A stretch of 62,803 nucleotides of DNA, the filler included, from Craspedostauros australis (Eukaryota): NCBI GenBank assembly GCA_030167865.1. It is 3 parts of 3 records of this genome, joined end to end, with 100 filler letters (N's around TTAATTAATTAA, not from the genome) between each part and the next. Parts side by side here need not be neighbours in the genome. Positions count along the whole stretch, not along the records: positions 52,694 to 62,803 come from JALAGF010003771.1; 2 more parts are not named here. One strand, 5' to 3'. Below are positions 1 to 62,803 of the stretch, piece by piece. Position numbers and translations under genes: made by a program. Each line of letters opens with the position of its first letter. Positions within the stretch are counted from its first letter, which is position 1. A model generated the notes under the pieces. The model saw nothing but the letters and a program-made list of their open reading frames with translations, had not been told where the DNA came from and did not search any database.

Positions 1-176
1 ATGTACAGCATCACGCCGGCAGCCGCTCCAAGGGAAATGGCCAACGTCTTGCGATTGGCAAGGGAGACCAGCTTGGGTGAGAAGACGACGCCAGCACCGA
101 TGGCGGTCACCAACCCGGCGGCAATCACAAGGATGAATGCAACTGCGGTCTCATCGTCTTCCAATCTGCCTCCCAT
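1..176 (-). CDS. ZIP (ZupT/GufA-like) zinc/iron transporter, 5' fragment truncated at contig end
   Basis: Reverse complement of 29364-29539. Encodes MGGRLEDDETAVAFILVIAAGLVTAIGAGVVF...LAISLGAAAGVMLY, matching the ZupT-type TM1-TM2 pattern (AGxxTxxG...AGVMxY). Confidence 0.8.
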   Translation of the reverse strand, partial: MGGRLEDDETAVAFILVIAAGLVTAIGAGVVFSPKLVSLANRKTLAISLGAAAGVMLY

Positions 177-830
177 GATGATGTTTCGTTGGTGTCAAGG
201 GTTGTTTTGAGTTGCTTTGCTTTGTTGTTTGTGTGAGGTTGCATTTTATGAAACGATGTGGTGTTGTTTCGGATCCAAGAGAATGGTCGTGCCACACATG
301 CGGGTGCTTTGCCCACACACCCATTGCTCCAGAGTTCGGGCTGGTTGCATTGGGTGGCGACAACGGGGTACCTCTGTGATGCATCGATGTATCGTGGACC
401 CCGCCCTTTGGCGGAACAATCCCGAACTTGCACGCGATGGGTGGGCAACATCAGCCATCGAGATGTGCCAATGAAGTCACACATGGATACCTATTCATGG
501 GAACCTCTTCTGTGGCTATTGAGAAGAGCCACAACCTATGTTTGAGGACTGGAGTGGTGCAAAGGGAACCAGCACGCACCCAAACCATGACAGATCGGTT
601 TCGCCTGCCACCACCCACCGGCGCAAACCGATGGCACGTCTCATAGTACTCTGGGTACACGTGAGTGTTGGCTATTTGTGACCAAATCGACAATGGGAAG
701 TGGAATCGAACATTGATCTCAGGCATACTCTGATGCTGGAGTTGTCACCGCATCCATGGCATCTTGCGGCGCGACTCTCCTTGGCTCCACACTCTGCTGA
801 CGCTGGTGCTCTGTTCCGTTCGTTGTTCGC
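1..830. repeat. Left arm of long inverted repeat (partner ~28690-29539)
   Basis: 1-492 read as identical to the reverse complement of 29048-29539. First mismatch is at 493, and similarity then decays to ~830. Confidence 0.95.
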
Positions 831-1285
831 CTCCAGCATCTCGTTCTTCCTCTGGTGGATTTCTGCCGTTCACGTTTCTTGTGGCGCGACGGCACTCCGT
901 TGAAAACCGGATACGGAATCTATTTATACACGACTGAGCCAGTGCAGTGAAATGGACACAGAACAAGTTCACACTAGAGTACGATTGATGAAGAAACTGA
1001 AGTTGAAGTTCCAGATTCCATGATCTTCGCTTCGTCACCAAAACAACAACAACAGCTCGTTCGGACGCCAAAGCCATCAACAAGGCTGATGGAAGAGACA
1101 GCTCCCACGAGAAAGAACACCCAGAGCACCACACTCCACCATGCTGCAGTCGGAACAATACATACCTACAATACTCCTCCTGCAGTCCATCACACCAAGA
1201 TCCATACGCGTACAATACTATCTAAGAAATACCCATTCGTCCACTGCAGCCCATTTGCGGCACTTCGCCATCACTTCCGAGGAAG

Positions 1286-2413
1286 ATGAAGAACTCCATG
1301 AGATCGTCGAATGTGGCATTGTTCCTCTCATTCGTTGGAATCTTGTTGTTCAACCAGATCGATGATGCGTCTTGTTTCGTTTCAGACTCTCGCATCGTCA
1401 CAAGAACGGCAGGATTCTGCATTCATTCTGCAGTCTTCGCGCCAAGGACGACAACGACGACAACGACAACAACGACAACAACGACGACAGCGAGGAGGAG
1501 TTCGATGCCAGCCACGCAATCGGCGAACGCATCGCGCTCAATCAATCGCTCCCCACCAACTCCAGACGCAACATTGCTGCCACTGCCCTCACCGGTTCGA
1601 GTGCCGCATGTATCAGAACCATCATCGCCATCGAGATCAACCCCAACAACAACGGATGCCATGCCGAAAGCGGCTCTACGACCGAGTGATGACGGAGGGA
1701 AAGAACCATTGCGCACGAATATGATGAATAACACGGCGCTGCCATCTGCCGACTCTGTGGCGCCCGCAAACTCCAGATCAGGAACAGCAGCCGTTCCCCG
1801 CACAATCCACCAAGCGGTTCGGACCTTCTTCTTCAGCGGAGACTTCGGGCCGTCCATCGTTGTGGTTGCGCTGGCTGGAATCGTCGTCAATCGACTCACG
1901 CTGATGGTTGGCCAGCCCCCAGCAATGGCCGACATTCCAGCACCAATATCTGCGGCGGACATCGCCGTGTTCGTGGCGAGCATCTTATTCTGGTGGGTCC
2001 AGGAACACGCGCTGCACCAGCATGTGCTGCATTCCAAAGCTGATTGGATCGGCAAGCAGATCCATCAGGAACACCACGATCTCCCGTACCACCACGTGAG
2101 CATCGATCCGGCCTGGATGCTGCTGTCATGGTTGGGCATTGCGCATCTCGTGCTGCGTTGCGTTCTGCCGCTGCCGTTGGCGTTGTCTGCGACGCTGGGT
2201 TACGCCGGCGCCGGGTTGTTCTACGAATGGGCGCATTACATCGTCCACACGCGGGTGCCGATGCGCAGCAAGTTCTGGAAGCAGGTGCGGGACAATCACA
2301 TCCGTCACCACAAGGTGAATTCCGACTACTGGTTTGCATTCTCGCTGCCCATCATGGACGATTGGTTTGGGACGAATCCATCGCTGTCGCACGCCCGTGA
2401 GACGAGACGATGA
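1286..2413 (+). CDS. Fatty acid hydroxylase superfamily protein, probably plastid-targeted
   Basis: Histidine boxes EHALHQHVLH, HQEHH, EWAHYIVH and HIRHH between hydrophobic segments. N-terminal signal peptide ending ASC-F. Confidence 0.85.
   Translation: MKNSMRSSNVALFLSFVGILLFNQIDDASCFVSDSRIVTRTAGFCIHSAVFAPRTTTTTTTTTTTTTTARRSSMPATQSANASRSINRSPPTPDATLLPLPSPVRVPHVSEPSSPSRSTPTTTDAMPKAALRPSDDGGKEPLRTNMMNNTALPSADSVAPANSRSGTAAVPRTIHQAVRTFFFSGDFGPSIVVVALAGIVVNRLTLMVGQPPAMADIPAPISAADIAVFVASILFWWVQEHALHQHVLHSKADWIGKQIHQEHHDLPYHHVSIDPAWMLLSWLGIAHLVLRCVLPLPLALSATLGYAGAGLFYEWAHYIVHTRVPMRSKFWKQVRDNHIRHHKVNSDYWFAFSLPIMDDWFGTNPSLSHARETRR
1449..1490 (+). repeat. (ACN)n trinucleotide run encoding poly-Thr
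   Basis: acgacaacgacgacaacgacaacaacgacaacaacgacgaca within the N-terminal extension. Confidence 0.8.
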
Positions 2414-3589
2414 GTCCGCAACCGCGGTGATGGTGGAGTAGAACTTGGTGTGGTATCGTGAATACGATTACATTATTCTATTATATTGTATTCTATATTA
2501 TTGTACTTAATATTATACTTGAGGCTCCCTGCATGCAATCTCTGTGTTAGGCATTGAAGTATGCGCAGATACTGTTGGAAAGGATAAGAAGAAAGGGAGA
2601 GATGGATTGGATGAAAGTGCGAATGATGCAGAAGACCGGTGCTCCACTCTGCTGTGAGGATCATGATCAGCTGGAGATCTTGCTTCGGAGGGGAAGCATG
2701 TCACCGTCTGTCATGCACACCGCAAGCTGAACCCGGACTCGTGACAGTCGCGATCATTTGCTGCATTCGTTGGATCAGAAATCCCCACGATGGATAAATG
2801 TTTCTGTTCCAGAACCTCTTTTTAACCGCACTTGTGGCTTTCGCATAAATGTAAAGCTCCGAAAACAGATTTAGCCTCCATTCGGATAAATATGAACTGC
2901 CTTGTGTTCCTAAGAGCTCGTCTGAGTGCCGCGACGGGGATCAAACTTTCGCCTCTACCCACAACACGCGGCGACGCAACGAGAACAAGGAAACACCAAA
3001 AGACGACAACGCCAAACCAAACAATGGTGCACAACAGCAACGACACGAAAGAAACGACAAACAGCCACCGACGCATCAGCTCGCCCAGTCACACACAGAG
3101 CGAAACAGATGCGTCCCTGGCCCGTACGTGCACAAGTGGCAGCCTGGACTTCGCGGCACGCATGTCAGTGAGGCAGCAGATACGCGGAAAACGTAGAAAT
3201 AGGAACATTTACATCACCCGAAGCCTCAGCGCTCCTCTTCACGAGTCTGCAGTCAAAGGTCGCATCACTCCGACCAGCACGACGACACCGACATTCCCAC
3301 CAACATCGTTCGCATACCAGGACCAGCAGCAGTGGCAGCAGAACGATCAATCATCTGAAGACTCCAGGTTGTCACTTGGTGGATGCAACAGCAAGAAACG
3401 CCACAGTTCCAGTCCCAAGCACAATCCATTTCCTGCACGCTGCGGTGGTCTCGACGCTGATCGACATCTCCACCAGTTGGCGTCAATCCGGTCGCTACCA
3501 AACACCGCGGTCAACACCGGCGATACCCCATACTCGCACCCCATACTCTGACTCTTACGGCCTACTCGAACTTGTACTCGCATCAACCG

Positions 3590-5404
3590 ATGCAGTCCAA
3601 TCCCATCCAATCCACCATGAGGCCCAACACGCCAACGACCGAGGTCTCGGCATCGTCATGGAACTCAAAGACGCTGCCAACGCCGCTGTCCGCCACGTCG
3701 CTCGATGATGAAGGGTCGTCGTCGTCGTCCTACTCCACTGGCATGGCGGCCACCGTCGTCACCGCCGCCACAGCAAGCGTGTCCCACCGACCTGCGAAGA
3801 GGCAAAACACGTCCACGATCGTGTCCATGCGCGGCAGCCACGATGCCACCTACGCCTTCATCGAGGACCACCCTCACTTCCGATCCAACGATGGCGCTCC
3901 TGACGGCGCATGCAGCGACGGATGCTTCGTCTCCGAGACACCATCACCACCGATCAGGTATCGCAAGCGAACTCCCAAAGCGACGGAAGCTCATGCGTCG
4001 GCGGTCCCTTCATCGTCGCCACCATCGTCATCTTCCACCGTGTCACTGGCATCAAACGACGATGCGCCCAAGCGACATTGGGAAGGCGAGCACATGCTGG
4101 CCAAGGAGATGGAGTCGCTCTCCCTCGTCGAACGCGAGAGCGTCTACGAGGACATTCACGGGGTCAAGCAGCATCCCACAGAAACGCCGGAGTTCCAGCA
4201 GAGAATGATCAAAGAGCTGAAGGAGGAGATCCAGAACGTCCGCAAGAAGGAGGCCTACAGCAAGGCCCTGTTCCTGTCGCCCAAGATGGTTCAGAGCGAC
4301 ATCCTCCATCTTGGCGTTCTGCGAGGCGCGCAATGGAACGCGCATGTGGCCGCCAAGCTCCTCGTCCAAGTCTTCGAGCTCAAGCTCAGGCTCTTCGGAC
4401 AAGACCACATGGTGCTTCCGATTACGTGGGATGACTTGACGCCGGCCGCCCAGCGGTCCTTGAACGAAGGCGCGATTGTGCGCAGCACGAGCGGCGTCGA
4501 CAGCACAGGGCCGCGGGCGGTGACGGAAGACTCGGTGGGGCGCAAGATCGAGGTCATGAACCTGGCCAGCTTTCATTTCGAGTCGGCCCTCTCCCTCCTG
4601 CAGGCTATTTGGTACATGAACGAGGTGGATCCATCGCACGCGCAGATCTCATCCAAGAAGGGTCTCGTCACCATCTTGAACACCGTCGGCGCCTCCACGT
4701 CGCAGCTGTATCAGCTGGTCGATTCGCACAAGAAGCTCAAGAAATGGAACTACAGCAACAAGCCGCTGCACATGGCCAGCTACCACATCTGCTTCGCCAA
4801 CCCGGCCTTGCGACCGGTCCTCAACGGGCTCCTCATGGCGATGCCCAAGAACACCAGACTGCGCACCAAGTTCCACTTTGGCTCATCCATGGAGTGCATG
4901 TACTCCATGGTCCCATACGGCATCCCTGCCAGCTCCCTCATTCCGTTCGATCACGGCGACGCATCCGACGACGAATCCTGCGACAGCGAATCCAGCGCGA
5001 GCAATACCAGAAACGCTTGGTTCCGAAAACAAGTCCAGCTTCTGCGCAGCAAGGAGTCCGTCCTGGTCGACGTCATCAAGTCGCAGATGCCGCCCAACAC
5101 CATCCTCTTCCCGCTCAAGGACGACATCGTCCTGGGCCGCGGCAAGCCGTACCAATCCTTCCCCGGCAACCTCAAGTTCGTCGAGATCCTCGAAGACTAC
5201 AAGGATGTCTACCACCACTGCAAGTCGCGAACGGACAAGACGTCGCTGTCTTCCAAACTCCTCAAGGTCATCAAGGATCGCGGCATGCGATTTTTGCAAC
5301 GCCATGGGCAGAGCGATGGCATGTACTGGGAGGAAGTTACGGACGAAGTGGCGCGACAGAAGATCACGATGAGTTTGCGCAATCTGTATCGCAAGCCGCA
5401 GTAG
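3590..5404 (+). CDS. Diatom-type DUF6824 domain protein with CRAL-TRIO-like middle region
   Basis: LAKEMESLSLVERESVYEDIHG N-motif, RLRTKFHFGSSMECMYSMVPYGIP, and C-terminal DDIVLGRGKPYQSFPGNLKF...RFL...WEEVTDEVARQKITMSLR. Start (3590 or 3617) uncertain. Confidence 0.8.
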   Translation: MQSNPIQSTMRPNTPTTEVSASSWNSKTLPTPLSATSLDDEGSSSSSYSTGMAATVVTAATASVSHRPAKRQNTSTIVSMRGSHDATYAFIEDHPHFRSNDGAPDGACSDGCFVSETPSPPIRYRKRTPKATEAHASAVPSSSPPSSSSTVSLASNDDAPKRHWEGEHMLAKEMESLSLVERESVYEDIHGVKQHPTETPEFQQRMIKELKEEIQNVRKKEAYSKALFLSPKMVQSDILHLGVLRGAQWNAHVAAKLLVQVFELKLRLFGQDHMVLPITWDDLTPAAQRSLNEGAIVRSTSGVDSTGPRAVTEDSVGRKIEVMNLASFHFESALSLLQAIWYMNEVDPSHAQISSKKGLVTILNTVGASTSQLYQLVDSHKKLKKWNYSNKPLHMASYHICFANPALRPVLNGLLMAMPKNTRLRTKFHFGSSMECMYSMVPYGIPASSLIPFDHGDASDDESCDSESSASNTRNAWFRKQVQLLRSKESVLVDVIKSQMPPNTILFPLKDDIVLGRGKPYQSFPGNLKFVEILEDYKDVYHHCKSRTDKTSLSSKLLKVIKDRGMRFLQRHGQSDGMYWEEVTDEVARQKITMSLRNLYRKPQ

Positions 5405-5836
5405 AGTAGGGATCCTACAGTTTATAATGCTACTGACTACATGTTCGATCGATTGCTTGATTTTCAACGCGGTTTTGGGATGGTGAAAGGATCGGTTGTG
5501 TGAGAATCAGTGAAGTGCATGATATTATATTGTGGAAGAGGCGGATGGAGTACTGCATAGTAGAGTGTGGTAGGACCAGCACGACTACGACTATGAGTCC
5601 TCGTAGTCTCCGGAATACGGACGATTCCAAGTTGCTGGTGTGCGTCCGTTGATGTTGGCCATCCTTGCTCCTCGACCGTTGCCTTGGCCGTCTGCGCCGC
5701 ACTTGTTCATGCCAAGGGAGGCATCCACGCACAATAGAGATGTGATCAACGATCGTTCGACTTCGGATACCACTTGCAGAGCACGACTACTGATGATCCA
5801 CCACTAGATACCCTCTCTGGAATGTGATGTGAAAGT

Positions 5837-6934
5837 ATGGCAACGATAAATCATGAGGATATTGCTGCTGATGGACGTATGCTGCTCCAATCAGACACAG
5901 CGGCAGCACTGCCAGCCGCAACGACACGATACGTGTTCATCGTGGAATACGACGGAACGCGGTTCATCGGTTTCCAACTTCAGCAGGAGGACGACCGTGG
6001 TCGCCAATCCACGGCGACAGAATCCAGCAACCCCCCATTCAAAAAGGTGCGACAAGTCACGAAGGGCGGGCAAGTCAAGAAGGAGAAGATCACCATCCAG
6101 CAATGCCTGGAGAGCGCCATGATCCAATACTCTGACACTCTGCTTCAATCCGCGACGAAAACAACACGCTACGATCTGCAATTCAGGTTTGCCGGTCGAA
6201 CCGATTCCGGCGTTCATGCAAGGGGTCAAGTCGTCGTGGCGACGTTGCCAACATCGGGCGAACGCAACGGCATGGACGATGCACAGATCCAGCAGCAGGC
6301 ATCGTGCTGCTGGTGGATCCAAAAGGCCATCAACTCGCGCTTGCCGGCTGATATTTCCATCCGACATGTGCGTCGCGTTCCGCATCCCGACTTCGATCCT
6401 CGTCAGGACGTGACACGCAAACGGTACTCCTACACGATCAAGTATCGTCGACGCAGTTGCACTCAGAGCGGTATCGTTGATTCCGGTCCCAACACGATCC
6501 GCGGCGCGTTGGATCCTGCCATCCTTTGGGTCTGCCCGTGGGCGTTGGAGGATTCCAAGCTGTCGGAATGGTGCCAGCGTCTGGCGGGTGAGCATGAGTA
6601 CAGCGCATTCGTTCACAAAGACGATCGTCGCAAACGCAGCAACGTGATGCGGATCGATTCCATCATGCCGGTCGTTGCGATGGATCATCAAGTGGCGGTG
6701 AACAGCAATCCCGTGGTGATGATGCAGTTTCTGGTGGAAGGCAAGGGCTTCCGACGTTGCATGGTGCGGTATCTCATCGGATTCCTTGTCGATCTGTGCC
6801 GAGGCAAGCTGGAGGAGTCCGTTTTTGACACGATCTTCGATGGAACGGATGCATTAGGTCGCATGGTGAATGCAGCGCCCGCAAGTGGTCTGTGCTTGGA
6901 ACATGTGTGGTACGAGTCTGGCAAAGATGAATAA
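5837..6934 (+). CDS. truA: tRNA pseudouridine synthase A family
   Basis: VEYDGTRFIGFQ, catalytic AGRTDSGVHARGQ, GKGFRRCMVR and APASGLCLEHVWY motifs. Confidence 0.92.
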   Translation: MATINHEDIAADGRMLLQSDTAAALPAATTRYVFIVEYDGTRFIGFQLQQEDDRGRQSTATESSNPPFKKVRQVTKGGQVKKEKITIQQCLESAMIQYSDTLLQSATKTTRYDLQFRFAGRTDSGVHARGQVVVATLPTSGERNGMDDAQIQQQASCCWWIQKAINSRLPADISIRHVRRVPHPDFDPRQDVTRKRYSYTIKYRRRSCTQSGIVDSGPNTIRGALDPAILWVCPWALEDSKLSEWCQRLAGEHEYSAFVHKDDRRKRSNVMRIDSIMPVVAMDHQVAVNSNPVVMMQFLVEGKGFRRCMVRYLIGFLVDLCRGKLEESVFDTIFDGTDALGRMVNAAPASGLCLEHVWYESGKDE

Positions 6935-7261
6935 CAATGCCTTCGATGAGGGAGGAGGTAGAATGGGAGATGTGCGCTCGGGTATGGCGCAACAACAGCA
7001 AACATCGTCCTTTACTGTCCTCAACGACCACAGAATGCAAGCTAGATGATTTTGTGACGACAGTTGTAGAGTACAATATGTATGTACTCCACGGTTACTC
7101 TGGAGTTACACTTGAGAATGATGCAATCACCAGCAGGATCGAAGTGAGGACTGTCTCTTCGTATGTATCCGTTCCTTGTGACCACACAGGTATGTATGTT
7201 TCGAGTACGCCACCCTCTCGGTATAGCAGCACCCACACCCTGACTTCGTCGGTGCTGACAT

Positions 7262-10200
7262 CTATGTACGAGTAGTCGGGTCTGAAGCACCGACCTCGAT
7301 GGAAGAGAAGTGCCAATTCTGGCACAGGTTGCTTGGCCAGATCTCGACGAATCCAAAGCTGTCGAAGAATGGGGGGTCTCCCGCGTAGACCTCCGAATTG
7401 GCATCATCGTCCACCCTGGCATAGATGGAGCCACCGACGCTCCCAGTATTTTGCCCAGGCTCTTCCAGCGAACCCCAACACATCGTGATCGTGCCGTTCC
7501 CAAAGATAGTGGCCTGCGCTGTTATTTTGTTGCGAGAGGATGATCCGAAGACCACACTTTCCCAGCCGATTGTCAATCGCGGGTTGTCGGGGTTCGTGGA
7601 GTTGACAAGGACGTACACGTCTCCGAAAAGGGATCTTCTGGTGTTCACGATGGCCCCGAACGACCCGATGCAGCCCGTCCTTGAGCTGCAGACTTCGATG
7701 GACCCGCGGCTGGAGATGATGAAATCATGGAAGGGCGCATGCGACTGATTCAGCCAGTAAACTGGGAAGTCCAAGGAGACTGAATCCACGCAGGTGCCAG
7801 AGCAAGCGGACAACGAACTCAGCTGGTAGGCTCCTGGCTCGTCCCTCAACGGCCTATTGCGGAATTCGTACATGTCGGACAGTTCCAAGTCGATGATGGT
7901 TTCCGATTGATTGTTGTGGCTGCCATCATTGGTTGAGCCAGAACTTGGAGAGCCGGTGCCGCTCAGTTGACTTGGGGTCACCGTTGGGGCGTTGTCAAAA
8001 ATATTGTGCGGTGCGCGGAATTGAAAGTGTTGGCACTGATTGGTCGGCCAGGTCTCCATGGACCCGACGGATGTGAACATTTGTCCAAGTGGATGATACG
8101 AAATTCCGGTGACGTAGTTCGTAATCTTGGATGTCACACTCGTTGTCGATGACATAACAGAGCCTTCGCCCCAACACATCAAGATAGCGCCTGTGGTCGT
8201 GATGGTGAGCTGAGCATTTTTGTATTGTTGCAACGCTGAGTTCGGGCCATCGCTCTCCCAGGATATGGTGATGGAGGCGTTCCGTGGATTGCTGACTCTG
8301 TGCAAGAGATAGACTTCCTCCGGAGCCCGTGAATCGGCCATGCCCAAGTTGAACAAGATGTCGCCGTAGCAGCGGTCGTTCGGCACGCAAATCTGGACGA
8401 ACCCGTCCTCCGATACGATGATCTGCTGCACCTTCGTGGCTGATTGGTTCAGCCAATGAAGGTCGAACTGGAGTTGGACCGTTTCGGAGCAGCCGTCGCA
8501 GGTGGCCGGCCATTGCACTTTCGTGGCGTCGGGATGATTCTTGATGGATTCCATCTGATGCATGTACATCGCGGATTGGATGGTCTCGATTGGATCATTG
8601 ACGGTCGGCGGAGTGGTCGCTCCCAGATCGTCAGTCATGGCGGTTGTTGGAGCGCTTGATGTATTGCCGCCCGCCACCGGGGCAACGCTGGGGCTGCCGA
8701 TATCATGCGGGCTTATTGTGGGCTGGTTCATGGTAGGTTGGCTTGTGGTGATGGTGCTGCTTCTCAGCTCAGAGCTCGAAAGTCGTTGACATGAATCTGA
8801 CGGGAATTGTCCATTTTTGGTCATGCCTTCGCTGTCGAATGAAAAACCCTTGGCTGGGAGCCTGGATTGGTCGACCGTGTCGGAAAGCCCTGCTTGGAAG
8901 CTGTAACCTAAGATCTGACCGCTTCCATAGCAAAGGTCGACGTCACCGTTGGCGTGAAGGTACGTCTGAGCATTGACGAAGGCATCCGTGCTGCCAGCCA
9001 GCCGCAAGTTTTGCCAAGAAACTATGGCATAGTCGGGATAGAGCCGTGCCCAGATGTTGCCACCAAGAGATATATCCAGGTTGGTTGACACAACATCAAT
9101 GACGCCACCATTGGTGAGGAGGATCGCGCCGTCTGTGAGGACATCGACAGTCGATTTCGCGTCGCTTCCCTTCCACATGAAGTTGAAATTTAGTGGCAGT
9201 CGTTCACTGCAACCCAGAGAGCAGCTGGACACAGCGGACAGCCACTGGACACCGGCCCCGCTTTCCGTGATGGCTTTGAATGTTGTAGCCAGAGGGTGTG
9301 GATTGTCGGGGGTTTCTGTCGGAGCTGCGGAAGGCAAGAGAGTCGATGGAGCACGTGTGTCTTCACCACTTGCGTCATCAATAGTAACGTTGGTGATGTC
9401 GCCCTTGCTGTACTGCATGTTGTTGGTGAACACTATGCATTCGTCAGTGGGCCAAGCGCCGTTACGTGTCCTTCCTCCAGTTGTGAAAATGGTGTCAGGC
9501 GTGGGATGGACGATGGTATGTTCGCGGTAATCTTGCATGCTCACCTCGACCGTTTCAAACGGTTGGATTCTGGCCGTACCGTAGCATATCTGAACGTCGC
9601 CTGACTCGAACAAGGTGGCCTGGAATTGGATGGATGTCTCAGGTTCGCCCCGAAGCACCACGTCCTCCCATGATACGATGGTGTGGCTCATGTCAAAAGG
9701 ATTTTGCAATCGGTCATCTGGCAATCTGCGATTGTTGCCATCGCTGTTCTTGGAGGTTGCTGAGACGCTGCTGGAATCTCCATCGTTGTCGGCATTTGTC
9801 GCATTGTTGTGCTTGATCCAGATGTCACCGCCGAGACTAGTGTCCAGATCGACGACTGCAGCGCGGATGATTCCGCACGGGTCTTGGTCGTAGCCTTCGC
9901 ATGTCGGCAGGATAATTTCTCCGTTGCTGGTCACCAGGATCTGATCCACGACTGTGCCGCGTAACATGAAGGGCGATGCCAGCATCACTTGCTGGTTGCA
10001 TTCGTCGCAGTCACTGACCTCGATCAACCTCGAGGCGCCGGGGATTGATGCGATACTTCGGTAGGTAGTCCTACCACTCAACGTGGGAGTTGCAGTGGGA
10101 AGATCTGTGACAGCACTCGGTGGCGTCATTTCCGTTGGGGGGCCCGTGCTGCTCCTGTTGAATTGCCCATCAGCGGTAGGCGAGCTGGTAGCCGCAGACG

Positions 10201-10717
10201 AGTTGTCATTGTTGTTGTCGTTGCTGCTGCTACTGCCGCCGCTGCTGCTCTTTCTTTTGTCGCTGACGAGGAACCCAACGACGACTGCCTGTACCAGGAT
10301 GATCAGAAGGAAGATGCCGCCGGCCGTGTACCAAATACACTTTCGCCTCTTCCTCTGCGCCAGATGTCCTTCCTCAACGACAGCGAGCTTCGCTTCATCC
10401 GTGCCTCCATTCACGCCATCGTCGTACGTATCGGCGACAGAACCAACGTTGGGGTCGGCGTAGGCGACTCGTGCGTCCAAGGGCACGTACTCTCCATCCG
10501 TCTGTCGGCGCTCCAAGGGACTGGCACCTGATCGTGACGTTGGATTCGTCGGTCCCACACCACCGCCAACCCCTCCAGGTTGCACCAAGGTGGCGACGGC
10601 GTCGGTGAGGATCGGCACGCTGCCAGCAGTGCCATTGGCAGTGTCATCAGTAATATCATCGGTGAAGAAGCTGTCGGCGTCTGCGGCGCTCAACGCTGGG
10701 TCGGATGGTTGCTCCAT
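7262..10717 (-). CDS. Type II single-pass membrane protein with four Cys-patterned NIDO-like extracellular repeats
   Basis: 1151-aa uninterrupted ORF. Basic KRRK is followed by one TM (CIWYTAGGIFLLIILVQAVVVGFLV). Four ~190-aa modules are separated by Pro/Thr/Ser linkers. Confidence 0.8.
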   Translation of the reverse strand: MEQPSDPALSAADADSFFTDDITDDTANGTAGSVPILTDAVATLVQPGGVGGGVGPTNPTSRSGASPLERRQTDGEYVPLDARVAYADPNVGSVADTYDDGVNGGTDEAKLAVVEEGHLAQRKRRKCIWYTAGGIFLLIILVQAVVVGFLVSDKRKSSSGGSSSSNDNNNDNSSAATSSPTADGQFNRSSTGPPTEMTPPSAVTDLPTATPTLSGRTTYRSIASIPGASRLIEVSDCDECNQQVMLASPFMLRGTVVDQILVTSNGEIILPTCEGYDQDPCGIIRAAVVDLDTSLGGDIWIKHNNATNADNDGDSSSVSATSKNSDGNNRRLPDDRLQNPFDMSHTIVSWEDVVLRGEPETSIQFQATLFESGDVQICYGTARIQPFETVEVSMQDYREHTIVHPTPDTIFTTGGRTRNGAWPTDECIVFTNNMQYSKGDITNVTIDDASGEDTRAPSTLLPSAAPTETPDNPHPLATTFKAITESGAGVQWLSAVSSCSLGCSERLPLNFNFMWKGSDAKSTVDVLTDGAILLTNGGVIDVVSTNLDISLGGNIWARLYPDYAIVSWQNLRLAGSTDAFVNAQTYLHANGDVDLCYGSGQILGYSFQAGLSDTVDQSRLPAKGFSFDSEGMTKNGQFPSDSCQRLSSSELRSSTITTSQPTMNQPTISPHDIGSPSVAPVAGGNTSSAPTTAMTDDLGATTPPTVNDPIETIQSAMYMHQMESIKNHPDATKVQWPATCDGCSETVQLQFDLHWLNQSATKVQQIIVSEDGFVQICVPNDRCYGDILFNLGMADSRAPEEVYLLHRVSNPRNASITISWESDGPNSALQQYKNAQLTITTTGAILMCWGEGSVMSSTTSVTSKITNYVTGISYHPLGQMFTSVGSMETWPTNQCQHFQFRAPHNIFDNAPTVTPSQLSGTGSPSSGSTNDGSHNNQSETIIDLELSDMYEFRNRPLRDEPGAYQLSSLSACSGTCVDSVSLDFPVYWLNQSHAPFHDFIISSRGSIEVCSSRTGCIGSFGAIVNTRRSLFGDVYVLVNSTNPDNPRLTIGWESVVFGSSSRNKITAQATIFGNGTITMCWGSLEEPGQNTGSVGGSIYARVDDDANSEVYAGDPPFFDSFGFVEIWPSNLCQNWHFSSIEVGASDPTTRT

Positions 10718-11116
10718 GGTCGTTTCTGTACCGCAGGTGGTACATGCGAGTATCTTCGAAAAACACTCCTGAGTTGATTGTTATGTCCGTCTCTGCTTCA
10801 TTCAATGGCACAAACGGAATGCCGGTGTTGGGGTTGGATGTCGAGGCGCTGCGTCCATCCCATCCTCCCCTGCTTCCTCACGAACTGTTGGTGGGAAGCA
10901 TTGGGATCCCATGCTCCCTTCATCTCGATTCTCGGTTGCCTTCATTGTGTGCACACCACGCTTGCGTTTCGTTTCGCGCTGTGGGCTTCACCGGTCAGTC
11001 ATTTTCATTCCCGTCGTCGCGAAGGTCGCGGTTATTTGTGCGGATGATTGAGTCACGTTTCGAAGACCATTCGAGTCACACTTGGGCATTGTGCACATGA
11101 AGCATTGTTTCTTCTG

Positions 11117-11124
11117 TGACGTCA
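11117..11124. promoter_or_regulatory. CRE-type palindrome TGACGTCA in divergent intergenic region
   Basis: Perfect TGACGTCA, followed by a TGACG half-site and preceded by TGAGTCA at ~11049, between divergent genes starting at 10717 and 11441. Confidence 0.35.
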
Positions 11125-11440
11125 TCGTGACGATGGGAAGACAACCTCTTTGTCACCCAACTGCTGTCGACCTATTCGACTTCTGCAATCGTGTTTCTGT
11201 TTCTTGTTCCCGTCGCGCAACAACCACACATCACCGACATCGTCGAATCGAATCGCATCACATCAATCACATCATTTCTCCCAACGTCCGATCGATGCAC
11301 AAAGATCACAGAGGACGACTACACGTACCAATAAAGTATGTTGGAAAGCAGACTTCGCTCACGTACGACTATTGACTTCTCTCCTGTACGATCTATCGTA
11401 CCATATTCGTACATCAACGATACCATCCAATTGCGTCAGC

Positions 11441-13705
11441 ATGGCGTCGCAATCGAGGAGGTGGCGGCGCCCGACGATGTTGCGGATGCTTGCGTCGTTG
11501 CTTTGCATCGGCACAACAGCAGCATTCCAAACTCCTGCGCATGCTCCACTGCAGGTGCATCAGGAATACCGGCATAGGGAGCACACGGAAGCAAGACGGC
11601 AACAGCGAAGGCTCTCAACAACTCTGTGCGCGGCAGGTGCCACATCGCAGCCTCCGCCACCGGCCATCAGCATCAGGGATCTGTCCTGCACTCACAATGG
11701 CGGCCAGACATGGCAGCTGAAGGACGTGTCGTACGTGCTGCCGCGCGGGGCCAAGGCCGCCTTGGTCGGACGCAACGGAACGGGCAAATCGACGCTGCTG
11801 AAGATCCTCGCCGAATGCACGACGTACGATCGATCCGTCGATACCACGGATCAGGGCATGAAGTACACGGGAGAGGTATCATCGCCGCGCGATGTGCGGG
11901 TCGCCTACGTGGAACAGGAACCGCCATCACCGTCAGGCGTCTCGGTGGCAGATTCGCTGCTTGGCATCATCAGCGAGAACGATGGCAACGCCGGATCCGC
12001 GGATGGCGCAGCGTCGGGCAAGCAATCGGTCTTTTCCGTCGTGCGACGGTACCGGCGAGCCGTCGAGAATATCGATACGGATCCGGAAGGCTTCGCGGAT
12101 GCGAGCGTCGCGATGGATTCGTCGAATGGCTGGGACGTGCTGACCAAGGCGGAAGAAGTCGCGACGAAGTTGCGGGTGCAGCATCTGCAAGATCAGCTGT
12201 TGGCCAACCTCTCCGGCGGAGAACGCAAGCGCGTGGCCTTGGCGGCAGCGTTGGCACAGGAACCGGATGTCATCCTCCTCGATGAACCGACGAACTTCCT
12301 GTCGTTGGCTGGCGTGCAGTGGCTTGGCGACGTGCTGGAATCGGATCCCAAGTTGACCATCCTCATGGTGACGCATGACCGACTGTTCCTTGATGACGTT
12401 TGCGACAGGGTGCTGGAGTTGGACTACGGCTCGCTCTACTCATACGAGGGCAACTATCAGGCATATCTGGAGGGCAAAGAAGCGCGCATGGCGTCCGAGG
12501 ACGCTGCGGTGCAGTCAGCGAAGGCCAAATTCAGGGTGGAGCTGGAATGGATGCGACGCCAGCCACAAGCACGCGCATCCAAATCCAAGGCCCGCATAGA
12601 GGCGTTCTACAAGCTGGAGAAGTCCACCAAGCCAAAGCCACGCGATCCCAATCTGTCCATCGACCAAGGCCAGCAACGTCGGTTGGGTGGCAAGATCCTC
12701 AGCATGCGAGGAGTCAGCCTCAGCTACGGAGATCGGCGCATGCTCAATGACTTCAGCTATGACTTCCTGAAAGGCGATCGTATCTGCCTGGCGGGTGCCA
12801 ACGGCGTGGGAAAGACCACCTTCCTCAACGTTCTCACAGGAGATCAACCCGCGGATAGCGGCCAGATCGAGCGAGGCGAGACGCTGGCGATGGGAGTGTA
12901 CGACCAGCAAGGGCTCGACATTGAAGACCCGCAACAGACCCTCATGGACTTTGTGGTGGAGAGGGTGCAGGCCAGGGAGGGCCATCCAGGTCAGGCGGAG
13001 GGCCAGAGCGAGGCGCGCAAGCTCCTCAACCGGTTCGAATTCCCGCGCCAGCGATGGAACGAGTGCGTTTCCATCCTCTCCGGTGGCGAGAAACGGCGCA
13101 TGCAAATGCTCTCCGTGCTCTCGCAGCAACCCAACTGCCTCATCATGGACGAACCTTCCGTGGATTGTGACCTGAACACTCTCACGGCGCTGGAGACCTA
13201 CTTGCAGGAGTTCGATGGCGTTCTCATCATCGTCAGTCACGACCGGGCGTTCGCCGACAAGGTCAGCGATCATCTGTTCGTCTTCGAAGGTGACGGAGAA
13301 GTGAAGGATTTTTCCGGGACGTTGTCGGAGTACGCATCGACGCTGGTGGAGCTCGAATCGAAGCAAATCTCTGGAGATATATCTGCAGCGTCAACTTCTG
13401 GTGCTGCGCACGCTGGCGAAGACAAGAAGACGAATTACAAGGAGGACAAGGCAAAGCGCAACGAGGAGCGCAACAAGCTCAGGCGCGCCAAGAAGGACAT
13501 TGATAATCTGGAGAAGGCGATGGACAAGCTGAAGACCAAGGCGGCCAAACTGCAGAGCGAGATTGATTCCAGCGCCGATGAAGGATGGACGGTTCTTGCT
13601 GATCTGACAGCCAAGCTCGATGAAGTCAACGAGCAAGTCGATGAGAAGGAGATGGCGTGGATGGAGTTGGCGGAATTCGTCGAGCAGGCGGAGGCCGATG
13701 AGTAG
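11441..13705 (+). CDS. ABC-F family ATPase (Uup/YheS-like), plastid-targeted
   Basis: Two ABC cassettes (GRNGTGKST/LSGGE/LLDEPTN and GANGVGKTT/LSGGE/MDEP), ELEWMRRQPQAR linker, C-terminal coiled coil, no TM. Signal peptide ends TAA-F. Confidence 0.92.
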   Translation: MASQSRRWRRPTMLRMLASLLCIGTTAAFQTPAHAPLQVHQEYRHREHTEARRQQRRLSTTLCAAGATSQPPPPAISIRDLSCTHNGGQTWQLKDVSYVLPRGAKAALVGRNGTGKSTLLKILAECTTYDRSVDTTDQGMKYTGEVSSPRDVRVAYVEQEPPSPSGVSVADSLLGIISENDGNAGSADGAASGKQSVFSVVRRYRRAVENIDTDPEGFADASVAMDSSNGWDVLTKAEEVATKLRVQHLQDQLLANLSGGERKRVALAAALAQEPDVILLDEPTNFLSLAGVQWLGDVLESDPKLTILMVTHDRLFLDDVCDRVLELDYGSLYSYEGNYQAYLEGKEARMASEDAAVQSAKAKFRVELEWMRRQPQARASKSKARIEAFYKLEKSTKPKPRDPNLSIDQGQQRRLGGKILSMRGVSLSYGDRRMLNDFSYDFLKGDRICLAGANGVGKTTFLNVLTGDQPADSGQIERGETLAMGVYDQQGLDIEDPQQTLMDFVVERVQAREGHPGQAEGQSEARKLLNRFEFPRQRWNECVSILSGGEKRRMQMLSVLSQQPNCLIMDEPSVDCDLNTLTALETYLQEFDGVLIIVSHDRAFADKVSDHLFVFEGDGEVKDFSGTLSEYASTLVELESKQISGDISAASTSGAAHAGEDKKTNYKEDKAKRNEERNKLRRAKKDIDNLEKAMDKLKTKAAKLQSEIDSSADEGWTVLADLTAKLDEVNEQVDEKEMAWMELAEFVEQAEADE

Positions 13706-14237
13706 GCGCGTGAGTGGGCGCACCTTTCATCAATCAGTCTCCTCCAAGGAGACAATGAGAACTCGAAGACTCTCCACAGCAAATCGATCAGATCGCCTTC
13801 ATCCCGAAACGATGCAGACAGACCAAGCGTAATCGATAGAGACAAGCACTCCCCAGCTGTCGTCAAAATAGACTGGCAGGCTGGCAGAGAAACAGGCAGA
13901 CACACCGTTCTAACAGAGTTTTGTTCGCGGCAGCAGTTTAGCGTTGTGAGATGAACAAGAGTTGGTATGAATGGATAGGCGTTGGGATATGATGTATCGG
14001 TAGACTACTCGTATTATATATAATAATATGTCTGTATCCCCATGTTTGGGAAACTAATAATGTGAAAGAGCATGGCCATTTCATTTGTATTGTGCTTGAG
14101 AAGCCCGACAGGACATTGTGAGTGTATCATGGACGGCGGGTAGCAGAGAGTGGGCACTGCTGTACGTAGAGGCGCACGGAGATACGCGCTGAGCATGCAC
14201 ATTGATGTATGGTACGAGCACGAAAGGGAGAGCAAGC

Positions 14238-15155
14238 TCATGCATTGAGCTCGTCTCCTCTGCTCGCATCTGAATCGTTAGCAACCTCTTCGTTGTCTGC
14301 GTCGGCTCCGCCTGTATTGTCGCCGCCGGCTCCGAGCTTCTCGTACTCTGCCTTTTCGTACACATCCCTCGTGATGGTTGGCGTTGCCACTAAGAAATTG
14401 CAAACCACGTCGATGACTTTCAACGCCGTGCCGATGGCCAAGGCTATCATGCCGTTTCCAGCACTCCAATCAAAATCGACTACGAATGTGCCTTGCCCGT
14501 CGTTTTGCACCACGCTGCCGCCAGAGACACTGAATATAATCTCGCCGTCGAAGAAGCCATCGAAGCAGGCGTTCTTGTATGACAACAACGTGGACAGCGA
14601 CGACACAATCGAGATGATCGCAAGGATGGTGGCAAATCCTTTCTGGCAGTTGACATCGTAGTTCTCGTACATCCGAAGTATATCCGTTGCCAAGGACGGG
14701 ATGAAGGTGACGGCGGACATGATGACGGTGGCTACCAGACCACTGGACACGTCGTTGCATTCGTCGCAGGCGTCCGTCATTGTGAATTCTCTCACGTCAA
14801 ATTCGTCGTTGAACGAGAAGTCGCAGAGCTCATCAAATCCAACAACCGTCTTGATCCCGCTTCTGCTCTCGTCGAATGCAATCGCCTTGAGACCAATGTC
14901 CACTTTCAATGATGCGGAGCTGTCGGGACCTCCCGTGATGTCTCCTGAACTGAAGGACGTCCGCTGCAGACTATCGAAGTCCTCGCTGATTGCGAAGCAC
15001 GCATAAATGGTCAGGACCATACCGATGAAGTTGGCGATGAGACCAACGAGAAGGACGTTGTATCGCAGAGACTTCTTGGTCATGAAACCGATTGTTCCCC
15101 AACAACGACAAAATCGATTCTCTTCCATGAGACCAGGGCACCTGCATCGTCCCAT
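14238..15155 (-). CDS. Multi-pass (about 4 TM) membrane protein, claudin/amastin-like topology
   Basis: Four hydrophobic segments, a large first loop with paired Cys (DACDEC) and an acidic tail. Start chosen at MGRCRC. Confidence 0.7.
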   Translation of the reverse strand: MGRCRCPGLMEENRFCRCWGTIGFMTKKSLRYNVLLVGLIANFIGMVLTIYACFAISEDFDSLQRTSFSSGDITGGPDSSASLKVDIGLKAIAFDESRSGIKTVVGFDELCDFSFNDEFDVREFTMTDACDECNDVSSGLVATVIMSAVTFIPSLATDILRMYENYDVNCQKGFATILAIISIVSSLSTLLSYKNACFDGFFDGEIIFSVSGGSVVQNDGQGTFVVDFDWSAGNGMIALAIGTALKVIDVVCNFLVATPTITRDVYEKAEYEKLGAGGDNTGGADADNEEVANDSDASRGDELNA

Positions 15156-16499
15156 GTTTGTTGAATTACATGTGCAACATGATGTTGGAGGTGTGGAGCA
15201 TGAGATGGAATTAGGAGTAGAGTCATGAGGAATGGGTAAATGAGGAACTAGCAGTATGATACAATACATCAGTTGTGTGGCAAGCTGAATATTGGTGGTG
15301 AGGAATCATAGAGAGACCAGCGCTGATGCATGACGTAGTCCAGACTCTGGTTGATGGTGACTTACATCTTTACGCATGGAGGCACCCAGCAGAGGGTGCA
15401 GCATGGACGCGAATCTCCATACTTGGACTTTCCATCTGAGCGATCTCGCAGCCACTGCCGGTTCTCGGCGTGCGTTGGTTTGCGATCGTCTTTCGTCATC
15501 GTGACTCTTTGTCCTTCGTGTGTTTGGTTCTCGTACGGGTGCGCTGAAGTGCGATGAAGTACGTGCAAGGTGCTTTATTCAATTTATGAGGCTTTGGCGT
15601 TTGAAAAGCAGCGTCGCAAGTTCAGGCTGTCTCTTGATTTTGATCACAATTCAGAAGTTGTCAGAACGAGTACCGCGAAGATTGGTGTGTGTCATGTTCC
15701 CTGGATTCGGGATCCTGTGTTGCGGAGGCGGAGAGGTCGGCGAAGCGAGTCGTTTCGTGATGTTGGTGTTGCTGACCACAGAGGAACCAACAGCCGGGAA
15801 GAACACCAACAAGAAAATCGACACCACGCAACATCTTTCTCCGCCTCTCCGTCCGAAACGGCAACGCGTGTTGTGCTGCGTGCGTTGTGTTTTCTCTGGA
15901 CTCTTTTGTGTGGGTCTCCATTCACACATCACCTTTCCACATCACATCAACTCTCCGACTCACCTCTCCACCTCACTTCTCTGTCTCTTGGTTGCTTCTC
16001 GCTCACTGGTCTTGGTTGGAGATACGCTTTGCTCATTCGCTGCGTGTGCCCAGCGTGAGCCACATTCGCACAGAACATCTCCTGGAACATCTCCTGGAAC
16101 ATCAAAGCCACGCAAAGAGAATGTCCTGCGAAAGATACAAATCAGTTGATAGCGCGTCAGATGCGCCTCCAACAAGCAAAGCTCTGTGCAAATATCGATA
16201 ATCGTATCAGTGTCCATTAATATCGCAACCACAGTAATGAAAACCACGTACAAGCTAACACATGCGTATTCTTTAAAAATGGGTAGAATACGCCTTCCAA
16301 AACTGTGCGAGGGAAGGGTATCTTCAAGTTTGCCAAGGCGCGTGGTTCCATGATTCAGGGATCAGCTTCCACAAAGAGAAACGCTCCACCACAACAACTG
16401 CTGGACCAACACCCAACCTGTCCTGTTCTGTCCTCTGTGTGTGTGTTGTGGGGTGTCATTCATGGGCTGGCTTCACCGGTGATCTTTCTGCAGAAGCGT

Positions 16500-17240
16500 G
16501 AAGTCGTCAGCCTGGGCTCTGCCATCGTCACCATCAATCATCACCATTGCAACTGTCACTGCTGTTTTCATACTGCCACTACAATTCCAAGAACAACTTC
16601 CAACCAGGCTTACAGACATGCAACCCCCCTGAGTAGAGTAGAGCAGAGTGGAGTAGAGAAGTCTACTTTGCATCCCTCTGATTGGATCAGGGCAAGCGAC
16701 AATGAAGCAATCCCATCTCCATTTTGCAGGCAGTTCAGATAATAGAGCCCAAATGTTATGGCTTATCACTTGGTAGCTGTTGTTGGCTGTAGAGGCTTGA
16801 TTGGCAAGCAGGTTTGGACAAGAGTCTTCTGTTCCACAAGTAGTTGATTGAGAATACTGGTAGATGGTGAAGAAACATGCGGATTATGAGATTAGTGCTA
16901 TGGTTCTTCCCTGTGGGGAGGGTCTCTTGTGGTGTCCTGAGTGACAGTGTGTATGGGTCGCATAGCCCAAGTACTGTGGGTCAAGATCCCTTGGCTGAGT
17001 TCTGTGAGAGACAAGGGGTGATGATGTGCATTACTGAGGCACCATTCCCATGTGTCAGCATTTTGGCAAGGATGGGTTTCAGTGGCCTGGTTATCGGAAT
17101 CCTTCTGGTTCCTTGACACAGGTTCCAAAGATCTGCTTCAATGTTCTGGATCGGTCCCCAAACGTGGGGGCTGGTGGGGTGTGTATTCGATCTACTGGAC
17201 TGCTGACAGGTCAAATGGTTCGTAGTGTCTCCCCCTAAGG
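16500..17240. mobile_element. Probable degenerate transposon relic (CpG-depleted island)
   Basis: About 7 CpG counted in 16741-17240 versus CpG-rich flanking genes. No clean ORF. (GAGTA)n-like repeat at ~16631-16660. Confidence 0.4.
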
Positions 17241-17353
17241 TAGGTACTAGTTTAGCTCTATTAGACTCTTTGCGAATCAATTCGATGCCACTCACACGAT
17301 TACTGCATAGTCTACTTCTCAAATCAATACTCCTGCAAGGTATCTTGAGTTGA

Positions 17354-18913
17354 CTACTGGATCGATCCGATGCCTGCCTTATCGACAGCAGTCGAAGCCT
17401 GGAAGTTGCCCTGCAAACCAGCCGTGGTCGGCGCTTCTTTCGACATGTGCTTGGCGAGGCGACGGCCGCTTTCCCATGCTCCACCGATGGAGGGATCCAG
17501 GAGCCAGTCGCCGCATGCGCCAACACCATGCTGATTGTCATACAAGAATCCGTCCGCCGTCTCGTCTTCGGCCTTCCATGCATTGACGGGAACGGCGGCG
17601 CCCCACAGCTGGACCCGTCGTTCCAAAATCGCATCGGCAAGACTGGCCTCGGGCAGCACAAGCGATTGCTCCAAGGAGGCGAGCAGCTTCTCCGTGACGT
17701 TCTGCTGCAGGTCGGCCGGGAGGAACTCTTGCGGGCCCTTGTTTGCCTTGCCGAATTTGGCCGACGACAGCACAGTCCAAACCTCGACGTCGTCTCCACT
17801 GCCTTCGCTGTCGTACTTGCGGGTGTTGGAGGACAAGAACTTCAGGTTCGGGCTGTTCCTGACGAAGCCAGAGACGAAGTCATTCGGAACGGCCTTGGAG
17901 AGAGCGCTATTCTTTGGCAGCGCAAAGCACACGGAGTAGATTGAGTTCAGCGTCATTTGACGTCCTCCGTCCTTGGGTACATACGGTGCGAACTTGACAC
18001 GCAGAAGCTTGTGAAGATCCTTTGCGGGGGTTTTGGACATGAGACGATCCGCGCACTTGCCGTTGTGCGCGATGACGAGGTGATCGAATTCTTCACGGCC
18101 GTTGTTGCCGAACACCTGCCAATGCCCATTGCTGTGGCCGTTCGATGGTGCGACATACCGAACGCCGTTGCTAGGTGACACCCACACGTCCTGCTGTACA
18201 TCGAATGCTCCGCGTTTGGCCATGGTGCATGGGATGGCACCCATGCCGGACGTGCCATGATAGAAATTACCCTTCAACGCTTGGTAGCGGACCTTCTTCT
18301 TGTCGTACGTCTTCGTTTTGCGGTCGTAGGGATTGAGGATGTTGTACACTGAGTTGCTCGGAAACCGCTTCACTGTGCCTGCCTCCTCCCACGCTTTCAC
18401 CTGTTCAGCGAATTCCGAGAATCCGTCTGGAATGCTGAGAATCTGCGCTGTGTGGTCCACGGTGACCTTGCTGATGTGTTCCAGACCTTTGACGGAGGCA
18501 TCGTCCTTCTTCTTTGGTCTGTCATTCGGTTGCCGCGACGAGCACCGTCCACCAGGTCGCAATCTTCCCGTGTCGAAGACGGTGGGAACGAACTTCCCGC
18601 TCTCCGTCAGCGCCTGCGCGCAGCTGAGACCCGCGATGCCACCACCGATGATGGCAACCGTCTCTCCCTTTTTGCTCATGTCTTGTGAGTTGGAATGCGC
18701 GTGCGTCGCGGTGATGGTTTTGACAGAAGCTGCCGACCGTACCTCGCGATCGACAGCCTGACCAATCAATCGATTCGATCGCGAAAGGCGACAACTCTCG
18801 ACGCTCCGTGAAGAGTAGACTGCCGACCGAAATGCGGATGCCGACGGCAGCAGAATTGGGAGAACGCAACACGCAATCGCACGCAGGGATGATATTCCTT
18901 GTCTCTTCGCCAT
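17354..18913 (-). CDS. Renalase-like NAD/FAD-dependent oxidoreductase, plastid-targeted
   Basis: VAIIGGGIAGLSCA Rossmann motif, PGGRCSSR, DHTAQ and C-terminal GACGDWLLDPSIGGAWESGRRLA. Signal peptide ends SASA-F. Confidence 0.88.
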   Translation of the reverse strand: MAKRQGISSLRAIACCVLPILLPSASAFRSAVYSSRSVESCRLSRSNRLIGQAVDREVRSAASVKTITATHAHSNSQDMSKKGETVAIIGGGIAGLSCAQALTESGKFVPTVFDTGRLRPGGRCSSRQPNDRPKKKDDASVKGLEHISKVTVDHTAQILSIPDGFSEFAEQVKAWEEAGTVKRFPSNSVYNILNPYDRKTKTYDKKKVRYQALKGNFYHGTSGMGAIPCTMAKRGAFDVQQDVWVSPSNGVRYVAPSNGHSNGHWQVFGNNGREEFDHLVIAHNGKCADRLMSKTPAKDLHKLLRVKFAPYVPKDGGRQMTLNSIYSVCFALPKNSALSKAVPNDFVSGFVRNSPNLKFLSSNTRKYDSEGSGDDVEVWTVLSSAKFGKANKGPQEFLPADLQQNVTEKLLASLEQSLVLPEASLADAILERRVQLWGAAVPVNAWKAEDETADGFLYDNQHGVGACGDWLLDPSIGGAWESGRRLAKHMSKEAPTTAGLQGNFQASTAVDKAGIGSIQ

Positions 18914-18940
18914 TACGAGGATGCTACAACTGTGATGATG

Positions 18941-18977
18941 GCTTGATCGCTTGATCGCTTGATCGCTTGATCGCTTG
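18941..18977. repeat. 8-bp tandem repeat (GCTTGATC)x4 just upstream of the oxidoreductase start
   Basis: gcttgatcgcttgatcgcttgatcgcttgatcgcttg. Confidence 0.85.
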
Positions 18978-20042
18978 ACGAGTTGTTGGCTACAATTTCT
19001 CGTCTCGTGTTGTTGTGTTGGATTGGATTGTGGATGGCCATGAGTGTCTGTTGTCTGCGACGCCATGTTCACCACGCACAGAGTTCGTTTCATGTGATCC
19101 GTTGTGTGACGTTTCGTTGGGTTGCGTTGCGTTGGTTTGATGTTGGTTCTTTGGTTGTGACTGGGACTGGGACTGGGACTGACGCCACCTCGTGACTGAA
19201 CCCCATGCGGGAGTAACCATACCCTTGTTGTTCTCACCATGGCGGATTGCGCCCTTGGCCTTTTTTGGCGCGAGTTGGACACTCGTGTTCGGAGACAGAG
19301 AGTTTGTTGGCGAACGCTACCTTGACGATGGCTTTGCCAAAGCGAAAGGCCGCGCAATTTGCACGAGCAACGCCCACAGCTGTTCGCCTACACTCACATG
19401 TATAATAACAGTTGCAATACAAGAAGGAGTCTCGCGTGTCTATCCTCGGATTCCACACTCGATTCTGTGGCCATCAAACTTCTTTTTCTCCGTTCTATTC
19501 TTCCACATCCCAGGAATCTGCTGTGCAGGTTCATTGGCATCAAACAGAACGGCGCGTGTGCTTTTGATGTCGACGGAGTTCGGCTTGCAATGGTTCTCGT
19601 TACACCACAAGCTTCTTTCGTGCGACCCCAGATGGAGGGCCTCTCCTGTTCTTCTTCCAGCAATGTTGCTTGCTTGCCTCATGATGGGCAACGACCTTCA
19701 CACCAGCATTAGCACCCATCGCAGTCATTTGTCCAAACAGAACGGGCCATGCTACTCGTAGGTGTTCGTAGCTATGGTACCACGCCATCCTCATCTCTCT
19801 ACCAGACCAGAGCGGAGGTAGATCCCACGTTTCGCCATAGTTCGAGATCGACCCCCAACATCGAACGCATCTGCATCATAATTCGATGACCAGCCGATCT
19901 GATTTCATCACACAACACACAATTCGAGCACACCAAAGTGCCATAATCTCAAAGCAAACACCAAAACACAAACCAAGGCTCTGTTTACCAGTGGCCAACA
20001 CAACATCCACAACACACAATCACAATCACAACCACCAGCAAC

Positions 20043-22168
20043 ATGGACGCCGACGTGAAGACCAAGGTATATTTCGCATTCGATGAGCGGATGGCACTCC
20101 ACCGTCCTCCCAATCTCACCAATGATCAGGACGATCCCGACTTTGTCTTTGAGCGACCGGCTCGCCTGATCGCAATCTCAAAGAAGCTCATGGGATTGGA
20201 GGAACGGCTCATGCGCGAGCAGTTCCAAAGGATGCAAGCTGCAGCTGAAAAGGATGACGACGATGATGATGACAACGAAGATAACGACTACGAAACCCTT
20301 CGTGCGGTTAAGGGCGGGGACACCCTACCTAATACCATCCCATGCTGCTGCCTTCAGGCAGATAGATTGATGTACCGTCGCTTCATCCCGTTGCCCTGCA
20401 CGCCGGCTTCGCGCGAGACCGTATGCCTGGCCCATTCGAGGGACTACTACCAACGCATGACCCAGCTCCCTAACATGAGCGATCGCGATCTCAAACGATT
20501 GAATGGAGTCGACAGCGACCTCTACTACTGCCGCGACACCTTCCTCGCCGCCTCCATGGCCGTCGGTGGTTGTATCGAGTGCGTCGACGCCGTGACGGAT
20601 CCAGATAGCAAAGCAAATAGCGGCATCGCCGTGGTCCGGCCTCCGGGACACCATGCCGAAAAGAACCATGCCATGGGTACGTACTGTGTGAAGTTTGACA
20701 TGAATCTGGATCTGAAGGATCATGTCAACGCGAATGTGAATGTAAATGTGGTCTACGCTGCGAGGATAGTGACAGACACCCGAATGAGAAGGTTTGGCAT
20801 CGCACCGCACCCTCTCCGTCGATGCCAGTACTTTGGTCGTGTGGAGGTTATTCTCGTTGGCGTCATTTTGCATCGGGGAATAAAATTGCTGTTCTCGTCA
20901 CCGTGTGCGCCCACCCAACCATCCAAAGCCTCTATCACTCCTGAGCAACCTGTTGTTCTCATTGTCGTCCGCCTATGTACTCGTGTGTATGATGCGACCA
21001 CGCCAATCAATGGAATGCTCTTGTGCACTCTCGACATCACTCACCTCACCATCACCAACACTATGGCTATACTTTACTTTGGTAAACTGTGCCTTTTGCA
21101 CGCATTTTGCATTTCCATCACATCTGCACTTCCGCAGGCTTTTGCTTCTTCAACAATGTCGCCATTGCTGCGAAGCACGCCATCGCCACTGGCCGCGCTA
21201 ATCGCGTGTTCATTCTGGATTGGGATATCCATCATGGAAATGGCATCCAGAACTTGACGTATGATGATCCCAACATCTTCTACGTCTCCATCCACCGTGG
21301 CCCAAGCCAAAGCCACAAAAAGGGAAGCGGAAAGAAACCCCGTCGCCGTGCGCAGGATGCTCTGTCGTACTTCTACCCGGGCACGGGACACGTTGATGAA
21401 ACAGGCAAGAACGAAGGCCTCGGATCCAATCTGAACATCGCCTGGGGACGTGAAGGCATGGGCAACGTGGAGTACGCTGCGGCTTTTGCTGAGCTCGTGC
21501 TGCCCGTCATGCAATCCTTCGGCCCTGACCTCATCCTCGTTGCCTGCGGGTTGGATGCTGCTGCTGGCGATTTGTTGGGCGATTGTGGGCTAACGCCAGA
21601 GATGTACTACATCATGACATCCAGCCTGCTGCAAACTACAGGACGTTCAATCCCCATGGTGGTAGTTCTCGAGGGTGGGTACCAGCTCGACGTCATCTCC
21701 AACTGCATGGAGGCTGTTGCGTTGGCCCTTTTGGATGAACCATGGGACGGTAACAAGACGACGGAGCGCGATGTGGAGCAGAGCCTGTCACGGTACTGGC
21801 GACATGAATTCATGCAAACCACGTCGCACGCAAGGCGCCGTGTGTCGGACGAATCTCTGGCAACGGCAGCAACGGATTCGGCTGCAGTCGCAGCGACATC
21901 ATCCTCGCCGTCAGGAAGCACACCGGCAACTGCGCTGGTGCATGCCGTATCGTCCATCAAAGAAGCTGCACAGGCGTTGGCCTTGTCTCAATCTTCACTT
22001 GGTGCATACAACTGCATCCAAAGCCCAAACGGCTTCACTTGCCCGAATTGTGCTGGGCATTGCAAGAAGCGCCGCATGATGTTGTTAGAGAGCGATCTGT
22101 ACCCCATGAAGAAGCAAATCCTTGTCCGTAGCTACAAGGAGCGAAGCCATTCACCTTCTGTGATTTAG
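20043..22168 (+). CDS. Class II-type histone deacetylase; exons 20043-20676 and 21138-22168
   Basis: ERPARL and RPPGHHA. GT..AG intron 20677-21137 restores AMG/FCFFNN. DWDIHHGNG, GLDAAAGD and LEGGY are intact. Confidence 0.92.
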
Positions 22169-22581
22169 GATAGGCGTTGCTGGCGGCCGTGACCAAAACG
22201 GCGACAGCGATGGTTGCATTCATGATCATGTCGACGGCTGCTGGCATTTCCAATGCAAACCGGTCTCAGAGATGAAGGGAGCATCGCAGGTGAAATTGAT
22301 ACAATTGACGCTCCGATCAAATTCATCTTCTCTACTCTCAACAAACCATACATCTACATTCACCTTTTAAGTTCAGCTTCGTCGACGAGTCAAGTGGCTC
22401 ACTTTGTAACTTGCCTCTTGATTCCGCCTGAAACATGGTCACAAGTAGTCCCCGTACGCACGAAGATATGACGAAAGATGCCACACTCTTCGGTTGACCG
22501 AAATGGAAAGACATCAGGGAGAGCAAGAGCAAGAGAGAGGAACGCGATCACTGCCTCTTGTTGTTGTTGCTGCTGCTGCTG

Positions 22582-25284
22582 CTACCGTCGCTCCGAATGA
22601 CTGTTCAGCGGCAACTCGGACGGCGCGCATTGATCAGGGAAGATCAGGGACCAGGTGGTTGCCAGTTCTTCGGTCAGTTCTGGATGTAGCTCCACCATCC
22701 TCTCGGGGTAATCTGCCCAGCAAACAAGCAATGTATTCACAGCCCCTTTGATGACTTGGAGCATAATCGTGGCCACAAGCTTGCCAACGAGCAGACCAAT
22801 CCTGCGCATGCGGAATTGCATTTGTGTTTAGTTGCCACGGTTGTTCAAATGAATGAGACGACGGGGCGAAGAGAAATGGTGCGAAAATGAAGGCGTGAGT
22901 GTCTACCAAAACGTAAATCGTTGCTCCTCCGACCAAAGTGTGAACAATACATGGCAGAACCTCCCACACCGCAAAATCGCATACAGAGAAGCAAGGAAGA
23001 GTAACAGCATGAGCATGAGCAAGAATGTGGACAACGACGGGGTCTGCGGAACTCACACGAAGGCAAAGAATGGCCATTCTGGAATCGGGCCAAAGATGTA
23101 CGAACGTTGACTGAGGCGATCGTCTCCGACTGAATCGTCGATGCCGAAGGCTGGGGTGTCTGTGTCGACTTCGTCTCTTTTCGCCAGCGTGACACAACGA
23201 TCCAGCAGGATAGCCAAGACGCCCGTAAAGACGGCAACGAAAAGGGACGTAAATCGCAGCACGAAGGTAACCAGCTGATCTGTCACGATCGTGGTCCAAC
23301 CCTTGGCTTGGAAGAGCTGGAAGACTCGCTTCCCGCTCTCGGCGTAGGTGTAGCCATGAATTCCGACATACACGTAAGCCCAGTGATTGAAGTAGTCGAG
23401 GATCTTTTGTATTCCTCCCGCGATGCACTCCAATCCGCACCCGAGCATCGATCCACACACTGGCATTTGTGTGTCACCGCCAAGCTCGTCGGTTTGTCGT
23501 TGGAATCTCCGGTTTTGTCGAACGATCACACGGAGGACTGCGATAAATGCCTGCAAAAAGGAGCCCAAGGCAACGCTTCCAAACGATGATGTGCAAGCAC
23601 GGAACATGGACGACCACACTGCTGGAGAGCAACACCATTGCGCGGATTCCTTATCGAAGCACCACGTGGCCATGACTCCCGCAATTGTTACTTGAAGCAG
23701 ATTCTATGGTCGAGGGGTGAGGGGTGAGCGACGTACAAGCAAGAATAAGAGGTGGGCAGCCCATGTGGCAGCAAAATTAGAAGTGGGTGTCGGATGTTAG
23801 AGTCGGTTCGCAATAGTCAGGGCGGTTGGTGAGCAGTCCAATGAGCAGTTCAATGAGCGGTACATGGAAAAAGCAAAAGATGGGACATAAGGCAGAGATG
23901 ATAACCAACGACGACAGAGCCGTAGGCATGCCACAATTTGCCTTACCATGATGATGTTGCACGTCCAGTAAATGGAGAATAGAAAGGCGAAGAAGACCCA
24001 GCCCTGATTGTTGGCGCAACTGGATTCGTCGCTCGCATCCGTAGACGTGGCCGTATCCGCACCCATATCCGTATCCTGTGCTGAAGTGCTCAGATACATT
24101 TGGAAATGTTGTCCAGATGCATCACCGTTGACACTATTGTTCCAGGATAAGGCCTCTGTTGCCATATTTTGCGCACTTGTCATGTTGCTGGAATCGTGGC
24201 ATTCGTTGTCCAAGTATCTGAGCGTTCCCACCATCGTGTACACCGAAAAGATGCACCAGATGAATATAATTTCGGCAAATGACAATGCCACCAAATAGAT
24301 TCCAGAATTCGCCGAAATCCCAGCCAGGGCGACCTTGAGGTTGATGGCCGCGAATGGTATCATGGGCCTCACGGAATTCACGAAGTACGCTGTCGACCCC
24401 AGGATGAGCATCGAAATAAGGATGGACCACGCCAGAGATTCAGTTGTCGCCATTACATGTATCACCACAACGGCAGCGATTGCCATGAGCACTATCAGGG
24501 TGGATTGCACGTGCGCCTTCGTGTAGGGCCGCAGCACGTAGTACGTGTACAGGAGGGTCAGCACGACCGCGATTTCCGCCGACGGCACCATTATGTACCA
24601 CAAAATCCGATGCGGGTAGATCTGCACATAATCTAGCGCGAAGTGCACGAATTCTTCGAGTTGTTCAGCCTGCTCGGGTGTCATATCGTCGCTGTCATCC
24701 ACGACATCATGGATGTCCTTTCCGTCGAGGGAGTTAGGATAGGCGAATCCTTTCGGTGCGATGCTGACGTATGCGTACACGATGATGGCGAAATGCAGAA
24801 TCCAGAGAACACCGAACCACCCATCGCGAAATGACGACGAGGACGATGATTCTGCTTCATCAGGATCTCCATTGCGATCTGCATCCCCATCACCATTGCG
24901 TCCCATCGTTCTAGCCGCTGCTGCTGTCAGCGCAACAGAAGAACCGGCCGTGGATGTCGCCAGGCCTTCGAGAAGCGGGGTGTTCTCCGATGACAACGGC
25001 GCGTCCGTCTCCATTTCTGTATCATCGGGATCGTCGATAGTGACGACTTGGGTGTTGGTTGGGATCCGTACATCCAAGGTCGTCGGTGTCGCCTCTGTTT
25101 CCACGATTGCTGACGCGAACATGGCAGTTCCCTCGTTGTCTGGTTGGACTTGATCGAACGATGCGGTCGCCATGACGATCGGGATTTCTTCATCGCTGCT
25201 GTATTGCGCGTTCATGGCTTCAACAGCGTCGTCACTCTTCTGTCGACCGTACCCTGGATAGGCTGATGCCGCCTTGGAGGGCAT
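22582..25284 (-). CDS. Choline transporter-like protein (CTL/SLC44); exons 25284-23947, 23703-23057, 22801-22582
   Basis: FRDGWFGVLWILH, SIYWTCNIIM/NLLQVTIAGVMATW, TSSFGSVALGS, YFNHWAYVYVGIHGY, AVNTLLVCWADYP. Two GT-AG introns keep the frame. Confidence 0.88.
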
Positions 25285-26151
25285 CTCCCCTTCGTTGTCT
25301 TCGCTGTTGCTGCTGCTGTTGCCGTCGTTTTCGTGGCAGGTGTGCTGATGAGAAGCGTCGTTCTGAGCTATGACTGCGGTCTGGTAGGACTGCGAGTATG
25401 GCACAAGAACAGCAGCTTGAATACGAGACTTGCTCTGCTTGTTGGTGTTGTTATGTTGCTTCGATAGGTTTCGGGAAGGCGCGATGTAGGGAACGATGCA
25501 AAGGGCGAGGGTACCAATGCCAATAGTTGTACCAGTACTGCGCTCCGCAGATGTCTTCTCTTGTGGTTTGTCGATGCTGTGCCTCTTTGTTGTCGCTTTT
25601 GTCGGTGCGTTGTTGCTCGCGTGAATCAACGAGTGCGCGGCACAAACTGTTGTTCCACAACAAACGCTTTGGCGAAGATCTGCGGATGGTGCAATCCACG
25701 ACTCCGGGTTCACGGAGTGGAACAAAATCGAAGGTGTTCTCTTGTGTCAGGTTTGCTGTTCTGTGTCAAAACGACATGCGTCAGCTTGGCATCACCAATG
25801 CTGTTCGCTTGAGACTGCCGATGACACAAAGGACGATCCGTTCAACCACATCAAAGAAAGAGCGCATCGCAGATGGTTGGCGAAACTTCCTCGGCATCCC
25901 GGCATCTGCGAGCAGGATCGATGATCTGTGTGGTGTCATCGTGTTCTCCTTTTCGTTCGTCCTGCAGCTCAGCGTTCCACTCATGACGCGGATGGATGGA
26001 CGTTTTCAACACTGCATTCATACCGGCGCGTTCCAACGATCAGTTGATGTCAGCGAAGCAAAGAAGACTGATGGGGGTGGACATGAACGAGTCACTCATG
26101 TTCTTCTACGAATACTCCTGCTCCGTTTTGTGCCAATACTCTTACGACTGT

Positions 26152-27342
26152 TTACTTCTTTGCTAACCCTCTTCCATTGGCCTTGGTCGCTGGGACCGTG
26201 GATGAAAGCATGGAGGCCATGCCTGGAGCTGCGATCGCCGCGGCGTTGGGAAGACGGGTTGCCGTTCGTGATGCCGATGCCGATGCCAATGCTGTTGCTG
26301 ATGTTGGGGAGGTTGCCACACCACGGTCCGCAACCACCACCGATTGCGATGTGATTGAGGCGTTGATGCACTGCCAGATGATATCTGCAAAGCTGGCGAA
26401 CAGAACGCGGTACTGCAGCGGCAGATTGTATGTGACGGTATTGACCAGTGTCCACACCTTGGCGTTGGCGATCAACAGTGGACCCAGCTTTTGCTGCACT
26501 TGGACGGGAATCTGTCTGGGAGGAGATCCCGACAGCAGCGCAGGCACCGGAATGTCCCAGAACGTGTACACGATGGGGCAGGCGATGAACTGCTCCAGGA
26601 GAATGCTCACGGCCGTGCGGGTAGGCTGAAAGAATTTGGAGGACGCCGACGATCCTGCAACTCCTGCCATGCCTGTCGATTCCATCAGCGCTCTATCATT
26701 CGCAAACGCGGCGTCTGCCAGCGTTGGTGCCATCGATGACTGCGCCAGTTCCGAATTCATAGACGGCATGGTTGAGAACAGCTCGTTTGTGACATCCAAG
26801 CTCCAAACATCCACAAATTGATACCAGCACGCCCACATAACGCCCCCGCCCATTCCCTTGAGGAAGTAGTTCATCGTCCGTCCAGGGTCGTATTGCGACC
26901 ACCACAAGTTGCCAAAGTCACCGTCGCTTGCGCCACTGTCGCCCTCCGCGTCGTCGTTGGACGAGAGGTATATCTTCCTTGACTGCGCCAATATGTCGCC
27001 AAGGGTGGAGAATGTAGCACCGATGGCCATTTGCGTTGGAACGTAGTAGTTGTCCAAACAAGAAGAGTAGAACGTCGCAACATCGGCGGCCTCCACCATG
27101 TTGAGAGTCATTGAGTCACACCGTTGGCTCTGTGCTTCACCATGCCGAAAATGCTCTTGTCGATGTTGCATTGACGACGACACTGATGCCGATGCCGATG
27201 ATGATGGCAGCGGTGGTGGATGCAACACAAATGCAGACGCCATGTGTTGGCTGTCGTGCATCACCAGACCAACGACGAGCGATGCGAAGATGTGGAACAT
27301 GGTTGACAAAGATGAAACTGTTCTGGCCGATGTCGTCATCAT
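26152..27342 (-). CDS. Mpv17/PMP22 family membrane protein with ASAF plastid-type presequence
   Basis: LGDILAQ, YDPGRT, LEQFIACPI, NAKVWTLVNTVTYNLPLQYRVLF. Signal peptide ends MASA-F. Confidence 0.85.
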   Translation of the reverse strand: MMTTSARTVSSLSTMFHIFASLVVGLVMHDSQHMASAFVLHPPPLPSSSASASVSSSMQHRQEHFRHGEAQSQRCDSMTLNMVEAADVATFYSSCLDNYYVPTQMAIGATFSTLGDILAQSRKIYLSSNDDAEGDSGASDGDFGNLWWSQYDPGRTMNYFLKGMGGGVMWACWYQFVDVWSLDVTNELFSTMPSMNSELAQSSMAPTLADAAFANDRALMESTGMAGVAGSSASSKFFQPTRTAVSILLEQFIACPIVYTFWDIPVPALLSGSPPRQIPVQVQQKLGPLLIANAKVWTLVNTVTYNLPLQYRVLFASFADIIWQCINASITSQSVVVADRGVATSPTSATALASASASRTATRLPNAAAIAAPGMASMLSSTVPATKANGRGLAKK

Positions 27343-28002
27343 CCTGTTTCGTTCTTCTTTTGATTTGGTGTGCTTTGTTGTGGTCTGTGTGGGGCACCAG
27401 AAGATTCAAGGATGATGTCTGTGATGGTGGTGATGCCAACGATGATGACCACAAGAAGCGTTGTCGGCGTTTGCGTCTTGATTGGAATGCGGTGTGCCAT
27501 ACTCGTGCGACTACATGCCATGCATAGGACGTACGGGTACTCACAGTACTGTGTTCACCACGAGCAACGATGAAGGCGGCAACCATGCCAATGGAAAATC
27601 ATGGGCGACAGAAAAGACAGCGCTGCTTGTTCGGTTCTTTTGACTTCCGATGACGGTGGTCTGAGTTGCGCGTTGGTGTGTCAGAATTCCAAAACGTGTG
27701 CAATCTTTCATTCGACAATACCTTGATATTAGTCGTCTTAGTCATAAACGACTAAACACTTCATTTTGTTTGGCTGTCTTCAATAATGGTATGTGCCATT
27801 TTGCCGCAACTTATTTATCGAGCACGATTCCAGCTTTCTCCTTCTTGCCATATGTATATAATGATATATTTACCATGACTACCAATATCTTTGGAAAAAC
27901 GAAGAGAAAAGCAAGAAAGCAAACAAATAAACGAACACACAATCAAACAACAAGACCGAAAGTCAAGGAGCCCAGAGCCAGGAGGTGCCAACAAGAGCAG
28001 AC

Positions 28003-28593
28003 ATGTCGATGGTGGATCCAGGGAAGGCAAGATGGCCCATTGTGCTAGCATTTGCTTGCCTTGGAAGTTTGGATTGCAGCTGTGACGGTGGCGCGACCGC
28101 AACAGCAGCCGAAATGACGGCCCCAAGAGCCACCAAAACAGAAACCGTGCCGTTGCAGGCGAAGGTTCTCATGAACATGACGGTGTGCACAAGCAAGTGC
28201 GTCAATGACGGTGGTTTGGAGGACTGCAAGACTTACATCACACCTATGCACAGATGTTTCAACCCACGGTCCATGTTCGGTTCTGATGATCCCACCTGGA
28301 GCGACGCCAACGTCCTCGACATCGTGGACGCTTCAAGTACGATGCCCACGTTATCATCCCAGTCAGCATCCATCCATGTCGGAGCATCGCCGTCGTCCGC
28401 ACAGAACCAAGAAGAGACATTCCATCGGTATCTGTACGCTACCGATGATGTTTTGTGCAAGTCGGATCCGACCGACGTCTTCATACTTCCACTGGACATC
28501 TGCGTCGGTCCTTTTGGTGAACCACGACCATGGGGAGAATTTCATTTGCTTTCGATCACTGATCGTGGCAGCGACGCGGGTAGCCCAACCTAA
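28003..28593 (+). CDS. Small Cys-rich, probably secreted hypothetical protein
   Basis: Hydrophobic N-terminus, about 8 Cys, ordered-looking C-terminus LPLDICVGPFGEPRPWG. Preceded by an A/C-rich leader. Confidence 0.6.
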   Translation: MSMVDPGKARWPIVLAFACLGSLDCSCDGGATATAAEMTAPRATKTETVPLQAKVLMNMTVCTSKCVNDGGLEDCKTYITPMHRCFNPRSMFGSDDPTWSDANVLDIVDASSTMPTLSSQSASIHVGASPSSAQNQEETFHRYLYATDDVLCKSDPTDVFILPLDICVGPFGEPRPWGEFHLLSITDRGSDAGSPT

Positions 28594-28689
28594 CGATGAA
28601 GCAGGACAGGGAGTCGATACATGTGATCAGAAACCGCCAGGGCGCTTGCAAAAAAGGTTCGCGATAATTTTCGTGAAGAGAAAACAAAA

Positions 28690-29539
28690 AGCGAGCAACG
28701 AACAAAACAAACAGACCACCAGCGTCGGCAGAGTGTGGAGCCAAGGAGAGTCGTGCCACGAGACGCCATGGATGCAGTGACAACTCCAGCATCAGAGCGT
28801 GCCAGAGATCAGTGTTCGGTTCCGCTTCTAATTGTTGGTTAGCTCACAAATAGCCAACATGCTCGTGCATCCAGAGTACTATGAGACGTGCCATCGGTTC
28901 GCGCCAATTGGGTGGTGGTAAGGAAGTCAACGAGGCAAAACCGATCTGTCATGGTTTGGGTGCATGCTGGTTCCCTTTGCACCACTCCAGTCCTCAAACA
29001 TAGGTTGTGGCTCTTCTCAATAGCCACAGAAGAGGTTCCCCATGAACAGGTATCCATGTGTGACTTCATTGGCACATCTCGATGGCTGATGTTGCCCACC
29101 CATCGCGTGCAAGTTCGGGATTGTTCCGCCAAAGGGCGGGGTCCACGATACATCGATGCATCACAGAGGTACCCCGTTGTCGCCACCCAATGCAACCAGC
29201 CCGAACTCTGGAGCAATGGGTGTGTGGGCAAAGCACCCGCATGTGTGGCACGACCATTCTCTTGGATCCGAAACAACACCACATCGTTTCATAAAATGCA
29301 ACCTCACACAAACAACAAAGCAAAGCAACTCAAAACAACCCTTGACACCAACGAAACATCATCATGGGAGGCAGATTGGAAGACGATGAGACCGCAGTTG
29401 CATTCATCCTTGTGATTGCCGCCGGGTTGGTGACCGCCATCGGTGCTGGCGTCGTCTTCTCACCCAAGCTGGTCTCCCTTGCCAATCGCAAGACGTTGGC
29501 CATTTCCCTTGGAGCGGCTGCCGGCGTGATGCTGTACAT
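28690..29539. repeat. Right arm of long inverted repeat (partner 1-830)
   Basis: Reverse complement of the window start. Ends at exactly the same base (...gtgatgctgtacat). Confidence 0.95.
29364..29539 (+). CDS. ZIP (ZupT/GufA-like) transporter, 5' fragment truncated by spacer
   Basis: Same peptide as 1-176(-); runs into the N spacer. Confidence 0.8.
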
Positions 29540-29639
29540 NNNNNNNNNNNNNNNNNNNNNNNNNNNNNNNNNNNNNNNNNNNNTTAATTAATTAANNNNN
29601 NNNNNNNNNNNNNNNNNNNNNNNNNNNNNNNNNNNNNNN
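29540..29639. other. Artificial contig spacer N44-TTAATTAATTAA-N44
   Basis: Exactly 100 bp with a six-frame stop cassette; an identical structure occurs at 52594-52693. Confidence 0.97.
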
Positions 29640-31238
29640 GGTTGTCGATGTGGTCGGCTTGATCACAGCTACGTCCATGATGAGAGATGCATGCTGTACG
29701 ACAATCTGAAGAAGCGCATCTCCAAGGAGGAACTGATGGACATCTTCAACATCCCTCATGCAGCCAGCAAATCCAAGCTCACCAAGGCCGAAGTGAAGAG
29801 CCTTGGTGCTGTTGGAACGGCGTACAAGGAACGGTTCGATCGATTGATGCGAACGAAGGCCCTGCAAGAGCAGGAAGCCAGGTTCGTTGCGCGCATGGAG
29901 GAGATCCAGGTCAAGGAATGTCGCATGGCAGTGTTCGCACCAACGTTGTCGTCGATGTTGCTGTCCGCGATGCTGGATCTGCAACGTGAATTCCCGGTGG
30001 ATGAAGACGATCTGAAGACAATGCCGCAGGGTCCTGCCGGCGAGGTGGATGGTTTGAACGATGGCATTGGTGACGGTGCGGGTCAAGCTGGTGTGCATGG
30101 CGATGAAAGAGAGAAGATAGTCGACAACGGGAAGACCACGAATGGATCCAACAAAGGTATTGATGATGACGAGGACGGTGATGATGAGGTGGAGGAGGAG
30201 GATGTGCCGCTGTTGGCGCTTGGGAAAAGGAAGCTCGCCGGTGATCACACGAACAACGAAAGAAACAACATTGACAACACCAACAACAACAGTTGTGTGG
30301 GAAAGGACAATCCGACAAAGAAGCAGAAGGTGGAAAATCCGCAGCAACAACAGCAGCAGCAACAACAAACGCGACGGCCGCGGATATCGTTGAAGTACAT
30401 GGTCCGCTTGATCACGTACATCAGCAAGCGATGGGGACACGTGTACCGAGAACCTTCCTTCGATGACATTGCGTGGAGATGGGAGCTCTTCCATGCCGAA
30501 GCATCTGCTTCGAGTGCGGACGCAACCAGGAGCACGCCGTTGCTCCGACAACCACAAGGATCGCTCCCCTTTGAAGATCTGCAATTTCATTCATTTGATC
30601 GGACAGAGGTGCCCAAGCTGGATGAGTTGAAAGACAAGCTAGAATCTCTTTCCTCGTCTGCGAACGGCGCAACTGCAATTGAGCTTGCAATGGTTGACGG
30701 GACCGCAATCACAGCATCAAATACATCTGCAAGCAGTACGATCCCGCAAATGCAAACTCAAGCGCATGCAACAACAGTGCAACATGCAACCACAGCCAAT
30801 GCAACAGACACACCACCCAGCATCTCGGAAAAGGAGGCACAAGACATGATCTCGATGGCAACAGTGCTGCGGTCAACACAACAACTGCACGATGAATTGA
30901 TGGCGCTGGTGATGACGCAAGTCGTGCAAGTGACGAGAACGGGCATTCCGGTGCTGATGGATGATTGGTACACCAAGATGGACGTGCTGACGTTGGAGGA
31001 CTACCACGTGAATTGGTCCGCCGGTGCCGATCCCGATGGCAAGTTCGGCGTCGTCGAGGAGTTCCGCGATGCGTTGGAGGAACATTGGATCCGACATGAC
31101 TACGGCTGGGCATTGGCAGAGGATGCGAAGGACGTGATCCACGACGTGGAGGAGCTGTCGGAATGGCGCAGATCGTACGAAGGTCGGCGCACCTCCAAGG
31201 CCGAGCGGGAAGAAGGCATCGGTCGCTTCGGGATTTAG
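29640..31238 (+). CDS. Hypothetical protein, 5'-truncated, probably nuclear
   Basis: Frame is open from the first base of the contig (GCRCGRLDHSYVHDERCMLY...). Contains NLS-like KRK/KKQK, acidic and poly-Q tracts. Confidence 0.7.
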   Translation, partial: GCRCGRLDHSYVHDERCMLYDNLKKRISKEELMDIFNIPHAASKSKLTKAEVKSLGAVGTAYKERFDRLMRTKALQEQEARFVARMEEIQVKECRMAVFAPTLSSMLLSAMLDLQREFPVDEDDLKTMPQGPAGEVDGLNDGIGDGAGQAGVHGDEREKIVDNGKTTNGSNKGIDDDEDGDDEVEEEDVPLLALGKRKLAGDHTNNERNNIDNTNNNSCVGKDNPTKKQKVENPQQQQQQQQQTRRPRISLKYMVRLITYISKRWGHVYREPSFDDIAWRWELFHAEASASSADATRSTPLLRQPQGSLPFEDLQFHSFDRTEVPKLDELKDKLESLSSSANGATAIELAMVDGTAITASNTSASSTIPQMQTQAHATTVQHATTANATDTPPSISEKEAQDMISMATVLRSTQQLHDELMALVMTQVVQVTRTGIPVLMDDWYTKMDVLTLEDYHVNWSAGADPDGKFGVVEEFRDALEEHWIRHDYGWALAEDAKDVIHDVEELSEWRRSYEGRRTSKAEREEGIGRFGI

Positions 31239-31587
31239 TGAAAGAGAGAGAGAAAGAGAGGAGGCCTATGGCGGACTCTAAATAGAGCACGTGGATACTT
31301 CACTACTATACACTAGCCGCGTGCTTCTTGGATGTCTGCATTGTGACGCGTAGCAACAATAAACAGGGAGACTATTTTTGAAAGAAGATCGTACTCTGGT
31401 CACCTTCTTGATGGTAAACCTTCTTTGAGATGCTTGCTTGTTGCCTCGGCGAAGACCGCGGTACTACCGTGCTCCACGGTTTGGTGTTGCATCCCTCCAT
31501 AAATCTGCGATGCAGCATGTCTCGCACCATGACACTTGTCTTTGGAGAGAGTGGTGCGTAGTTCACTCAACTCCGATTCAATTTACA

Positions 31588-32469
31588 CTATCTCCGAAAG
31601 ACATCCACAATATCCTGATCCCGCAAGATGATGACGGCTGCGTAGATACCGAAGATGGGAAAGACGAACCAAATGCCGTTGGCAAACCCCACAAAGCCCA
31701 GGACCTCCGCCAGAGGCTTGCCCTTGTGACGGGCATTGAAGATGAAGGAGAGGAGGTAGATGATGGTGCCGTAGAGGACCTGCCAGTAAGAGCAGCAACC
31801 GATGACACCGACGGCCAACCAGGCGTGCTGCTGTCCCAGGATGCTGTTGAGCTGGTGCGGAACAATGATGGCCGCGTTCCAGAGGAGGCACGGCAGGATG
31901 GTGGACCAGCCATTGCCCACGTCGACGAAGAAACCGAAGGATTCCTGATTCTGGTAGGATGGATCCCAGAGGCTGTAGGTGGACCACATGATGGCCCATC
32001 GCTTGGAGTCGAAGAGCGTGGTGATGGACAGCGGCATGGTGAGGTAGGCGAAGGCCGCCTTGTACTCAACTCCGCGGTACATCTCCTTGAGGTTGCGGTA
32101 GTCCTGCTGGATCCATCGGATGTGGATTCCCAGGGCGATCTCGCAGAACGCAATGAGGATGTTCAGGTTGTTGAAGAACAGCAGAGCGAAGCCCAGCGCA
32201 TTGGGGATAGATGCTGCTTGTGCATCAGCTTGTGCATCAGCTTGTCCATCAGGCGATGACAGAAGTGCGGAGGACAGCACAACTGGAACGACCGAAGTGA
32301 TCAGAAGCCAGATGGCGAAGCCCGTCGCGATGTTGAGACCAGGGATGGCTCCTTCTGTAGCAACGGAGGACAGAGGCTGCTGTTTCTGCTGCGGTTGCGA
32401 CTGCTTAGGCTGAGCAGACTGAGCCGACGCTGCGGCCGATGCAGCCGGTCTCTTGGTGACGGCCGCCAT
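31588..32469 (-). CDS. EXPERA/emopamil-binding-protein-like membrane protein
   Basis: WSTYSLWDPSY, FFVDVGNGWSTILP and FVGFANGIWFVFP with multiple TMs. Start uncertain. Confidence 0.7.
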   Translation of the reverse strand: MAAVTKRPAASAAASAQSAQPKQSQPQQKQQPLSSVATEGAIPGLNIATGFAIWLLITSVVPVVLSSALLSSPDGQADAQADAQAASIPNALGFALLFFNNLNILIAFCEIALGIHIRWIQQDYRNLKEMYRGVEYKAAFAYLTMPLSITTLFDSKRWAIMWSTYSLWDPSYQNQESFGFFVDVGNGWSTILPCLLWNAAIIVPHQLNSILGQQHAWLAVGVIGCCSYWQVLYGTIIYLLSFIFNARHKGKPLAEVLGFVGFANGIWFVFPIFGIYAAVIILRDQDIVDVFRR

Positions 32470-34554
32470 CTCGTATTCTGCTGTGGGTATGTTGAATGCT
32501 GTCCCCGATGCAGGTGATGTAGGACACAGAGACAACCTACCCTGTGTATTGGTGCTGGTCGATACGACCTCCGATCCGGGAGTTGGGATCTTTGTGATCG
32601 GAAGGCGAACATCTGCGACTCGCAACTCACAAGATACCAACTCCATGTCAAAACAACGGGCCTCGTGATGGTCGAGGTTGTTCGTTCCTGTTCGTTTGTT
32701 TGGCTTCTTGTTTGTCACGCTTGAGTCTTGTTTGGGTGGGCCATCTCCGTTGAATCGTGGGAGTGATGTCCTTGCGTCGTCCGTCAATGCACTAGTTTGG
32801 ATCGGCCATGTCGATTCGAGAGATATTTCAAGTTGCAGAGGGTTCGGATACGTCGACCTTGCGGTTCGCAGAATCCAATCACATCCATCCATTGCTTCCG
32901 GCAGTTCAACTCCAATTGACATTGGAGTTCCTGCCAAACTTCCGTGCTCACGCAGCGTTGGGGATCAACGGACTGATTCGAGTGCGCGATTCAGCGAGAG
33001 GTTTCCTGTTTCTGCTTTATGACCGTGTCAATGAAATGCGCGTATGGGATTCACGTTCTTCTCCAACTGATTCTCCTCAGCATGTAGAAGTACGTACACT
33101 ATGTGTGTTTGGCTCGTGTATGGATACATTGTTCCTTCCGCAACGGTTGTGGCATTCGCCTTTCCAGTTGTTGCATGCGTCATCTTTTTCTCCTATCCTT
33201 GACGAAGTTTCGAAACAAATCCTCCAAATAGTTGCAGAGTACCAGAAGAGCGTTACCGCCTCACAAAGTCGGAGATTGGATGACAACCGCTATGTTGCTT
33301 CTCGTTTCAGAGCGGGAAGCTCCCCATTCAGTTGCGAATCATCATCACTCTGTTCGCAGGCATCAGGCTTTTTAGGCGCTTGTGCAAACACGAGCCGTGG
33401 ATTGGAACACAGTCGCTCTCCTGCACACTGTTGGTTATCATCGTTCTGATTCCTTTCTTGTCTTTGGTTTCGCGAGCAGGCTTGTTTTCTCGCAGCCGAG
33501 CTCGTAAGTCGTGTTGGGAGCGTTGCTTGGTTCGCGGATGTGGCACCATACATCGTACAAGCGCCCCGTTTCGCGTAAAAGTATGAGTAGGTCGAACTCC
33601 GCGAGTGCTTTGTGATGTTGCGCTGTGCACGCAACAAATCGCGTCAAGGCTCTTGGTACATTTAGTCGAATAAGTCGATGCATCGTCTACTTGCCGGACC
33701 AACAGGTACAAAACCAGTGTTTGAGAACCTTCAGTTCCTCCCATGAGCTGTTCGTGGGAATGGGTTCTCCTATTTGTTCTGGATGGGTCATCCCCATTTT
33801 GAGATTCCTTGCGCTATCAGCACAAGTCGAATCTGACAAAGTTCCGAGAGATGGAGCGAAGTGGAGATTCTGCAATTTGTTGTTGGTGGTTTGTTGCGGT
33901 CCACACAAACGGAGGACGCGTGATGGAGGTGGTCAGAATCAGCAACGATGAGGCTGTTCCTCGAGGTTCCACGTTAATGTGCGAGTACGTGTCCTTGTTG
34001 TTACTCAACACGCGTGGTCGTTGGTTCGTGGCGTTTGCATCACCTCCACAGGGAGGAGTGAATGGCAGTACAAGATTACGGGACAAGTGCAGCGAGAAGT
34101 CACAGAAGCAGAAGCGCTCCCAAACACGCGTTGACGAAACCAATGCATGGAGCGAACTTGTGCCAGGGCGTTTGCAGTGAATTATCGCGTCGCTTCCGCA
34201 GAGCGAAACCAGCCAGAGCCGCACCCTGTGCGACTGTAACAGCCACAAGTTCGTTTCAGAACCGAATCTCCAAGCACAGGCGCATCGCACGCTCTTGAAT
34301 TTACCTCTTACTCGTGGCTTGTACGGTGCATGATCATAATCGAGATTCTCGAATGCAACGTGCTCTGCATTACGACCCACGCCTCTCCAACCTCATACAA
34401 TCGTCAGACATCACAAACCACATCCCTACAGGGATATACAATAGGAATACAACCCAGATCAACGCAGACCAACGCAGACCAACGCAGCCATTGCACTACC
34501 CGCACCACATCATATTCTATAATCCGAAGAAGCACCATCCTTCAACCAGCAACG

Positions 34555-35595
34555 ATGAACAACCAGTTGCTTGGCAATACCTCAGAGCACTCCATCACTC
34601 AGGAGTCTCTCTGGTTCTGGGAGACCAAGCTCACCGACACCAACCCTAGCAACGACAATAGTCACAATGGCAACGGCAACAACACGCGCAACGGCCGCAA
34701 GAAAGTCAACTCCAGCCTCGCTTCGTCCTTATCGGCCATTCCGTCTGTGATTCCATCCGCGATGGAGGTAACGCCCACGCAATCGCCCAACTCTAGCATC
34801 CTCTACTCCAACGCCAACATGAACGCCAACGTGACCAGAGGCAGGGAAATGGACCAACACCACCACCTTCTCCTTCCACCACAACTCAACCTGCAGCAAC
34901 AGAGACAGTCGCAGCTGAAGCCACAGACCACATCGCAAACAATGCAACAATCAGGAGAACTGGTCTACCCATCCACCTTCAACCGATCAGCCAACATCCC
35001 AATCATCCGGAACAACTACGACGCAACAACCGATGCTGACAGGGAGCTTGAGATGTGTGCAAGGATGAGGGATGATCAGCTCTACTCTCGTCTCGTGCAG
35101 GGCATCCGCAAGCAGAAACAGCAGAAGCGGAAGGGCCGTGACAGTGGCAACCGCCTGGATGGCGTTGGAAGTTTGCACTCCAATGAGAGCAGCAGCAACC
35201 TCAACGGCGATGCCAACGCTGGCAACAACGCCCCTGGAAGCAACCTCCACAACAGCCTTCATAACCATCACAACAGCAGCTCGAGCCTCCGGGATCACAA
35301 CGAGGAGTGCATCCAAAAGATCCACAAGACGCGCTACTCCACCCCCCTCGATCATCACAACGACGACGAGAGCACAGGCTCATTCTGTGATGGCACCAGC
35401 GGCGACGAAGGCATCTCTCATGACGAACACCTCCTGCTTCAACACCAACTGCAACAGACCTACATCACAGATGCCATTCCTCTCGACCTCCATGTCAACG
35501 AAGAGTCCCACTACGAGGACTACTGGATCCACCCGCACGAGGATCGGTCAGAGGATCCGTCGGAGGACGGCGACGCCTTCGATCTTGAGCTTTGA
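34555..35595 (+). CDS. Low-complexity hypothetical protein (N/Q/H-rich)
   Basis: Coding-like codon usage, a single helical motif RDDQLYSRLVQGIR and an acidic end DAFDLEL. Confidence 0.65.
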   Translation: MNNQLLGNTSEHSITQESLWFWETKLTDTNPSNDNSHNGNGNNTRNGRKKVNSSLASSLSAIPSVIPSAMEVTPTQSPNSSILYSNANMNANVTRGREMDQHHHLLLPPQLNLQQQRQSQLKPQTTSQTMQQSGELVYPSTFNRSANIPIIRNNYDATTDADRELEMCARMRDDQLYSRLVQGIRKQKQQKRKGRDSGNRLDGVGSLHSNESSSNLNGDANAGNNAPGSNLHNSLHNHHNSSSSLRDHNEECIQKIHKTRYSTPLDHHNDDESTGSFCDGTSGDEGISHDEHLLLQHQLQQTYITDAIPLDLHVNEESHYEDYWIHPHEDRSEDPSEDGDAFDLEL

Positions 35596-36558
35596 CGGAT
35601 CACATCAATCGAAGGCCGAACAGTGGACTCGAGTACATTACTTTACTCTACTCTGCTACAATGTGGTTCACTCTTGGAGACCATGAACCACAACACCTCT
35701 GATGGAAGCTTCCTTGGCTTCCCACCGTCCTACAGCAGGGATGTTTCGGTGCCCCAATCTTCCAACTCGCGCGCCATTCTTGTTCAGGCAGCGAATTCAA
35801 CCGGAGCACCTGCATGGAGAGCACGATCCTCTGCTCTGCTCCGCTCCCATTCACCTCACTTTTTCATCTATCTTCCATCGACGATTTTGAACGAATTATA
35901 CCACAAGGTGCATCACCAACCCATAGCATCTATCATCAGCTCACCACATCAACCAACGTGCAAGCAAACGAGCCTTCCATCCACTCAATGCAAACCTCGC
36001 AAAACGACTCAACACAACGTCCACATATTTTTGAACATACAAGTGCTCCTTCTCGAGTACCACAACAATAGAAATCCACTTTTTTCCAATCAACGCCAAC
36101 CTTCTACTACCACTCCATCGTATCTCTCTAGTGAGCTACAGGTCTGCTCCCAAACCGACAACCAACGAGCCCCAACACTAATCCTCCAGCGGAGGGTCCT
36201 AGAATATTTCATAAAGAGTGCCACAGAAAGCACGAAGAAGGCATAAGTTCGCCAACTCTTCCAAACAAAGATACAAGGCCATAAGCTCCAGAACTAACAG
36301 CCACAACAACAACAACACTAACACTAGGAACAAGGCGATAGAGCAGTGGATTAATAGTAGAATATGCTGGTTGGTAACAACACCCACCGCAACCACCCAT
36401 TTTGCATGTGTTCAACTGTGCCCCTTGATTCCCTCCGCCCCGTGCATGTCAGGCCGCTTCGTTTTTTCACACGCACGTTCTCCCACCTCTTTGTGTTTCT
36501 CGCAATCTCGCAATCTTCTGACCAAAATGTGAGAAGGAATCACCAGCGTCCGATGGCG

Positions 36559-36782
36559 GTGACGTCACATTGTCAGCGAGAAATGTCGTTGCAATTCTGT
36601 TTTTTGACTGATTCGAGTTCACTATTCCGACGTGACGTTCAGAGGATCCCGATGTCGCTGACGCGGGGGAATGGCAGGCTGTGTCCGGGACCAATCAAGA
36701 AGTGCGACGCAGTGGCGTGGGGTCACGAATTGAACTCGTGACTCGGGGGCTTCGTGACGTCGTGAGACCAGTCGAGCCAATG
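36559..36782. promoter_or_regulatory. Cluster of TGACG(T/C) bZIP-type sites and CCAAT boxes
   Basis: GTGACGTCAC 36559-36568, TGACGT 36633, TGACGC 36659, TGACGT 36755, CCAAT ~36691 and ~36777. Confidence 0.4.
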
Positions 36783-38719
36783 GGAGGCAATGACAGTTGA
36801 CTCAAGTGATCAAAGTCGTTTCATTTGTTTGTCCAATCGTGCTAGAGGTTCCACGACTGGATTTGATACCTTTTCGCAACCTCCGCACACCAACCAACAC
36901 GGACACAATCAAGCGAACATTCTGGCATCATGGATCCATTACGCTCTGTTGTTGTTGTTGTGGTTGCATCTGCGAAGACAGATGTGCATGCGTCACGCAA
37001 ACAGCGCTAACACAAGCGTGCATGATGCTGCAGACCCCTATCATATTGTGTAATAGAATACTATTCTATTATATGTACTATTACAGAATATTGTATAATA
37101 CTTCCCAATTGGGCCTTGGTTCCGAGGTATGAATAGCGAATGAAGAGATTGGAGGGAGGAAATTGGCTACCGCCTCCACCCTTCGTTCTGTCATCCAAGC
37201 ACGGCTTTCTACTCTACATGTTTTCATTGAGGTACCGTAAACTTCTTTAGGAGGCGCTCCATTCATGTAATGCATTGTTCTCTGTTCAACTCTGTCGCTG
37301 GCACCACTGACGGGCATATTGACAGATAGGCATGCGAGAGCCTGACCGCCATCTATGGTTTCGTATTGTTCTGCTGCTCTTGATTTGGTTTCTATTTTCA
37401 TCAAGAAAAAGGAGAAACAGACGAAATGGAGGACTCGGGATGAAAGATTGTGCTGTTTTTGGGTTGCTGTCCTCATGTGTGCACGATGTTATCAAGACCG
37501 ATGCGGTTTTCTTTGTAGTTGGGCCGCAGTGCATGAAACAGCATTTGGTGGATGATGTGAGTGTACGAGCTTTGGTACGAGCCTACCATGCGATAACAGG
37601 GTACGGAGATGGAGCACAATGGCCATACGCCATGTCCGACGCCAATTCAAACGCAGGGGAACATCACTCCTTCTGCTCGCGGCCTGTGGCTCCTCCACGC
37701 TCACCAGCCACGAGTTGGACACGAAGAGGAAAACTATCTGCTCGCGTGAACGCGAACCTTCCGTTAATTCCAGTCACAACAGATCGTGCTCGTAAGCTTG
37801 CTTCTGGTTTGTGCAGTCTTCGTTGTCGATGTTACCGAATTCTCGCCTTCTTTGTTTTGCGTGGTTCCGTGTCCTGGTACGTGTAATCCACAACTTGTGC
37901 AGGGACAACACCTGGGGTGCGAATGGAACCCGAGAATGTTCAGGGGGAGAAACATGGCTCGTGCGTGTACGTTTTGTACGACCTACTCATGCGTGTTCGT
38001 GGCGAAGGTAACTTTGCATGGGAGAGTAGCTCGCGGGTGCATCACTGCCCACGCATTGCCGTCAACTTCGCCTTTGTTGGAGCTGTGCTTCGGTTCGGAT
38101 CTCATCCGGCCCTGCGTCTTTGTTGCCGCCCCACCGAGGAATGCAGTTCAGGAAAGGAGACAAAGAGAGACTCCTGTGTACTTATGGTGTACAGATGAGC
38201 CAACGCAACCAGAAGGGCTCGTGGGAGTACAAAGACAACTCTGTGGTGAAGTACACACAATTGCTGGCTCTACCAGAGCAGAGCGAGAGAAGGGGTTTCA
38301 AAAGTGTGCGCTACTTTAGCTTTGGCTCTACCGATACGCTGGCATGTCTGTGAATGCTCTAGGATGGCGCAGCGAGTTGGTGCTATCGTCTTTTGCAACT
38401 TGTGTAGTTTCGCATACGAGTTTGTAGGATACGTTGAGTAGACTTGAGACGCCTTTGTGCACAGGTGCATCTGATGCCTGTATGGTACAATGACGCCAGC
38501 AGCCGACCCAAGCTGATGTGATTGCTCATGGTGATATCAACCAAAATGTCGATGGTACATCTACCCCTGCTCAGTTCCAAAGTACCATCTCCGATGAGCG
38601 CCCATACTACTCGTACAATAGTCCTCTCGTCAGTGACATTGTAGCCACCAACTCCGCTGCGCCTTTCGCAACATATACGTACTCGTCTGCCGGGATCGAA
38701 ATTGGCAATCGGAACGAAT

Positions 38720-40708
38720 TCAGGGATCCCCTGGAGCGCGTTGTGAATTCTGTGATGAAGTGGACTGTTGCTGTTGCTGTTGCTGCTGTCCCCTGAGGTA
38801 CTCTTGCAGCAGCACCGAATCGAGAAGCTCTGGGTTCGAAAGCAATTGTTGACGTTCTATATCAGAGAGGTTTTGTAGCATGCTGCTTGCCTGTGTTCCT
38901 TGCAGGAGACCATTCCCGAGTGCCTGCTGCCGTTGCTGCTGCAACCGTTGCTGATCGAGCATGGCATTCTGTTGCATGCTCTGCTGCAGACTCTGCGGGA
39001 AGCCCGAAAGCAGCGAGTGCTGCTGCTGCTGCTGCTGACGATGTCTCGACAACATATCGATGGCTGTGATCGGAGGCATGTGAGAGCCAGCAATGTTGGC
39101 TGCCTGGTGCTGAGCTATGCCCATCCCGGACTGTTGTCTTGCCCGAATGCTTGCTGCGAGAGCAAGAAGCTGGTCGCTTTCCGCAAGCAAGTCTTGCGCT
39201 GATCTGTGTTGAGCTGGTAGGTCTTGCTGGCCCTGTTGACTTCCCCCTCCCGCCGCCGCTACTGCTGCTGACGACGCCGCAGCGGCGGCTTGCATCTGTT
39301 CCTCAATAGTATTCCTGGGCAACGCGTTTGTTCCAATCGCTGGAGTTCCGTCTACTGCTGTTGCTGTTGCATCTGCTGCAGATGTCTTCGGTGATGCGTT
39401 GTTGGTAGTGTTGGGCAGAGCATGTAGCATGGCGTGCACCGGTACAGCGGATGGTAGTTGCGACGAAGGTTGCGCAATGATATTCGCATTCGTGTCCCCG
39501 CCAGCCGAATTGGTCGCTGCTGCTGATGTTGACGACAAGTTGACCAGGTGAGGCAGGATATTCCCAAGAGCATTTCCTCCGCCGAGGAGGCTTGAGTACG
39601 TAGCAAGGGCCGCAGCGGCATTGTCTGGGAATGTCGACTGCAGTCTTTGCTGTTCGATCTGCAGGCCCAATCCTCCTTGCTCTGATGCTGCCGAATGCTG
39701 CCTTTGCAGCAGCGCCGAGGTCGAGTTTGGATGTGCAGAAAGCAGTGTGCTCAGGAGCTGGTTCTGACCAGACATGATGGTGGCTGTGTTGTTGCTGGCA
39801 ACAGCGGCGGCGGTGGCTGCCTGCACCTCTTCTTCTGTAGGCATGGAGGTGTGAGATAATCTCGCTGACACCGCTCGCTCAAGAAAGCTCGATCCACCAT
39901 GAAGCTGTGAGAGCCTCTGGTCGTTCATGATCTCCGTGAGTCCAAGGAGCCTGGACGACGCGATGGCCTCCGGGTCGAGGCCGCCCAGTTCAGGGTTGCC
40001 CAGCTGTTTCATTTCTCTGCCGTATCGCAGGGAACGTTCCAGGACGTCGTTGGATATTGCGTTTGGGTGAGCCTGTGGTGCAGGGACGGATCCAACGATG
40101 TCACCACCCAGTGATGGGGAGGGCATGGAAAGTGCCGCAGATGACTGCTCTGCCTCTTTCTGATGCAGCCGATCACGTTCCATCCTGCTGGCCTCCACCA
40201 TCGATGATTCGTACTCCTTCACCTCCGAACGGTAACGCTCCAAGTCCTGTGCAGCCAGGTCGTTGTACTGTTTCTTAGTATCCGGCGGCAACGATTTCCA
40301 CCTGGCCCCGATCTTCCGAACCAGCGTCTGATAGCTGCTCACACCATCCTCGGCCTTGTCGGCGGGGCTGTCCTCCATGGAAAGACGAGGTCGCTCGTCT
40401 TTGAAGAACAAGTTGTACGCAGAGAGGGGTCTCTTGGGGTATCCCTTTGGTTTCTGCACCTTCGTCCGGCGCTTGGTCTTGCTTTGAGGGCCATTCCGAG
40501 CCTTGTCCTTTCCTGACCGTTTTTTGGAAGATCCATCCGCCGATCCCGAGCGACTTTTAGAGGCGGAAGATGCTGGCGCAGAGGCATGCTTCCCACTGTC
40601 GCTGCTGGAGGCTGGGTTGCTGCCAGCCGGTCTGCCGAAACGACCAGTACTCTTCATCCCGTCTGGCTTGTGATCCTTCGGCTCACCGTCGCTGTTGGAC
40701 TGATCCAT
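38720..40708 (-). CDS. HMG-box transcription factor with Q-rich activation-like tail
   Basis: PKRPLSAYNLFFKDERPRL...LVRKIGARWKSL...YNDLAAQDLERYRSEVKEY, then a long Q/A/S-rich region. Confidence 0.92.
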   Translation of the reverse strand: MDQSNSDGEPKDHKPDGMKSTGRFGRPAGSNPASSSDSGKHASAPASSASKSRSGSADGSSKKRSGKDKARNGPQSKTKRRTKVQKPKGYPKRPLSAYNLFFKDERPRLSMEDSPADKAEDGVSSYQTLVRKIGARWKSLPPDTKKQYNDLAAQDLERYRSEVKEYESSMVEASRMERDRLHQKEAEQSSAALSMPSPSLGGDIVGSVPAPQAHPNAISNDVLERSLRYGREMKQLGNPELGGLDPEAIASSRLLGLTEIMNDQRLSQLHGGSSFLERAVSARLSHTSMPTEEEVQAATAAAVASNNTATIMSGQNQLLSTLLSAHPNSTSALLQRQHSAASEQGGLGLQIEQQRLQSTFPDNAAAALATYSSLLGGGNALGNILPHLVNLSSTSAAATNSAGGDTNANIIAQPSSQLPSAVPVHAMLHALPNTTNNASPKTSAADATATAVDGTPAIGTNALPRNTIEEQMQAAAAASSAAVAAAGGGSQQGQQDLPAQHRSAQDLLAESDQLLALAASIRARQQSGMGIAQHQAANIAGSHMPPITAIDMLSRHRQQQQQQHSLLSGFPQSLQQSMQQNAMLDQQRLQQQRQQALGNGLLQGTQASSMLQNLSDIERQQLLSNPELLDSVLLQEYLRGQQQQQQQQSTSSQNSQRAPGDP

Positions 40709-43700
40709 GGTTGTTGATGTTGCCTTGACTGTCGTCTTTGCTGTTGGTGCTGTTTGACCTCGATTGGTTTGATCTCAAGTTCTGTCGATCCTCGTAGATG
40801 ATCAATACTGAATGATGAATGGCCGACGCTGGATGAACTGGCAACTTTGTTCGAGTCTCGCGTCGTGGCGTGCGCTGGGGAATGGTGTGCTGACTGCTTT
40901 GTGGATGGTCTTGCACAAGTGGATCGAGCGCAAGTGTGAACACAGATGCAGATACCGTCCTGTTTGTGGGTGTGGGCATTGACGTTGCTATTGCTATTGC
41001 TATTGCTATTGCTATTGTTGTCCGAGACGACGGGCGGTAGATCAAGATCAGTCCAATGTTGGTTGGGTATGCTGCGAGTATGGGGGTCGCAGATACCAAA
41101 GACCGTGGATTATGTGTGGCATGTGCCTCGCATTGGTATGTATATGTGTATGTAAGGCGCACAACTGGGCCATGCGCAAACACAAGTACGTGGGGGCAAT
41201 GGGATCGACAAGAAAAACCAGGACGCAACAACGGGTGCGGTGTACCAACAAGCGCAAACACAAACGCAGCGGGCCCATCCAACTTCACCGCCCACCAAAA
41301 CTCGGCCAGGCCTGACCTGGGTGGGGGTTGCGCATCATCTCGACCGGACTGCGGAATGCCAAGCATCGACACGCAAAGAAACATGTCCCAAATGATGGGC
41401 CATTACTGTGAAGTGACGACTGACACTTGGCTGTCTTTGATGAGTTCACCGAATTCTCCCTTTCAAGGAGGTCTTTGTAACTAGGTTAAATCTACGCCAC
41501 CTTCGCTTGATGCTTGTGATGAATGACAGGAGAGATATTTTGCTACCGCGATGCCCTGAGGCGCCTCCATTGAACAAACTGTCTTCCTGTGTGCGAACTG
41601 CTGCACTTCACGAGTACATCCGACCCTTGGTTAATTTTCGTCCTGCGCAGGGATGACAAAACTATTGCCATGGCTGGAAACATCATCTGGACACTATGCG
41701 TCGAGCAGCGTTCTTTTGCAGCAGTGGTACCTCTTCGTTCTGTCTCGTTCGTGAAACATACAGAATGCCAGGGACACGCCACAACCATCCTATCGGCTCT
41801 CATAACTGTTTGCCCAGGTCGTGGCGATGTTGGTGCTCTCGTTCGCAGCGACCAAGGTGATGATTGTTGGCATGGAGATGGTAATGCTTGCCCTGCCTTT
41901 TCTCTCTTTTCTTTCCCCACGATGTCCACGGCGAGGGTTTCTCTTGTTCTGCAGTCGCTCCACGGTTTTGTCGCAATACCCGCACTGTCATGACAAAGAG
42001 GAGCGGAACAAGAATGGGTGATGTGCTATACAAACTCGTACGTGCAGTCGTGGCGGGAGTACGATATCACCATGGTTGGAATGGACCAGCCACCGGTGCT
42101 GGCCGACTGGTCTCTTCTTGATGCCTCCACTACGGATAATCAGCAAGCAGAGAAAGCCACACGAGATTAGGAGGCGGTGCGTATTCGCACGAGTACGAGG
42201 AGGCGTATGGTCCCCACTAGCAGATCTGTTGTATCCCTTGGTGATTTGGGCAGAATCGGAGAGGAGGTCAATGCATTCATTCGATGCGCCGCTACCGCAC
42301 AAAAACACCGGTGTCACGCTGGCGCTGAGGGATGGAGGTTCTCCCTTTGCCAGTTTTCATGGTTGCTGAGATCATCCTCAGCTGTTGGTGTCGCGTCGTG
42401 TCGTCTGGCGAAAAAGCCGGCATTCGCCGGGGTCGACGTTGTCCACGAGCCGGCTCGGAGTGGGCAGACTCGTGGCTGTCTAGGGATGAACAACGATGAA
42501 TAGCAGCACACGGTGCCACCGTATGGCACGAGTACGGAACCCTGGGGCGCTCGTATTCATCCTCGCTGCCGCAAACAGGAGAGCACCACGACCTACGGCT
42601 ACGAGTGAGGGCACGAACTACGTTTGTGCAAGGACGATGCGTGCCTGGGCAGCATGCTGGCCTGCGGCGTGCATGTGGTACAATCTCTCTCTCTCTCCGC
42701 AACTTCGCAATGGTTCCAGCATGATGATGACGATGACGATGACGGCGATCGAAGCAGCGCTCGCGGAGGTGAAGAATGACGTCGCTCGGGTCCGCAGGTA
42801 GAAACAGCCATCAAGAAATGTGCGCTGACATGTACATGCTCGTGTCACGGGCATGCATGATGCTACAGCAGTTGAGGACGGTGGATGTTGTAAATAGAAT
42901 AGAATAGATTGGAACCGAGTGTAACACAACGTCATTCGCTTCTCACCGACAAAAGCAAACAGCCAGATGCTCCCATGATGATGTCTTCGTATGCGTCCTT
43001 GCAGGGTATCTGTACTCAGCGAATGCAACTACTCGTGGATCAACAAACTGGCTCGTACCAATACGCGTATTCACTTGGAGGTAGGTGCCGCCCAGCAAAA
43101 CAGCGCAAGGTCATTGCAAACGATTGCATCCAAGATAGCCACAGCCATGGCATCCATTTATTGCGAGTCGAATGTAACGGGTGCATGGATTTGCTCGGCG
43201 AAGAAGCGGCGGCGCATCGAATTGCGCTGCCTCATGCTGTATCGCATCGCGACCCAATAGATATTTGGGAGGCGAAGCTGTTGGTGACGGCATGTGATAG
43301 ATGCGACTAAACCTGCCTTCTTGTGCGGGGATGTTACGAGTACTTGGTACGAACGCAACACAGAGAGAGGCAGTAGGTGGACATGAATGGCACTATGCCG
43401 CACTCGCGCATATTATTATAATATTTCATAACAGTAGATAGCCTGCGTCTCGCATCCCTCCGATCTCCCTTGAAATAGAGTAGCATACGAGCCAGAGTAG
43501 AAGAGGGAAGAGGAGAGGACCCAACATGACAAAGGATCCTCACAGCATCGACCTGGTCGGGTTGGACTTGGCTTGGTTCGGCTCAGCTCAGCTGGGCTGG
43601 GCCTGTGGCTGAGACCTCCCTTTGATTCTGTATGGTACGTGTCCATAGTAAGCGACGGCCAGGCTGCTGTTCCCTTGCACGTTATGTGATAAAATGGACC

Positions 43701-46700
43701 AAGACCAAGCCACATCACCAGTGTTCTGCAACGCGCATAGTCACGACCATGATGCTGACATGCGATTTGCGTCCTGGACGAAACTTCGGGATTGGGGCAA
43801 AGATTCGCACCTTGTGGACAGGAAGTGAAAGCGCAAGAACACACGGGCGCGACCCCTCTCTTGGGTATCTGCCTTTGTTGGGACCAAGGACATCCTATCC
43901 ATTCATTCTGCTCTTACGTCTCTTGTTTCAAAGAGAGTATTTGTATGCTGGGAGTGTCGTGATAGTTCTGAGGGGGTACTTGAGACAGACAGCGTCAACC
44001 AATTCGCTCTTGCCCTTGCCCATGCTTGTGCCTGTGGTCGACGTCTCGTCGCACGGAGTCAGGTCACAACGCCACACATGCGGTACGTATCGCGATGCCC
44101 CTGAGCAGAATCGTTCCGTGCCACTGTTCTATTGGTGCTCTACGACTAGTCGTATGCCAACTCATCTGCTGTCCGAGTCTGGCGAGCACCTACTCGTGCA
44201 GCAGACGCCTGTCGCGGTCATTGTAGCCATCGAGTGTGGTACAATCGGCCAGGCACTGCCTCGTATCAGAGGCAACGCTCGCAATCACAATCGCAAACAC
44301 AATGGTCGCGACATGGGCGAGGGGGTGAAGTGATAGCGGAAATAGACATGCGAGGCGAAGTAGCAGTGGAAGTGGAAATGGGTACTATTATATGAAACAA
44401 GATGGAGAATGTCTGGTGCATGCGTACGAGCGATGGTACCAGGAAGACGTCGACACAAGATGGAGTGGAGTAATCGTAGAGTAGGAGCCAGGGAGGAGCA
44501 GAATAAGCGTGTGGAGTGCACCAAGGGCGGAAGTTGGATGGATTACCAACTATTCTGTTTTCACAGAGAACAAATTGATTCGCATCACGCACTCGTGTTC
44601 ACTACTACTATATATTCCTGTTCCAAAAGACCCAACTGAGAATGTTTAGTAGAACGTCGTTCACTCCTTCCAGCCTCGCCCTTCTCGGGTCATGAACGCC
44701 AAATAGACGCGTCCATACGGGCGGGAGGAGAATGCCCCATCTTTGTAGTCGGAAACCGAGTCATTTGTGCCAACGAGATTCAACTTCGGCGGCGAGAAGA
44801 AGGACACGATCGAATGACGAAGAAGCTTCTATTGTTGACCAACCGAGCCGGTGTCATGCCAAGTGCCCAACAGCGAACTGGACACCGACGTAGTCAGAAT
44901 ACATCAACCACAGCATTCTCATTCCTTCGCGGTTACCATGTGCTGCCGCTGATGCAAGCATGCTTTGTGGAATTGTCTGAAGCACCATCTACACTGGTGA
45001 GATGCCTCGCGGAGATGAGTCTTCTGCATTCTACCACGTGTACGGCCTACGAGTGTGGCTCGCTCCGCTTTGGTCGATGCTGCGCAAAGATCGTACTGCC
45101 GCCCCTTCAAGTATTCACACGATGTCTCTGTTCGTAAAAACAACGAATGTGTTGGCAATGGACGGGAGGGGGACGCGTTGAAACCGGAAGGGAGACTTAT
45201 TGTGGATGTTGTGTTCTTGCGTTGGGTGTGCCGTTGCCGCTTTGTCCGTCGATCACACCCAAGGTTCTGTCCATCACTGAAGCACAAAGCCAAACATTTA
45301 TCGTCCAGATGGGAAAAGACGGCCAACCATCGAAGCATCAAACAGGAGCAACGTCGCGCGACATTGACACTTCGAAGCACAACAGAGCGCAAGTGTCGGC
45401 CTTGCGCAACACAGCACCCGAATACAGAACGAGCTTGGGTAATCTGCGGCTGTCCGAGAGCAGAATGCGAGGAAACACAACACCATGGTGAAGCGACTCA
45501 ACAGAGGTCCAAACTGGCCCACATTGGTCCAAACCGTCGGAAAGGAGTGAACGACCACGCACTCACAAACGTACGAGTACCTGAGCGGGACAGTGACCAA
45601 AGCCATTGTGGATCAACATTTATGCAGCCCTTGGACTTTCGTACACACATTCAACAACTATGCCATCGACGAAGCCGACCAAAGGGGTTGGTCGTTGATT
45701 TCTCATCACCGTCGTGGAGATACAAAGGCACACAACTCGCTTGCCTGTTGGCACCGTACCAATACATCCGGACCACAGCAAGCGAAACAACCATGAGCTT
45801 CATTCGGCGAAGGCATCAACGTCCGTGGATATTGTGGTTCGGCTTTTTGCCTTTGTGGCTGCGAGCTCAGGAGTGTATGTATGCAAGCACTTGTACCTAT
45901 GGTGATGTTTGTATCGCTCTTTATCCGCTCACTTCAATAAATGTAGAGTAGAGTATTGGAGTACTCGTACGTGGGAGTACTCATTGGGCCGTGATTGGCT
46001 TTGCTTGCTTGAACAGATTGGTTGTGGTTGTGGTCACATTCGGCATCACGGCTGCTGTTGGAGGCGGCGTCCGAGCCACTCGTAGCGATCAGGGTTCCAG
46101 GTGGGTCGTGGGCATTCTTCCCTCCCGTGTTCATGAACAATGAAACTCCCACTTCTGCTCGTAGAATACAATACGTTGTATTCGCTACACCTATTCGTAC
46201 ATCTGTATCGATCGCAGAACGCGGATGGAATGGAATGAGCAGGCAACATTTCATGCCACCGCGAAGACGAAACGAAGAAGCCGGAGCCGTGGCGCGCGAC
46301 TTGCGAACTTGGAGCCAATCAAGGAGTGGGTGGTTTGGTACCAGAAACTGGAGGTGCTAGAATACCGCTTCTCTGGAGGATCCAACTCGACCACAACCGC
46401 ATATCTCGTGCCCAGCATCGCGGGTGGCGATGAAGCAGTCGTGACACAACACGGTATCAGGTTGAAAAAAAAGAGTGGAGTACGAGCACTGTGTGCGTAA
46501 ATGTTTCCACGAACTAAGGCAGAGAGCGGCCGCGAGGTGTTTTGATCCACCAACGCCTGGTGGCGTGTATTCCCAACGGTTGCTTGGGTCGTGTTGGTGT
46601 ACGACTGCGGGCGCACAAATGATTGCGACGCGAACGAACACGCTCTGGAGCAGGAGGTCATCGCTACGTTAGTTGGTGTCACCTTGCGCTCGTTTGGTTG

Positions 46701-47620
46701 GTTGTGTTCCCATGAATGTGGAAACGGGAGCGACGATGCTTGTTGCCGCTGATGAACGCAATCGGTTCGTTGCTGCTAATGCATCCACGGCTGACGATTG
46801 ATGTCCAACAACCAAACACTGACAGGCACGGACGCATTAGCGTGTCCGAGGCATTGGAATGAAAATCTCGTGAGAACCTCGCAATGTTGGTGCGGCTGGA
46901 AGACGCCTTTTGGCGCCAAACAAATGACGTCACCAACAATGAAATAGTTTGGTCTGATGAATCGAGATTCCCTTTATCGGACCTCGTCCAGACGCATAGT
47001 GTCAAACGTGCATTGACATCATTCTTTTGGTCGGTCGAGTCAAGAGAGGAATGATGGAGACGAATGACCCTTCTCGGTCATTGGACAGAATGTTCCCAAG
47101 GAGAAAAGGGCTGTATGCGCACCCAACGTGCGAAGCAAACAACGAAGCGAACAAGCAGGCACCCACCCTCCGCACCAGAACACGCGGTGTGTCGGCATCA
47201 TGCGATGTGAGCAGTCGCAACAACAGATCTCCCCATCATGTGTACAATTACGACAACTCGCTCCACCATTCTAATAGCATCATTGCACACGAGAGAGAGA
47301 GAACACAAGGCACAAGAGCACACAAGAGTGCGAGCATCTCTGGGCAGTGTGGAGCCACCTTCCGTGTGGACAGTCAATGCAAACCAACGTCCGCAGCAAT
47401 ACACCCAGCAACGCCAATCCTCTCCGGGAGCGCGCATCTGTGCTGACACGGCAGAACAGAAGCATAGCCAAGCCACTTGATCGGAGGATAGAGACCTTGT
47501 CATCGTCGTGTGCGTACACGGACGAGTAGACGAGCGCTCCAACGACGAGCATTCCACTCACCTCGCCTCACTTCACGCAATTTATCACACCCATCCATAC
47601 ATATTCCAGCTCGCGCTAGT

Positions 47621-47650
47621 CCACGTTAGCCCACGTTAGTCCACGCTAGT
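47621..47650. repeat. 10-bp tandem repeat CCACG(T/C)TAG(T/C) x3
   Basis: ccacgttagc ccacgttagt ccacgctagt, about 400 bp upstream of the 48059 gene. Confidence 0.75.
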
Positions 47651-48058
47651 CCGGAATCGTGCATTTACCAACACATTAGAGCGAAGCGGGCTTCCCCGGC
47701 TGGTTGACCTAAACGGCTCTCTCCCCCTTTCTTGTGATTGTTCTCGCCCTCTCGCACCAATACCTTGCCTTTGTGACCGTGGCAACCGCTCCTTTCGGCG
47801 CTTCTCTTCCTGGCACGGGAACAAAGCAACCAAGCAGGCGGAGACCTCATCGCTAGAGTTCGCGGCTCATATTCTCAGAGAGTTGGGCACAGCAGAGCAG
47901 AGTTGGTCACAGCCATCATCGGCATATTCAAAACCGGCACAAGTTCTGGAGTAGGAGATCAATCATCACCCCAGGACTCTGATTCCAGCAATCACAGAAT
48001 CAATCACAGAATCAATCACAGCAGCAGCAACAACAACAGTCGCGGACTGCGGAGATCC

Positions 48059-51000
48059 ATGAATAGGGTCATGTCATGGAGAGGAGGGAAGGGCGCCAAC
48101 CTCGGAGGTGCCCAACCAGGTCCGAATGCAAACTCCAATGCAAACTCCAATACTAACTCGCCCGCATCGGCTTCCGTGGCCACATCGGACAAGTCCCGCC
48201 TCCCATCGATCAACGACGGACCTTCGCAGCCCGATGAGCCCAATTCGACCAGCCAGACAGCTAGTGCAGCAGAAGGCACCGACGTATCCTCCGCCAATGA
48301 TGACCAATCCGTGCGCTCGGCATCCAGCCATCACGAGACCAAATCCGTCGGTACGGCCGCATCGCACTTCACGCTCACGTCGCTGTCAGGCATCACGGAG
48401 GAGCTCATCAATGCGGCATTCTCGTCGGGTCAAGACCCGAAGATCCTGCAATACCAGCAGCAGATTCAGGAGAGCCGGCGCACCATTCAGACCATGCGCA
48501 AGACCTCGCGTCAGGTGGCGCGCACGCGCCGGCAGAACCTGGGGAAGCTGCAGGCCACGCTCAATTCCAAGTCCAGGGAGCTCTGGTACAAGGAGACCAA
48601 GATGAAGCGCTTCCTCTCCCTCCAGGTCTACAAGAAGGAGTGCCTGGGCTGCGCGCGGGAGGGTGACGGCAACGCGCAGATCAACCTGGAATCCAAGCTC
48701 TGTCGGGCGGAGCACCTCGCGTGGATCACAGATCGTCAGAAGGACATTCACAATCGCATCTACCACGAGATGATAGAGTACCTGTCCACCACCGTGCCAG
48801 AAATCAAGACGGAGCAGGCCCTGGCCAACGAGATCGGCGTCGCGCAGCTCGACAGGTTCGAACAGAGGAAGCAGCAGCACTTCAAGGAATACGAGCAGTA
48901 CCTCCACATCCAGGAGACCATGCTGGAGAAGCTGCGTGCCATCGTGCATGCGGACGAATCGTCATCCTCCAATCAAAATGTTTCCGATGACGGTGCCATG
49001 CAGCCCGCAGATCAAAAACCCTCGGCTGTGTCCGATGACGCTGCGGGTCAACCATCCGGACAGCATGACCAAGTGCAACCCAGCCGTTCCTTGGACTCGG
49101 GAGAAGCCTCCGAAATATCTGTTGAGCTCAAGGATGCAGACGACGGCAAACAGGCTGACGCAGCAGCAGCAGCAACCACCGCCAACAACGATGGCGAGGA
49201 CGGTCTCAATGGCAATAGTGACGATGGGGCGTCTACCACCATTCCCGATTCCATCGAAACGCATGGTGCGGCAGAAGAACCGCAGAACCAGCAATCCACC
49301 ACCCTCTCCAGCTTCTTTGGCCGTCTGCGTGGTCGGAAATCGGAGATCGGCGACGGCAGCAGCGCGGCGGAACGACGAAAACGCCACGAATCCGAGGACG
49401 ACATGAGCATGGACGAGATGCGTCGTGCGGATGAGGCCCTGTTCGGCGCATTCGAAGTCGATGACAATGACGGCGGTGGTGGCAAAGAGCAGGATGAATC
49501 CGAGACAGGTTCTCATGATTCCAGCCACAATGTCATGGAACATTCCGAATCGCACCATGACGACAGCGAGACCAACGGGGTGGATTCCGATATGCTGAGC
49601 CCGACCCCCAGCGAATCGAGGAACACGTCGCATCGAAGTTTGGACTCCAACGATCTACCCGATGTTCCCGAGGAGGACGTTCTGCCACCGCCCGAATCAG
49701 CAGCATCGGATACCAAGGGAGGCGATGCCGATTTCGAGAGCGCATCCGAAGTGGATGAAGAAGATCTCGGTGCGGGCATTGCAACAGCCAACGGCACCAA
49801 GGAAATTCCAGTACCGGAAGCGGAAACCACAGAACAAGAGGAACAGCAGGAATCGGATGATAGCAACAACGCAGATAGCAATCTACAAAAGGAAGAAGAG
49901 CAAGAAGACGATGTCGAAGAATCCGCGACAGAAGTCGAACAGCAAAAATTGGAAACGAACGGACACATTGAGAAGAAAGACGATCACGAGGTTTCCGAAA
50001 CTCACGATGAGCTAGAAGCGTCAGAAAGGGATTCAGAGCTTGATAGCAGCAGCAACAGTGAGAAGAAAGAGGAGCCTGCAAAGGTTGCAGAGCAAGTCAA
50101 TCCTGATTCTGCATCTGATCACAAGCCAGAGGAGGAACCGGAACCAGAACCAGAACCAAGTGCAGCTGACAGCATGCCCGACAAAGACAAACAGGCGGTG
50201 AACATCGACGATGGTGACGGTGAGGACAATGAAGACTCTGAAAATGACGCCGCCGCTTCCGAGCAAACAGATGCAGCTCCAACCCAACAAGAGGAGGATG
50301 CCAAAACTGAAAATCAGAGCCAAAGGGATAGTTCTGGAAGGAGTGGCACACGAGCAAGGGCAGCGACTTCACGAGCGCGATCGGAGACCACCCCAACCAG
50401 TCCGTCAGCCCGCAGAGCGAGACGAGCAACGTCGAGAGCAACAAATGGTACAGCGTCATCATCCGCACCTGCAGCTACGACCACATCATCAAGACGAGCT
50501 ACGTCAGCAAGGAGCACACAGGATGTGTTGGACCGTGCACGAACATCGCGGCGACGACCGGCCGAAGGCAAAGACAAGGATGCCAACGGCGCAGTGTCTC
50601 CTCGTCAAACGCGACCGCTGAAATCCCGTGCCGCAGGATCTGCTCGTGCCCGCGCCGGAACAGGAACAGGTACGACTACCGCGAGAAAGGGTCTTTCGGA
50701 AGAACGTCGTGCACAACTGCGCAAGGAGAAGGCAGCGGCCGCAGCAGCTTCGTCATCGCCATCCTCGCCGACTCCCTCTGCTGATGCTGGAAGTGGCGCT
50801 GCTGCTGAGTCTTCTGAAAAGGAAGCGTCACCACCGCCACCAACAGCAGCAGCGGAAGCGTCACCAAAGGTCACACCGTCAGCATCGCAATCGGCATCGG
50901 CCGCAACAAGCACGAAAGGGTCAGCGAGATCGGCGACGAAAGTCAACGACAGAAGCACCACGGCATCATCAAGACGTGCCGGGGGCGGGTTGTCAGAAGA

Positions 51001-51259
51001 ACGGCGTGCCCAATTGCGTGCCAACCGAGCTGCCGCAGGTTCTAGTGCTGGAGCCGGTGCCAGTGGTGGAACGCGAACGCGCACGGAACGAGCAACGACG
51101 AGCAAACTGTCGGAGGAGCGAAGGGCGCAACTGCGCAGCGAACGACGCAACGCGTCTGGTAGAACACGAGCGACCGCAGGCAGCAGTGGCTCGAATGGGG
51201 GTGGGAAAGCTGCAAACGGCAAGGCAGCGACAGCTCAGAGCGATGCAGAAAAGCAGTAG
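48059..51259 (+). CDS. Large hypothetical protein: coiled coil, acidic spacer, basic R/S/A/T tail
   Basis: >1000-aa open frame with a predicted coiled coil around 48430-48950 and three LSEERRAQLR repeats. Confidence 0.75.
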   Translation: MNRVMSWRGGKGANLGGAQPGPNANSNANSNTNSPASASVATSDKSRLPSINDGPSQPDEPNSTSQTASAAEGTDVSSANDDQSVRSASSHHETKSVGTAASHFTLTSLSGITEELINAAFSSGQDPKILQYQQQIQESRRTIQTMRKTSRQVARTRRQNLGKLQATLNSKSRELWYKETKMKRFLSLQVYKKECLGCAREGDGNAQINLESKLCRAEHLAWITDRQKDIHNRIYHEMIEYLSTTVPEIKTEQALANEIGVAQLDRFEQRKQQHFKEYEQYLHIQETMLEKLRAIVHADESSSSNQNVSDDGAMQPADQKPSAVSDDAAGQPSGQHDQVQPSRSLDSGEASEISVELKDADDGKQADAAAAATTANNDGEDGLNGNSDDGASTTIPDSIETHGAAEEPQNQQSTTLSSFFGRLRGRKSEIGDGSSAAERRKRHESEDDMSMDEMRRADEALFGAFEVDDNDGGGGKEQDESETGSHDSSHNVMEHSESHHDDSETNGVDSDMLSPTPSESRNTSHRSLDSNDLPDVPEEDVLPPPESAASDTKGGDADFESASEVDEEDLGAGIATANGTKEIPVPEAETTEQEEQQESDDSNNADSNLQKEEEQEDDVEESATEVEQQKLETNGHIEKKDDHEVSETHDELEASERDSELDSSSNSEKKEEPAKVAEQVNPDSASDHKPEEEPEPEPEPSAADSMPDKDKQAVNIDDGDGEDNEDSENDAAASEQTDAAPTQQEEDAKTENQSQRDSSGRSGTRARAATSRARSETTPTSPSARRARRATSRATNGTASSSAPAATTTSSRRATSARSTQDVLDRARTSRRRPAEGKDKDANGAVSPRQTRPLKSRAAGSARARAGTGTGTTTARKGLSEERRAQLRKEKAAAAAASSSPSSPTPSADAGSGAAAESSEKEASPPPPTAAAEASPKVTPSASQSASAATSTKGSARSATKVNDRSTTASSRRAGGGLSEERRAQLRANRAAAGSSAGAGASGGTRTRTERATTSKLSEERRAQLRSERRNASGRTRATAGSSGSNGGGKAANGKAATAQSDAEKQ

Positions 51260-51698
51260 ATACTCCAACCAACGTAACACAATGCAAGGCAACTTATGCA
51301 ATACTATATATGCAATTGACATCTGGATGCCAGATAAGTGGGTGATTGGGTCAATATGCGCGTGCGTACCATGCACAATTAATAGAGGGAGAGTTAACAG
51401 CGCACCAGGCCATGCCATGCACTTCCATTTGTACTCGGCTGATCCCCAACAGAGCAAGAGAAGTGCCTTCATCAGACCGAATGCTTTACTATCGACCATT
51501 ACAGAAGAGATTGCAACACGATGCTCCTTTCCACTCCAAGCTTTGCTGATCCCATGCATCAGTGTTTATGCAAGAGCAGTCGAGTGGTGGTGGAACAATG
51601 GTAGAACAGTGGCAGAACAGTGTTGGAGTAGAGTGCGTATCTTGCGGATATCTCATTCTTGTTTGCACACAATGTGTTTCAGCTGCTCTATTCGTATG

Positions 51699-52593
51699 CT
51701 AGTGTCCATCATTTTTCTTGAGCTCGACAGTCATCTCACCAGTCGTCGGATCCCGAGTTCGTTGCTCGTAGTCAAAGGCCTTTGCGTTGAGTGTGGCGTC
51801 GACAGCGGTGGTAACGTCTGTAATGACCCGCCATTGGTTGAAACTGTTGCGGCTGAGTTCGACGATGACGTCAAAGACTGGTTGCTCCGACCGTTGGCGC
51901 TTCACCTTGGCTATTGCGGCGCTCTCATTCGATTGGGGGCCCTTGCGAGCTTCGACATCGCTGAGGATCACACTCTGGATCCCTCCCAGCAAACCAACCA
52001 GCTTCGGGTTGTTCACGAGCTGCCGAAGATCACCGTGTGCAGATGCCACAAAGCGCACGCCGCGATTCTTGCAGGACCTGGTCGCGTCGACTTCCTGTTT
52101 GCGACCGATTTCATCCAGCACCATGGCATGGGGAGTATGGTTCTGCACGCATTCCACCATCACGGAGGCCTGCGCATTGGGAGTCGGCACCATGAGACGC
52201 CTGGCGTGCCCGACGCAAGGGTGGGGGAGATCTCCGTCTCCAGCGATTTCGTTGGATGTGTCGATGATCACCACGTTGTTCCTGTCGGCCAGGACGCGTG
52301 TGACGTCTCGGATGGCGGTGGTCTTGCCGCTGCCAGGTTCACCGAGGAACAGGATGGAGGGTGGCATCGTATCTTTGCTGTTGGGATGGTTCAGGAGTAG
52401 ATCAGCGATCATGGCAGCGTTGCCAGAGACATGCCGGCCCACACGCAAGGTGAGACCGATGATGTGAGAATGCCTGTTGCGCATGGCAGAGATGCGGTGC
52501 AGCTGGTTCTCCATCACAGCCCGATTGTCCTCACCGAAGTCACCGATGTTGTTGATGACAAAGGCAATCTCATCATTGGAAATCACCCGATCC
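51699..52593 (-). CDS. ycf45: Ycf45/SpoIIIAA-like AAA+ ATPase, 5'-truncated
   Basis: LHRISAMRNR, GLTLRVGR, GEPGSGKTT, IDTSNEIAGDGDLPHP, VQNHTP...DEIG, ASAHG. Confidence 0.88.
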
Positions 52594-52693
52594 NNNNNNN
52601 NNNNNNNNNNNNNNNNNNNNNNNNNNNNNNNNNNNNNTTAATTAATTAANNNNNNNNNNNNNNNNNNNNNNNNNNNNNNNNNNNNNNNNNNNN
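52594..52693. other. Artificial contig spacer N44-TTAATTAATTAA-N44
   Basis: Same 100-bp structure as 29540-29639. Confidence 0.97.
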
Positions 52694-53635
52694 GAGAACT
52701 TGCTTGGCGTACACGCCGATTCCAGCCGTGAAGATGTGAGTTTCGTACCGCCGTGATACAGCCTGGAGAAAGTCCCTCACGAATGGGCGTTCCTGTACGA
52801 TAGCCGAGCCATGACCAGATATATGGATGGGGAATGAATTGATGCGAGCAGACTCGAGCTGTTGCTGTTGCTGTCGGTCCTGTCGAGTCTGCCAGGCCAC
52901 GCCATCGTCAGCAAGCTGATCGAATTGCGTGTGGACCAGACATTCATCCAAATCCAGGACGACGACGAGATCTGAATCGTACTCGCGTGGTGTAGTTATC
53001 TGCACGGATTCTTGTGCCGAGTCATCTGCGCCCTGCGCTCTTTCTTTCGCCGTCTGCGATCGTGACGATGTCGTTGTCGATCCCGATGCTGATCGTGGAT
53101 TCGTGTGAATGCAAACTGCCGTGTCCGCCTCAGGAGCGTTGGCATCGTGTGGATTCTCGCTTGGAAATGTCCTTCTCTGCAAGATGCCACCACCTGTCGC
53201 AATCGAATGGCTATGGCGGTGCGACTGTGAACAAGTACGGGGAGTTCCGACACCTTTTGCCCACATGGATGGCGTTCTGCGCACTACCGGAGTCGACCTA
53301 TCTGCGGAGCTGCAGCGAATCGGGCCATGTCGACAGTGAAGAAGACGTTGCTGTTGTTGATGATACTGGACTTGCGAATGTCGATATCGATGTCGATGCA
53401 GGGGATTGCGGCATATCTTCTCCTGGCGAGGGAGGTGATGGCAACATGAGTAAGATCCACGCAGCAGAGATCCAGAGGCAGATTCGAAGGTTCCCATCGC
53501 ACGACACGGTTTCTGGAATGCCTCGTTGGATTCATGCGCAGACTTGCACAACCACGCGGAAAGGCAAGTCGCATACGATCTTGGTGCGGACTTCGTCATG
53601 GACTGCCATACGGCGGCTGGAGACGCCATCGCCAT
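52694..53635 (-). CDS. FCP1/NIF (CTD small phosphatase/Tim50-like) HAD-family protein, 3'-truncated
   Basis: LVVVLDLDECLVHT, ERPFVRDFL and HIFTAG..YAKQVL after a long basic N-terminal extension. Confidence 0.85.
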
Positions 53636-54062
53636 GCTGCTTCTTTGTGGTGGTGCCTTCTGCAGTTGCCCCAATTCGTCCGAATCGAGCTTTACTCTTT
53701 GCTTGGATGTACACAACAGTATTGGTATAGTAGGTCGTATTGTGCATACGAGTACAAGCGGGCACCAATGGAAGAGTTGGCAACATCGACATCGCGACGC
53801 AACACCCGATCGTTCTTCCCTCTTGCGCTCTTGTGGCGTTGTCCGTGCTCCCACCACTTCGTGCCATCTTTCCTCTGTCTCAAAAGATCGCAGAGCTTTG
53901 TGATTTCAATCGTGCTACATGCATAACGTCTATTTAACGCACATGGGTGAGGATTCGGGCTTAGTCGACGCGAATCGGTGGAGGATGCCTTGTGAATCTG
54001 CCAGCTTCGAGATAGCTGTGTAATGCAGTTCAAGAGAGGTGTACTGGTTGAAGAGTTGTTAC

Positions 54063-54526
54063 TGTAACGATGAGTAGAAGAGTGCTTTGTAGCTAATCCT
54101 TGTCTGTTTATTATGAGTTAGCTTGTATTGTTGGTAGGGTGAAGAAATGATGCCACACAGCTTGGTAGGACCCTGCACTGATGTACTTGGTCCAGTGCTT
54201 GAGGGTAGGCAATTATTGCAGTTCCTTGCTCTCCTCACACGTAGACACACTGCAATGTAGGTCATGACACTCAATAGTGACGGTCATGAAGCAATGGCTG
54301 TGGCTTGAGTTCGCTCTCGGATTCCGTTGCTTGAGTTGAAGCAAGTTGGATATACGTGTCAGGACTACGGCAGTGGTGCAGTGGTCATTGGCATGGAGGG
54401 AATCAAGGTATGTTGTAGTAAGAGGATCTGAGGAGCATATAGTTCCCAAGGTGAGGTGTGAGTCAGGTCGGTCATGTTTGAGTCATGATGGATTCGTGAA
54501 TGGAGGAGAGAAAGAAAGGGGAAACA
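54063..54526 (-). mobile_element. Possible solo/unrelated LTR
   Basis: Minus strand begins TG(TTTCC) and ends (GTTA)CA, contains TATA-like and AATAAA motifs, and is CpG-poor. No target-site duplication seen. Confidence 0.3.
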
Positions 54527-54618
54527 GATTTGGTGGTCGATCAAGTCGGAAGATTTCGCGCCAAAACAAGAATTTCTCCCATCGGAGGTGGATACCGTGT
54601 CCGGTAATAGTCTGTCCC

Positions 54619-56215
54619 TTATTGAATCTCAACTGATAGAGAGACCCTCACCGCATCCTTCACTAAGTTGAATCGGCCCAGGATTGCTCGACGGCAAATC
54701 CTTTCTGCCTTGTTGGTCGTTGGGACGTCTCTTGATACCCAGGGGACGCGAATCTTGAACACATTGTATTCGGTGCATTCCGTGCACCACGAGTACATCG
54801 CTCCACGTGCGAGACAGATTGGACACCATGCATCCGTTCTGCTGCACTCACACACGCGATCGATCTCGTCGCGTAGGAAGTAGTCAATGGCGCTGCTCAT
54901 GCGAGCAGCTGTTGTTCCGGCTCCTTGCACAGCTGGTGCGTGGTTGACGTCAATGCCCGGCATCGCGACCTTGGTAACCCTGATGCTCTTGTCTGATTCG
55001 AGCAGGTCATTGTTCATGAGGTCACAGATGCTTCCGATGCTTTCGTTGGTTGGCAAATTGGCTCTCACGGTCGAAGGGAATGTTTCCATGAATCCGAAGA
55101 GATCCTCTTCAAGACCATTCTCAAGCTCGATCTCGTCGAGATTGCTGATCTCAACGAAATCCCCCATCCGCGATGACGAGTGCCATATCGTCCATCGCGT
55201 CGTCGTCCATCACCATGTTGGCGCTTTCCGCTTTCTTCATCGCTGCCTTCAGCTTGAAGCATTGGAGAATCTTGTGCCCTGCCTTTCCACAGCAGTTGCA
55301 CTTGCTGTCGAATCCACCCTTTTTGGATTCGCCTTTAGCATCGCCATGATTGCCTTTCTTCTTGGCTCCACCTCCTCTTTTGTTGTTGCCTCCCTTGGCT
55401 GGCGCACAACAGTCCACCTTCTTGTGCCCATAGGCACTGCAGTTGCGACAGTTCCCCTTGAACTGTCCATCTCCAAACAGAGCGAGCTCCTCATTGCTGC
55501 TTTTGCCTGCACGCTTTTAACCATGTTTGAGATGGTGGCGGTCGTAGGTTAGGCTCACGGCTTCGCGGATGTTGCCCACTGTCATCTCCTTTTCCTTTCC
55601 CAGGAACTTGAGTACGAGCATGTTAAACTGCTCCACGTCGACGACCACCTCCAGGGTGATCAGTTGGTTGCAAAGGACCTCCATGTCCGTTGGGAAGAGA
55701 TCTGGATTCTCTCCCTTCTTCAATCGCATCCCGTTGAGCTTGCCCAGCAACTTTGCCTTCATAGGCGCAGTGCGCTGCTCATAGATGCGCTCAAGAGCCA
55801 CCCAAGCTGCGCGAGGGTCTCTTCCCCCATTCAGCATGCTCCTGCATCCCCACACCACCTCGAAGGCCACTTTGCCTTCCTTTGAATCATGGCTGATAGC
55901 CAAGGTCAGTTCTTTGTAGGCATACTTCGCCATCGCTTCCTTGTACTCTTCCAGGTCCGCAGCACTTGCCTTAGAACTCGACTTGGCGCCCGGTTTGGGC
56001 TTGACACCGGCCTCGGGTTTGATGGGAACCAAGGTCTCGGTAACCTCAGAAGGAGCTTTCACTTCCACCTCAGAGTAGGCCATCAAGAACATGTCTCTGT
56101 AACCCTTGTGGTTAGCACGAGAGAGGAACTTGGCCAGCCAGAACTTCCAGTTCTCCTTCTTGCCGTCGAAGTAGACCACTGGGAGGCGGTCATGTTTGGC
56201 GTTGATGGTACTCAT
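54619..56215 (-). pseudogene. Ty1/Copia (CoDi-like) gag, disrupted, no pol
   Basis: FDGKKENWKFWLAKF...AWVALERIYE...GENPD gag motifs. In-frame TAA at 55517-55519, then two CX2CX4HX4C knuckles (CRNCSAYGHKKVDC, CNCCGKAGHKILQC). Frameshift at ~55160. Confidence 0.85.
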
Positions 56216-56291
56216 GTTGATGGTGATGGTGGATGATAGGCTTGATGGTGCGGGGTGAAACATAGGATTTCAATCTAAATGTTCCGAAACA

Positions 56292-56713
56292 TGTTGGAAA
56301 TCCGGGGTGGTGATGATAGTAGAAAGCTAATCGTTTGTTAGAATCTACTTCTCTGAACTGTGAGCTCTTCATTGCTCTCAACTTCCAAAGTTTGATCTCT
56401 TCCTTAGATCTCCATGGGTCCCTCTGTTGGTCTAGCATGCATCCATCTCGCACTCATCACAAATTCATCATGGACATGCATGCACCAGTGAGTGCCCCAT
56501 GTCCGTGTACTCATCATGTTGTCTTTCCACCAATAGTTTCATTGGCTTAGACATTGCTGAGTTGCAGGCATCACTTGGCTTGGTCCATTTGATCGGATCG
56601 CAGTATCCCATCCTTCACATGAACAGCTTGGATGGTTGCTCTCCCTCAGCTTCTTAGCATCGCACATCTCCAATCATCTCCGATACATCTCCGATACCTC
56701 TCCGGTCACTTCA
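56292..56713 (-). mobile_element. Putative 5' LTR of the Copia element
   Basis: Minus strand reads TGAAG...TTTCCAACA and ends ~75 bp before the gag ATG. Internal ATCTCCGAT-like tandem repeats. Confidence 0.55.
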
Positions 56714-57832
56714 CCGGCTCTTCGCAGGTTTGTCCTTGATGATCCGTTCACAGGCCATCTCACTCTTCATGACATCGGCCTTCCTCCAGTACTCTTTTCT
56801 CATTGGTTGCGACATGGGGGCCGTATTCGTGTGTATCGTGATGTTGGTCACGATTCCAACATCCCTGCCCCCTGCAACATACACGTGTGATTCGCATTCC
56901 TGCATTGAGGTCACGAACGTTACAGTCCGGTTCGCATTCGGCACGTGGCGTTCTCCACCGCAAGACACGTGTAGCTCACATTTTTCTGTCACAAAGATCC
57001 AAATGTGGTAGTTGCGGTAATGCAGTATTTTATGACATTCTATTCCTTTCTCTTGGGAGGCGCGGCAACCCGGTGTTTCAGAACACCCGATTCCTGACAC
57101 GGAGCCGTCACGTTGTGTTGCTGCATGGTCCATGTGTTTTATCGTGAGTGCATCAACTGCGATCTGGAGCTCGTACCAGCTCGCATGCGTCAGAATTCAT
57201 TCTTTGCGAAGCACCCAAACGCAGATGGCGTCATCCAATCGTCGCTTCAACAACCCAAAGGGTGCAAAATGCTGTCAATCCGATGTCACCATCTCTCAAG
57301 TGCGCTCAGGGTAGTTCCAGTACAAATTTGAGTTCCGTTGACAACGTGCGACACGAGATTGGTCCATAAATGGGTTGTTCTGAGCGACATCAAGACGACA
57401 ACGTTGTTCTGTTCTTCCACAAAATTGGTGTTGATCGGATCTTCCCAAGGGAACTGTTGGGGTGACTTCTCCACACAACCATCCATGGAGTTGAGGAACC
57501 TCGGCACACAAGGTTCCAGCGAACGGGCACAGAGACAACACCACACCATGACACGTGACGCTCGTGCAAGCGACTCATCGTCGTCTGCATGCTCATGGCG
57601 CAGCAACCCACAGGTGTACGCTTGGCTGCTCTGCTATTCTACGACAGGTGCTTCCCGCTCATCCACCTTCTCGTCCTCTCCATGGATACCACGCCAATAC
57701 GAGTGCTGCACCACCGATCATGAAGACACCCCTGGCGAAGGAATGGCAGCAGTTCCTGTTTCTGCTCGCTCTTTCCTTCAAAGGACTCCAAATCATCTCA
57801 TAAATCCTTCATCTCGTTGATGACGAAAAGCC

Positions 57833-60800
57833 ATGCATTCTCACTTCTACCAACGAATCCTTGCTGCTGTGGTGCTTGTGGCGCTTGCCGCTACGGCAGC
57901 GGCATCCCCGATGCCAAAGTTGACGGTGAGTACGAGCAAGATGGCAACTGTCACTGTTGTCTTGACGCGTGGGGGCTCCTTCTTTGCTGGCATTCTCGCC
58001 TTGCCGCATCCGCATCCAGAGACATACTCGTACGTGCATCCAATTCAATGACCTCATCCTCAACTCAACCATGATTCTGCACCTTGCATTATACAATATT
58101 ATATTCTACATCACAACGCGTTATGTCACATCACGCCACGTCCTTCATCACAATACCAACAACTGGATCGAACTCAATTCAGACGCATGACGCTGCCTCG
58201 GGCGAACACAGTATCCTGCAGGAGCCATGCCTCGTCTCGGCACGGATCATTAGCGCTGCCGACGGAACGGATGCAACTGACTTATCTTGCATGCTCCAAG
58301 GCTCCGATGAGGAAGAACATGGGCCTGTGCATTTGACCATCGAAGGGCTGACGCTGGAATGGGCCAAGAACAACCGTGCATGGCCATTTTCCTCTTCCAA
58401 GTCCACGTTGTTTCTGGAGAATGTCATCATCAATGTCACCGACTTCTCCTTGAAGCTGCCGGACTTGACGACCGTCGATGACATGACGATCGAGCATCAT
58501 CAACGAAGCGAACAAAGCGATGGGCATGGACATGGTCGTTCTCTGACCACTCCTGATGTCCGTGGTTCTGGCGACAAGAAGTTCCTCTTCATCCAGGTCG
58601 TCTTCCAAACCAACTACACAGTTCCCAAGTCCCTCATCAAAGACGAGATCTTCGGCGCTCAGCCCAACTTCACCGACCAGTTCGCGGCCATGTCTTTTGA
58701 CAAGCTGAGGCTCTCCACCATGCCCACGAATGGGGCAGATGATGGGATTTTGACATATGAGTTTCCCCCTGATGTTGATCCCACCACTCTCGAGGCAGAA
58801 ACAGTTGATAATCTCGTCTCGCAATATCTGAAGCAGCAGGTCAAGATCTATGACGACTTTGATTTCTTCTTGATCATTGTCCCGTTCGGGTTGAATGACC
58901 GTGGAACTGATTGGACCTGTAAGTGCCAACAAGGACCACACAACTCGTATCTTCCTTATCAACATTTCGCACTGGTATCGTGACGAGCTCTACCCGTGCT
59001 TATACTCCTATCTAACCCATCCCACTCCAGCGTGCAATACCATCTTTCTTCCGTGCGAATCAAACTCTCTCGATTATCAACGCGCGCGCAACGATGTAAC
59101 CAACACACCACTGATCCACAGCGTACTCTTATTTCCACCAAAAGATCAGCGTGTACAACGGTATCGAAGAGTATCCAGGCACGCACTGGGCGGCCAACCT
59201 ATACTTCATCCTCAACGGACTCGGTCGCAACTTTGGGCTTGACACTTCCAATCGGAACGGGGAAGAGTTCGGAGATCGCAGGTAAGCGCAGTCAATGCGC
59301 CAGCAGAGACAGAGAGGTTGGAGGCGATCTGTGACATTCTGTATCAATCTTTGTGGACGGATGGACGATCGGACACAAGAACGAACACAATCAAACTCCG
59401 GAGAGAGCACATTGGACACGTCTGCCATGTTCTGGTCGTCATCACATGAGAGGAAACCTGTTTATTGTTCGAAGCCCATCTAACCCGTCTTCGTGTATCC
59501 TCTTCCTCGTTGTTGACGTCCTCCGGTCAATGGATTCCGACCCCAACATCGACTATTATTCCGCAGCGGCGCGATGGGCGGAGCAGTTTTTGGTCCATTT
59601 TTTAATGAAACTCTGACCAATAAGGTGGGGTACAACGGTAAGTGCTACGGCGTCATCGCCTTGTGGAGAGCCAGGGGTCAGATGATTCCGTTGCAGGAGG
59701 AGTCGTGTCACCTCATCACATACGATGCGATGCGACACTCTACGTACGCTGTCTCAACAATCACTACCTTCTCCATCGTTTCATTCTTTGCTTCCGCGCC
59801 AAATCATTTCACGCCCTCATGCTCATGCTGCAAACCTACCCCTTCAATATCATTACTCATGTGCCTGCCCCTCCACCACACACAGGTGCCAAGAGCTGGG
59901 TGATGGGGTGGTACTCCGATCAGACCACATTGCTCACCGGAGGTCAAGACATCGACTTTGAGGGAAGGCTCTGCGGAGTGGTCGATTATGACCCCGCTGA
60001 CACCAGCTTTGACGTCATCATCCGAATTGACGATCCCGAGAGTGAATTGAACTACTACATCGCCTTCAACAGAGCCATAGGCTTCAACGCCGATTCTCCG
60101 CTGGGCAGGGATCAAGTCCTCGTGACAAGGGCACAAGACTACAGCACTACCGAGATTCGACCCTCTGATCTGGAGGCCATCCTGAACACGACACAACCAT
60201 CGTACAGAATTGATGCCCAGTCGTCTTTGCTGGATGGGATCGTCATCTCGGTATCCAACATCGATGATGACTCGGCCACACCCATGTGTGCGACGGTGAG
60301 CGTGAAAGTAGTTTCCAGTCGATCACCAACTGCGGCACCATCCGTTTCTATGGCACCATCATTGTCATCACCCCCATCGAATGTTCCGACTGTGACCCCC
60401 TCGTCTGTCCCAACCGGAATTTGCGGCACGTGGGAGGTGACAGCGCCCACCGGACCTCGCTCAGATGAGCGCATTGAGTCATTCAGATTCGATGTTCACA
60501 TACTGGACCTCACCCGATTCACCGCCATCAAGGTTGCCGTGGCTGCTGGATTCACCAACATGCCATACACGATCTTCTTCCGTCCAAGCACCTGGGATGC
60601 CGATGGCAACTGGACTCAGATTGCATCAGGAAACAACGGAGAAACGGACTCGTCTGGCTTCACCCCTTCTCTCATATTTGATCAGCCCGTGGTGGTGTCT
60701 GCGGATGATGACATTGTATCCTTCCGCATTGACATGGCCGACAGATTGGGGACTTTGGGCTCGAACTTTCCGCGTGTGATCCCAGAGACCTTTGTCGAGT

Positions 60801-62416
60801 GCCCAGACTGCCCATTCGAGGTATTCACCGGACAAGGTAGCCTAGAAGTAGGAAACAACCCACCCAATTTCCGCGATGAGTCCCTCGTCTTTTTCGGCAT
60901 CCTCGAATTCTGTCGGGGCCCGAGCACCGAGATGCCAACTGGATCTGCTTCCCCCACTACGACAACATTGCCAACAACCCAGCCATCCGCAGGCCCCACA
61001 CAGGCACCAACAGACACCTGCCGCGACGCAAAAACAGCAGGTCTCCCAAGAGGCTTCTTTGACGACACGGTCGCTTCAGTGCGACACGACATTCAGATTC
61101 TGGATAGTGTCGACATCACAGGCATGAGGCTTGTCCTACCATCGATGGGGAACCAAAATTTCACAATCTTCTACCGCCCAAGTACTTGGGATGCATCCGG
61201 GAATTGGGCAGAACTTGCATCGGGAACGATCGAGGCCAGAGGTGCTGGTGAATTCACAGATGTGATCGCATTCGACCAACCTTTGGCTGTGTCCGAAAGC
61301 GACGATGTGATCTCCATCCGCATCGATACACGAACGAGCACAGGGGATGACTTCTCGGACAACATCATTCCCATCCCTCCAGACTGGCTTGATTGCAACA
61401 ATTGCCCATTCACTATCTTTACGGGAATTGCGAGCGGTGTTGTCGGTGATTATCCTCCTCCTCTCTACGATGGCTCCTTTGAGTACTTCATGGGTTCGCT
61501 GGAATTCTGCAACGGCAACTCGAAGATGCCTCCAACTGGATCTGCTTCCCCCACTATGACAACATCGCCAACAATCCAGCCATCCGCAGGCCCCACACAG
61601 GCACCGACAGACACCTGCCGCGACGCAAACACAGCAGGTCTCCCAAGAGGCTTCTTTGACGACACGGTCGCTTCAGTGCGACACGACATTCAGATTCATG
61701 GTAGTGTCGACATCACAGGCATGAGGCTTGTCCTACCATCGACGGGAAACCAAACTTTCACAATCTTCTACCGCCCAAGTACTTGGGATGCATCCGGGAA
61801 TTGGGCAGAACTTGCATCGGGAACGATCGAGGCCAGAGGTGGTGGTGAATTCACAGACGTGATTCCATTCGATCAACCTTTGGCTGTATCCGAAAGCGAC
61901 GATGTGATCTCCATCCGCATCGATACACGAACGAGCACAGGGGATGAATATTCGGACAACATCATTCCCATCCCTCCAGACTGGCTTGATTGCGACAATT
62001 GCCCATTCACTATCTTTACGGGAATTGCGAGCGGTGTTGTCGGTGATAATCCTCCTCCTCTCTACGGTGGCGTCTTTGAGTACTTCATGGGTTCACTGGA
62101 ATTCTGCAACGGCAACTCGAAGATGCCGCCATCTGCGCTGCCATCTGCGCTGTCGTCCGCGCCGTCATCCGCTCCGTCATCCATGCTGTCGTCCACACCG
62201 TCATCCACGCCGCCATCTGCGCTACCATCCACGCTGTCGTCGGCGCCGTCGGCCGCGCCGTCATCCACGCTGTCGTCCTTCCCTTCCTCCCAACCATCTC
62301 ACATACGCAGCACGAAGGGGGCGAAATCCTACAAATCGGACAAGTCATCAAAGGAGAGCAAGACCAAGTCTCCCAAGTCATCCAAATCAAGCAAGTCGCC
62401 GAAGAGCTCTGAATGA
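57833..62416 (+). CDS. Secreted gametolysin (peptidase M11)-like pseudo-peptidase with tandem modules and Lys/Ser tail; exons 57833-57925, 58183-58918, 59122-59281, 59567-59637, 59886-62416
   Basis: Signal peptide; four GT-AG introns with matching phases. M11 landmarks: QFAAMSFDKL, YSY...ISVYN, EFGDRSGAMG, YNGAKSWVMGWY, YYIAFNRAIGFN. Confidence 0.82.
60935..62128 (+). repeat. 597-bp (199-aa) near-identical tandem duplication within the M11-like gene
   Basis: Units 60935-61531 and 61532-62128. A diverged third copy lies at ~60420-60915. Confidence 0.95.
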
Positions 62417-62803
62417 GACCACTCAATGAGTACGGATACTCGTGCATCCAGCTCCTGTAGCAACAATGAAGGCAGATGTTGGTCTATCACCAAACCGTGG
62501 TACAATCCTTGACCACGGGATGAGGGATGCCATCGAAGCCCGAGGATTGAAGAATGAACAATCTACTCCATCATATGATACATGTTATAGCGTCTTCACA
62601 GAAGCACATGTAATATAATACATTGCAACCTGCCAAGCTCCTCCGTCCACACAACTCGTAGTATGCAGGCCGCGCGAAGAATACTGTTTGTACGTATGGT
62701 AGATGTGTTTGCTGCCATTTCGATCGGATTCATGTTTACAACTGTTCCATGGTGATACGCTCTGGGTAGGAGCACTTCGTGAAATCCATTCTCATGCCGC
62801 CGT

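Follow-up and report, generated by a model that had tools for sequence, protein, structure and literature searches.

A predicted M11-family pseudopeptidase of new architecture encoded by an intact five-exon gene of Craspedostauros australis

What becomes of a gametolysin-type protease when the three histidines and the catalytic glutamate of its active site have all been replaced, and what might such a protein do at an algal wall? The question is raised by a gene close to the end of the window, which here means the whole stretch of DNA analysed (62,803 nucleotides, filler included, from Craspedostauros australis, GenBank assembly GCA_030167865.1). Gametolysins are secreted, propeptide-bearing proteases with Pro/Hyp-rich wall proteins as substrates, and most Chlamydomonas gametolysin isoforms have conserved zinc-binding sites (PMC8643629, in excerpt). 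In a comparison of organisms, the genome of Chaetoceros tenuissimus had notably more M11 domains than the others (PMC8613185, in excerpt). The initial annotation of the window proposed a catalytically dead gametolysin homologue, repurposed to serve the frustule or extracellular matrix as a scaffold, adhesin or decoy. The gene model, the family relationship, the active site and the remaining architecture are taken up here in that order.

The gene is organized as five exons:

57833..57925, plus strand: exon 1, with the start codon and a signal-peptide-like hydrophobic N-terminus (residues 1-31); donor GTGAGT
58183..58918, plus strand: exon 2, covering residues 32-276: the conserved pro-region and, after it, the first half of the M11-like domain
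59122..59281, plus strand: exon 3, covering residues 277-330, the stretch of the M11-like domain around the active-site helix
59567..59637, plus strand: exon 4, with the Met-turn segment GDxSGxMG followed by a 5-residue insertion
59886..62416, plus strand: exon 5, with the C-terminal half of the M11-like domain, linkers, three modules, stalk, K/S tail and TGA

Joined and translated on the plus strand, these exons give 3591 nt, or 1196 codons plus the stop, with no internal stop codon. The introns (257, 203, 285 and 248 nt) are all of the GT..AG type, with donors GTGAGT, GTAAGT, GTAAGC and GTAAGT in order and CAG at all four acceptors, and the start at 57833 is the first ATG following an in-frame stop. 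Three of the four junctions are backed by gap-free continuity with homologues (DWT/SYSY, GDR/SGAMG and GYN/GAKSW), while the exon 1/2 junction, which falls in unconserved sequence, is placed by splice signals and frame only. An alternative exon 3 acceptor at 59149/59150, considered by eye, was rejected because it shifts translation into a frame with no similarity to the family. Exon 3 lies within a stop-to-stop frame of just 56 residues (59115-59285), which is below the usual 60-aa threshold and therefore invisible in an ORF track, as the initial annotation had remarked. Its five-exon model with the start at 57833 is likewise upheld by the open frame and the four canonical introns. The locus is thus an intact five-exon nuclear gene in a diatom-type genome, and tblastn of the spliced product found no paralogue of it in the window.

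Homology of the product to M11 proteases is seen through its relatives. The four exon translations, scanned singly, match no Pfam family at E <= 1, and a phmmer search with exon 2 gave eight matches, six of which are related fragments. A profile built from exon 2 and these fragments retrieved seven longer diatom proteins (E 5.8e-57 to 3.8e-14), three of which are annotated as 'Gametolysin peptidase M11 [Fragilaria crotonensis]', and all seven pass the PF05548 gathering score of 21 bits with 41-65 bits. Against profile A3, which comprises six full-length relatives (P0015 is not among the six), the spliced product scores 153.8 bits (E 3.8e-49, Z=1) and aligns colinearly over positions 9-512. The exons taken one by one fall on the same profile in the same order with hhalign: exon 2 on columns 47-272 (probability 95.3%, E 2.1e-8), exon 3 on columns 279-322, where the profile reads HEiGHNl.LaHS (E 4.5e-4, probability only 33%), and the N-terminal part of exon 5 on columns 344-480 (probability 98.6%, E 1.4e-15). 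Additionally, tblastn of the relatives' catalytic cores matched 59121-59282 with five of the six and the shorter interval 59211-59282 with the sixth. The part of the domain that follows the Met-turn exon is:

59886..60307, plus strand: M11-like C-terminal half, first part of exon 5 (residues 354-494), with motifs NGAKSW.MGWY and YY.AFNRAIGFN

Other searches added little. The top Atlas match of exon 2 is a Bacillariophyta M11 cluster (0.94), to be read as a lead only; word-based protein searches returned nothing for exon 2 (longer lengths) or exon 5 (near lengths); and a PDB sequence search found no match for exon 2 and, for exon 5, one weak and irrelevant row (CbpA, E 0.43). An AF2 model of the relative P0013, from a six-row alignment, is poor (pLDDT 44.6, pTM 0.32). 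A Pfam check, which the initial annotation had proposed for the spliced protein, fails for single exons and succeeds for the retrieved relatives. Because no exon of the window reaches the Pfam threshold alone, membership of PF05548 is transitive; on the profile evidence, the predicted product is homologous to the diatom gametolysin-family zinc metalloproteases (MEROPS M11 / Pfam PF05548), which sustains the domain call itself. Chlamydomonas gametolysin and the other Volvox and Chlamydomonas M11 proteins belong, by the same transitive homology, to the family of the window's protein. Unlike it, they are active zinc enzymes, and they are likened to it by description, not by sequence.

In metzincins, the residues of the HExxHxxGxxH motif bind the catalytic zinc and activate water. 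At this position in exon 3 the window's protein has:

59214..59246, plus strand: degenerate zinc-binding/catalytic motif NGLGRNFGLDT replacing HExGHNxxLxH (from translation and from multiple and profile alignment)

In register with the relatives, N308 stands at the first His, G309 at the Glu, R312 at the second His and T318 at the third His, where H, E, H and H are invariant in all six proteins of A3 and also present in P0015. Over the 12-residue motif, L, G, N, G, L and S agree with the family, whereas the H, E, H and H positions differ. The segment 59211-59249 translates to LNGLGRNFGLDTS, the 13-mer in which the initial annotation had read the loss of three His and the catalytic Glu; it begins one residue before the motif, and the alignment confirms the loss. 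The same annotation held that flanking M11 motifs and the reading frame stay intact, and here too it is correct, with the 1196-codon frame open and the neighbouring motifs retained. SGAMG lies under the relatives' SGMMG/SGLMG, with M333 (59574-59576) on the invariant Met of the Met-turn, and the scaffold motifs GD.SG, NGAKSW..GWY and FNR..G.N remain beside it. An alternative exon supplying HExxH had been named as evidence that would speak against a dead site. No HExxH occurs in any of the six frames of 56500-62803, compared with 13 elsewhere in the window, and tblastn found no second match to the relatives' catalytic cores in the introns. To our knowledge, N, G, R and T do not serve as zinc ligands or general base in any metzincin. 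By metzincin chemistry, the product would neither bind a catalytic zinc nor activate water, which would make it a pseudopeptidase. That the gene is intact and encodes a catalytically dead M11 homologue is, on this evidence, highly probable.

Up to its first linker, the predicted protein follows the layout shared by diatom M11 proteins (Fragilaria crotonensis P0009-P0011; the MMETSP/EukProt transcripts P0012 and P0014). In this layout, a signal peptide and a conserved Cys-containing pro-region come before an RxL, and an M11 domain of ~340 residues leads into a PT-rich linker. On the Kyte-Doolittle scale, strong hydrophobicity over 19 residues is reached only once in the window's protein, at residues about 5-28, and the N-terminus is, judged by hydropathy only, signal-peptide-like. 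The pro-region in exon 2 carries the motifs PC..., C.LQG.D, W and STLF, and is followed by:

58537..58545, plus strand: RSL (residues 150-152), candidate propeptide cleavage site

This is the only RxL of the protein outside the signal peptide. It aligns with RKL/RNL/RRL in five of the seven full-length relatives (P0010 is deleted there and P0015 is without an RxL) and with RRL/RSL/RKL in five of the six fragment relatives. In diatom wall proteins, RXL has been described as the canonical site of cleavage by proteases (PMC5501833, in excerpt), and the propeptide is probably cleaved at this family-conserved site.

Beyond the first linker, the window's protein departs from its relatives. The relatives have lengths of 612-768 residues, and their C-termini are formed by PT repeats, a small Cys-rich knot or an LTD domain. 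The 1196-residue product continues instead with three modules of 199 residues each, followed by an S/P stalk and a K/S tail. The linkers and modules are arranged as follows:

60308..60421, plus strand: S/P/T-rich linker 1 (residues 495-532; 11 S, 8 P and 4 T of 38)
60422..60913, plus strand: module 1, C533 to C696, Cys pattern C...CxxC...C
60914-61018, plus strand: PT linker 2, before module 2
61019..61510, plus strand: module 2, C732 to C895
61511-61615, plus strand: PT linker 3, before module 3
61616..62107, plus strand: module 3, C931 to C1094

Relatives also have PT repeats at the position of linker 1 (PF04886 in P0009). The repeat unit is 597 nt (199 aa) in direct orientation, and each module contains four Cys. 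Modules 2 and 3 are 93% identical, while modules 1 and 2 share 40% identity with 65 invariant columns, all four Cys included. No Pfam family matches the modules at E <= 1. An AF2 model of module 2 is all-beta and of low confidence (pLDDT 54.2, pTM 0.59). VIA-align of this low-confidence model placed PHR domains first (Z 9.9, 9.7 and 9.2 over 126-131 residues, rmsd 3.0-3.2), followed by the Cwp84 lectin-like domain (Z 7.5) and many CBMs (Z about 6), where by the tool's own note a Z of 7-8 is common for unrelated models. Foldseek gave birnavirus VP2, PHR, CBM35 and SUN with TM-scores <= 0.46, and the Atlas matches were only unnamed bacterial clusters (0.93) and a Lectin_like cluster (0.90). These comparisons hint weakly that the modules may be PHR/lectin/CBM-like beta-sandwiches.

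The C-terminus of the protein consists of two low-complexity segments:

62123..62299, plus strand: S/P-rich stalk (residues 1100-1158; 24 S and 13 P of 59)
62300..62416, plus strand: basic K/S tail and TGA stop (residues 1159-1196; 11 K and 14 S of 38)

The stalk region contains a 12-nt and 84-nt tandem repeat (62125-62278). In the tail, KxxK with any X occurs nine times in overlapping fashion, against none in the other 1158 residues, and seven windows have five Lys in <= 14 residues. The tail has a net charge of +9, compared with -83 for the pro-region through module 3. Silaffin-like or silica-targeted proteins are marked by an ER signal peptide, repeated KXXK, RXL, PT repeats and pentalysine clusters; the KXXK screen for them takes X as S or G with motifs 1-6 residues apart, and a pentalysine cluster is five Lys in 12-14 residues (PMC5501833, in excerpt). 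The N-terminal hydrophobic stretch (by hydropathy only) and the RSL at 150-152 correspond to the signal peptide and RXL of that screen. The tail itself appears to fit the pentalysine description and, in part, the KXXK screen, given that strict KSSK accounts for only three of the nine motifs, with a gap of 7 residues at one point between them. The architecture given in the initial annotation, namely a signal peptide, an RSL-type pro-site, PT/PS linkers, three ~199-aa Cys-bracketed modules, an S/P stalk and a basic tail, is therefore recovered in full, with the signal peptide recognised by hydropathy and the last two by composition.

The M11-like domain is strongly diverged. Its terminal branch, at 5.66 changes per site, compares with a median of 0.84, and its identity to any relative is <= 28%. 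The diatom M11 relatives keep HExGHNxxLxH, and the six closest share four invariant Cys; the window's domain has lost all of these, and its active-site helix is flanked by insertions of 7 and 5 residues. The long branch, lost Cys and insertions form a pattern that relaxed constraint would also give. One reading built on this pattern is that the M11-like domain serves only as a pro-piece for folding or transport and is then removed, leaving the modules, stalk and tail as the working product. Some ADAM pseudopeptidases shed their pseudopeptidase domain (PMC11266112, in excerpt), and the modules and tail are absent from all seven longer relatives, which makes these parts the novelty of the window's protein. 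However, the sole RxL beyond the signal peptide precedes the M11-like domain rather than following it, and the domain's scaffold motifs can still be recognised across about 340 residues, so that a discarded pro-piece is improbable.

Less probable again is a decaying or unexpressed gene, namely an M11 paralogue that was inactivated recently and now drifts neutrally, its product without function. The very long branch would suit such a history, as would the comparison of the two youngest modules: the 597-nt units of modules 2 and 3 differ at 33 of 597 nt, and their dN/dS of 0.75, on just these 33 differences, gives no sign of strong purifying selection. Moreover, protein database searches found no identical protein, and no dead-site ortholog was found; a metagenome scan with the N-terminal part of exon 5 and module 1 gave two loci from 97 pattern matches. 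Both loci (L001 and L002) match the M11 part only, over residues 1-172 of the exon 5 N-terminal part at 33% identity, and L002 is of the active type. Module relatives were likewise absent from genome contigs, at 0 among 45 stretches matching the module-alignment pattern. Yet a stop-free 3591-nt frame with eight canonical splice signals is unexpected of a decaying gene at <= 28% identity, and the change has been selective, with structural motifs and the Met-turn kept and all four catalytic residues gone. Modules 1 and 2 also retain every Cys and their 65 invariant columns at 40% identity. That the protein is still a protease, through an alternatively spliced HExxH exon or unconventional metal ligands, is extremely improbable: nothing positive was found for it beyond the conceivability of splice variants, and it is opposed by the missing HExxH in 56500-62803, the lack of a second core match in the introns and the fact that N, G, R and T are not metzincin zinc ligands or general base (compare the available part of Table 2, PMC11266112).

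The favoured reading is that of a secreted pseudopeptidase that binds rather than cuts. The protein would enter the secretory pathway via its N-terminal signal peptide, be clipped at the RSL, and reside outside the cell in mature form as a non-cutting binding or structural wall protein. Pro/Hyp-rich wall proteins would be engaged by a surface of the dead M11 domain that still resembles a substrate groove, the three acidic, Cys-bracketed, putative beta-sandwich modules may contribute lectin/CBM-like binding, the S/P stalk would be a glycosylated spacer, and the KxxK/pentalysine tail may target or anchor the protein to biosilica. With catalytic residues lost and binding-type modules and a silaffin-like tail present, the protein probably binds wall material and does not cut it. 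Taken as a whole, the statement that an intact gene encodes a dead-M11 pseudopeptidase with a secreted, binding role at the wall or biosilica is reasonably probable. The wall or biosilica role by itself stands at about even chances. It is a reading of the architecture, as is the initial annotation's proposal of a protein that would act at the frustule or extracellular matrix as scaffold, adhesin or decoy. A more specific version, in which the dead domain acts as a 'substrate trap' on Pro/Hyp-rich frustule proteins while the modules hold wall polysaccharide and the tail is embedded in silica, is rather unlikely.

The M12 and M14 families are well known to include pseudopeptidases. The closest parallel in mode of working is offered by the ADAM pseudopeptidases (ADAM2, 11, 18, 22, 23 and 32; MEROPS M12), in which the HExxHxxGxxH ligands are substituted too. 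These are secreted or surface proteins that keep the Met-turn and prodomain and act by binding (PMC11266112, in excerpt). They differ from the window's protein in belonging to M12, in another kingdom, with disintegrin, EGF and transmembrane partner domains, and the likeness is by analogy one of mode of working, not of family membership. Silaffin-like/KXXK proteins and cingulins share with the window's protein a predicted ER signal peptide, RXL, PT stretches, a K/S segment and pentalysine clusters, a likeness by motif criteria with no sequence homology claimed. The window's protein differs in that its K/S segment is just 38 residues long and stands at the very end of a large multidomain protein, which is globular and strongly acidic. 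No M11 pseudopeptidase is listed in the available portions of a 2024 review (PMC11266112), parts of its Tables 1 and 2 included, and no diatom M11 homologue is described as inactive in the literature searched. The main text of a biosilica-proteome preprint (10.1101/2021.09.18.460806) has no occurrence of 'peptidase' or 'metallo'.

As predicted from its sequence, the product is an M11-family pseudopeptidase with a new architecture. If the gene is not expressed, it would be merely a divergent paralogue. If the protein is a wall component, it would represent a lytic enzyme re-used as a structural protein, and a concrete candidate for the tie between organic wall proteins and silica. Should the substrate-trap version prove true, it would be the first M11 pseudopeptidase with an assigned function, and would define an undescribed class of proteins linking the organic matrix to biosilica in diatoms.

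Position 57833 to 62416 of the window, on the plus strand, is occupied by an intact gene encoding an M11 (gametolysin) homologue that lacks both the zinc ligands and the general base of the catalytic site. Joined under the standard code, its five exons give a spliced frame of 3591 nt that runs uninterrupted through 1196 codons to its TGA stop, in agreement with the start at 57833 proposed in the initial annotation.

Exons of the M11 homologue and the basis for each
57833-57925, plus strand: exon 1; splice signals and frame
58183-58918, plus strand: exon 2; splice signals, frame and profile match
59122-59281, plus strand: exon 3; splice signals, frame and profile match
59567-59637, plus strand: exon 4; 23 residues bridging exon 3 and exon 5
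59886-62416, plus strand: exon 5; splice signals, frame and profile match of its N-terminal part

Introns 1 to 4 (257, 203, 285 and 248 nt) begin with GTGAGT, GTAAGT, GTAAGC and GTAAGT, and each ends with a CAG acceptor. Because exon 4 fills the gap between exons 3 and 5, the match to homologues continues across three of the four junctions and confirms them; the exon 1/2 junction was drawn from splice signals and frame only. Within intron 4 (59638-59885), the frame of exon 4 is open throughout (stop to stop, 59517-59903) and out of phase with exon 5, so that retention of this intron would yield a truncated product ending shortly past the Met-turn.

The neighboring genes in the window are eukaryotic and diatom-like, encoding proteins with DUF6824, HMG box, ABC-F, histone deacetylase, NIF phosphatase and Mpv17/PMP22 domains. 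The DUF6824 domain (E 4.5e-19) lies at the end of a 647-residue frame at 3461-5404 (plus strand); it is typical of diatoms and agrees with a diatom origin of the window. Stop-free frames of 1172 and 1160 residues, at 7262-10780 (minus strand) and 47777-51259 (plus strand), respectively, match no Pfam family at E <= 0.001.

Membership in the M11 family becomes visible only through intermediate relatives. Scanned singly against Pfam, the exons gave no match at E <= 1, and two word-indexed protein searches with exons 2 and 5 likewise returned none. The top Atlas cluster for exon 2, a lead, was "Gametolysin peptidase M11 domain-containing protein" (score 0.94, 193 shared features), a mostly Bacillariophyta cluster in which 11% of members carry PF05548. 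Searched exhaustively by phmmer, exon 2 matched eight proteins at E <= 0.001. Fragments of 219-332 residues, ending at about the end of exon 2, make up six of them, and two of these six show PF05548 below threshold (E about 0.02); the others (P0004 and P0008), large bacterial-type repeat proteins matching over short stretches, were dropped. A profile of exon 2 and the six fragments retrieved seven longer proteins, with E from 5.8e-57 to 3.8e-14. Three bear the name "Gametolysin peptidase M11 [Fragilaria crotonensis]", and all seven pass the PF05548 gathering score (41-65 bits; cut-off 21 bits). The M11 relationship originally claimed from sequence alone is borne out, as the spliced product matches a profile of six of these PF05548-positive diatom proteins with 153.8 bits (E 3.8e-49, Z=1), profile positions 9-512 aligning with residues 9-542 in a single colinear stretch. 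Comparisons made exon by exon agree with this alignment.

Exon-wise matches to the profile of six full-length relatives
Exon 2: columns 47-272, probability 95.3%, E 2.1e-8
Exon 3: columns 279-322, probability 33%, E 4.5e-4
Exon 5, N-terminal part: columns 344-480, probability 98.6%, E 1.4e-15

The active-site segment at 59211-59249 translates to LNGLGRNFGLDTS. In the alignment with seven relatives, their HE(F/L/I)GHN..(L/H).HS sits above NGLGRNFGLDTS, so that the first His is replaced by N308, the Glu by G309, the second His by R312 and the third by T318. These H, E, H and H are invariant across the six-relative alignment. The adjoining L, G, N, G, L and S of the motif still agree with the family, the Met-turn is retained (M333 of SGAMG beneath the relatives' SGMMG), and GD.SG, NGAKSW.MGWY and YY.AFNRAIGFN are kept as well. 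The initial annotation, which had all three His and the catalytic Glu replaced within intact flanking motifs and frame, thus stands. Nor does any alternative exon that could supply HExxH appear in the sequence: the motif occurs 13 times in the whole window and not once in the six frames of 56500-62803, and the relatives' catalytic cores find no further match in the introns. In established metzincin chemistry, a domain with neither zinc ligands nor general base performs no proteolysis, and loss of both predicts a protein that does not cleave.

Ahead of this domain, the protein has a single hydrophobic segment (residues about 5-28) and an RSL at 150-152, the sole RxL beyond the signal peptide. 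The same column reads RKL, RNL or RRL in five of the seven full-length relatives and RRL, RSL or RKL in five of the six fragments; this makes the RxL a feature of the family, placed at the border of the pro-region and catalytic domain. The diatom M11 pro-region (58183-58560 here; also in relatives P0001-P0014) bears an unnamed, conserved signature, PC.V ... C.LQG.D ... W ... SG.STLF, which lies outside the Pfam PF05548 model; the relatives' matches to that model begin only past the RxL site. The linkers are high in S, P and T.

The M11-like domain is strongly diverged. It is at most 28% identical to any relative, and its terminal branch reaches 5.66 changes per column (median 0.84) in a small tree of eight rows. 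This tree lacks a real outgroup, its deep forks are open, and it shows divergence and not placement. Four Cys invariant in the six closest relatives (QCS, LCLP, WC and CFN) are M, I, A and G here, two Cys (C383 and C488) in the C-terminal subdomain are found in this protein alone, and the stretch of the active-site helix and Met-turn is bordered by insertions of 7 and 5 residues. The relative P0015 (1786 aa), a fusion of a trypsin domain, an M11 domain and five PA14 stretches, lacks two of these four Cys, at the LCLP and WC positions, a pattern that suggests that the four form two disulfide pairs. The long branch, the missing four Cys, the insertions around the active site and the dN/dS between modules 2 and 3 (0.75, imprecise with only 33 differing nt) are also to be expected under relaxed constraint. 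A decaying pseudogene is a weakened explanation, as the frame is open over 1196 codons, eight splice signals are canonical, and the kept and lost residues follow a selective pattern. Searches including a metagenome scan found no ortholog sharing the N/G/R/T substitutions. Two metagenome loci, L001 and L002, match the C-terminal M11 part only (33% identity). The environmental, diatom-type L002 (340-620) has an intact HEIAHNLGLQH, interrupted inside the Glu codon by an intron of ~100 nt (cac g|gtatgt ... cag|aa). A second L002 intron follows DDQSGM, and the intron positions are unlike those of the window's gene.

The C-terminal modules repeat with a unit of 597 nt (199 residues); identity is 93% between modules 2 and 3 and 40% between modules 1 and 2, and 65 columns are invariant, including four Cys in the pattern C...CxxC...C. 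They have no match in Pfam and no relative in a profile scan of genome contigs, and Atlas offers only leads: unnamed bacterial clusters (0.93) and a Lectin_like (PF18560) cluster (0.90). Modelled by AF2 from a three-row alignment, module 2 comes out all-beta at low confidence (pLDDT 54.2, pTM 0.59), and the model's Foldseek TM-scores are low throughout. Across 48,161 chains, VIA-align ranked three PHR domains first (Z 9.9, 9.7 and 9.2; 126-131 residues aligned), followed by the Cwp84 lectin-like domain (Z 7.5) and many CBM6/32/35-type modules (about Z 6). On this model, the modules are probably beta-sandwiches of galactose-binding-like/PHR type. The stalk (residues 1100-1158; 24 S, 13 P) is coded by a 12-nt/84-nt tandem repeat. 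The tail (residues 1159-1196) contains 11 K and 14 S, with nine overlapping KxxK against none in the remaining 1158 residues, three strict KSSK, and seven windows with five Lys within 14 residues; its net charge is +9, versus a sum of -83 from the pro-region through module 3.

As described in the available part of PMC5501833, silaffin-like proteins are marked by an ER signal peptide, RXL, repeated KXXK (X = S or G), PT repeats and pentalysine clusters, the last defined as five Lys in 12-14 residues and important for silica targeting. All the marks given there are present in the window's protein in some form. Gametolysin itself, a zinc enzyme, lyses walls of Pro/Hyp-rich proteins, and the zinc site is conserved in most of the Chlamydomonas isoforms (PMC8643629, available part). 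The best reading is a wall protein that would be secreted, processed at the RSL and, with its dead M11 domain and beta-sandwich modules, might bind wall components without cutting; the tail would favor association with silica. ADAM pseudopeptidases have lost HExxH residues and kept the Met-turn, and they either bind or discard the domain (PMC11266112, available part). That the C-terminal part alone is the working product here, the M11-like part being a discarded pro-piece, is unlikely. An active enzyme is very unlikely with none of the H, E, H and H left.

The likeness of the proposed non-cutting wall protein to ADAM-type pseudopeptidases lies in the way of working; the family is different. 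No inactive M11 homologue in diatoms was described in the literature searched, and the available text of the pseudopeptidase review (PMC11266112) includes no M11 example. Nearest are the retrieved diatom PF05548 proteins, from which the window's protein differs by its dead site, its lost Cys and about 700 extra C-terminal residues of different make-up; P0012, a longer relative, bears LTD and P0015 trypsin and PA14, and none of those retrieved has its modules or tail. In many families, MEROPS lists "non-peptidase homologues", so that dead members of M11 may have been catalogued already without study. In principle, such a protein is unsurprising, and its gene is a sound candidate for frustule biology.
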